From: Eledone cirrhosa
Taxonomy: Eukaryota
Direction of reading: 5' to 3'
DNA length: 64,000 nt
Assembly: GCA_964016885.1 (NCBI GenBank)
Contig: OZ024755.1
Span: 8,928,001-8,992,000 of the forward strand
Program-made: the position numbers and the translations under genes
Notes under the pieces: generated by a model
What the model was told of the DNA's origin: nothing
What the model saw: only the letters and a program-made list of their open reading frames with translations
Databases searched by the model: none
Shown here: positions 1 to 64,000 of the stretch, piece after piece
How positions within the stretch are numbered: position 1 is the first letter of the stretch
Layout of the letters: each line of letters starts with the position of its first letter

Positions 1-2840
1 TATTTTTGTGGTAAAAGCTTCATCTTACATAATTATCTCACATAAGATCAACTCTACGAGATTTTGATATTATTTATTTTGGGGACAATACCTTAACGTC
101 AGTATGAGCAGCCAGTTATGGCCGGTTTGAACAGAAGAGGTGCGAGAATTCTGGCCCGATATGGCCAGTTTAAATGCTAAAGTGTTAAACATATATTTGG
201 TAACCTAGCTCTTGTTTTCCTCGTTGGATAAGTTTGTTTTCCTTTATTATAAAGGGTTTTTTAATTTTGACACAAAACCAGTAATTTAGGGAAGAAAAAA
301 CTGTCAATTAATTAGCACCCCATGAATGTAAAGCGCCATAACTAAATACTAAAATGGATGCTCTAGTAAGAATAAGGCAATATGAAGAAGTTGGTTAGAG
401 GTAAATCAAGGCTAACCACTAACTTAAAAGAGCCTCAACCATTTTGATAGCAACCTGACCAAATTCAGCTCTAGTTCTATTAAATACATCCATTCCATAG
501 GATTCTTATTTAAATTAAAATCTTTCGACATAGTTTTAATTTTTTCAAAATTCAAATGAAATGTATTCAAATGAAGTATATTTCAATGGAAATGTAGTCC
601 TGAAAAGGTTTAAATGCTTGTTGTCGTTGTATGCTGGACATGTTCGTATTTTGTCACATACCAAGTTCTGCTATATTTAGGCTTCATCAAAGGCATTGAA
701 TTATGAAAAGCTATGTACTGTATTTTTTCTGTGTATAATACAAGAAATACAAGTAAAAAAGGATGGGGGTTAGGCAAGCGGTATTATACATGAACACTCT
801 TTTTTAGAAATTTGTACTGTGATCAAAAATACCTTTTTAATAAATAATAAAGTCATATCAAACAGAAAAACACTTTTAAAAAATGACTGGAAATTGCCGT
901 GTTAGCTTATTTTTTCAAAATACAAAACTTGGTTTGAAATGGGAAGTATGGTAAGCCTCCTTCTACACAAAATGCTAAACACTTAGTTGTTTTACATTCT
1001 TTAACATTATGAGAAACTGAATATTGTAATATGAGATTGAGATTTTGATGGTTAACAATGTACATGTTTATAAAATTATTTACATTTTAAATAGACATTG
1101 CTATACTTTGGGATCATTTTATACACAAGTTATATATTTTATCAGGTGGCAAATTGGCAGAGTCGTTAGAACATCAGATAGAATACTTTATGGTATTCAT
1201 TCTGGCTCTCTGTGTTCAAATCCCACTATGGTCAACTTTGCCTTTCATCCTTTCGAGGTCGATAAAAAAAGTACCAGTCGAATACTGGGGTCGATTCTTC
1301 CTCTATAGCTCTTTCTCATTTCCTCTCTCTCACATTCTATCTTTCTCTAGAAGAAATTTGCTCCACCTGGCTCCACCAGGCTTAAAGTCCCCAAGAAACG
1401 CCATATGTCAATACAGCCCCTCTACAGCTCTATCAGGAACTATGGAGCCATACTTACATACACATTTTATATTTTTTCTTTCAAGCTTCAGAAATCAGTC
1501 ATATACTCAACAGAAATTATACACAAAAACATATGGTACTTACACTTCATATCTCAGTATTCTGAACTAGAGAATAGGTATCACTCTGTTTAGATGTATA
1601 TCTGTAGAGTCCCTGATTTCATGTTATTAAGTTGTTTTAAAGTGTTTATATTCATCTAAAAACCATCCATCAAAATTTTCTGTATGAACATTTGTAATGT
1701 TATGTTACAAACACCAGCTTAATAATGAAAAAGTTATTCTACTAAATCCCTCCCAATTCTTGATTTTTAAAAAAATTGTTAGAAATATTTCAATGGAATG
1801 TTAATTTTTTTTCTTTTGGTATTTGGAGCATAACTTAATGAAGCTACTTACATAAAATTATGATGGAATGTTTAAATTTACATATAAACATTTTAAACTG
1901 AACAGTTTTGTATCATAGAACCAGGGATGGTTTCAGGTGGTTTGGAATCAAAAGGGTTAAACTATATCACTACCTATGAACTACAAATGGTAAAATGTGC
2001 TAAAAACATTGTAATAGAACTGCAGAGTTTGTGGGTGCCGCCTACAGCAAAGTTAAGACAATAGTAAAAGTAAGAACAATAGTTGGAGATTACTAAATGG
2101 TAAATGTAACTTTTATTGTCTAGCTTTACATTGGCCAGAATTTGTGGAGGAGTTTAAAAAAACAAAACAAACTTGGAGATAATGGAGACAAGGAAATGAA
2201 ATGTGTTTCTATCAAAATGATGATTAACCCTTTTGATAGGAGCCCTCCTAAAACTGCCCCCAGTTTTATGATGGATAGCCATTTGTTTTAAAGAGTACAT
2301 CATTTAAACCTTCTATATGGTATGATTTAAGATAAAAGAAGGTAACAAACCTGCTCTGTGTTACCTGTTCTTTATTCAAATGTGACCTTAATTTTCAAGA
2401 TAAAATCTCATCAGAAGTCAAAAACCTTGGAAAATAGAGAAAAATGTTTTAGCTTGTATGTGCCATCTTTTCTTTCTGTTTATGCCATTACTATGATATT
2501 TGTTCCAGCTCACTGCTCTCTGATTTCAAATTCCACTGAGATCAACTTTGCCTTTCATTCCTTTGTGGTTGATAAATAAAGTACCAGTCCAGGAATGGGA
2601 GATTGGTGGATATGTTATTAAATCCTTAAATCCTGTTTTGTCTCAGAATTTAACAACTCATCTAACCCATGCTAGCATTAAAAACAGACATAAAGCAGTA
2701 ATGATGATAGTAATAGTGATGATATATGTTGTACACTTTTAGGGAAAATAAATGTTTGGAAATGTGCAACACTGTAAAAATTGTCTATATTTTCATATTC
2801 TGTATATTGACATCTCTGCTGTTGGTTTATTTAATTCTAG

Positions 2841-3017
2841 GAATGCTTTAGTTTTATTGCTATGGCTATTCCTCATGCAATTAACGTACTGAAAGATGAT
2901 TATGGTGAGGTGGCATCAATGCATTACTCAATGCAAAAGAATCGTTCATATGAGAAGGAATCCAACTGTAGAAACCAAACTAATCCATTACCAACCAGTT
3001 TTGGTCTCAGGGACAAG
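2841..3017 (+). CDS. GPHN: GPHN exon: end of G domain and start of linker (ECFSFIAMAIPHAINVLKDDYGEVASMH...FGLRDK)
   Basis: Acceptor ttctag, donor AAG|gtaaaa, 177 nt, phase 0 to 0. Resembles human ECFQFILPALPHAIDLLRD. Confidence 0.9.
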
Positions 3018-3791
3018 GTAAAACATTTCAAACTTTCATTATCATTCTTTTATATCCTTTAATTTTTGGTTTCAGTCATTAGATTGTCGCCATACTGGTT
3101 CATTGCCTTAACCCTTCTGATTTAGAATAGGTACACTGTATCCCTGTGTATCATAAGAAGCGATTAAAAGGGCTTGTGCCAAGGGCGTGATTGCATTTGT
3201 GCCTCTCCAGGGGTACTTTACCTAATTTATTAAACTAATTTATTAAAATCATGGGCAGAGGTGGTGAGAGCTGAGGAGATGACAAAGGTCCGTGACGAAT
3301 GGAAAGATGCTGTGCTGAAAAGGACCCGTCCCACCCTTGCAACCAGGGAAGCGCGGACGTAAAATAATGATGATGAAATTATCAATAGTTATCAACTATT
3401 ATTATAGGTAATTTGTTCAAGTCCCGCCAAGGTAAACTTTACCTTTCATCCTTACGAAGTCGATAAAATAAAGTACCAGTAATGCACTGGGATAATTGCT
3501 GGCCTTGTGCCAAATTAGAAATTTCCTAATACTTTGCATGTCAACAGCATGGAAAAATATATTAAGTTAGAGGAAGAGAACTTTAATCAGTAAATCCCTC
3601 GTTTGCTAAATGTCTCCAGCCTTTAGCTCTCTATTCAGTATTTCTAACTTGAACAGTTCTATCCATTTGTCATTGAAAACCTCTATCTTCCTACAATTTT
3701 ACTTATCTATCTATCTGTCCTTCGTTCTTTGCTATTTCTTTATCTCTCTATATAATAATAATAATAATAATAATGAAATTATAATAATAAT

Positions 3792-3827
<36 letters not shown>

Positions 3828-4590
3828 CTGCCTCTATTCATCTATCTATTCATCTATCTCTCTATTATCATCATTAACATCTGTTTTCCTTGTCTATTTC
3901 TTTCTCTGGTTATATTTTTCTATATCCGTCTGGCTATCTTTTTCTCTGGATATATATCTCTCCTTGCTTATCCATCCATCTATCTATCCCTTTTCTCTTT
4001 CTCCATTCCTGCAACCTTTATTGTCTGCCTGTTCATCTATATCTCCCTGTCTATATATCTCTTCCCCCTTACAACAACAACAACGACAAACCAACCACAA
4101 AAGCCAAAGCTATACATCTTTCAGATAATAATAATAATAACAACAATACTACTAATAATAATGATACTAATAATAATAATACAAAAATTAAAAACAAAAA
4201 CAAAATTCCCATTGTGTTTTCAGCATTAACATCAGTTGACAGTATGCTATTTAGAATGAATGTATTCCTGCTTAAGAAACCCCTGAATTTAGAAATTGTA
4301 TATTGTAAACAAATTTAAAATATTCTTTGTACACCCTGCACAAGAATGACACTAACAATGTATGACACAAGCAACAATGACAACAACAATAGTGCACAAC
4401 ATACCAGGAAGTATTCTCCAGATTAATGCCAGCAAAGCTGTCATATTTTGCTAGATTCACTTAATTGTTATCACAGCCTTAATTCTCTAACTGTGATTCA
4501 CCAAACCTCCACACTTCTGAGTAATCTAACAAAAGAAATTGTTACATTACATACATATATAAATATATATATATAATAATAAATATATAA

Positions 4591-4803
4591 ATCATCATCA
4601 TCATCATTTTACGTCCGCTTTTTCCTGCTTGAAAGGGTTGGACAGGTCCTATTCAGCACAGCATCTCTCCACTTGTCACGGTCCTTCGTCATCTCCTCCG
4701 TGAATTTCAGCAATCTGAGGTCTGCTTTCACCACCTCCGCCCATGTTTATCGTGGTCTACTCTTCTGCATCTTCCTTCTACTGGGATTTCTTGGCACTTC
4801 TTT
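4591..4803 (-). mobile_element. RTE 3'-end copy (~210 bp) with (GAT)n tail; relatives at 17198-17390, 52921-53137, 61346-61546 (minus) and 3252-3376 (plus)
   Basis: Near-identical blocks encoding KKCQEIPVEGR..RPRKTWAEVV and ending ggacgtaaaatgatgatg. Confidence 0.85.
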
Positions 4804-5036
4804 ATATATATCAGACTGGAGGCGGTAAAAACCAGTTAGACCATTACTCACCAGACTACTCGATACTTGGAATAGTAGAGTGGGTAATATGAAAAAGTTC
4901 AGGACCCCAACGGCTGAGAGTTTGGATCTAGCTGGTTAAACGGCTGGAGCTCAGACATCAGGATCCTGAATTTTTTCATATGTGTATATGTGTATATATA
5001 TATATATGTATATATATGTGTGTATATGTGTATGTG

Positions 5037-5067
<31 letters not shown>

Positions 5068-5399
5068 GTGTGTATATATGTATATATATATATATATATG
5101 TATATATTCTTTTATTTTATTCTTTTACTTGTTTCTATCATTTGACTGTGGCCCTGCCGGGGCACTACCTTAAACATTTAAGACTATATTTCTAATGAAA
5201 TATACTATAATTGAAATAATTAATGAAGAATTGTGAGTGGTTTTCCTAAAATTGTTTCATTATTAAGATAAACAATAAATCCTGCCGAGGTTAACTTTGC
5301 CTTTCATCCTTACGGGGTCGATAAAATAAAGTACCAGTAATACACTGGGATAATTGCTGGCCTTGTGCCAAAAGTAGAAACAATTATTAAGATAAACAG

Positions 5400-5865
5400 A
5401 AAAATAGGTAGACTAGTTAACTGATATGGTTAGAGTGAATGATAGAATCATTAAGCTTAGACTAGTCCGAGGTAAGACAACAGCGACAATTATCTCTGCA
5501 TACCCATCACAGTCTGGACTAACAAATAAACAGAAAGAACACTCTTATGATACCTTCACAGCAGCTACTTCTTTAACGAGAGATTATGTTATAATCATGG
5601 CTGGATATTTGAATGGATATGTTGGTCAATGCTGGGAGGGCTTCCGTGGTGTCCATAGAGACTTTGGGTTCAGTACTAAAATGGAGCAGGGATCAGAGCT
5701 TGTGGGCTTTTACGATGCTAATGGTCTGATTATCTGCAACACAAATTTCAGAAAACGCAGCTAACCAATTGATCACCTATAGGTCTCATGAGCACAAATG
5801 TCAGGTTGATTTTATCCTCACCAGAAGCTGAGGTTGTAAACACAAAGACTCTTCCTGGGGAAGAT
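5400..5865 (+). mobile_element. RTE-clade LINE endonuclease fragment, decayed
   Basis: RVNDRIIKLRL..IISAYP..AGYLNGYVG..GLIICNTNFRKR*..LITYRS..QVDFIL: APE domain with stops. Confidence 0.85.
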
Positions 5866-5954
5866 TATATGAATATATATATATGGATATATATATATAT
5901 CATCAATGTCCATTTTTCCATGCTAGCATAGAAAAATGGACCTTAAATGGAGAT

Positions 5955-6019
<65 letters not shown>

Positions 6020-6049
6020 AGATCAAAAGATGGTTAAATGAGTTCCATG

Positions 6050-6120
6050 TATTTTATTATGCGCATTTCAAAAACAAACATCATCATGCAATAATATTTG
6101 TGTTTTCATCAGATAAAACA
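6050..6120 (-). ncRNA. Mirror-image hammerhead ribozyme copy on the minus strand
   Basis: Exact reverse complement of 6239-6309, in the left arm of the palindrome. Confidence 0.75.
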
Positions 6121-6238
6121 GGAGAACATGATATGAAGGCTAAAAAACACTTGTGGATAGTGCAGTTTTAAATCAACATATCCACAACATATAACTGCAC
6201 TATCCACAAGTGGTTTTAGCCTTCATATCATGTTCTCC

Positions 6239-6309
6239 TGTTTTATCTGATGAAAACACAAATATTATTGCATGATGATGTTTGTTTTTGAAATGCGCAT
6301 AATAAAATA
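6239..6309 (+). ncRNA. Type I hammerhead ribozyme (Penelope-like-element type, palindromic stem III)
   Basis: Stem I TGTTTTAT/ATAAAATA; CTGATGA at 6247-6253; ~16-bp stem II at 6254-6289; GAAA at 6290-6293; palindrome ATGCGCAT; AUA cleavage triplet ending at 6301. Confidence 0.8.
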
Positions 6310-6484
6310 CATGGAACTCCTTTAACCATCTTTTGATCTTATATTATGTATACTCCAGTCCTACAAACTGTAGAGTGCTTCTTATCCGATATCTGCATTG
6401 CTTTATTGTACTACAATAAAACTCACCTCCTACATATATATATAGCCCATGCTAGCGTGGAAGATGGACGTTAAACAAAGATGA

Positions 6485-6566
6485 TATATATATGTGTGTG
6501 TGTGTATGTGTAAATATATATATATGCATATATACGCACGTGTGTATGCATGCATATATATATATG

Positions 6567-6599
<33 letters not shown>

Positions 6600-6601
6600 G
6601 C

Positions 6602-6632
<31 letters not shown>

Positions 6633-6864
6633 TGTATGTATGTGTATATATATATATATGTATGTGTATATATATATATGTATGTATGTGTATATATATG
6701 TATGTATGTATATATATATATATGTATGTATATATATATATATGTATGTATATATATATATGTATGTGTATATATATGTATGTATGTATATATATATATA
6801 TGTATGTATATATATATATGTATGTATATATATATATGTATGTGTATATATATATATATGTATG

Positions 6865-6897
<33 letters not shown>

Positions 6898-6930
6898 GTA
6901 TGTGTATATGTATATATATATATGTATGTG

Positions 6931-6961
<31 letters not shown>

Positions 6962-7355
6962 ATATATATATGTATATATATGTATATATATATATATGTA
7001 TGTATATATATATATGTATGTATATATATATGTATGTGTATATATATATATATATATGTGTGTGTGTATATATGTATGTATACATATATATATGCATATG
7101 TATATATGTATGTATACACATATATATATATATATATATATGCATATGTATATATGTATGTATACATATATGTATATATGTATGTATGCATATATGCATA
7201 TGTATATATGTATGTATACATATATGCATATGTGTATATATATATATATATATGCATATGTATATATGTATGTATACATATATGTATATATGTATGTATA
7301 CATATATGCATATGTGTATATATGTATGTATACATATACATATATGCATACATAT
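6485..7355. repeat. (TA)n/(TATG)n compound microsatellite; similar blocks at 4980-5105, 11670-12230, 21205-21610, 29500-30020 and 53208-53600
   Basis: Seen directly. Explains the Y/I/M/C/V/H/T-rich ORFs. Confidence 0.95.
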
Positions 7356-8103
7356 CCCACCCACTCTTTGTATTCTTAGGTGGGAATGTTTCTCTTATAT
7401 GGAAGGAAATAACCTAATTTTGGACAAAAAGAAAGAAAAAAGAAATAGGCAAAGAAAAGTACACAAATAACAAATCTGATAATTGGAGGAGTGGGTGGTG
7501 GTGTTGTTGTTGTTGTTGTTGTTGTTGCAGTGGTGGTGGTTGCTGCAGTGGTGGTGGTGATGGTGTAATTTCCCCCTTTTTTTAATAACTGATGGTGTAA
7601 TTGGTATGTATGTGTGTGGTGGGTGTGAGAGAGAGAGAGAGAGGCTGTATGAGAAAGGGAGAATGAATGAACGGGACAGTGTGTGTTACTGTCAGACACA
7701 GAGAGAGAACGAAAGAGAGAGAGAGAATGAGAGAGTGAAAGATGATATTAATTTTTAAAGTTATCAACAAGTAAATCTAATGGCTATATTCTCCTTAATT
7801 ATCAGGGTGTTATATTAAGAAGAAAAAAAACGCTCCTCTCCCCCACAAAAAAAAAAAAAATAATAATAATAATAATAAATAAATAAAAAATAACCCCTAG
7901 AAGATTCACTTTAAGAATATTTTCAAAGCAGACACAGTTTATTCATGTTATTTGTTTACCTTTATTAAAGTCATGGGGTAGTGAAGAGGGCTTTTGGCCG
8001 GGTAGAATGGCAGACACCAGCACTAACTTAGATTAACCCTATATTTCTATACATACATATATGTATTGTTTGTATGTCTGAATATATATATATATATATA
8101 TAT

Positions 8104-8448
8104 ATATTTATTAAAATAACAGATTAAAGTTTAAGCAAAGAATCGCTGCTTTCACCCTTAAAGGGATCTTCTGAAACTAACGTTCTTTGCCAGGGAACGT
8201 TTCCACCAACCAAAGTATCGTCTTCCTGTCTTCCTCCGGCTGCAACGTTTTTTGAAATATTCACTTCTGTGTTCACAGATTGACTTTGTTAGTTTCAGAA
8301 GATCCCATTAAGGGTGAAAGGAGCGATTCTTTGCTTAAACTTTAATCTGTTATTTTAATAAATATTTGCTCTACGATTCTTATATATTTGATATATATTT
8401 ATCCTTATCGAGCCCTCTTTGGATTTTAGTCTTCAAATTTATTATTAT

Positions 8449-8451
<3 letters not shown>
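8104..8451. mobile_element. Second inverted-repeat insert in (TA)n with a degenerate hammerhead-like core (probable PLE remnant)
   Basis: Arms 8104-8181 and 8288-8365 with 2 mismatches. Core CAGAAGA-TCCC..GGGT-GAAA, 3' tail, flanked by TA repeats. Confidence 0.45.
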
Positions 8452-8513
<62 letters not shown>

Positions 8514-10714
8514 ATAAATATATATATATGGTTTTTAAATCATTTTGCAAATAACCAAAATTTAAAGGAACTTAGTAATATCACCAAGTTTCTCATAATT
8601 TACTTGGTGTGTAGAGCATAAATTAAATGTTTTTACATGAAATTATGATGAAAGGTTTTTATATAAATATGAGTAGCCTGAAAAACAAACCCTGGTTTTG
8701 TATCATGGAACTAGGATCTGTTTCAGGAAATTTAGTATCAAAATACTTAACCTTTCATGACTGTATTTCTAATGAAATATTCTCTAATCTCAATTAATTA
8801 ATGTGAAGATTTTGAGTTATTTCCTAAAATTATTAATTATTTGATTACTAAGGTAGTATTTTAACATGTGGTTCTTATATGCTGGAAGATTGTAATTTAA
8901 CACTTTAGCATTTAAACCGGCTGTATCTGGCCAGAATTCTCTCACCTCTTTCTGTTCAAACCGGCTGTAACCAGCCACTCATACTGATGTTAAGGTATTG
9001 TTCTTAAAATAAAAGCTGAGGAAATCTGTATCCTACTTACATAAAATTAGTATTGAGTACACAGGAGAAATTGTTGTGTCTTTTGACAGAAACTGAAGGG
9101 TCCTCCTAATCCTTTGTTTGATAAGCTTTTTACAGATGGATGGCCTTCCAACCACTCTACAGCATGTACTGGGTGTTTTTATTGTGTAGATCACCAGCAC
9201 TATGGTTGCTATCATGTCCTTGACACAACCAAAGGGTCCTCCCAGCTTATATCAATCTTAAATCCTTTCATCCTAATTTATATGAGAGCCTTTGTTAAGT
9301 TATTCTCCAAATGGCAACATAATGATGAGAAAGCTAGTTATATCACTCAGTCTATCTACAATCATTACTATTTTCAAAATCATTTGCAAACCATAGACAG
9401 TGTATTTCATTAGAAATACAGTATTGAAAATGTTGAGAAGATTAAGACAGATAACTGAAACATTAAAAAACTGGTGTAGGTGTTTTTAGTGCCTCACACT
9501 TTTAAGTTCAAATTCTGCTGGGGTTGATAAAATATGTACCGAGCTTTTACAGGAATAAAAATGCCTTTTAATTAAGGAAAAGATTATTATTTCAGGAGGT
9601 AGTGGTGTAAGAGGCTGTTAGAGTATTCTTGGCAAGCTGAATCCACAATATGGTTTTCATTCTCTCTTTCCTTACATTACTGGTGCTTTCATTACCATAT
9701 TTTTAATGAAAGACACTCCTTATGATTTTCAAATAATTTTGAAAATAATCAAGAATTTGAAAGGCTTTAGTAATATTGTCTCAGAGCCCCATTGATATGT
9801 ACTACCCAGCCAAGGGTATAGCAGTTGCCCCTTACCCTTTCTCTATTATTACTTAACCCTCTCCCTCTCTTCCTGTTTATTATTTTAATTTAATACTTTC
9901 ATTACTGCATAATTCTGTTTGCTAATGAACACTGGGCGCTTAGTGCGGTAGAATGTCGAACTCCCTGCTTCGTGTCATAAAGTTACAGCCCTTTACATTC
10001 TGAGTTCAAATCCTGCCGAGGTTAGCTTTGCTTTTCAATCATGCACTGGGGTCGATTTAATCGACTGTCCTCTCCCCCAAAATTGCTGGCTTTGTGTCTA
10101 AATCAAAACCATTATTAAATTGGTGTAACATGTATCTCTGACATCTGTGCCCTCTGTGGCTGCCTAATTGGCCTTAATGATGGCACCAGCCCTGAATTGG
10201 GCATGTATTTGAGTGTGTGAAATATAGTATGTGAGTGCATGACATGAGTTTTTTCTTCAATATTGAAACTGATATTTATGAACTGATACTTCCGGATTAT
10301 GCAATAATGAATTAGGTTTGAAGATTAATTTGTTGAATTCCTCCAGATATGAGATTTTGATGAAAATAAATTGATATGATTTGGTTATAATTTCTTGAAT
10401 AGTCTCACATATATTTTGCTGAATATAAATGAATGAATAGAATTCAGTCAAATTTTGATGTTTAGCTTGGCTGCAATTGTGTTGTGTTGGCTGGCAATAA
10501 ATCACTGTGAATAGAAAAGTTTCAGGTTATGCTTAGAGAAAAATATTTTTTGCTGGCTTTAGCAAAAAACTGTATTTCTAAATCATTTTTCAACTGATAA
10601 AGTTTTATTGAGAAATCTGGATTCCAAAGAAGAAAAAGAATGGTACTCATTGCCAGATCAGACCAAGGAGCCAATGTTTCCCTAAGTCTATCTATTGCTA
10701 TCACTATCTGCTAG

Positions 10715-10736
10715 TTGCAATGCTTGTCAGAAAGAG
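10715..10736 (+). CDS. GPHN: Candidate GPHN linker microexon (LQCLSER+G)
   Basis: ctatctgctag|TTGCAATGCTTGTCAGAAAGAG|gtagga. 22 nt, phase 0 to 1, exactly the shift needed between 3017 and 27172. Lies in non-repetitive sequence. Confidence 0.5.
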
Positions 10737-10907
10737 GTAGGATTTGTACTCAGAATGCACAAAGCAAAATCAAATATTGCAAATTATGTCATTTTACTTT
10801 TTAACAATTCTGCCAGCAGTACCACTTTATATATTTTTCCATTCATGTATATTAAGGAATATCCACAACAGAATAATGGAAGTTACTGGTGTCTTTTTTT
10901 CATGTAG

Positions 10908-10916
10908 CAATAAAAA
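10908..10916 (+). CDS. GPHN: Candidate 9-nt GPHN microexon (frame-preserving, phase 1 to 1)
   Basis: gtctttttttcatgtag|CAATAAAAA|gtaagg. Open in phase 1, giving ...ER-A-I-K-S-HVD. Confidence 0.35.
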
Positions 10917-10975
10917 GTAAGGTCCCAATGGAGTCACTGGGCTGTTGTCATGACATACAGCATGTCTTGAGCATG

Positions 10976-11191
10976 TTAACCCTTTAGTATTTACATTACT
11001 CTATATATACTATTGTATTTTCACAGTAAAGGCTTTATCTCACATAATATCGAATCTATGAGATTTTGATACTATTTATTTTGCGAACAATACCTTAACA
11101 TCAGTATGAGTGGCCGATTACACCCAGTTTGAACAGAAAGAGGGGAGAGAATTCTGGCCGGATACGGCTCGTTTAAATGCTAAAGGGTTAA
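10976..11191. mobile_element. TTAA-bounded MITE family A (~215 bp, piggyBac-like ends); other copies at 1-188, 8897-9012, 19673-19888, 28780-28891, 35530-35748, 37872-38088, 41927-42712 (split) and 54771-55037
   Basis: TTAACCCTTTAG...CTAAAGGGTTAA termini. The same internal sequence recurs in both orientations. Confidence 0.85.
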
Positions 11192-12094
11192 ACTTGGCAG
11201 AGCTGATCAGCTCTCCAATTCCATCAGCACAAACCAATATCTTCCAGAGAAAGAAAAACAGAGAAAAAGCAGAAGAACCAGTCTCAGTCCAGGACTGGAC
11301 AGGACTGTGACTTTATTTATTGACCCTGAAAGGATGAAAATCATAGTTGACCTCAGCTGGATTTGAACTCAGATTGATCCAGAACAAACGCCCCAAAATA
11401 TTTCTAATCTGACATCCTAACAACCCTACCAATTTGCTGCCTTGTTTTCAACATGCAATATATGAAAATAATAACAACAACAACAACAGCTTAAAGCATT
11501 GTTTAGTGGCTCCTGTATGTCTGTGCCTCTCTGATATTTTGTTGAGACAGCAATAATGATAATAATGATAATAATAATTATTATAGAGTGTTAAGTTTGT
11601 ACTTTGTTTTTTTTCCACAATGATTCTCGCATGTGTGTGTCTCTCTGTGTATGTGGCTGAATGCTTATATATATATATATATGAATGCATATATATATAT
11701 GTATGAATGTGTGTATATATATGTATGTATGAATGTGTGTATATATGTATATATGTGTATATATATATATATATATAAATGTATGAATGTGTATATATAT
11801 ATATGTATGAATGTATATATATATATATATATATATGAATGTGTGTATATATATATAAGTATGAACGTGTGTATGTATATATATATATATTTATATATAT
11901 ATGAATGTGTGTGTGTATATATATATGTGTGTGTGTGTGTGCAATGTATATATATGAACGTAAATATATGTATATGAATGTGTGTATATATATTTCTGTA
12001 TGTATGTATATATATGAATGTATGTATGTATATGAATGTATGTACGTAAATATATGTATATGAATGTATATATATATATGAATGAATATATGTG

Positions 12095-12138
<44 letters not shown>

Positions 12139-12951
12139 CATATATGTGTGTGTGAATGAATGTATGTGGATATAGATGACTATATGTTTGTGTGTGTGTA
12201 TGTATGTATATATATATATGTATATATACACACACCATCATCATTACCATCAAATGTCTGATATGTCTGAATATACATATGTGTTTGCATGTGTGTAATA
12301 TACTAGAGAAGAAAGTTTCTTTTTTTCATTTAGTGTATATGAATTATATATACATACATGTCTTCATATACGTCATCTTTTCTCACTCCACAATGTACGA
12401 CAGATGTTAGATGGTACGATAGATAAAGAAAAAAAGGAGATAATATACCTTGTGTACATATGTGCATGTGTGTGTGTAGAAGAAAAGAAAAAATAAGGCC
12501 CTAGCTAAAAAAAAGAAAAGCATGAAGGGAAGAAAGGCATAAAGCAGAAATATGTGGTAGTGTAAATAGAAAATTGTTTTATACATACCTTATGACAAAA
12601 TAATGGTTTCTAGCACAGGAATGATGAAACTTGAGGCTTTTAACCCTTTCATTGCCATATTTCTTAGGAAAGACGAAGGGGTGAGAGGACTCTTCAGTTG
12701 TCAGATACATGAAAACCTCCCTAGTGCTGGTGCTACCATAAAATTCACCCAATGTACTCTGTAGAGAACAGGAATATATGTAAGTGAGATGAAACCCCTG
12801 GTCTATCTGAGAGATCATTAACTTTGACTAATTAATGATTTCAGTCTGTAACAACCCATCCAATGTTTGTTAGCAGGGAAAATGGAAGTTAAATGAGGAT
12901 TGTAATGATGGTGAAAGCACTGCCTTATGCTGCCACATTACAGTGGCTGGG

Positions 12952-13150
12952 TGCATTTTATCATTACACCAGCACTACCACTTTACAATAAGTTGGATGC
13001 ATTTTATCATTACACCAGCACTACCACTTTACAATAAGTTGGATGCATTTTATCATTACACCAGCACTATCACTTTACAATAAGTTGGATGCATTTTATC
13101 ATGACACCAGCACTACCACTTTACAATAAGTTGGATGCATTTTATCATGG
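12952..13150. repeat. 46-bp minisatellite, ~4.3 copies
   Basis: Unit tgcattttatcattacaccagcactaccactttacaataagttgga. Confidence 0.9.
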
Positions 13151-16100
13151 CACACACACCACCATGAGCAGGATGGGTACCTTTTATACTGGCACCAACA
13201 CTATGACTTATCAACTCTAAGGCAATCATTGTGTCCTCGGCCAGACTTGGATGGTTGCTATGAGAATTGATGAGAGTGAGAGCAGGGACAAGCTATAGGC
13301 TGCTCACAAAGTAGTGGGGTGAGGTCATCACATTGTGAGAGGTGGAGGAGAGAACACTTGGTAGTTGTAGTATACTGAAAAACTTTGATTACTTGATTTT
13401 AATCTTCCAATTGAAAGAGAAATTTTCTCTCTAGGTTTGTAACCTATTTGATACCATCCTAGGCAAATCCAAATTCTGGTTCTATGAAACAAAACGACCC
13501 ATTTAAACAGACTCCTGTTTAGATTAAAATCTTACAACATAAGAACCATATGTTAAGTTACTAGATTATTAATGAAATACTTAATAATTTGAGTAAATCC
13601 TTCAAAATTCTTTCTTAATTAATTGAAATTAAATGCATTTCATTAGAAATACCAGCCAATGCCTGGCATTTAGTCAAATTTGTGTACATTAGAAATGCAG
13701 TAATGAAAGGGTTAAAGACAAGTAGACTAGGGATATCTAGGATATCTAAGAATGATGGTAAAAGAATTTCAAATGAGCATCAGTCAGTAAGATTTGGTAC
13801 CATATATATTTAATGTAATGTAGAATCAGAAAAGCAGGACAATTGTCATGAGTTGATTTAAAGAATAAAAGTGTTTAATCTAGATGTAGGAGTATTTGTC
13901 CATGAACATATACATATATACCAGGTCCGAATACAAAAGAACCAAACTCCCACTGTCACTGCCTCCATCTCTCCCAGTATTTCCATCAGAAGAGGAAATC
14001 CCTGCACAAAACACAAGAATGTGTTGGAACAGTGATCTACTTAACCAGGGCTGACCTGGAGCACAGGAACAACAAGATCAACATCAAGATAAATCCAACC
14101 ATCTCATACAAAACTAACGGGTTTTTTTAGTTTCTTTTTTAGGTTTCCTAATTCTCTTTAAGTAACCCGTAATACATCTGTCACATTTATGCTTACATTC
14201 ACAAGTCAAACAAGTAAAGTGCAACCCTGTTTGGTCATGGAGACTTTGAGTTATATCATAAAGCATAAAAAAAGATGGTTGAACTAAGCAATAACAATAA
14301 CAACAAAAATATGTAAATAAATAAGTAAATAAACTTAAGATTACAGAAATTATTAATTTAATGAAAGCAGCACTGTTCTGGTAGACTTAATGTCTAATAC
14401 TTGAGATAGAGCAAATAAATCAAAGAGTTGTTGCTTTTTAATAAGGCTATGTCAGATATGCTTGCATGAATTTCTATATGTAGGGTGCAAGCTACACATA
14501 AGGGAAAAAAATCTAGCTGTGCAGGAAGTATTAAATATCTTGGGTATTTCTGTGTGTCTGTATGGATGGGGACAGAAGGGGTGTGCTATAGTAATGTACA
14601 TGCATGCACAATAAAGATATGTGTACTTGTGTGTATGCATGCATGTAAATGCATGGTTGAGTGGATAAGGTATTGGTCTATTACCTGACAGATTTTAAGT
14701 TCAAAATCTATTGCAGTCATATTTGTTATAATTGAGAAATATACTTTGTCCATGTGTATTTGTGCATGTTATCACAAGTAGATATCTGTATGTGTCATGT
14801 TTAGAATAGGTACACTGTATCTCTATGTAAGATGTGACTAAATTGGTTGACACCAGGAAAGGCACACGCTTGTAAAACATTGTTTCAAAAAGGATCCTAT
14901 GATGGGGCCTACCACTGTACATGGGTTGGTTCATAGACTGATGAAGGTACTCTCATGGAATAACCAAATGAGGTTTATTTTTCAACATAGTCCCTGGAAA
15001 GAAACAATGCAGATATTAAATAAGAAGAGTTGAAATTAATGCATGCAAGATTTCACAGCTCTAGCATCACTCCTTCATAGCCAGCCTATGAACTATTCCA
15101 CCTACCCTCGTAAGACTAGCCTTAGCTTTTATAGGGGAAAATGACCATAAACCACTTTCTGCTGTTATTCAAGATTGAATGACATCTGATTCCAAGTTAG
15201 CCCTCATTTGATAAGCTTGCTTTCTTCCCCTCCAGGAGGAATTGACTAAAATCATTAATTATTGTATTATTACAATGGTGTTTCTAATGTGTGGCATTAA
15301 ATTGGCAGAGTCATTTGAACATCAGATAGGACTGTTTTGTGGTATTCAGTTTTGCTCTCTGTGTCCTGCATGCAAATCCTGCTGATGTTACTTTTGCCTT
15401 TCATACTTTTGAGGAGGATAAAGGACCAACAGTCCAGTACTGGGTTCAATTTTTGTTCTGTATCTCTTTTTCACATCTACTTTCTCTCTCTCTCCTTCTT
15501 CTCCTCCTCCTCCTCATCATTGAGTGGTAATATTGATCAGTGAGTGATTCCTAACATAACACAACAAAAGTTTCTCATGTGAAATTATGTTGGAAGATTT
15601 TTATTTAAATAGGAACTCTTTAAAATGAGTGGATTTGTTTCATAAAACCAGTGTCATTTGGGGGCAGGCTGGTATTCAAAAGGGTTAATCTTTTGAGCGC
15701 AAGCTGGTATTCAAATGGGTTAACCTTTTGAAGGAAGGTTAGTATCAAAAGGGTTAACCTTTTAACATACCATCCCTCTTGGGTCTATGATAAAAACAAA
15801 AAAAATATTCATTTTAAAGTCTTCATAACTATACTAAAATGTGACCTTATAATTTTATATAAGAACGTTTTTTGTTTTTTTTTCAAAACAGCTTAATAAG
15901 TTTTATTAAACCCATCCAAATTGCTTAATATTTTCAAAATTAATTGTTACATATAGGCAGTGGGTTTCCCTAGGGATCTGGTAATATGAGTGTTAATGTA
16001 TTTATTTATATTGAACTCTGGGTATATCAGTTTCAGAGTAGGTACACAACATCCCTAAGGTGATGAATTGCAGAATAATTAGAGTGATGTATTAAAAATG

Positions 16101-16594
16101 TGTCATTATTTGTTTCAGATCAGTGCGCTCAAAGTGCAAATCTATGTTGTTGTTTTTTAAGTCAATAAACTACCAGTCCTTTACTGGGGTTACTTTTTCA
16201 TATCTCTCTCTTCCTCTCTCTCTCTTCCTCTCTCTCTCTCTCTTCCTCTCTCTCTCTCTCCTGTATTCTGCTTGTAAACAGATGGGCTCTGGCCAGGTTC
16301 TAAAAACCCTAAGACTTGCTATGTGTCAGGACTGCACCCCTACAGCTCCATCAGTAGTTAAGGGACATTTACTTTACTTTTTGCACTGTCCCTACAATGG
16401 ATATAGTGCAAAAGGGTTAGCAGCAGGAAGGGCATCCGGTTGTAAACATTGCCTTAACCCTCTTACAAAGTATTTTATGAAGTAGAAATATCCAAACTGT
16501 TTCTTTGGTATTTGAGCTTTTCTCACTGTTTCTAGAGCCATTAATTTATACTAACACACTTGCATAATATTATCATTATGATGTCATTACTAAA

Positions 16595-16816
16595 GGCAAG
16601 GGATTGGCAGTATCGGTAGAGCGTCAGACACCATGATTTCTGGCATAGAGTTATGTCCTTTTACATTCTAAGTTTCAATTCCTGTCGAAATTAGCTTTGC
16701 CTTTCATCCTTACGGGCTTGATAAAATAAAGTACCAGTAATGCACTGGGGTTGATGTAATCGACTTTCCCTCCCCCAAAATTGTTGGCCTTGTGCCTAAA
16801 TCAGAAACTATTATTA
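16595..16816 (+). mobile_element. tRNA-derived SINE family 1, full copy; plus-strand relatives near 1147, 2505, 3415, 5278, 9985, 15293, 20040, 33660, 44640 and 58810
   Basis: A-box-like ttggcagtatcggtagagc and B-box-like gttcaaatcc; core tttgcctttcatcct..gataaaataaagtaccag; tail gccttgtgcc..gaaacaattatt. Confidence 0.85.
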
Positions 16817-19205
16817 CTATGATACCATTACTCAACATGTTATATGAAATCTCAATGGCTTTGCATTCATAACTAATTAATTAGTCTAAAGTTACCCTAT
16901 TAATGTATATTACATAACTAAGTATGTTTAATTAAGTGTCACTATGTTATATAACGGTTATTTGTAATTTAGTACTATGTATATTATAAATATACAGTTC
17001 TCAAATCCCTGCTGCATCAAATGGTGTGTAGAATTGGTGCATAATAACCTGAAGTGTGTAATATAAATAGTGTGTGATTTTTTTACATGTACATAAATGT
17101 TTTCATCAACACTCTTCATGGAATCCTTGACACTTTCATCAACCACAGGCATGTAGAGAAATAAATAAATAAATCGGTAAACAAAATCTAAAATAAATCA
17201 TCATCATCATTATAAGTCTGCTTTTCCCTGATTGCAAGGGTGGGACAGATCCTCTTCAGCACATCTCTCCATTTATCACAGACCTTCATTTCCTCTGTGA
17301 GCTTTAGTGATCTGAGCTCAGCTCTTCCCACCTCCACCTATGTTTTCCATGGTCTTCCTTTACTGCATCTTCCTTCCACTAGGATTACTTACATGTTAAT
17401 TACATATAACTAAAAAACATGTATAAACAAATTGTATTTTATTGTATTATCTTATGTAGTTTCATTTATTATACAAATGTCAAGTTTTTACCCCAAATTT
17501 CAATCAATTTCTTAGGTAGTAGTACCACCAACCTCTGGGAGTTGATATCAAACAAATGGGGTTGGGGTGGCGTTATGTTGCTGCTATTGTTGTTGTAGGT
17601 ACCTACTTGTAATGATTAATATTATTTAAAAGACATAAACTCATGCTATCAGTTATTAAAAATAGGGCTTAACACTTTCATTGCCCTATTTCTGATAAAA
17701 GACCCTCCCTGTGGTTTTCAAATAATTTATGAAATAATTAGATATTTGTCAAGATTCAGTAAAATAATTAATTTTCTCATTAATAAGCTGGTATGTGAAG
17801 CATAACTTAACAAAGGAGAAAGCTAGTTATTTTACTAAATCCCTCCAAATTCTTGGTTGTTTTGAAATTATTGGAATATCATAGTCAGTGTCTTTCATTA
17901 GAAATATGGTTATGAAAGGGTTAATCATTATCATAATCACGTGTTTGTGAGTATGTATGCAGGTACTTGCAGCTGTAGGTGATATGCAATGCTTACTGTT
18001 TCCTACTCCATGATTATTTGTCCATTATTATTTGTCTTATTCCAAAATATGAGGAATCTTGTTGGACTTATAAGTTACCATATTTCTTATGAAAGACAGC
18101 TTTTAATTTTCAAAGATTTTTGAAAATACTAAAATATTTGGAGGGATTTAGTAAAATAACTTCTCATTATTTAGCTGATGTTTTAGCATGGCTTAACAAA
18201 TGTTCTTACATAAAATTATATAAACATTTTAAAGCAAATAGTTTTGTATCAGGGGACAAGGGACTAAGAGGTTGTTTCAGTTGGTCTGAAATCAGAAGGG
18301 TTAATACTTTTGATATCAGAAGGTTTTGTTACCATATTCCTAACTTATGATATGCAATTCATTTTGAAAAAAAAATGAATTTAAATTAATTTAGTAAAAT
18401 AGCATTCTCACTATTTATCTGGTGTTTGACATATAACTTAAATATTCTTATATAAAATTATGATTTAAGCTTTTTAGATAAATATAAACATTTTAAAACA
18501 AACGGCGTTTGTACTGTAGAACCAAAAGTGGCTGGTGGGATGGGGTTGATTCATCCAGATTTGTATCAAAAGGGTTAAAGAACCTATCACTTTTCTGAAA
18601 AGCTCTAGTTAATTTCTTTGTGGAAATTTCCTTCATGAATTAGCTTAAGTGGCTAACTTAATGTTGTTGACATCCACATTCTGTCTGTTAGAGAGGCAGT
18701 GGGAGGAATAAGAGCTAGAATGACAGCTGAGGAAGGGAGGAGAGGGGGTTAACAGAAGGTAGGAAGTGGTGTGGAATGGTGCAGAGGGATAATGGGTGGG
18801 AGTAGTGGAGGAATGGTGACTGAAGGAAACATTGGAAGAAGTAGAAAGAAAATTTGTCATTAAAATTCCATCTTCACTTGGTGTCCTTCACTATCACCCC
18901 CCCCCCTTCTCTAAAGGCAGCAGATTAACAGAGTTCTGTGTTGTGTGTATCTGTATGCATATATATATATACATGTGTGTGTGTATGTATCTGTATATAT
19001 GTATGTATGTGAGTAACTATATGTGCATGTATGTATGTGTATAACTGTATCTGCATGTATGTATGTATGTGTATAACTATCTGCATGTATGTATGTATGA
19101 ATGTATATATGTATGTATGTATGAATGTATATATGTATGTTGTATGTATGTGTATATATGTATGTATGTAATATGTGTGTGTATGTATATGTATATATGT
19201 ATGTA

Positions 19206-19378
19206 TTAAGCACATCTCTAAAATTGTCAAGAGGGCCGAGGGTGTCTTAGCATCACTCAGCAAGACCTTTGTCAGCCGCTCTCCAGCTATCTATTTAAGG
19301 CTGTACATGGCTATGGTGCGGCCACACTTAGAATTTGCATCACCAGTCTGGAACTCCTATCTTGCTCAGAACATAGGT
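19206..19378 (+). mobile_element. CR1/L2-like LINE ORF2 C-terminal fragment
   Basis: HISKIVKRAEGVL..LYMAMVRPHLEFASPVWNSY matches the LY..LVRPHLEY...W.P motif. Confidence 0.8.
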
Positions 19379-21553
19379 TTATGACCTGTAACAAAAACAT
19401 GTGTTTGTATGATATGGCTGGAGCCTCTATTATTAAGACACCAAAGAAAGCCTTATAAGGATGACAGCTAAACCTGTATTGGTGTGTGACCTAACAAGAA
19501 CATTTGTATGTATGATAAGACTGGAGCCCCTATCATTAAGACACAAAAGAAGCCTTCTATGAGATGTAACTTCATAAGGATGCCAGCTAAACCTGCATTG
19601 GTGTGAACTGGAAATTTCAAAACTGCTCCCTACTTTCTTAAAAAAAAGAAAGACAAATTGGATAAGTTTATCTCAACCCTTTAGCATTTAAACCGGCCAT
19701 ATCCGGCAGGAATTCTCTCACCTCTTTCTCTTCAAACTGGTCATAACTGGATGCTTATGCTAATGTTTAGGTATTGTTCTCAAAATAGATAATATCAAAA
19801 TCTTGTAGATTTGATATTATGTGAGATAAAGTCTTTACTGTAAAAATACAATATTAAATATAGAGTAATGTAAATCCTAAAGGGTTAAATAAATTGTACA
19901 TAAATAAATGGTTGGTTAATAATGACTAGAACATATTTAATCATAGGTTTACTGGATTAGAGCTGACCTTGGGCTAAACAATAACAACAACTCTAATAAT
20001 TAATTAAAAATGATTAAAGAATTCTTACATAGTTGATTAATTGGAAGAGTCATTAGAAAATTGGATTAGCTGCCTTGGTATTTGTTCCATTTCTATATGC
20101 ACTGAGTTCAAATCCAACCAAGGTTAGTTTTACCATTCATCTTTTCAAAGTCAATAAATAAAGTACCAGTCCAAGGGCAGAGGATTAGCAGAATTGGTAA
20201 AGAGTTGGACAAAATGTTTTGCAGTATCTGATCTGACTCTGTAGGTTCTGAGTTCAAATTCCACCTCCTTCTACCAAAAGTTTTGAATGATTGATAGTAT
20301 CTGCACTAGAAAGATCACTCTGTAAAATGGTTAGCAATTGAACAGAAAAATAAAGGGTACAGAGGATTCTTCAGTCTTGTGAGGCATATGTAAATCTCTC
20401 TTGAGTTGGTGTCATGAAAAAATGCACCAAGTACACTCTGTAAAGTAGTCAGGCATTGAGCAGACACAATATAGGGTAGAGAAAAACACTTCAGTCTGCT
20501 GGAGCATATGACAACCCTTCTAGTACCAGGGCCATTATAAAATGCACGCTGTACACTCTGTAAAATAGTAGTACTGGTGTCATGACATAATGCACCACAT
20601 ACACTCTGTAAACGGATTAGCAATTGAACAGAAACAATATAGGGTCCAGAGAACTTTTCAATCATTCTGTACATATGACAACCTCTCTAGTGCAGATTCC
20701 ACAATAAAATGAACCCATTACTCTCTGTAAAATGGTTGGCGTTAGAAATCCAGCTGTAGAAATCATGGTTTATATGAATGAGATGAAGTGACCCCAAGCT
20801 GTCTACTCTTGGACTGTGTCAACCCGTCTAATTCATGCCAGCATTGCAGGCTAATGTAAAATGGTGATGATGATGATGAAATATATAAATGAATAACTAT
20901 TAAAGTGATGACTTAAGGGACCTTATTTAGGGATTAATATTATAATTCCTCCTGCACCCAACCTTCCTAATACTTTCACCCCCACACAACCATAAACAAT
21001 AACAATAAGAACAACAGTGATTATAATAATTACAACAACAGCAATAGCATCAACATCAAAAATGAGTTGGAGGAGAATAACAGCTGGTTAGTGATTAATT
21101 TGTTTCAGGAACTAGTGAGGAAAATGTTAGGCATGTCGTAAGTTTTATTTCAAGGTTTGACAAAGCTATAGATTTCTTGGTATTACCAAGCCTCAAGACA
21201 TAAACATATATATATATATATACACACATGTATATATACATATATTTATACATATATGTAGTTATATGTATATATATATGCATATATATATATGTATATA
21301 TATATGTGTGTGTATACATGTATATATATGTGTATATATATATGTGTGTGTATATATATGTGTGTATATATATATATGTGTGTATATATATATATGTGTG
21401 TGTGTGTATATATATATATGTGTGTATATATATGTGTGTGTGTGTGTGTGTATATAAAACTAGCTATGCTTAAGATGTACACGCATATTGAAATATACAC
21501 ATTTGTATATATATATATATCTATATGTGCGTATGTATATATATATGTATGTG

Positions 21554-21608
<55 letters not shown>

Positions 21609-21953
21609 GTGTGTGTGTATGTGTAATTAGTTATATTTTGCTTTATGTATGTTTGCACACTCACTCACACATGAACATTTGTCTAACTGAGCCCAGACAC
21701 ATGTATACACATATATGTGTTAATCATTTTGCCCCTTAAATTTAGGTCATGGGAAACATATGAGGAGCTGTGGTCTTTGGTAATTTAGCTAAGTTCATTC
21801 ATCTCTTGGAAAAGAAAATACACCCCCACATACATTCATGTATACATACATATGTATATGTGTGTGTGTGTGTGGCTGTGAGTATGTGTATATGTGTATT
21901 ATATATAATTGTTGTTGTGTATTTAAAATTTAATACATGTAAAGTCGACAGAC

Positions 21954-22005
21954 AAGCGTGACCTGTTACGATGGTTGAACTCAACCATCGTAACAGTTCA
22001 AGCTT
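21954..22005. repeat. Hairpin with a 16-bp perfect core, ~25 bp in total
   Basis: CTGTTACGATGGTTGA-AC-TCAACCATCGTAACAG, extended by aagcgtga/tcaagctt. Confidence 0.85.
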
Positions 22006-22889
22006 AACCGAAGGATTTATATATATTACATAATATCTTCACTCTACCCTCTTTAAAATATGGTGTACCAAGTTAAATAATGGCCTCACTAGTATATTAA
22101 TTAGTAGCTTCTTATCCATATATATCATCATCATCGTCATCATCATATTTACATCCACTTTTCCAGCTTTGCCTGGGTTGGATAGGTCGTTTCCAGCACA
22201 GCTTCCTTTCACCTACTGTCTTTCTATGTCTGGCTACTATGGAGTTTTTCCTATAGTCACAGGATTTTCTGATAGTCTCATGAGTGCAAAGGAGAAACTC
22301 CAGACTGACAAAACTAAAGCTTGACCTTAAAGAATATATTAGTCTCTACTATAGTACTTTCTTCATCACAAATACTAAGCATATATATATATATACACAC
22401 ACATATATATATATACTTAGGAGACGAAGAAAGTCAAATAGAACAGACATAACCTTTGCCATTTCCCCACTCACTCAATGGACAACTAATTTCAAATTAT
22501 TAAAATTCGAACTCACCTAGCCAGAGTGAATAGTTTCCTTAATCAGTGAGGAAGACAACTTCGTGAAGGTAAGATGATGTGGTACCCAGACTGCTATAAC
22601 AGTTTCCACATTCCCAACCAGCTTGTCATATATGTTATAGTATATAGAAGGCATTTCTATATAAAATAAATATGATTCTTATCTACTAACGTATTACGTA
22701 CCTTATTTATTTAATTCTGAATTTGTTCCCAATCTCCTTTCAAAAACTGAAAAACCATCCTTAATTATATATATATAAAAGTTTTATTTCTCTGATTTTC
22801 TTACTACACATTATTCTCATGCAGCTGCCACATACAAGGTCTATTTTTCTGTTAGTTGGTCTACAATCTCACCATATATATATATATTA

Positions 22890-23133
22890 TATTCTTTTTC
22901 ACCCAATTATTCCTGAGAGGATTGTGGGGGCAGATTCCTTAAGCAGGCCTTCCAGTGGGGCCAATCAGAAAGAGCTGAATCCCCAAGCGAGAGCAGACAA
23001 GCTCATGGATGTTATCCAAGCATCTTGTTCTGGGTCTCCTGCCAGTCAGTTTTGCTCATAAAATCTGTCCAGCGATTCTTATCTGAGACATTCTCACCAC
23101 ATGTCCATAATATCAGAGCTGTGATCTTTCAGT
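22890..23133 (-). mobile_element. RTE-like LINE 3' end; a shorter opposite-strand copy lies at 23719-23790
   Basis: Decayed GRPRTRWLD-like coding on the minus strand. The ggattcagctctttctgattgg..cccactggaagg block is present twice in inverted orientation. Confidence 0.55.
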
Positions 23134-26100
23134 TCATATTTATATATGATTATATTAATCATATATATAATTTTCTCTGAAGAGGTGTGATTACGATTTA
23201 TCCTGGAAATATGAAATAATCGATTGTGTAACAATTCAGGTTTCATAGGCCTAAGATATTAATTATATTGTATGGAAACACATGTTAGAATTACTAATTA
23301 TTATTAATACCTGAAATATTGAACATCAACATCTCTGCCTCAATATGCTTTATTGTGGCACTAGCACAACCAATTTATAGACTGTTGTGGATGCACTTTT
23401 ATGATGGCACCAGTACTGCCACATTACAGAGTGTACCAGCTGCATTTTATACATGAAATTTGTTGATGACACTTAGATTCTGAGGCTAGGATTGCAATAA
23501 TCAAACTCTGTATATTATGTCTCTGATGTATTAGAGAGCTGATCGTTAAGTGCTTAAATCTTCCTCGCATTGAATTTCATGTTGTTTTTGTCACCCCACT
23601 TATATATGACATTGAGGTCTTTGTGTCAGTTGTTGACATCATCGGAACTTATGATTACGTTTGCTATTTTCATGTTATCAGACTAGTGAATGAGAAATGT
23701 TCTAATACTTGTCGATGTGTGGGGATTCAGCTCTTTCTGATTGGACCCACTGGAAGGCATGCTTGAGGACTCTGCCCCCACAATCCTCTTACAAATAGTA
23801 ATATTCCTGAAACATTTCCTTGAGCTACTCCATTCAAAATTGTTCAAGGTTTCGAAACTTGACCATTTCCAGTTACTACTTGACTTCTTACCCATAATCA
23901 TTTTATTACCATATTTCTTACAATATAAAACTACTTGATTTTCAATTAGTTTTGAAAATAATAAAGTATTTGAAGTCATTTATTAATATAACTAACTTTC
24001 TCATTATTTAGCTGGTACTTGGAGTATAACTTAACAAAAGAGTTTACATAAAATTTTGAGGGAAAACAAGCAATTTTGTATCATAGAACTAGGGGTAGTT
24101 TCATGTGGATTGATATAAAAAAGGTTAAACTTTAGGCTAATGAGGCCTAGAGCCCAGAATTCATAGAGGCACATTATTGAACCTTAAAAGGTCACAGCTT
24201 TATATAGACTTGTATAATTATAACTCAAATATATAATAATTTCTTATGATCAATAAATAAATCACTAAATTTCTTTGCCATGTAGCAGTTATGTGGAAAT
24301 ATCCAAAGCAGTGGAGAGGGTTGTATGGTGTTATGACCTGCAAAATGATTTGGTGTGGGGTAGTGTGGACTGTGTAGCAAAAAATGCAGGCTCAGTAATT
24401 TTTTTTTTGTGATGAGAGCAAGTAACATCAAAAATAAGGTTCATCAGCTTATCAAATTGTAAGTTGAAATTTCTTTAAGAGAATGGGACACCAACCAGCC
24501 TTGTTGATCACCCCCGCTTTTCTCTATCTCTCTATCTCCCCCCCCCCCCTCATCTTTCTCTTTCACTTGTCTCTCTCACGCTTACTCTCTGTTACTCATT
24601 TTATCACTCACTCTCTCACATACACACTCACTCAGATGTACTCATAAACACAGTCTGTCTCTCTCTTACACACACACACACACGCTCTCTCTCTCTCAGA
24701 TATACTCATACACACACACTCTCTTTCTCTCTCTCTCTCCCACCCAAGTAGTAATAATAATATGTTAATGTCTGGTTATTGTAGTAATATCTATGTTTAT
24801 CTCATCATGTATCTACTGTTCTGTTCTGTCTCCTTTCCAGCCAATTACTAATATTTAAACAAAAAAAATATTTAAGTAATAATATTGGTCTTTATACATT
24901 CTCCATATTCTTGCCTGCCTTGTCTTCTTTGAATAGCGAAAATACAACAACAATAACAACTACAGCAGCAATCAACAACAATAACAACTACAGCAGCAAT
25001 GACAACAACAACCACAGCAACAATCACAAACAAAAATAAACTATTAAAACGTAAACAATATTCTCAATAACAAAATAATGATATCATAGTGTGATGGGGT
25101 TAGACAATGTTGTAGGTATTTTGTGTTTGTATGCAGAGCTAAAGGGGGTGTTTCGGTTATTCTTTGTTGTTGTTGTGTTAAAATAACAGTTAGACAATAG
25201 ATGTGAACATCAAAAGAAATGAAACATCAGACTACTGTGCCACCTTGCAGAAAAGTGTATGGGAAAATAATAGCCTAGTCCTTACCACATATACTCATGC
25301 CTAAAAAGTTTGTCTTTTTTGGTATCCCATTCATATAGAGCAAAACTTCCATAACTTAATCATCCTTGTAAAAAGTTCTATGTCTAAAGTTAGAAGACAA
25401 AAGCAACCAAAGAATGCATACAATACACCCTGTAAAGTGTTCATATGGGTGCCTTTTTAAAGTCCACCCAGTCCACTCTGTAAAGTGGTAATGCTTGTGT
25501 CATGGAAAACATGCCCAGTGTGCCCTGTATGGTGGTTAACATTAGGAAGGGCATCCAGCCATAGAAACCATACCAGATATGAAACAGGAGTAAGATGAGA
25601 TTATTCCAACTTATCTGGTCTCCAACCATGACAAACTCTCCAACCCATACCACCACCACCAACAACAATAATAATAACAGATCCTCTTAGAAATTTGCAG
25701 TGAACGAATAGAATGAGAAAGACAAACAGAAGGATAGAAAATTATTAACATACATGGAAGGAAGTTAGCCATGTCTCTTTGGATTTGTCCTTCACAAAAT
25801 AACATGCAAAATAATTTTCACAAATAGCATACACACACACATTTACACCAGGTCCAAACACATGGAACCAAACTAGCATGGAAAGTGGACATAAAATGAC
25901 GATGAGGAGGACGATGATGATGTAACAAATGAGGCTCTGGAAGGAATTAGATTCCTTACCAAAGGACCAACTATATTTCTTTGCTCATTAGTTGCTTACC
26001 CTTGAAGTATCCCACCCTCAACCTCTATATATCTCCACAGAGACTCACATATCTCTTAGTCTAGAATCATCAATTATAATTCGTTATTTTGCATTCATCT

Positions 26101-26678
26101 TTTCACTGTATATGCTCTACTTGTTTTGCCCTCTATTAAAACCCTTAATCCTCCCAGTACTTCAGTAGGTCATCTCCTTTATCATCACACTACTTTATCA
26201 TCAATCTCCTCTTTACATTTGCACATACATCCTGTCCTCTTTACTTATGCTATGTATCTTTGTTGATCTATTACAGCTATGTGTTAATCAGACACCACCA
26301 CCTCAGAACTACCGCCTCTACCACGATACACCACAAAGACCATCACATGATGACCATATTGAAATGCCTCCTGTCTATTCTGGTGGACTTTACCATAAAA
26401 GTATACAATCTTATATTATATAGTCTAATAATAGCTTTGTTGTTGTTGTTGATGGTTTTGTTGATATTGTTGTTCTTCAGTTTTGTTGTTGTTGCTCTGT
26501 ATTGTTGTGGTTGTTGTTGTTGCTCTATATTTTTGTGGTTGTTCAGTATTGTTGTTATTATTGTTGTTGCTGTTGTTATTGTTCAGTGCCTGTCCCTCCT
26601 CATAGTGGTGTCATCCAGTGCCGGGCTCCCAAAATGCGGTTTCGTATTGAGAAGTGTTTAAAACTGTGTGCTAAACTG

Positions 26679-26712
<34 letters not shown>

Positions 26713-26754
26713 CATTGTAAACGACTGCCTGAGTTTTGAACTCTTTATTCATAG

Positions 26755-26821
<67 letters not shown>

Positions 26822-27171
26822 GTATTGGTGTCCATGTCTACATTTGTGTCTGTATCTATGTTCAATTACTTAGCAGTTCAATAGAAAGAGGTTGATAAAA
26901 TATGTATCAGACTTGAAAAAATATTAACACTGGTGTTGCTATGATCAACTAAATCCCCTTAAGGTTGTGCTGCAGCATGGCCACTGTCTGGTGACTGAAA
27001 CTTGTAAAAGAATAAAAGAAAACATAACAATAATGTGCAAAGTGTCTATGTCAGCGGTCACCAACCAGTGGTCCACAGAAAAATGTTAATGTATTTATAT
27101 TTTTAGTGGTCCATGAGCTGTGAAACTTTGGTGACACAGGTCTATGTGATTTACATCTTTTCTTTTCTCAG

Positions 27172-27303
27172 GCCATGTTGATACTAGCCATGTGGCTAAC
27201 CGAGCCCGGCAATCACCATATAAAATGATTTCTGTTGAGTCTGCTTTGGACATAGTTCTGGCAGAGACTCCTGTTGCAGACATCACTAAATTTAAGTATT
27301 CAG
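27172..27303 (+). CDS. GPHN: GPHN exon: linker end and E-domain start (HVDTSHVANRARQSPYKMISVESALDIVLAETPVADITKFKYS)
   Basis: Acceptor ttttctcag, donor G|gtgagt, 132 nt, phase 1 to 1. Resembles human [24 protein letters not shown]. Confidence 0.93.
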
Positions 27304-27359
27304 GTGAGTCAAATAACTATGCTTCTTTTCTTACTTTTTTCATTTTTTTTTTTTTTTTA

Positions 27360-27547
27360 TAATTGTTTCTACTTTTGGCACAAGGCCAGCAATTATCCAG
27401 TACATTACTGGTACTTTATTTTATCGACCCCGTAAGGATGAAAGGCAAAGTTAACCTCAGCGGGATTTGAACTCAGACCGTAAAGAGACGTAACTATGCT
27501 GGAAAGCATGGTGTCCGACCCTCTACCAATACTGCCAATTCACCGCC
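27360..27547 (-). mobile_element. SINE family 1, minus-strand copy; relatives at 38256-38423, 42943-43126, 43376-43562, 45643-45833 and ~58030-58185
   Basis: Reverse complement of the family 1 consensus, with high mutual identity. Confidence 0.85.
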
Positions 27548-28003
27548 CTTTTTTGTTTTATAATGTGGAGTTTATTGTTTGATGCTTTACCTGCTAATTA
27601 TTATATTTCTAGTGAAAGATACTGCCTATGTCTTTAACTATTTCATTATTGTATGTTTTACAAAAACCTAATACAAAAACAAAATACATATATATGTATA
27701 TAACATTAAATTAAAAGTCGAATGACATATATATAATAAGCATATCAAACAATTACAATTGTTTCATATGTTTATTTTATATATATATGTCAATCAACTT
27801 TTAATTTAATGTTAATAAATGTTCACATTTAATACTAAGGATCTTTGAGCTTATTTCACAGGTGATATGGCACATGCTTCTGATATTCTCAGACATGGCA
27901 TCTTTAATCTAATATTGGTAGTATATATGTATATATATATATATTTATGTGGTGTGAGAAATTTCATTTTGTCTTTCATTTATAAAATCTGTTTTGTTGA
28001 CAG

Positions 28004-28096
28004 AGTGCATTGGACATTATCTAGCAGAAGATGTGTTTGCTAAGGAACCTGTACCACCATTTCGAGCCTCAATCAAAGATGGTTATGCTGTGATGT
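28004..28096 (+). CDS. GPHN: GPHN exon (ECIGHYLAEDVFAKEPVPPFRASIKDGYAVM)
   Basis: Acceptor tgacag, donor T|gtaagt, 93 nt, phase 1 to 1. MoeA PPF..S..DGYA motif. Confidence 0.96.
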
Positions 28097-28597
28097 GTAA
28101 GTTAATTATAACATCTTCATTTGTGTTCTGCCTTGTTTTCTCTGTAACCTTCATTAGCAGGGAAAACGGACATTAGATGTTGATGTTGAATTCTTCATGC
28201 AAGCATGGCAAAAGAATTCTAAACTGTGATGATGATATCCACACTCTGGCATAACATCAAAATGCTTGTATGGATGTGTGGTTAAATTGTTCTTTTTTCT
28301 GTCATGTGGTTCCAGGTTCAATCCTGCTGCACAGTACCTCCAACATGTGTCTTTTACTATAACCTCTGGCTGACATAAGCTTTATGAATGAAACTAATTG
28401 GAAGGAAACTGTACAGAAGCCTGTCACATCTAGTATATGTCACATACATGGTTTCATTCCTGCAGGTGTTTTTTTCTACTATTTCTTCATCTCCAAGGGT
28501 AATTTACCCAATTTATAGTCATTATATGAATTGTACAGCATTTCATGATAAAAGCAAATATATTTCAATATTAAAATATGTTTTCTGTAAATTTCAG

Positions 28598-28653
28598 GCA
28601 GAGATGGTGCTGGAAAGAGATTGGTTATTGGTAGTGCAACAGCAGGGAATGTG
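28598..28653 (+). CDS. GPHN: GPHN exon (CRDGAGKRLVIGSATAGNV)
   Basis: Acceptor tttcag, donor GTG|gtgagt, 56 nt, phase 1 to 0. Resembles human ADGPGDRFIIGESQAGE. Confidence 0.92.
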
Positions 28654-29538
28654 GTGAGTATATGTTTACAGAGTCTTAGATTAATGTTTAATTATTACTG
28701 TATTGAGAATGGATGACTAGCTGAATGATATGAATGTAAGATATGGTGATAGTAGATGTGGATGGTAGAGACAAGAGGTTTAACCCTTTAGCATTTACAT
28801 TACTTTATATTTACTATTGTATTTTCACAGTAAAGGCTTTATCTATTTATTTTGAGAACAATACCTAAGCATCAGTATAAGCGGCCAGTTATTGTAAATG
28901 AAGTTACATTTAATAATAAATCTCCTCTAATTGCTCATTGTTTTTAGATTATATGAAAATCAGGTAAGAACCTTTGTTGAGTTATGTTCCAGACACCAGC
29001 TTAAAAATGAGAAAATTAGTTATATTTAAATGCCTTCGAATTACTGATTGTCTTAAAAATAAATTGAAAATCATACGCAATGTCTTTCATTAGAAATATG
29101 ATAATGAAACACCCAGAATGAACTATGATGATCTATTCCTTTGTGAGAAGTAGCCCTCAATATCTCTCCCTATTTCGCTCATGTTATAGCTGCGTGTTGT
29201 TGTTGTTGATGATATTGTTAGCAGCACTTGCCTGAACTACAAGGTCTACAGCAGAATTACCAAATCGTTATCACAAATGTTGCCGCCTCCCTCCTCTTTT
29301 AGAGTATTCCTGTAAAGAAATTCTAGATTTTAATGGATACTATTAAAAGAAGTCTGTACAATTGGTGGCAACCATCAACTGTTTGTTAGCTGTTTTTGTT
29401 TTATATACACATATATATACATACATACACATATACACACAATCACAAACAACAGACATACACAGACACATATATATATGGTTTACTATGTGTGTGTATG
29501 TATATTTATTTATGTATATATGTGTGTGTGCCAATATA

Positions 29539-29581
<43 letters not shown>

Positions 29582-29911
29582 GAATATATATATATATATA
29601 CATATGAATATATATGTATGTATATATGAATATATATATATGATAATATATGTATGTATATATGTATATATATATATATATATGTATGTATCTATGTATA
29701 TGTGTCTATATGTATGTATCTATATATATATATATATGTATGTATATGTATGTACATATATATATGTATGTATGTATATATGTATGTATGTATATATATA
29801 TGTATGTATATATATATATGTATGTGTATATATGTATGTATGTATGTATGTATATATATATATATATATGTGTATATATGTATGTATGTTTGTATGTATA
29901 TATATATATAA

Positions 29912-29965
<54 letters not shown>

Positions 29966-31320
29966 ATGTATATATATATACACATATGTATATATACATG
30001 TATATATATGGATATATATATAGCCTACTAATAGTAGCTTTCTGGTAGAATTAGTTGTAAATCTTACCCAACATTAGTTCTTCATGGTCTGATGATTTCT
30101 TTAGTTTTTGTTTAATAAACATCATACACACGTGTGTATCTGTCAGTGTGTGTGTGGTTATGTGTGCTCTTGTGTTTGTGTGCATGTGTGTGTGTGGGCC
30201 TTTGTGTGCATGTGTGCTCTTGTGATTGTATATTTGTGTACACATGTATGTGTATTTGTGTTTTTGTCTGCACATGTGTGTGTGTATATATGTTTGTGGT
30301 TGTGTGTGTATGTGAGCTTCTGAATGTGTGGTGTGTGTGCTTGTGAATGTGTGTTTGCTTGTGTGTGTATTTGCATGTTTGTGTGCACATATGTGTGTAT
30401 ATATGTTTGTGATTGTGTGTGTATGTGAGCATGTGAATGTGTGGTGTGTGTGCTTGTGAATGTTTGTCTGCTTGTTTGCATATGTGTGTGTGTGTGTTTG
30501 TTTTATGCATGTGTTGTATATGTGTGTATGTCTGTGTTTGTGTCTTTTACGTATATGAGTGTGTGTGTTTTAGGCATGTGAGTGTGTTTGTGTTTTATGC
30601 ATGTGAGAGTGTGTGTGTGTGTTTTATGCATGTGCGTGCCAAGTTTGTGTTTGTTCTGGTTCAGAATAAACAATCTAAAATGGTAAGGTTTAATTTTTCA
30701 GTTTCTCTTGTTTAGAAATGGTAGAACTCCTTCACTCTACAAAGTCTCTCCCCTTTTAGTCTTTCTCGCATACAAAATATTTTTATTTCCTTCTTTCTCT
30801 TCTTCACCTCTCCTCATAGATGTCAATTCTAGTTATGTACACATACACACACTCACATGCACAAGCATACACTTACATGTGCAAATACACACACATACAC
30901 TCTCTTTCACTCTCTCTTCCACAGACAACCCTATATCTGCAATAACAATATACATATGTATATATGCTTTCTTATATAAATAGCCAATGTAACTCTTTAA
31001 ATAGCTGCCATATATATAACTATATATATGTATCATAACCACCATCATCATCATTTAATGTCCATTTTCCTTGTTGGCAAGGCTTGAATAGGTCATTATA
31101 GATCATGTCACTACTTATCCAGAACCACTGTCTTCTCAGAAAAAATCCATAAACCTGCACTCCTAGCCCTTGCCCAGCAAGCCTGATTTCATAAACCAAC
31201 CATTCACCGTACCAGACATCAAATGGGAAAGACAGACATTATTGAGCTGCAGCTGTCATCATCATCACCGTTTTATGTCCATTCTTCCACGCTAGTATGG
31301 GTTTCTGTCTAATAAAACTA

Positions 31321-31386
<66 letters not shown>

Positions 31387-31476
31387 TTGTATATGTACAT
31401 ATGGATATATACAGACACACTCGCATTCATATATATCTGTATATATATATGTATTTGTTTTTTCTTTTGTATTTAG

Positions 31477-31655
31477 TCAAAGAGCCGTGTAGAGTCCTCC
31501 TATTGTATGCGTATCACAACTGGTGCCCATGTACCCCAGGGAGCTGATGCAGTTGTACAAGTGGAAGACACTGAATTACTGAGAAAGTCAAATGATGGGA
31601 AAGATGAACTGGAAATATTGATTAAGAAATCACCAACTACTGGGCAAGACATCAG
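31477..31655 (+). CDS. GPHN: GPHN exon ([60 protein letters not shown])
   Basis: Acceptor atttag, donor AG|gtaaag, 179 nt, phase 0 to 2. [11 protein letters not shown] motif. Confidence 0.96.
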
Positions 31656-31699
31656 GTAAAGCTAGTTTACATAGCTACACAGAGCATTGATTAACTGTA

Positions 31700-32561
31700 C
31701 CAGGTCTGCTGAAAAAGTATCTGATTTTAGTTTTTCTCATGGGAAGTAATGATATTAAGGAGACAAAACTGTGCAGAATGGAGCTGTATACATTCATGCC
31801 CTTGTGAGATTTTGGTGAGCTCACTGGATGTGCCTATTGCTGTCAGGTAGAGAATGTCTGGGATGCTGAACTAATTATTTATTTCATTTTCATTTCACTT
31901 GATGCTACCAACAAGAATCCTCAATTCCTGAATACTGTGGTAACTGGATGTGAGACACAGATGTACAGGTATGACCTGAAACCATAGCTCACTCATTACA
32001 GTAGAAGCATATCAGGTGTGGAACAAAATCAAGTTGATTTTCACTGTTTTCTTTAATTACTAAGGTATTGTTCCTCATCAATAAGCACCAGATGGACAAA
32101 CAGTTACAAAGTAGTACTATTAGGAAGTCTTCCAATGCTTTCATGATACAGTTTCTCACAAGAGACCAGATCTGTAGATCTCATAAATCTGGCACCTGCA
32201 CCATGACAACAACCCAGTTTATTTATTGCACCAAGGTTTCTTGGGAAAGGAAAACATTTTTCGCCTTCACCAGGCTCCCTACTCTCTAGACATGACTCCT
32301 TCTGACTTCTGGTTGCTTCCGAAAATGAAGGTACCACTGAAAGGCTCCTGCTCTTAAGAGATGTAAAAAAAAACATCATGTGGACTGGAACAGAAAAGCT
32401 AAGAGCCAGTCCAGGAGCATTCCAGACATGCTTTAAACTGGGGAAGTTTTGCTGAGCTGTGTGGCCTACTTCAAAGTGGATTAGCAATTGAACCCCACAA
32501 AGTATGTAAGTTTTTGTTTTTTTCCTGGAACTAATGTTGGATACTTTTTCAGCAAATCTCA
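31700..32561 (+). mobile_element. Decayed, internally deleted mariner transposon
   Basis: TIRs aggtctgctgaaaaagtatc / gatactttttcagcaaatct following TA. Remnant motifs FLNTVVTGCET..YRYD, WHLHHDN and APYSLDMTPSDFWLLPKMK. Confidence 0.85.
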
Positions 32562-33951
32562 TGTGAAATATCGCATTCTAGAGTAGTAAGAGTGCTGTTT
32601 TGTATTTTTTTCATTAACGTCTTGGTTATGTGGTTTCATGCAATATAGGGCATTAAGAGTTAATTCAGTGAGTTTTGGGGAATATGTACCAGATCACCTT
32701 GGAAAGTCTCTTGGGATTCCTTGGGGAGATTTATCTTATTCATGGAATGCAATAAAGCAAAACAGAAGCACTGATCTTTCGGACCCCTATATGGATTTTA
32801 TGGAGATATTTGCACTTTTTGTTTTATATTACCCTCAACCCTTTGATGTGATATGGCTCTACCAGGGGTCATGACCCTGCCTCCTCAGTCATGTTATAAA
32901 ATAATTAGAGACACATGGATAAATAGTGTGATGTCTCTCTAACTTGTTTAACATTGATAAAATTTGGGATATGTTCCCCTACATCTTATGTATCAGCTTT
33001 GATTTCTATTTGAAGAAATTATAAATCTATGGAAACAAATACAGAGTGGGAGTAAGGGAGCGAGAGGGAGAGAGAGAGAATGGGGGCAACAACTGAGGCA
33101 GAAAACATTGAAACAAACATACAGAGGGCAAGAGTGTGTGTGTATGTATTTCTGTGTGTGCATATGTGTGTGAAAGAGAGAGAGTAGATAGATGGATGAA
33201 GATAAATAGTTAGTTAGATAGATAGCAACAGCAAACAACAACAAACATTTTAAGGCTATTTTTTCCTGGTAAAGCAAAGGTTAGTCTCGTGGGCTGCATG
33301 AAATGCTTTATTTATTCCTCATGATAGGGTCCTTTTTGAAAATATTTTTTTATAGCCAAATGCCTTTCCTGGTGCAAATGCTTTTAGTCACCTTTTATGA
33401 CAGGCAGAAATACAGTGTCTCTTTTCTATGGATTAGTGGATAGCTTGACAGATAAATAGAGCAAGAAAGAGCTGTGTAGTAAGGATAGCGAGATATGAAG
33501 GATAGCTTGAGATGCCAAAATATCTTAAGATTTAAATTTGTTGCAAGTACCATAATTTGTTAGGATATCAGTATTGTCTAACTCATGCTAGCGTGGAAAA
33601 ATGGACATAAAATGGTGATGATGATGTAATGATGATCAGGTTAAATCCTTCACTGTTTGTTCCAGGTTCATTGTGCTCTGAGTTCAGACCCCACCGAGAT
33701 CAATTTTACCAGTCATACTTTCGAGGTTAATAAATAAAGTACCAGTTCCATACTGAGGTTGAATCTCTCTCTCTCTAAAAACAAAAAGAAATCAACTATG
33801 TTCAAACTTGGAGAGTGAGAGGCTACCCCACATTTAAAATGCTCAAGACATGCCATGTATCTATTCGGCTCCCTTATGACCCCATCAGGTATTAAGGACT
33901 CTCTTTTTTCTTCCTTACTATGATTTCAACTTTGTACATGATCTATTGCAG

Positions 33952-34105
33952 ACCTGTTGGTGCTGATATTCCTCAAGGTGAGAAGATCTTAAAACGGAAC
34001 CAAAGACTTGGACCTTCAGAACTTGGACTTTTAGCAACTGCTGGTGTGATCCGAGCCAAATGTTTCCAGAAGCCAACTGTGGCTGTCCTGTCAACTGGAA
34101 ATGAG
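33952..34105 (+). CDS. GPHN: GPHN exon (PVGADIPQGEKILKRNQRLGPSELGLLATAGVIRAKCFQKPTVAVLSTGNE)
   Basis: Acceptor ttgcag, donor GAG|gtatgt, 154 nt, phase 2 to 0. STGNE motif. Confidence 0.96.
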
Positions 34106-36423
34106 GTATGTTCTGCTCTTATGTATATTTACTCTCTTATTCAGCTGTGTATTTGTTTTGCAAGGTTTTTGATATGAAATTGTCTGTTGAAACAGATATT
34201 GTTATATTTGGGGAAAGTCATGTTTGTACCCAAATATAACAATATCTGTTTCAACACCCAATATTCCGCTCCTCCCAAAGTATTGGCCTTGTGTCTAAAT
34301 TACAAACCGTTATCTTTTGAGTGACTGAACAAGAGTGATGGACTTATGTTGAGTTCCTTTTGTGTTGCAGATGTGTTTATGGTGAATAGTGGTGATATTT
34401 GTAGCATTAGTACTATTCCTGCTATAATTTAACTGGTTAGTTCTTGTTTAACTCCAGGAATTGTAAGTGACAGATACTATCAGCAATGGAATGACCAATA
34501 GAACGATTATTTACTTGGTCTGATCTGAAGATCAGCTTCTTTATATTCTGTCTTGTTCAAGCAAACCTATGATCAAAAGTGTTGAACATTTCTGCATCCT
34601 ATCAATTTGTATACCTAGGACTACATTGTTCAATGTATCTTTCTATATTTAAAATATTTGGGTGTGATTTAAGTGAAATTCAGCTGCTATTTTTGGCTGA
34701 TGTTCCTGATGAGGATGGCACTCATGGTATAAAGATATTGGTAATGTTGATGGTGTTACTGGAAGCAGTTATGAAATCAGGGAGCTAAATCAAATTTCAG
34801 GCTAAAGTGACCTTGTCATGTAATGTTTAATTTTGCAATATTTTCATGTTTGTATATGGTCTAGAATGTGGGATTGGAGATATTTGAGAGTATTACTTCA
34901 CTGTTTTGAAGTATAATGTTGCCAAGGACTACTTTACATCCTCTATCCTTCCTAACTCTGACCTGAAGTAACTCAGAAAGGAATGTTTAGAGAGAATTAA
35001 CAGATGTTATTGTCAGAAATATGACAGGAACAGCCAATCAACAAATGACATGACAGTCTCATTCATAATTTACTGGGGTACACTGTGAAGGTTGCATGGC
35101 TTAATAGTTAAGGTGTTTGGCTTCTTCCAATACTTTCATGATACAGTTTCTCACAAGAGACCAGATCTGTCGATCTCATAAAACTAGTACCTGTACCATG
35201 ACAACAGCCCAGTTCATTTATTGCACCAAGGTTTCTTGGGAAAGGAAAACATGTTTTCTCCTTCACCAGGCTCCCTACTCTCTATCGTGAGATCATGGGT
35301 TCAATTCCTAGTGGTGTAGAGTGTTCTTGGGCAAAGTACTTTTATTTCTCATTACTCCAGTCCACTCTGCTGGCCAAAATGAGTTGTACCTGTAATTCAA
35401 AGGTCTAGCCTTTATACACACTGTCAGGCTGAATCTTCCTGAGAAATATTTTAAGGGTACACATATCTGTGGAATACAACTTGTAATGTCCTGTAATGAT
35501 TTAACTGAAAATATCTAAAAATGAGTTTATTAACCCTTTAGCATTTGCATTACTGCATATATACTATTATATTTTCACAGTAACAGCTTTACCTCAGATA
35601 ATTATCTCATATAGTATCAAATCTATGAGATTTTGATATTATTTATTTTGAGAACAATACCTTAAGATCAGTATGAGCAGCTGGTTTGAACAGAAAGAGG
35701 TGAGAGAATTCTGCCTGGCTACAGTTAGTTTAAATACTAATAGGTTAATTTAAAGGGTAGACAGCTTTTATTTATGGACAAGCTGTTGGTAAAATTTGTA
35801 ACATTAGAGAAAAGAATTACAATTTTCATGTGTTGCAGTCATTGCACTGTTTTGTACTTTTCATGAATGTCTTGCTAATGCAGTTTCATATGGTACTGTA
35901 TTTTAAGTGTTAAGACAGCATCTGGAAAACACTATAGATGTTTTACAATGACTTAACAGTGTGTGGTGCAGACAGGAGAAAGCTTTACTCAGTGGATGTA
36001 GTTACCTTCATACCTTCATCCAACTATGACAAGTAATATACATTTTGCAGAGATTCTCTGATGCAATTTAAATCTGATGGTGAAAGTTGGTGAAGTAACT
36101 GCTGACTCTGTCTAACAAGGAATCATATACAGAATGTTAACAAGATTTGGATGTATAGGATCTTTATACTTCATACAGATCTACCAAAGACATGATACAG
36201 TCCTGCTGTGTTCTTATCATTACATACATAAATGTATTTGTGTCCTGGCAACCAGAGACACTGGCAATGACACTGGTCTTTAACTCATAACAGATACATT
36301 AAATAAAATTTTCCTTCCTAATGACAATTTTAGAACTCACATATCTTTTAAGGAATTCTTTATCAATATCTTTGATGTTCATTATGAATTTCTATATCAA
36401 AAGATATTGAAATTCAGACTCAT

Positions 36424-37242
36424 TTAACCCTTGTGATGTGTGACCGATTGTCGCACTTGGTGGCGAATTGATAGTTGTTGTTTTTGTTTTTGTTTCCCTT
36501 TTTTGTTCTTTCTCTCACTCTGGTCGTATATTTTTGTGTATTGTATTTGTGAGGTTCCTAGCAATAGTTAATTGTATTTGTTGTGTGTTTATTTTTGTGA
36601 TTATATTTTCATTCTAAAATAATTGTGAGCAATTTATAATGTTATTTATTTATTTATATATATATATTTAAAACTTAATACAGTCATATATGTTCACAAA
36701 AAAAAAAATTACCAAGAAGTCTTTACTTTGCATCACTATATAAACAACTCTTTATTTTCTCATTTTTATTTTACTAACAAAAGTCATTAAAATAGATCAC
36801 CAAAAAAAGTATAGCTTTGTGGAGGAAAGTATTGCTATTTGGTTCTCTATCTCATTTTTATTTTACTAACAAAAGTCATTAAAATAGATCACCAAAAAAA
36901 GTATAGCTTTGTGGAGGAAAGTATTGCTATTTGGTTCTCTATCTCATTTTATTTTGCCTCTACACCCTCACGTGGCTTATGTATAACTTCAAATAATTAA
37001 CTTTCGCTTAGATTCATTTATAATATATTGTCAATGAGCTGTTCTGATTAGATATAATTATATTGGAACGTGTGTCTACAGAAGAAAAAAGAAACAATTA
37101 TATAGAACACTTTATTTTGATTAAACTTAAACATTTCATCTAGGTTTTGACACACATTGAAGATTTATTCAGATACTCAACAATTTTGAGGCTATTTTAC
37201 CTGTAAAAGCAGGAGTCAGCCTTGCAGGCCCCATAACAAGCG
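36424..37242. mobile_element. Possible non-autonomous piggyBac-like element with an internal 92-bp tandem duplication (36758-36955)
   Basis: Starts TTAA-CCCTTGTGATG and ends in an imperfect complement, cataacaagcg. The 92-bp block is duplicated exactly. Confidence 0.4.
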
Positions 37243-38859
37243 TCTCTATTTTGTCTTATCATTTGTATTTCTCCTCACCAACCCCCTGGATTTCATTTTC
37301 TTCTCCATCATCTTTAACCATGACTTTCATGGTCTTCCTCGACTTCTTTCCACATCCATTTCCTTCACTCCTCTCACCCAGTCTTTATCATTCTTCCTCA
37401 ACACAGGCATTACTCTAGGGTTAAGGCGTTTCCTTTGCAGCCACATGGTTTCATGTTCAGACATCCCCCTGGACAAGATGCCAGTCCATTGCAGGGTTAA
37501 ATCCCAGCGACTGCTGGTTCTCATTTTCTGCTGGGAGGACTGGATCAACATGAAATTAAATGTTGTGCTCAAGAACACAATGCAGTACACGCTCCAGGAA
37601 CTGAACCCACCTCATAATGATTGTTAGTCCAACACTCTAACCCCTAGGCCATGTGCCCTCACCACAATCTAATTACTGATGCCAATAGAAGAATCTGGTC
37701 TTCATCCAATGTTGGAATTCATGTTTTGTCTTCCTCTCTATAAGCAAAATACCCTCATCCATTAAACCATTCTCATTTCTATTCTCCCCTACTTTCTCTG
37801 CTGCTCTACATCCATCACCCATAAATCATTGCACTTTCCACACACTTGTAATGATTTAGCTGAAAATATTTTGAACCCTTTAAGCATTTAAACCGGCCAT
37901 ATCTGGCCAGAATTCTCTCACCTCTTTCTGTTCAAATCGACTGTAACTGGCCACTCATACTGATGTAAAGGTATTGTTCCCAAAATAAATACTAGCAAAA
38001 TCTCATAGATTCGATATTATGTGAGGTAAAGCCTTTACTGTGAAAATATAATAGTATATAGAGAGTAATGTAAATACTAAAGGGTAAAAGGGGTTGGCTG
38101 ATAGAAATGTTTATAGTATCTTTACTTTTGGACAGACCATTCTAACAATTTTGACCCCAGTACGTAAATGGTTCTTTATTTTATTGAGCCGCAAAAATGT
38201 GAAAGCAAAGTTGACTTCAGTAGGATTTGAACTCAAGGACAGCAATATTTTGGAGGAGGGGAAAGTCGGTTAAATCGACCCCAGACTGGTACTTCATTTT
38301 ATTGACCCCGTTAGGATGAAAGATAAATCTAACCTTGGCAAGATTTGAACTCAGAAGGTAAAGAGCCGTAACTCTATGCCACATTGCATGGTGTCCAATG
38401 CTCTACCGATACTGCCAATCCACCATGATGATGATGATGATAATAATAATAATAATAATGATAACAACAAGGATGATGATGATTGTGATGATGATTGTAA
38501 TTTGTATAAGCATGTACATAGTTTTATATAGTTGTGTGTATATATGTAGAATAGTAAATTGATTGTTATCTTGACGTGTGTGTGTGTGTCTATATATGTG
38601 TGTGTGTGGAGGTGGTGTGGTGCTGTGTTGTGTAGTGTAGATTAGTCTAGTGTAGTGTAGTGTGGCAAGGTGAGGAGAGGAATGGTTGAGGAATTTACCT
38701 CCCACCACTACCACTACTACTTTGTTCCATTGCTACTCCAGCTTCAGTGTAGTGAAGCTCACCATATGTTTCTCATTTCCTTTGACTCAGTCTCTCTCTC
38801 TATATATATATATATATCTGTCTCTTACTCTTTCTCTCGTTATATATACATATCTACAC

Positions 38860-40832
<1,973 letters not shown>

Positions 40833-42012
40833 TCCTTCTCTTTCTCTCTCTGTGTTTTCTCTTTAGAACAAAGATGAAATTCTAAGATACTCTGTATAAT
40901 TCTCCCACCCACCCTGCCTCCCCCCTCAGTTTCTTTGCTCTATTACCTCCCCCCTCCCTCCATACCCCACCCCACCCTCATCTTCCCATCATTACTTCAT
41001 CCTCTCTTTTACTTCTCTTCACCCCCTCTCATTATTTTTTCCTTTTCCTTTTCTTCTCTGATCCTTACTCTCTCCCTCATCCATGCTTTTACAATCCCCA
41101 CCAACACTGCCACCCCCATCATCACCTCCCACCAACACTGCCACCCCCATCATCATCTCCCACCAACACTGCCACCAACACCATAACTACCATCACCAAC
41201 AACACCACTACCACCACCATCCTTACCAAAACCAATACCTATGCTATAATCACCACAACAAACATCAGCAACACCAACACCACCGCCATCACCAACACCA
41301 CCACCATCACCAACACCACCGCCATCACCAACACCACCGCCATCACCATCACCACCACCATTACCAACACCACTGCCATTACCAACATGAACACAATCAC
41401 CATCACCACCCCCATCATCACAACACCACTGCCATCACCATCACTACCACCAGCAACACTGCCATTACCACCAACACCATCACCACTACCATCATCACCA
41501 ACACTACCACCATCGCCACTACCATTCCTATCAAAACCCACACCAACACCTTAATCACAACTACTCCACTTCCATCATCACCAGCACCACTACCACCACC
41601 ATTCTTACCAAAGCTAACACAAACACCATAACCTGTTAGATGTGATGTGGTGGTGGTGATGGTGTGGTGGTGTTGGTGGAAGTCAACTTATGATCACTCA
41701 TAATTAAAACATGGAGGAGGAGGTAGAATACCATTATTTTATTTTTGTTGTCTACACACACACATATATCTATATATATATGATAATGTTATATCTGTAT
41801 AAATACACATTGTGTAACCAAGACTGCACCAATGTGTATAAAAATATATATATATATAATATGTAGGCCTGTAAACATGCCAGAAAATACGAATTTCCCT
41901 GTAGATTGAAAAAAGGCTAAACATCTTTAACTCTTTAGCATTTAAACCAGCCATATCCAGCCAGATTTCTCTCACCTCTTTCTGTTCAAACCAACCATAA
42001 CCAGCTGTTCAT

Positions 42013-42642
42013 CATCATCATCATCATCATCATCAGGTTTAGCGTCCGTGTTCCACGCTTGCATGGGTTTGGACGGGGGTTTTCCCACTTGAGGCAAGAG
42101 TGGTTGTCTTGCTCGCATAGGACTGTCTGGCGGGTTTTCTACAGTTGGATGCCCTTCCTAACACCAACCACATTTACAGTGTGGGGCTGGGAGGTTTTTA
42201 CCGTGTTGCCTACACGGCCACATTACAGCGTGGACTGTCTGGCGGGTTTTCTACAGCTGGATGCCCTTCCTAACACCAACCACATTTACAGTGTGGGGCT
42301 GGGAGGTTTTTACCGTGTTGCCTACACGGCCACATTACAGCGTGGACTGTCTGGCGGGTTTTCTACAGTTGGATGCCCTTCCTAACACCAACCACATTTA
42401 CAGTGTGGGGCTGGGAGGTTTTTACCGTGTTGCCTACACGGCCACATTTACAGCGTGGACTGTGTGTTTTTTGTCGTGACACCTACACGATCTCATTTGT
42501 TTCGGCCTGGATGTTGTGGGACCAACATAACTTTACATTGAAAGGGGCGGTGTGGGTGGGGTGGAGGTGGTGGGACGGGGGGGTGTTTTGATAGAGATGC
42601 CTACTGACTGTAGTAGGTTTTTACTTTGTATTTAGGTAAGTA
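42013..42642 (-). mobile_element. Non-LTR retroposon with (GAT)n tail inserted into a TTAA MITE; 8-bp TSD CTGTTCAT
   Basis: TSD at 42005-42012 and 42643-42650. The MITE sequence resumes after the insert. Internal 112-bp unit x3. Confidence 0.8.
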
Positions 42643-43724
42643 CTGTTCATACTAATGTTAAGGTATTGTTGTAAAAAAAAATATCAAAATCTTGTAGATT
42701 CAATATTATGTGCGATGTGTGTCCTGCATGGCATTTCTAGAGGTTTTAGTTACACAAGGGAATTCATTACGGAAGGGAATTGGCTTTTTTTTTAGAAGGA
42801 CAAGCTATCAATCTGATTTGTTTCCTCTATATCGTTTAACTCTTTTGTTCCAATCTAAACTATAATAAAGGAAGGTCTGCGGGACTCCGTATGGTTTTTT
42901 CTTTATCCCATTAGTAAAATAAGTTGGATTACTTTGAATAAATAATTGTTTCTACTTTTGGCACAAGGCCAGCAATCACCCAGTTCATTACTGGTACTTT
43001 ATTTTATCGACCTCGTAAGGATGAAAGGCAAAGTTAACCTCGGTGGGATTTGAACTCAGATCATAAAGGGCCGTAACTCTTTGCTGCAAAGCATGGTGTC
43101 CGACCATCTACTGATACTGCCAATCTAAATAATGAATGAATATTACATAATTTATCTACTAAATTTCGTAAATAAAAATAATTTTGTAAAAATAAATAAT
43201 TTAAAATTGACTTCTTTTCAAAGTTGCACTTCCGGTATATCATTGCCACCACCACCACTTCGACTACCTTATATATAGAAAGAGAGAGTGTGTGATGTCA
43301 ACACTTCCGGTGGCGATCACTTAAATAAACATACTAATTTTTTGTCACTAATTTTCTAATAATCAGTTTATATATAATATTGTTTCTACTTTTGACACAA
43401 GGCCAGCAATTATCCCAGTGTATTACTGGTACTTTGTTTTATCGACCCCATAAGGATAAAAGGCAAAGTTAACCTTGTGGGATTTGAACTCAGACCGTAA
43501 AGGGGTGTAACTCTATGCTACAAAGCATGGCGTCCGACCCTCTACTGATACTGCCAATCCCTCACCAGTTTATATATAATATTGTCTTTTTTTAATGTAT
43601 CATGGATTACGTTACTGATTACATAAGACAGTGTAACAACGTCTTCGTTCAATTACGATTTTATTTGAGGTTTCATATCCACATGTATATATACTTGCAT
43701 ATAATATCAATATACACACTACAC

Positions 43725-43769
43725 ACGCTAGCAGAAAAACCACCCTTCGGGTGGTTTTTCTGCTAGTGT
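43725..43769. repeat. Perfect 18-bp-stem hairpin
   Basis: CTAGCAGAAAAACCACCC-TTC-GGGTGGTTTTTCTGCTAG. Confidence 0.9.
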
Positions 43770-45557
43770 TGCTAATGAAATACATTGCCTATAAGTTTCA
43801 GTTAATTTAGAAAATAATGAAAAAAAAAAAAATGAGAAATTTAATATCTAGCAAACATTTTCATTAATGAGCTGATATTTAGAACATTGCCTAACCAAAA
43901 TTTTTTTAAATAAGACTATGGTGGAAGGTTTTAATATACGTATATATATTTTAAAACAAATAGTTTTATATCATGAAACCAGGGTGGCTTCTAGCAGATT
44001 GGTAGCAAAAGGGTTAAAAATAAAGTGGTTCCCTTAAAACTAAATTCGTTAAAGGACCTTTAATCTATAGATACATACAAGGTTTCACATTTATAGTAGG
44101 AGTTAGAATGGGGCAGTATTTAATCCTGTCTTGACAGTATTTCTAATGAAATACATTTTATTTCAATTAATTAATGAATAATTTAACATTTTATTAAGAT
44201 CATTATTTCAATTACTAACATATTTACATAACATATGGTTCTTATATAAAATGACATTAAAAGGTTTTAATCTAAATAGGAACCCTTTAAAATGAGTGGT
44301 TGTTTGATATAACCAGAGAGTTTTGACTGGGTTGGTATCAAAGGAGTTAAGTTTGTGTTTTTTTTCCTTAGGCATTAGTAAACCGAATTCTTGCAGAACA
44401 GCTAGAACAAAGAATCAAAAGTAGGTTATGGATTAACCCAGCTTGGGAAATAAAGTTTTTATGTTTGGTGTAAACATTGAAGTACTCTGTTATGTCATAA
44501 GTACTGTATGATATGTCATAAGTACAATATGTTATATCATAAGTACTGTATGTTAGGTCATAAATACTGTATGTTATGGCATAAGTGTTGTATTGTGGAA
44601 AATTTACGGAGTTGTCATTTTTGTCATTACAGTTTTCATTCCAACTCTCAGGCTCTGAGTTTAATCCCTGCCGAGGTTAACATTGCCTTTCATCCTTTTG
44701 GGGGTCAATAAAGTACCAGTCTATGACTAAGGTCAATCCTTCCTTTCATATCTCTCTCACTCTCTCTCAGAAATAGACTGTGGTCTACCTGGAGAGGCAC
44801 GAGTGCTACCAGATATAAATTGTCCAACTAGGTTAGGATGTCGTCACAATGGCTCCTTTAGATTTAATAGGTTTAATATCAAGTATGTTATGTCACATTT
44901 TGTTGGATTTTGTCAACTGTTTTGATAATTTTCTTACAAGTTGGGTAACCTAGTGCCAAATTTATTTGGGTTGGCTGAATAACCCAGCATAGCATCTAGG
45001 ACTGAGTGCTTTTTAGCCCTATTTCTGGCATCTGTAACCTTTTGAAACACAGCTGTCACACTCAGAGCTATCTTAATTATTCTTAGAGTTTGTGAAGTTC
45101 AGCCATTACTTAGAGTGTGTGAGCCTGTGTGTCTCTGTGTATGAATGTATGTGTGAGCATGTGTGTGTATGTGTAATCCTGTATATTTGTGTATAAGTGA
45201 TTTTTTTTTTTTTTTGTGGTGGTGGGTGTATGTTAATGGTATATGGTGACTGTGGGGGTGATTCTTTGGTGAAATAATAGTTGTGTGTTTATTTATATAT
45301 GTGTCTTAATGTGTGTGTGTGTGTATGTTTGTATCAATGTGTGTGTATGTGTATGATAAAGTGTATGTGGTAGTAGTAGTAGTAGTGATGATGTAATAGT
45401 AATGTGTGAATGTAGTATATGCAATAATATGTTTCAACTGTGTGTGTGTTATATATGCTTACTTGTGTGTGAATGTGTCTGTGTGTTAAAGTATTAATAT
45501 CCTACTGTGAAGATGATGATGATGGTTTTTGATTAATAACAATAACAACAACAACAA

Positions 45558-45595
<38 letters not shown>

Positions 45596-46004
45596 ACAGC
45601 AACAATAACAGTAGCAGCAGTAATAGCTACAGTTGTAATAGTAATAATTGTTTCTACTTTTGGTACAAGGCCAGCAATTAACCAGTGCATTACTGGTACT
45701 TTATTTTATCGACCCCATAAGGATGAAAGGCAAAGTTAACCTCGGCAGGATTTGAACTCAGAATGGCAAGGGCCGTAGCTCTATGCGTCAAAGCATGGCA
45801 TCTGACCCTCTACCGATACTGCCAATCCACCGTGTTTGTATGTGGTTGAAGTGTGTGCTAGTGTTTAAACCAAGTCTGTAAATATCATGTGGAGGGATGT
45901 GGTCCAGTGGTAAGGGTGCTGGACTTACAATCATAATGTTGGGGGTTTGATTCCTGGATTGGGTTGCATGTTGTGTTCTTGAACAAAACACATGGTTGTC
46001 CCAG

Positions 46005-46780
46005 TGGTAATAGTGGTGGTGGTGATGGTAGAGAAGATAGTGGTGGTGGTAGAGAAGGTAGTGGTGGTGGTGATGGTAGAGAAGGTAGTGGTGGTGGTGG
46101 TGGTGGTGGTAGAGAAGGTAGTGGTGGTGGTGGTGGTGATGGTAGTGTTGTGTGTGAGGGTGATGGTGATGGTTGCATTGATGATGATGGGGGTGATAGT
46201 GGTAGTGTTGTGGTGATGGCAATGGTAGTGTTGTGGTGATGATGATGGTCATGATAGGGGTAGTGTTGTGGTGATGGTTATGATAATGGTGATGGTGATG
46301 GTAGTGTTGTGGTGATGATGATGGTCATGATAGGGGTAGTGTTGTGGTGATGGTGATGATAATGGTGATGGTGATGGTAGTGTTGTGGTGATGATGATGG
46401 TCATGATAGGGGTAGTGTTGTGGTGATGGTGATGGTGATGGTAGGGGTAGTGTTGTGATGGTAGTTGTAGTGTTGTGGTGATGGTGATGGTAGTTGTTGT
46501 GGTGATGGTGATGGTAGTTGTAGTGTTGTGGTGATGGTGATGGTAGTTGTAGTGCTGTGGTGATGGTGATGGTAGTTGTAGTGTTGTGGTGATGGTAGTT
46601 GTAGTGCTGTGGTGATGGTGATGGTGATGGTAGTTGTAGTGCTGTGGTGATGGTGATGGCAGTTGTAGTGTTGTGGTGATGGTGATGGTGCTGGCAATGG
46701 TAGTGGTGATGGCAATGGTTGTGGTGATGAGGATGGTCATGGTAGTGTTATGGTGGTGGTGGTGGTGATGGTAGTGTGTT
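46005..46780. repeat. (GGT/GAT/GTA)n trinucleotide-rich tract; related tracts at 41090-41630, 49412-49860 and 54075-54450
   Basis: Seen directly. Confidence 0.9.
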
Positions 46781-48220
46781 ATGGGGATGGTACAGTTGAT
46801 AGCCTCTTAATGTGATTATAGTAGGTATACTTGTGTGTGTGTGTGTGTGTGTGTGTGTACATATGTATGTGAGTATCTCAAACAGTGTACTTGTAGTAGT
46901 AATGCAGGCAGTGGTGTAGATGTGTGTATGTGTGGTAGTGTGAGTGTTAGTAGTATCTTGTGCTAATAGTGATGTGTGTGTGTGTTTAAATATATGTCAG
47001 CAATGTCGGTAGTGTGTGGGGAATAGTAAATTTCAAGTAAATGACATATGTGTATGTATGTAAGTATATATGTGTGTGTGTATGTAGTTATATGTGTGTA
47101 TGTGTATATGTGTGCATGTATGTATGTTTGTGTCTATATATGTGCATGCGTCTGTGTGTATGTGTATATGTGTGCATGTATGTATATGTTTGTGTGTCTA
47201 TATATGTGGATGTGTCAGTGTGTATATATATATATATATCATCATCATCATCACTGTTTTACGTCCGTTCTTCCACGCTAGCATGGGTTAGACGGGCTGT
47301 CCTGTTGTGAGCAGTTTCCAGTCGGCTGACCTTGTCTTGCTCATACAGGAACTGATTTTGGCTTGATTTCTACAGCTGGATGCCCTTCCTAACACCAACC
47401 TCATTTACAGTGAGTGCTGGGTGCTTTTTTTTCCGTGGCGCCTTTACAGTGTGGGCTGGGTGCTTTTTTGCCGTGGCACCTCCACAACCAGTTTGCAGTG
47501 GAATGATAGGGACCCCAGTCCTAACATTTCATTTCTACAGCTGAGTAAACTGGAGCAATGTGAAATAAAGTGTCTTGCTCAAGGAAACAACACATCACCC
47601 GCTCTGAGAATTGAACTCACAACATTTCGATTGCAAGCCCAATGCTCTAACCACTAAGCCATGTGCCTTCACATGGCTTAGTGGCTATATATATGTGTAT
47701 GTATGTATATCTATATATATGTGTGTGTTTGTGTATCGGTGTATGAGTGTGCATATATGCGTTATGTGTCTGTATGTATGTATATGTGTGAGTAGAAGAA
47801 AGAGATGAAAGAAGCCCATTTCTTTTTCTTTTTTTCATTTCTGTGACATTTTTAACAAAATATCCTTCTTAGCTTGTAGTTTTCTATTTAACCCCTTTGC
47901 TTCCATATTTTAATGAAAGTCACTCCCTATGATTTTTAAATAACTTGGCACATAATCAAAAATTTGCTGGCAGTTTATAAAAGTAATCATTTTTCCCGTT
48001 ATTACATTGGTATGTGAAACAACTTAACATAGGTTATTATATAAAATGATAGCAGAAGAGTTTTAGATAAATATGTATACTTTAAAATAAATGGTTTTGT
48101 TTTGCACAAACAAATGTGTACAGATGTGTGGATTTGAATAAAAAAAAAATAGAAATATTTTAATTCAAATCTTCACGTCTGATGAGCAGATCGATACTGG
48201 AGTCAGGTCTATCATATTGA

Positions 48221-48459
48221 TTAACCCTTTAGTTACCAACCCAGCCAAAACCAGCTCTGGTTCTTCGAAATAAAACCACCCATTTTAAAGGTTTCCAATT
48301 TAAATTGAAATCTTCCAACATAATTTTATATAAGAACCTTACATTCAGTTACTATCTTAGTAATAAAATGATTAATAATTTTTAGTAGATCCCTCAAGAC
48401 TCTTCATTAATTGATTAAAATGGTGTATTTCATTAGAAATGCAGTCATGAAAAGGTTAA
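48221..48459. mobile_element. Older TTAA-bounded MITE family B; many diverged copies (e.g. near 1690-1960, 13440-13715, 17670-17925, 18080-18304, 23910-24128, 43770-43997, 59570-59761)
   Basis: ttaacccttttgatacc.. / ..atgaaagggttaa ends, with a shared internal ggttctatgatacaaaac motif. Confidence 0.65.
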
Positions 48460-49037
48460 GACTTAGAACCAATAGCTGTGAAACGTGTCACATTTGATAA
48501 TGAGTAAAAATATTTAAAAGTAAAACTTTGTTCTCTCATACATTATATTTACATATATCAATTCTTTACTTTATGTATTGAGTTCTATTTTCTCAATTGT
48601 ACAATGAAACCACACTATCTCTCTCTATATATTTCCCTTTTTCTCCCTCTCTGTCTCTCTCCCTGTCTCTCCAATGGTGTTGTAATCAGGCAGCCATGTT
48701 GTTTTAAACTGTGCTGTTTCGTTCTCTTAATCTTGCTTTAGTTCACATTTACTGCTTTTTATTAACACAGTCAAGTTGACATGGTAGGTTGGCAAGACAT
48801 AACTTATAGTTTAAATCAGAATAAATTCTCAAGATTTCTATTTTCCTGTTTAACGCATTGCAGCATGGAAATCTGAGACTGCATACATAACACAGTAGCA
48901 ATGTGTTTGTTAACTGCAAGATCAAGCGTTAATTTCACTAATGCACATAGACCTGCACGTTAGGAAGCCTAGCATACATTCAGTGCAATTTACTTCATGT
49001 GTGTGATTTTTTTTGTCTTTTTTTTGTTTGTGTGCAC

Positions 49038-49144
49038 CAAACAACAAAAAATCTAAGGGAAAAACTTAAATGAACAGAACAGAAAAAAGAAAACAACAAA
49101 AAATCTAAGGGAAAAACTTAAATGAACAGAACAGAAAAAAGAAA
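49038..49144. repeat. ~52-bp perfect tandem duplication
   Basis: acaacaaaaaatctaagggaaaaacttaaatgaacagaacagaaaaaagaaa x2. Confidence 0.9.
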
Positions 49145-50003
49145 CCATATAGTTGACCATAATTGTATCAAATTCCGCAAACAGGAAAATAACAAAATAA
49201 ATCTTTGAAAATATTTAATTAAAGTGTTTTATTTTTACTTCATTCACACCAGCTAATAGCTAGAGGTTAATTACAGGTTAAGTTTGACGTAGAGTTATTA
49301 TTTTGTTTCACAATATTAAATCTTTCGAAGTGATTTTTATAGTTGCTTTGAGTAAATTGCATATTAACTGTTAGTTACCAAGCTATAGTAATTAAAATAC
49401 ATATTTTTCTTTATAGTAGTAGTAGTAGTGTTGGTGGTGGTAGTGCTGGTGGGTGAAGTATTAGTGGTAGTGCTGGTGGGTTTAGTAGTAGTAGTGCTGG
49501 TGGGTTTAGTAGTAGTAGTGCTGGTGGGTTTAGTAGTAGTAGTGCTGGTGGGTTTAGTAGTAGTAGTAGTAGTAGTGGTAGTGGTGGTGCTGGTGGGTGT
49601 AGTATTAATTGGAGTAGTAGTAGTAATAGTAGTGGTGGTGTTGGCCGTAGTAGTGCTGGTGGGTGTAGTATTAATAGGAGTACTAATAGTAGTGGCGGTA
49701 GTAGTGCTGATTGATGTATTAGTAGAAATGGTGGTAGTGGTTCTAGTACTAGTAGTAGTGCTAGTATTAGTAGTAGCGGTGGTAGTAGTAGTTCTGGTGG
49801 GTGTAGTATTATTAGTAGTGCTAATAGCAGTGGTAGTAGTAATAGTAGTAGTAGTAGTGGAGGGCCCATTTATTTGTGATTAATAGGTTTTCATTAAACA
49901 ATAATATTGAAACAAGCAACATCTGGTGTTGAGTTTCCCAGGACCTCAGTAAAATATCTAAAACAGTAGAATGCTTCAGTCATCATTTGGTTCCTTATAG
50001 ATG

Positions 50004-51120
50004 TATCTCACATGTTAGAAACAGCATATTGCACATATTGGACATGATATATCTTACATGTTGAACATGGTATATTTCACATGTTAGACACATATTGGAC
50101 ATGGTATATCTTACATATTGGACATGGTATATCTTACATGTTGAACACGGTATATTTCACATGTTAGACACATATTAGACCTGGTATATCTTACATATTG
50201 GACATGGTATATCTTACATATTGGACATGGTATATCTTACATGTTGAACACGGTATATTTCACATGTTGAACATGGTCTATTTCACATGTTAGACACATA
50301 TTAGACCTGGTATATCTTACATATTGGACATGGTATATCTTACATGTTGAACACGGTATATTTCACATGTTGAACATGGTCTATTTCACATGTTAGACAC
50401 ATATTAGACCTGGTATATCTTACATATTGGACATGGTATATCTTAGATGTTGAACACGGTATATCTCACATGTTGAACATGGTATATTTCACATGTTAGA
50501 CACATATTAGACTTGGTATATCTTACATGTTGAACATGGTATATCTCACATGTTGAACATGGTATATTTCACATGTTAGACACATATTGGACATGGTATA
50601 TCTTACATGTTGAACATGGTATATCTCACATGTTAGACATGGTATATTGTGGATATGGTGTATCTCACATGTTAGACACAGCATATTTCACATGTTGAAC
50701 ATGCTATATTTCATATGTTGAACATGGTATATCTCACATGTTGGGTATGGTATATCTCACATGTTGGGTATGGTATATCTCACATGTTAGACATGGTATA
50801 TCTCACATGTTGGGTATGGTGTACCTCACATGTTAGACATGGTATATCTCACATGTTGGGTATGGTATATCTCAAATGTTAGACATGGTATATCTCATGT
50901 TGGGTATGGTATATCTCACATGTTAGACATGGTATATCTCACATGTTAGACATGGTGTAGCTCACATGTTGGGTATGGTATATCTCACATGTTGGGTATA
51001 GTACATCTCACATGTTAGATATAGTACATCTCACATGTTGGGTATGGTATATCTCACATGATGGGTATGGTATATCTCACATGTTGTAGATGGCATATTT
51101 CACATGTTGGGCATGGTCTA
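50004..51120. repeat. 23-bp minisatellite array (~1.1 kb) with 103-bp higher-order repeats
   Basis: Unit atctcacatgttagacatggtat. Marker gacacatattagac at 50167, 50293, 50396 and 50499. Confidence 0.9.
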
Positions 51121-51612
51121 CCTTATATGTGGTGTGTCTCACAGAAAATAGTTTACCGGGGGTCATACCTTGCAGAAGAACTTTCAAGATACAAAACAAT
51201 GCTATGTCAAGTTCGAATGGGGAGAGGGCTTCTTACCTCAACGAGCTAAAGCATAAATTGGTGCTTGCTATCTTTCCTCCTGTTGCTGTAAAATATTTTG
51301 CATTAGAAACGGTATCCAGCCATAGAAACCAAGTCAGAAGCAAAATAGATGAGCAAGATGTGGTCACGTGACTGGTCTAGCCACAAAACATGACAATCAA
51401 TCTTAGCCATGCTAGCATGGAAAATGGATGTTCAGTGGTGGTGATGGTGATGATGATGATGATGATGATGATAGTGATGATTTAAGGTTTTTGCATATTT
51501 AAAACTTTCTCTGAAGTATTTTTTGCTGTTCTTGTAAATCTGAGATATGTTTTTTAATGCATCTTTGTTTTATGATGAACAGATGTGAATGTGTATGTGC
51601 ATATGTCTGAAC

Positions 51613-51646
<34 letters not shown>

Positions 51647-52111
51647 CATGTGTATATGCTGTGTGTGTGTGTATATGTGGTATGTATATATATATATATA
51701 TATATGTGTATATATAAATATGTATATATATATATATACACACACATATATATTCATATATATATACAGACACAAGTGAAACTGTGCTGAAGCAGACCCA
51801 TCCAACCCATGCAGGAATGGAAGAGCGCACATAAAATGGTGGTAATGATGATATATATGTGTGTGTGTGTGTGTGTGCGCATGTATATGTGTGTATGGTG
51901 TGTCTGTGTTGAAAAAAGATGAAAGCAAATCTGTAGGTAGGAAATATATGAGAGAGGGGCTGCAACAGTGAGAACAAAGAAGTGAAAAATCAAGTAATAA
52001 TGATTATGATGGTGATGATGATCATGTTGATGATGATGATGATAATAATAATAATGATGATAAAGACTTGATAAAGAACCCCCTCATCCACCATTCCCTC
52101 TCTCTCTCTCT

Positions 52112-52649
52112 CTCTCTCTCAGACCTTAGTGTCTAGAAAATTCTAAGATGATGATATGGGGAGAAATTAAGAGAATGTATTGAGATGATAAAGATGTTAA
52201 CAATTCTGTCGACAAGTTTACTGAGTGTACATAAAGTATATTTAGAAGTCATGCGGAAATTCTTGTTGTTACTATTGCTGGTTTTCTGGTGGTGGTGGTG
52301 ATGGTGGTAGTGTACATGGTGTTGGTGGTGGGGGGGGTTATTGTTGTTGTTGGTGGTGGTGTTGGTGTTGGTGGTGGTTGTGATTGTGGTGTGTTGGTGT
52401 GGTGGCGGTGGTGTACATGGTGTTGAGTTGTGGGGAGGTTGTGTTGGTGTTGGTGGTGATTGTGATTGTGGTGTGCTGGTGGCAGCAGTGGTGGTGGTGA
52501 TAGTGGTAGTGCAGAAATATTTTTTTAAACCAATGATGTACACAAAAATATTGTTTATCTTCAAATTATAAATGAGTAAAATATTCCATTTTTTTACTTT
52601 GTATCCTTTGTTAAATTAAATGTATTCCATTTATTTGTAATTAAGTATT

Positions 52650-52706
<57 letters not shown>

Positions 52707-53536
52707 ATATTAATAAATGGAAACTATATTTATAAAACCATAATTATTTTATTATATATATATATGGAGGCATATGGCTTAGTGGTTAGAGCATTGGCCT
52801 TGAAATCGAAAGGTTGAGTTCAATTCTTAGACCGGGTGATGTGTTGGACATCATCAGTTGCATGGAGAGGGGAGGCTGGTTTGCATTTGTGACCGAAGGG
52901 CGTCTTCAATATGTATATATATCATCATCATTTTACGTCCGCTTTTCTCTGCTTGCGAGGGTGGGACAGGTCCTATTCAGCACAGCATCTCTCCACTTGT
53001 CACGGTCCTTCGTGTCTCCTCCGTGAACTTCAGCGATCTGAGGTCTGCTCTCACCACCTCCGCCCATGTTTTCCGTGGTCTTCTTTTACTGCGTCTTCCT
53101 TCTACTGGGATTTCTTGTCACTTCTTTACCCAGCAGTTATGTGTGTGTATATATCATCATCATCATCATCATCTTCGTTTAACGTCCATTTTCCACGCTA
53201 GCATGGGATATATATATATATTTATGTGTATATATATTTATGTATATATATATATATATTTATGTATATATATATATATTTATGTATATATATATTTATG
53301 TATATATGTATTTATATATATTTATATATTTATATAAATATATATATATTTATGTATATATATATATTTATGTGTATATATATATTTATGTATATATATA
53401 TATATTTATGTATATATATATATATTTATGTATATATATATATATATTTATGTATATATATATTTATGTGTATATATTTATGTGTATATATATATATATA
53501 TTTATGTATATATATATATTTGTGTATATATATTTA

Positions 53537-53601
<65 letters not shown>

Positions 53602-54623
53602 CTTATACATACATATAACCTTATAAAACATTTACAATAACATATTGATCTGTAATACTTGGTGGTGGTTTCTAATTATACCATGGAATTTCCATATCAT
53701 ACATACTGGAGTTTATTTAATCGACTTTCTTCCTTGCTTTTAAATTGCTGGCCTTGTGCCAAAATTTGAAACAATTATTATATTACAACATTTCGTTATA
53801 CTCTAACAGCATTATCAAATTACATTGGCATCTTCTCGTTAAAATATCATTACTCTATAACAATGTAGTAAATTAATAACAGCACTATCATCTTACTGTT
53901 GTAATTTCAAATTAACCCTTTTGATACTAAACTGCCAGAAACCTTCCCAGGTTCTATGATACAAACCTCTTTTAAAGTATAGACATCTTAACACTTGTAC
54001 TTCAGCCATTTTGGTACCAGAGTAAGTAAGCTCAACAGTCCGCAATCTAACGTTGCAAGTCCATGTAACTCCAACAACACCACCACCACCATCGCTACTA
54101 CCACCACCACTACCGCCACTAATAACACCTCCTCCACTACCACCACCACCACTAATAGCACCACCTCCACCACCAATAACACCACTTCCACCACCAATAA
54201 CACCACCTCCACCACCACCAACAACAACACTACCACCACCACAAAACCAGCAACAACACCAACACCACCACTATCACCATCAAAACAAAACACCACCATG
54301 TACACCACTGCCAACACACCAACACACCACAATCACAACCACCACCAACACCATCACCACCAACAACAATAACAACACCCCCACCACCACTAACCCCAAC
54401 CTCACCACCACCAACACCATGTACACTACCACCATCACCACCACCACCAGAAAACCAGCAATAGTAACAACAAGAATTTCCGCATGACTTCTAAATATAC
54501 TTTATGTACACTCAGTAAACTTGTCGACAGAATTGTTAACATCTTTATCATCTCAACACATTCTCTTAATTTCTCCCCATATCATCATCTTAGAATTTTT
54601 TAGATGCTAAGGTCTGAGAGAGA
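52112..54623. repeat. Long-range inverted repeat; arms ~52112-52422 and ~54294-54623
   Basis: agaccttagtgtctagaaaattctaag...gtcgacaag... is the reverse complement of ...cttgtcgac...cttagaattttttagatgctaaggtct. Confidence 0.9.
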
Positions 54624-55323
54624 GGGGGGCGGGTTTCTTATATCTTTATTAATATTATTATTACAGTGAAACATCAAAATTGTTTACGGACTTACTTAAA
54701 AAAATTGTTGTAAATTTTGTTTGAAAATTAACTAGAAATTAATAGCATGGTAATTATTTTTTATCTTTCCCTTAACCATTTACCATTTACATTACTCTAT
54801 ATTTACTATTGTATTTTCAGGTTAAGGCTTTACCTCTCATTATATCTCACATAACATTTACATTACTCTATATACACTATTGTATTTTCACAGTAAAGGC
54901 TTTATCTCACATAATATCGAATCAATGAGATTTTGATATTATTTATTTTGAGAACAATACCTTAACATAGGTATAAGTGACCAGTTACAGCCAGTTTGAA
55001 CAGAAAGCAGTGAGAGAATTCTGGCCGGATATGGCTGGTTAAATGCTAAAGGGTTAAAGTTTAGATAACTTCAAAATCAGATTTGGTTCTGGCCAGGTTC
55101 TATTAAAAGGGTTAAAGCACCCAAGAAACCTTCTATGAGATGTAACCTTGTAAGAAGGCACCTAAATCTGCTTTAGTGTGAGCAGTAAATTTCATTTTCA
55201 TTTCAATGTGATAATACTACTTTAATGAGATAGGGCATCTATAATGTGATAATGCTGTCATAATTCATAAATACTGCTCTAGTTTTAAGATAATGTTTTA
55301 TTATATATTTTACTTTCTTCCAG

Positions 55324-55445
55324 CTTGTTGACCCTGGAGATGTGCAGGAACATGGAGAGGTGCGAGACTGTAACCGTATTACCTTAATATCTCTCCTGAA
55401 GGAACATGGTTTCAAAACTGTTGATCTAGGTATTGCTGAAGACAG
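55324..55445 (+). CDS. GPHN: GPHN exon (LVDPGDVQEHGEVRDCNRITLISLLKEHGFKTVDLGIAEDS)
   Basis: Acceptor ttcttccag, donor AG|gtaagg, 122 nt, phase 0 to 2. Resembles human GKIRDSNRSTLL...LGIVGD. Confidence 0.95.
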
Positions 55446-56364
55446 GTAAGGCAGTACAGATTTTGTAAGTAAAATCATGTTGAGAGAGTTTGAGATTATG
55501 ATCATATTAAAAACATTGTTTGATCATCATCATCATTATCATTTAACGTCCATTTTCCACACTAGCATGGGTTAGACAGCTTGTCCCATTAGAGGGAAGT
55601 TGGGTCAGGTGACCATGAGTTGCTCATATAGAATAGTTTCTGGCTTGGTTTTACAGCTGGATACACTTCCTAATGCCAGCCACATTTACAATTGCATAGT
55701 AAATATTTTTTCAGAAAAAAAAGGCATCCAGCCATAGAAAGTTTGCCAAACAAAGGGTTTGGAGGATCCTTCAGTTGTGTACTTGAGTCAATATGATCAA
55801 CAAAATCCCTTTAACCATTTCATAACCATCTTTCTAATGAGATACACTCTAGTTTGAGGGATTTACTAAAGTTATTAATTATTCAATTACTAAGTTATGG
55901 TCCTTTTATAAAAGCTATGCTGAAAGATTTTAATTTAAATATGGATCCATTAAAATGGCTGGCTTTCATATAACCAGTGCCAGCTTTTGCCAGGTTGATA
56001 GCAAAAGAATTAATGCAGCGCCTCAACATGGCCACAGTCTAATGACTGAAACCCATAAAAGAGTAAAAATGTACTTAAATAAATTCATGGTTATCCAAAC
56101 TTTAACAGGTTACACATGTTCATTAAATGACAGACATAGTTTATCTTGGAAAAGAAGGGAAAAAAAGCCAACTGTATTTTCTAATGATGAAAAATGTTGC
56201 TTTAAGTGCATTTCTAAAATGATGTTAATGAAATATCTGGTGACTAGTTTTTAGTATTGCTATTACAATATTTTCTTTTTACTGTAGGAGCAGACATGGC
56301 TGTGTGGTTAAAAAGTTCAGTTTGAAACCATATAGCTTCTGATTCTACCCCCACTGTTTCCCAT

Positions 56365-56818
56365 TTCTCTTCACAACATTCATCACTGGTTCTCTTCGTC
56401 ACACCCAGTCACTTTCATCCTTCTTCAGCACATGATCCAGCCATCCCATCACATTTCCCTTCACAACATTCATCCCTGTTTCTCTTCCTTTCACCCAGTC
56501 ACCTTCATCTTTCCTCGGCATATGATCCAGCCATCTCATCCTATTTCTTTTCACAACATTCATCACTGGTTCTCTTCCTCTCACCCAGACACTTTCATCC
56601 TTCCTCTGCACATGATCCAGCCATCTCATCCCATCTCTCTTTACAACATTCATCACTAACTTCTATTCCTATCATCCTCTGCAATTTATTGTTTATCTTC
56701 CTTTCTCTGAGCAATACTTCACTTTTATCCAACCTTCTCTGTAGCTCCACGTTCATTACCCATGTCTCACTTCCATAAATCACAGCAGTTTTCACACATG
56801 CAACATACACCTTTCTTC
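56365..56818 (-). mobile_element. RTE LINE ORF C-terminal fragment with internal 90-bp tandem repeats
   Basis: VYVACVKTAVIYGSETW..., then RMRWLDH..RK.E..WV units starting at 56371, 56461, 56551 and 56641. Confidence 0.85.
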
Positions 56819-59513
56819 CTTTCAGTTTCAGTTAGTCAAGAGTATGATCTATTAAATACAGAGCAATGTAAAGCAAATGGATAACGAGAGCTCAGTGCAA
56901 ATAAAATAAAAACACAAAAATAAACCAAAGTGCCACATACTGACACTGGAAGGTACTTGTGGCAACAGAAAACCAAGAAATATTTTGGAGCAGTGGGGAG
57001 GTCATATATCAGGAAATTCATCGGGTCTTACAGTTGAGATGACACAAAATTAAAAGGAGTGGGGATCATATGCTGTAGTGTAGACCTGTTCCAAACCATG
57101 TCAGCATGGAAAAACAGATGTTAAAAGAGATGATGTTATGATGTTGATTCACTTACATTCCTGATTATAAAATTAATAGATTGCAAGTCTTTTTAATATT
57201 ACTTTATTTTTTAACCTCTATTTTAGTCTATAAAGTCTGATAACTCAAAAAAAAATATTAGCTGAAATTGCATTAAAAAATTGCAACAACAACTACAACA
57301 ACTACTACTACTATATGGCTGCTTAACTAATTGTCTCTCCAATAACACGTACACACATCACATATATACATACATCACACATACACACACATCACACATA
57401 CATCACACATACAGACATCACATATATACATACATACACACATATACATACATACACACATCACACATACATACATCACACATACACACATCACACATAC
57501 ACATACTTACACATATACACACATACATTCAGTCATATACGTATGTAAACACACATACACTTTTACAGTGGAGAATCTGATTCAAGTCATTAATAATTAT
57601 GGACATGAGATCAGAATGTTAATAACGAGGATTTTAGTAACAGTAATAAGTATAATAATTATTTCTAATTTAGGTACAAGGCCAACAATTTTGTGTGATC
57701 AGGAAAAGTAGCTTACATTGAGCACAGAACTTTATTTTATCAACCCCCAGTATTTCACTGGTACTTTATTTTGTCAACCACAGTACTTAAATGGTACTTT
57801 ATTTTATCAACCCCAGTATTTAACTGGTACGATAAAGATCAACAATTAAATACCATAAGGCATTTTGTCCAATGCTCAGATAACTTCCATTCCACCTCCT
57901 TCAAAGGGCCCTTAACTCTTGTTGGAGGTGTTCAGCCGCCTCAGCATTTTAAACCTTGTGGAGCCCAGCTCTCTCTCTGTCAAAACGCAGCCAAATACTT
58001 TCAGTGTAAAAAAAGAAGAGAGTGAGAGGAAGAACCAGCTCTAGTATTGGACTGTTAGTTCATCAACCTCAAAAAGATGAAAGGCAAGTTTGACTGTAGC
58101 AGGATTTGAACTCAGAGTGCAGTGAGCTGGAAGAAATACTCTGAGGCATTTAATCTGATGCCCCAACCACTCTGCCAATTCACTTCCTTAGTAATGATTA
58201 TAATAATAATAATAATAATCATTATAATTATGATGATTATGTTGATGATGATGATGTGGTGGAGGTTGCAGGGGTGGTGTTAAATGCCCCCCATGGCAAT
58301 AAATATATTTCAATATTTGGCCTACTTTCCAGCTTGATTGATTAAAGTGGAAGTATATTGCTTAGGCATCCTTTCTCGTCTTTGTTCACACATTCACATG
58401 TGTTGCGTGGGTGTCTTCTTCCCATTAGCAATCAATTGCAGCTGAATTGCGCACATGGCCCCTCCGATAAATGCTTGGTATGTAGCAAGCTTGCACTTGT
58501 TATGTTTACCCTTCTCAGAAATGACAATCTGTACATATTGCTATATACATATGGTTATTTTTTCAACCATATCTCTGTGTTGCCAAATAGTTTCTCAGTA
58601 TATGAAAGAAATAACAAATAACAACAAAATAAAAAATACTGTATATTTATTAAATATGATATTGGAATATGTTTCAACAGATTTTTCATGTCTGGGAGTA
58701 GAATTTGACTGCTAATTTTATTTTTATTTTTCCTGGTTTCCTTCATTAGACTGCGGCTATGCTGGGGCACCTCCTTTGAAGGGATTTAGTCGATCATATT
58801 ATATCCAGTAGGTAGCAAATTGTTTGAGTCGTCAGAACATTGGGTAGAATGCTTTGTAGTATTCATTTCAGCTCTCTACTCTCTAAGTTCAAATCCTGGC
58901 GTAGTCAGCTTTGCCTTTCATGTATTCGAGGTCAATTAAAAAAGTACCAGTCTAGTATTGGGGTGGATTCTTTTTCTATATCTCTTTCTCACTTCCATTA
59001 TTTCACTCCTATCCAGTTCTTCGAGAGAATGAAAGATTTCTCTGGAAGAACTGGATAGGAGATGGACTCCACCAGGTTTTAAAATGTCTTAGAAATGCTG
59101 TATTTCCGTACAGCATCACTATGACTTCTCCAAGAGTTATGGGATCAAGAGAGGGAGATTCATCATCATTTAACGTCTATCTTCCACGCTAGCATGGGTT
59201 ATTCATCATCATCATCATCATCATGATTTTATGATGATGATGATGATGAATAACCCATACTGGGTTATTATCCCCAGTATTTATATTTTCTTATTACATC
59301 TGTTTGTCCTATGTCCTATCAACTTCTAAGTTTGTCATCAATTCAATTATGTTCCTTCTCTTCTAAAGAGGCTGAACATTTCTCATTAGTCTGTCTCTGT
59401 AGTTATTTGTATGAACATAGTATGTAACTGAGACTCCACCAATGTGTATAAATATATAAAAATATAAATATATAAACATATCTAATGTGTAGGCATGCTA
59501 GCACACATTTTAT

Positions 59514-59549
<36 letters not shown>

Positions 59550-60054
59550 CATACACACACATACTTCATTATGGCTAAGTGATGAGTTTTGTTACTCTGG
59601 AGTTTCATCTGTTTACTCATAGTTTGGAACATAACTTAACAAACTTTCTTACATAAAATTATTATGAAACATTTTTAGATAAATCTAAACACTTTGAAAG
59701 AAAGAATTTTGTAACATAGATCCAAAGGCGGTTTCAGGCAGTTTAGTATCAAAAGGGTTAAACTGATAGTAGCTGGTTGTCAGTGAAGAGATAAAGTAAC
59801 ATAAAATATGAGGTGAGGTTGCTAGATCATGTTTAATGAAATTGGTTGTTGTGGGTAGAAAGATGAATGTGAAGTGGCTGTTTTGTGTATTAACCCTTTT
59901 GATATCAATCTGTCTGAGACTGCACCTGATTTATCAAACAAAATCATCCATTTTAAAGTCTGGATATTTATAGTAAAGCCTTCCATGATAGTTTTACAAG
60001 AAAGTTTTTGTTCCAGGTAGAGCGGCCTGTTCAAAAAATATATTGCAGTCTCCA

Positions 60055-60225
60055 TTTCATGCTGTGAAAACAGGTGATGGGCTTGAAACCTTTCCTGGGA
60101 GGCATGGCATGAATGCACAAAGATTGCATATCCTGAGACCCCAAAGAGGTTTCGAAAGTAACAAACTAACAATTGGAAACTGGAACATCTCAACACTTAC
60201 AGGTAAAGACCAGGAATTGTGGCAG
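60055..60225 (+). mobile_element. RTE (Rex3/Expander-like) endonuclease N-terminal fragment
   Basis: KLTIGNWNISTLTGKDQEL resembles the LxIGTWNVxTL start of the APE domain. Confidence 0.65.
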
Positions 60226-60731
60226 AGGCTAGATGCTCAGCTGGTCTTGCTTGGGGATCCAGCTGGATCAATTGGAGACAGTTACTTCTAACAGGACCCA
60301 CTGGAAGGAGTTTTAGATGGCCAAAGAACAAGAAAAAGAAGATTTTACTAAACAGCTTTAGTTTTTCAATAATTTTCAAATAAAATTGAAATATATAAAC
60401 TGTACTTCATTAAAAATATAGCAATGAAAGGAGTAATTTATACTGGTTTTGAAAAAAAGAAATAGCCATTAACTCACTCTTTTTATACTAAACCATCTGA
60501 AGCTAACCAGGATTTATAATAGGAAACTGCTCATTAAAACATTCCATTGTATTTTTACTTTAGAAAATTTTGGTAAATAATGTTATAAGTATTAGTTTAA
60601 TGATGAAATGTTAGTTATTTTATTAAATTCTTCAGAATTTATTGAAATATATATGTCCGTCTAACCCATGATAGCATGGAAAATGGATGTTAAATGCTGA
60701 TGATGTAATATATATATCGTTAGAAATACAG

Positions 60732-60860
60732 AAAGGAGGGAGGCTGAATTAAGTGCAAGAATTGCAGGCACTGGTGCAGTAATGCACCAGCTTCAGCATT
60801 CCGTAATCAGAAGAAGGGAGGTAGGTGTAAAAGCCAAACTGCCTATCTTCAATTCAGTTA
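60732..60860 (+). mobile_element. RTE (Rex3/Expander-like) post-RT fragment
   Basis: EAELSARIAGTGAVMHQLQHSVIRRREVGVKAKLPIFNS resembles the EI..RIG.A.AV...L......K.KL.I region. Confidence 0.6.
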
Positions 60861-61294
60861 AAAATCTCTATGATATGATATGACATAATTTGTTGCTTAG
60901 TCAGTAATTACTCCTCTTGATTGTTTCTTTGGTGGAATATATCACTCATATTTTGTTATTGTTGTTATTGTTCTTGTTCATTATACTGGATACCTACGAA
61001 ATATACTCAAGGAAGAAGTATGGTATAGTGCTAACTAATCAAATATTTGGCTGTATGTATAGGTACAAGCATAGTTGTCTGGGGTTTCAGAAGTTTGTAT
61101 TTGCAACTACATGGTTTCAGATTCAGTTTATTCCACTGGGTGGCACCTTGAGCAAGTGTCTTCTACTCTAGCCTTGTTTTAACCAATGCTTTATGAGTGG
61201 AATTTGGTAGATAAATACAGAGTTGAATTTTACCACACTCCTCCCCTATATAATATATATATATATATATACAGTATATATATGTATATATATA

Positions 61295-61345
<51 letters not shown>

Positions 61346-61650
61346 ATCATCATCATTTTACGTCCACTTTTCCCTGCTTGCAAAGGTGGGACGGGTATTC
61401 AGCACAGCATCTCTCCACTTGTCACAGTCCTTCGTCATCTCCACTGTTAGCTTCAGCGATCTGAGGTCTACTCTCACCACCTCCGCCCATGTTTTTCGTG
61501 GTCTTCCTCTACTGCGTCTTCCTTCAACTGGCATTTCTTGGCACTTATATATATGTATTCACAGCTTTTTTAATGTTGTTTTGTTTTTATTGCATTGTTC
61601 GGTTATAAAGTCCTTTTCCAAATCTAATTTTCACAACCTTCCATTCGCAG

Positions 61651-61738
61651 TCCAGACACGCTGTTTACCAAGTTATCCATTGCTATTTCCGAAGCAGATG
61701 TTGTCGTTACATCTGGAGGAGTTTCTATGGGAGAAAAG
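61651..61738 (+). CDS. GPHN: GPHN exon (PDTLFTKLSIAISEADVVVTSGGVSMGEK)
   Basis: Acceptor ttcgcag, donor AAG|gtgagt, 88 nt, phase 2 to 0. SGGVSMGE motif. Confidence 0.96.
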
Positions 61739-62107
61739 GTGAGTATCTTTTATTTTTTGCTCAATATAGTTTTTTTATTATCTTTTATTGAGGAGTGATT
61801 AATTTATGAATTTCTGTTTATGCTATTGTAACCTTGGAAAAATGGCTGAATAAAGGGGTATATGAACCAATTTACAATATGTTTCATCCTCAACATCATC
61901 ATTTTTATGTCAAATATTCATAGCTGGCATGGATTGGATGGATTGTTTGAGGCAATGTTTTACAGCTGGATGCCTTGCCTGCTTCCAACCCTTTTAGTCA
62001 CTTACATGCTGGGAGAAGTGTACTTATTCTAAATTGGATATACACAGTTAATACATGTACATATCTTTTGTAAATTGTTGTTGAACCTAGTTCAGTCTCC
62101 ATTAAGT

Positions 62108-62395
62108 GGAGATGCATGGCTTAATGGTAAAGATGTTGGACTTACAATCATAATGTTGTGGGTTCGATTCTTGGATTGGGTTGTGTGTTGTGTTCTTGAG
62201 CAAAACACTTCATTTCATGTTGTTCCATATACCCAGCTGAAAATGCGTACCACCAATAGCTGGGGGTTTAATCCTGCAATGGACTGGCATCCTGTCTGGT
62301 GTGGAGGGGTTGTGAGGTCTCGGTCACTTAATGCCACAGAAACTGGGATAAGCACCGGCCTGATGAGCTGCCAGGCTTGAGTCAGAGTTTCTTCT
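62108..62395 (+). mobile_element. tRNA-derived SINE family 2; relatives at 35089-35480, 45889-46008, 52766-52850 (plus) and 37420-37660, 47520-47672 (minus)
   Basis: Head gcatggcttaatggt..gggttcgattc; body gtgttcttgagcaaaacactt; central cctgcaatggactggcatcc..acagaaactgggataagc. Confidence 0.8.
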
Positions 62396-62518
62396 TTAGT
62401 TTCGATTAAACAAACCTAAGATGGAAACTGTTCCAGCCATGACCAATCCTTTTATTTTTCAGACATAACTGTTATTTAAGATAATTTAGCTATTTTGTAT
62501 TTTTTACTTTTATCTCAG

Positions 62519-62592
62519 GATTTACTGAAACAAGTTCTTGAGGAGGATTTGGAGGCTATCATTCATTTTGGAAGAGTTTTCATGAAACCTGG
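62519..62592 (+). CDS. GPHN: GPHN exon (DLLKQVLEEDLEAIIHFGRVFMKPG)
   Basis: Acceptor tctcag, donor GG|gtaaat, 74 nt, phase 0 to 2. Confidence 0.96.
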
Positions 62593-63649
62593 GTAAATAC
62601 ATTCTTTTATTTATTTAAGCAGTCAAAGAATATGGTGTTATTCTCTACAGCTAAAGGATATAAGATATAAAAAACTTAATGGAGGACCATATTGCTAGCA
62701 GTTGTGTTATGAATGAAGCAAAAAGAAGACCCGCACTTAATACTGACAGCTGTCAAAACACTCAGTATATTGTTGCTGATTATAGAGATGTGGTTGTGTC
62801 GTTCCAACTTGTACGACCTACACTATATATGTACAGCTAGATGTAATGGACTGGCGACATCTCTCTCACTTTCTTTATATATATCTCTGTCTAGCTTGTT
62901 AATTGTGATGTAAGATCAATTGACCACTTTGTAGTACATAACTGGCTTGGTTCTTTCTTTGTCTCTTCAGCAACAGTCAAATTTTGTATGGATAAAAGAA
63001 GTTTGGTAAATTGATAAAATACACTCAGTGCTCTCTTTAAATTGTTTATGTCAGTGCCTGCCACTATAAAATGTGCTGAGCACATGCTATAAAGAGTTAG
63101 TGTGGAGACACTAACAGCAGTGCTGGTGCCACGATAAAATCTCCCCAGTGTACTTTGTAAAGTGTTCGTGCTGGTGCCACAATAAAAGGCATCCAGTAAA
63201 TTCAGTAAAGTGGTAGGTTGGTGCCATGATATAATGCAGCAAGTACACTCTTGAAAGTGCTAGTTTTGCTCCACAATTATATGCTCATTGTTCACAGTGT
63301 AAAGTGGTAGTGCTGGTGCAATGATGAAATTGAGAAAGGGAACATATATTTTCAAAGAAATTGAAGAAAGGAAGAAAAGAAACATTAATTTTGTACATAT
63401 GCTCAGCAAATAACAATTACTTGTGTGCTTGCATGAGTGTATGCATGCCAGTATAGCATTACTTTTCTTCTCTGTCTCTCTCTGCTTATCGTGCCACTCA
63501 GTATGTTTACTCTTCATTTAACCCATATGTTAATTCTCTTGTTCTCTCTCTATCCCAGTCGTTATATGTTGTTAAATATGATATCAGACTAGCTTACCAA
63601 CATATATTAGGTAATGTATATTGGAGTTTCTTTTTTTTTTCTTTTGCAG

Positions 63650-63818
63650 GAAACCCACAACGTTTGCAACTATCGACACAAAACACGGAAGGAAACTAGT
63701 TTTTGGTCTTCCTGGAAACCCTGTCTCTGCAGTTGTCACGTGTAACCTGTTTGTGATTCCAGCCCTCTATCACATGTCTGGCTGTCCAACACCACGGAGA
63801 ACTGTTGTAAAAGCTAAA
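63650..63818 (+). CDS. GPHN: GPHN exon ([56 protein letters not shown])
   Basis: Acceptor ttttgcag, donor AAA|gtacgg, 169 nt, phase 2 to 0. GLPGNPVS motif. Confidence 0.95.
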
Positions 63819-64000
63819 GTACGGCCTGGCATTATTTTTATTTTATTTTATTGTTTTGTTTCTGATCTCTGCTTCTTGAATTACTGGTTTCTTATCACAT
63901 ATATTTCATATCCTCTCAATCATTGCTAAACTCACTCCTCCTCTTGTCAATCATATTGTCAACCCACCTCTAAGCATTACAGCACTAACCACTACATCAA

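Follow-up and report, generated by a model that had tools for sequence, protein, structure and literature searches.

The palindrome at 6012-6433 of the window, the stretch of 64,000 nucleotides analysed here from an animal genome of 3.0 Gb, is probably a short insertion of a young, high-copy Penelope-like element (PLE), placed head-to-head into a (TA)n tract of a gephyrin intron, with the two target strands primed separately on uncleaved sense RNA and with no function for the host. The locus itself is ordinary; its value lies in the family to which it belongs and in the testable insertion mechanism of that family.

The insertion in the gephyrin intron and its parent element

Self-comparison of the window pairs 6007-6170 with 6190-6352 at 159 of 164 columns, bearing out the near-perfect palindrome reported by the first-pass annotation of this DNA; no further copy of the arm was found in the 64-kb window. 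The annotation speaks of such elements as often arranged tail-to-tail, which does not apply here: the 5' ends of the arms are joined and their 3' ends point outward, an orientation for which PMC3846280 uses the name head-to-head. The left arm (6012-6181, minus strand) is a fragment of the element's pseudo-LTR (pLTR) running from the -69 site at 6181 to a 'short' 3' end (-69 to +100), and it is 99.4% identical over 170 bp to the full-length copy L080. The right arm (6190-6433, plus strand), a pLTR fragment from -58 to the tail end at +187, matches the same copy at 98% over 247 bp. It is the only arm to carry the PLE 'tail' of about 88 bp (6345-6433, plus strand). In tandem copies the tail sequence forms the leader immediately before the ORF, and in L080 it continues into the ORF. 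The gap between the arms is an 8-bp filler (6182-6189) that resembles nearby arm sequence and may have been templated by it. A (TA)n microsatellite at 5957-6011, within a TA array at 5957-6019, and a short (AT)n at 6434-6444 would be the left and right parts of the target, as arms of this family end in (TA)n. Judging by its identity of 98-99% to L080, the copy in gephyrin is young.

Both arms are intact through the predicted cleavage site of a hammerhead. A type I motif lies at 6239-6309 on the plus strand, and its counterpart in the left arm (6050-6120, minus strand; motif positions 6059 and 6106) is antisense in gephyrin pre-mRNA. The term 'double hammerhead' thus holds for one motif per strand and in no other sense. 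The flanks at 5915-5956 and 6440-6485 are alike in direct orientation. Coverage of 6446-6476 by other contigs is deep, and another short repeat may therefore border the target tract on both sides. Further upstream, 5417-5761 is a fragment whose translation resembles the AP-endonuclease region of a LINE ORF.

The placement in a gephyrin intron, also proposed in the annotation, was confirmed: the gene lies on the plus strand, with a G-domain exon upstream of the insertion and E-domain exons downstream. About 4.3 kb before the window start a G-domain exon matches gephyrin (E 5e-11), and E-domain exons lie at 27,991, 31,486 and 63,645, that at 27,991 being firm. The likely last G-domain exon before the insertion is 2841-2904 (plus strand, bounded by AG/GT, ending in phase 1), and the next exon found downstream is 27172-27303 (plus strand, starting in phase 1); the two are phase-compatible, further exons may exist between them, and both are presumably gephyrin exons by their likeness to that gene. 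Searched alone against the PDB, 27172-27303 gave no match. On the same contig, 13.8 Mb away, MoCF_biosynth (PF00994) matches once more (C15:22727127-22727252, minus strand, in L049); this match likely belongs to another gene.

The annotation had assigned the motif to the type I hammerheads with a palindromic stem III that occur in PLE pLTRs, and had suggested a search for arms linked to a PLE ORF. The assignment stands: other copies are linked to an RT-GIY-YIG ORF, and extended copies of the arm run into a 3' UTR and ORF. The order in L080 is inverted truncated copy, partial pLTR, tail, ORF, 3' UTR, pLTR, tail and (TA)n, the textbook arrangement of PLEs (PMC8557442, PMC3846280), and pLTRs derived from partial tandems, an inverted 5'-truncated partner and an optional tail are all present in the family. 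Copies L057 and L075 each retain an open frame of 821 codons, about 800 aa from the likely start. The AlphaFold model of this ORF (mean pLDDT 76) has telomerase RTs (TERTs) as its top three structural matches in Foldseek, and its C-terminus is GIY-YIG-like (LIY...YFG, with conserved R, H, E, N and CxxC among 14 aligned proteins). Among atlas neighbours of the ORF, the families GIY-YIG, RVT_1 or HTH_animal are annotated, in most cases for fewer than half of the members of a cluster, with GIY-YIG on 26-50% of members in several clusters. Searches with the ORF and its alignment against Pfam and PDB sequences returned nothing significant, neither the RT nor the GIY-YIG domain being recognised.

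A cysteine linker, CxCx5Cx5C, precedes the EN domain. A Zn-finger-like linker before EN and microsatellite targeting are both shared with the Neptune and Nematis clades, and YRDD is a mark of Nematis. The term YRDD is absent from PMC8557442, and the cysteine spacing found here is not literally the CX2-5CxxC of that paper and also recalls the CxCX5C of its Hydra clade. With canonical EN+ PLEs (PMC3846280, PMC8557442) the family shares the C-terminal GIY-YIG, the telomerase-like RT and partial tandems, and also an adjacent inverted, 5'-truncated head-to-head copy, a tail at one end, (TA)n targets and an Inr-like TCACT in the pLTR. It differs from them in the length of the tail (about 88 bp against 30-40 bp), in having ORF-less double-pLTR stumps as one of its main products, and in copy numbers that allow statistics on the ends, which favour two primings over self-priming. 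Two further features of the element may be mentioned. L057 has an Asn/Thr/Pro-rich, low-confidence linker of ~70 aa between RT and EN (L057:215-2614, residues about 580-656), which is absent from 13 aligned homologs and recalls the N-rich inserts of rotifer Penelopes (PMC3846280), and in the 3' UTR a stretch of ~220 bp is duplicated in tandem, the two diverged copies being about 80% identical and lying immediately upstream of the putative start site (L081:5980-6400). Near-identical pieces of the element were also found in contigs of a second organism (run X5).

Structure and variation of the hammerhead motif

Every hammerhead part named in the annotation was found in its place: stem I of 8 bp (6239-6246 with 6302-6309; TGTTTTAT at 6239, ATAAAATA at 6302), CTGATGA starting at 6247 (CUGAUGA, 6247-6253), stem II (6254-6289), GAAA at 6290 (GAA, 6290-6292) and the palindromic stem III (6293-6300; ATGCGCAT at 6293), with cleavage predicted after A17, that is A6301. 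The type I core is complete (C3-A9, G12-A14, A15.1-U16.1 and H17). Stem II had been given as 16 bp; it has 16 positions, of which 15 pair, as 3 bp, a C-U mismatch and 12 bp, with a 4-nt loop. The search with hammerhead models that had been suggested turned out negative, no Rfam hammerhead model matching the whole window at the gathering score or 5800-6600 at E<=10.

We surveyed 65 distinct hammerhead variants from four family groups. The closing pair of stem II, earlier noted as atypical, is indeed so, being A-U or G-U in 62 of the 65 and G-C in none; a non-canonical 10.1-11.1 pair is tolerated in some natural hammerheads (PMC3088659). Pairs of stem II alternate among A-U, G-C, C-G and U-A, position 4 is unpaired in all 65 (C-C or C-U), the insert of stem III is mostly GCGC, AUAU or AUGU, and N7 can be any of the four bases in F2 variants. 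The loci with the invariant C·Y mismatch include 6254-6289 of the window and sister loci L150, L175 and L210, and this mismatch is a candidate tertiary-contact or protein site. Sister motifs, recovered by a descriptor search of the fetched loci, share stem I and the core and differ in stem II, and some of them adjoin related ORFs (39-64% identity over matched stretches). A pattern for the sister-family motifs has 26,186 matches and its control 0, core conservation among these matches being by construction, since the later patterns fixed the core.

Stem covariation among genomic copies, which the annotation had named as a check, was found in stem II. Among 15 aligned related representatives of the four family groups, whose kinship inflates measures of covariation, both sides change in 4 of the 6 proximal pairs of stem II. 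Double-change cells in stem II number 21, a value as high as which was reached in none of 500 shuffles and with slid controls lower, whereas the number of stem II pairs with double changes is no higher than in shuffles. Stem I varies on one side only, and the distal part of stem II in A1 is poorly aligned, with 41% paired. The covariation of stem II makes it likely that the hammerhead fold is under selection in the lineage of the element.

Compared with the minimal and atypical PLE hammerheads of PMC4209133, the motif shares type I topology, the location in the pLTR and a palindromic helix III predicted to act as a dimer. Unlike the hammerheads of that paper, it closes stem II with A-U or G-U where G10.1-C11.1 is conserved, lacks an unpaired base after A9 and has an 8-bp stem I, and its stem II consists of 3 bp followed by the invariant C·Y mismatch and a long distal helix. 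Folding predictions give stem III of the monomer a probability of about 0.002, even without the antisense arm, while two copies could pair stem III as an 8-bp duplex (-10.5 kcal/mol). Metazoan PLE hammerheads have been reported to show no cleavage as monomers and low cleavage as dimers (PMC4209133), and in another study PLE hammerhead cleavage needed the protein (PMC11167929). The motif likely serves the element through dimer- or protein-assisted cleavage, and this stem II variant, missed by Rfam and bearing the C·Y mismatch, is a defined substrate for assays of either kind.

Copies and arm ends across the genome

The arm is a dispersed repeat, with 40 of 40 scored candidates matching it at 93-100%, and the genome contains 15,163 exact matches to a 23-mer of the hammerhead, against 0 for the reversed control. 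The position-unbiased sample was the first 43 Mb of one contig (C1). Among the first 100 matches of the 23-mer, 62 sit in head-to-head pairs; neighbours less than 6 kb apart comprise 31 head-to-head pairs ('-+') versus 3 in any other orientation, same-strand neighbours within that distance number 2, and 18 pairs are less than 300 bp apart. Extrapolating from this one contig end, we estimate ~2,700 short double-hammerhead palindromes genome-wide. An exact, perfect palindromic centre is present at 621 loci. Opposite-strand hammerhead pairs 100-700 bp apart have been described in Schistosoma mansoni (Cervera and de la Pena, PMC4209133).

At the loci around these 100 matches we mapped 118 arms, with positions relative to hammerhead C3. 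Nearly all run into (TA)n, and their 3' ends fall into two classes, 59 at the tail (+187) and 57 at the short site (+97 to +105), with 2 elsewhere. The 48 head-to-head pairs comprise 44 tail-plus-short, 2 tail-tail, 1 short-short and 1 unclassified; that 44 of the 47 classifiable pairs should combine the two ends has a p of about 1e-10. The sister-family palindromes examined also have one tail and one short arm. In 31 pairs, arm differences were 1.7 within an insertion versus 6.3 between insertions.

The 5' ends are also concentrated: 48 of the 77 defined ones (41 longer arms being left out) lie at -71 to -64, at an Inr-like TCA-TAT. None of the 77 lies at the predicted cleavage site, a weak test, as only 7 of the sampled arms start past +16. 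Of 48 sister-family arms, 20 begin between 0 and +3 relative to TCA(+1)CT and none between -39 and -1. A DPE-like RGWYV is found at +27/28 in 23 of 27 long F2 arms, which are related copies and not independent, and was absent when sought at +27/28 in the family of the palindrome and in 5 F3 arms (0/5). The Penelope of D. virilis has an internal Inr/DPE promoter (PMC2377424), and an Inr-like TCACT has been noted in a rotifer pLTR (PMC3846280). We infer from the pile-up of copy ends that -69 is the 5' end of the element RNA.

An extra G at full-length 5' ends marks the cap in L1 (PMC11702581). Here the base before the -69 site is G in 2,329 and A or T in 2,417 of 4,746 non-C cases, and the template base before -69 is C in all 41 readable of 46 long arms. 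By hand reading, ~30 of 41 G junctions have another possible source (microhomology, or the partner's base) and about 11 do not, and in sister families a G stands at the start junction in 1 of 8. With other sources at most junctions inspected and so few cases in the sisters, a cap-derived extra G at -69 is only suggestive, and we downgraded it as proof of the start site.

Origin of the inverted arms

The mechanism that we favour would begin with a transcript starting at the Inr-like TCA(+1)TAT within the pLTR, at -69. The element protein would cut both strands of (TA)n, and of the two target 3' ends one would prime at the short and one at the tail site. Both cDNAs would extend towards the 5' end of the RNA, many reaching it, and the two cDNA ends would then be joined bluntly, by microhomology or with filler. 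Longer palindromes could arise by the same route from the downstream pLTR of a tandem read-through RNA. Double TPRT of this sort would account at once for the head-to-head repeat and for a tail on one side. In its strictest form, to which we give an even chance, it would be obligate: a dimer would prime both strands at the fixed short and tail sites of one uncleaved, capped sense RNA, and the cDNAs would be joined at the cap end. The genome would thereby have acquired thousands of perfect RNA hairpins of 170 bp, each with a variant hammerhead and some of them in introns, which together would form a large ADAR/Dicer substrate.

These ideas agree with biochemistry. PAc, a PLE protein purified from a Poseidon element of Anolis carolinensis, cleaves both target strands and extends them, with two internal starts bounding the tail and an uncleaved RNA as template (PMC11167929), which fits the double priming deduced here from copy ends; the two tail-bounding starts and the uncleaved template are shared, though PAc belongs to another clade. 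In that study the start site was alike for both strands. The rule of one tail and one short arm implies a coupling of the two primings, unlike such strand-indifferent starts. The excerpts of PMC11167929 leave the later insertion steps unvalidated, and contain no derivation of the inverted structure and no mapping of run-off to the start site. L1 twin priming (PMC11702581) likewise involves a second RT priming from the reciprocal target end, junction microhomology and an extra 5' G, but there the second priming occurs at variable internal sites by microhomology, whereas the two start sites of this element are fixed and its arms, as a rule, form an overlapping inverted duplication. The origin of inverted one-tailed PLE insertions is called unresolved in PMC3846280 and PMC8557442. 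In the literature covered, no account traces the head-to-head structure to priming of the two strands at two start sites.

The main competing proposal is that the inverted arm arises by fold-back, one strand of the same element priming itself, a route that the Discussion of PMC3846280 puts forward for rotifer Penelopes, with an antisense template. It would explain why the arms of one insertion share variants and why 621 loci have a perfect palindromic centre, although self-complementary ATAT annealing of two cDNA ends would also give such a centre. The ends of the arms put this proposal under strain. In the 31 tail-plus-short pairs with both 5' ends mapped (13 of the 44 pairs, with long arms, being left out of this ordering), 16 start together and in 6 the tail arm is longer at both ends, and these 22 do fit a copy made from the tail-bearing arm. 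The other 9 are staggered, the short arm reaching further 5' and the tail arm further 3', so that neither contains the other. Since fold-back needs one arm to contain the other, staggered pairs need two priming events. Four of the 9 have tail arms that start at +89 or later, a hint that one RNA was copied twice, and 2 pairs are without overlap. The insertion in the window is itself staggered, with its short arm starting at -69 and its tail arm at -58. In several families, moreover, 5' ends cluster at an Inr-like motif of the sense strand, which points to a sense template. The copy ends are thus genomic evidence against pure fold-back, which we regard as unlikely. Fold-back during assembly or library preparation is far less probable still: among the contigs listed none spans the whole stretch from junction to flank, but an artefact is made unlikely by internal differences between the arms, by the 8-bp filler and by arm ends at two fixed biological sites. 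Contigs of run X1, which may be the assembly's own sample, show many joints from 6175-6182 to other arm positions, the same arrangement recurring at further copies.

Two further readings were considered. In one, the ~430-bp unit would move as a whole, as a MITE- or retrozyme-like non-autonomous element. Copies of almost equal size are indeed numerous, and an exact centre is common to 621 of them, but junctions and 5' ends vary from copy to copy, arm variants follow the subfamilies of the autonomous element, and tandem arrays of the retrozyme kind are missing, with 2 same-strand neighbours under 6 kb among 100 matches; we hold this to be very unlikely. Non-LTR retrozymes (10.64898/2026.07.22.740005) are PLE-derived, non-coding and equipped with a type I hammerhead, as are the palindromes, but they form direct tandem repeats where the palindromes are single inverted insertions. 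A non-LTR retrozyme was rejected on the same ground, as head-to-tail tandem units were not encountered (2 same-strand neighbours versus 31 head-to-head pairs under 6 kb). The other reading is that of the annotation, in which a selected antisense arm, transcribed first, masks an active ribozyme in gephyrin pre-mRNA until editing or unwinding frees it. The masking part is upheld by prediction: the hairpin of the full insertion (-257 kcal/mol) leaves hammerhead stems essentially absent from the ensemble, and the insertion is intronic in gephyrin. A safety catch specific to gephyrin is not, the palindrome being a routine product of the family. As the 3' ends point outward, a polymerase coming from either direction meets the antisense arm first, so that masking is automatic and selection unneeded. 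Moreover, the architecture is genome-wide and symmetric (31 pairs in the first 100 matches; 621 perfect centres), the copy is young (98-99% to an intact element), a full antisense partner is missing at many copies, and stem III of the monomer is predicted to barely form (P about 0.002), and metazoan PLE hammerheads were reportedly inactive as monomers and weak as dimers (PMC4209133) or dependent on the protein (PMC11167929). Cleavage within an intron need not block splicing either (PMC4410947, citing Dye 2006). A selected catch at this locus is very unlikely as well. We also rejected a host-regulatory intronic ribozyme of the CPEB3 type, given the 15,163 copies of the 23-mer and the predicted P of about 0.002 for monomer stem III. 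In gephyrin pre-mRNA the hairpin is predicted to bury the hammerhead, as a by-product of the insertion, and it may well undergo editing or dicing as other inverted repeats do. The family lends itself to exact predictions in vitro, since its ORF is intact, its young copies number tens of thousands, its 3' ends are fixed at two sites and its 5' site is sharp.

Other repeats lie in the same region. A later gephyrin intron contains an array of a 23-bp unit with higher-order variants (50004-51117), and a tRNA-like Rfam match barely over threshold (47604-47661, minus strand, 29.7 bits) is possibly a remnant of a tRNA-derived SINE. The 100 kb upstream of the window also carry a solo F2 motif and another copy of the palindrome's family, and about 39 kb upstream (L041:800-1010) there is a double-hammerhead palindrome of sister family F3, again with one tail and one short arm.
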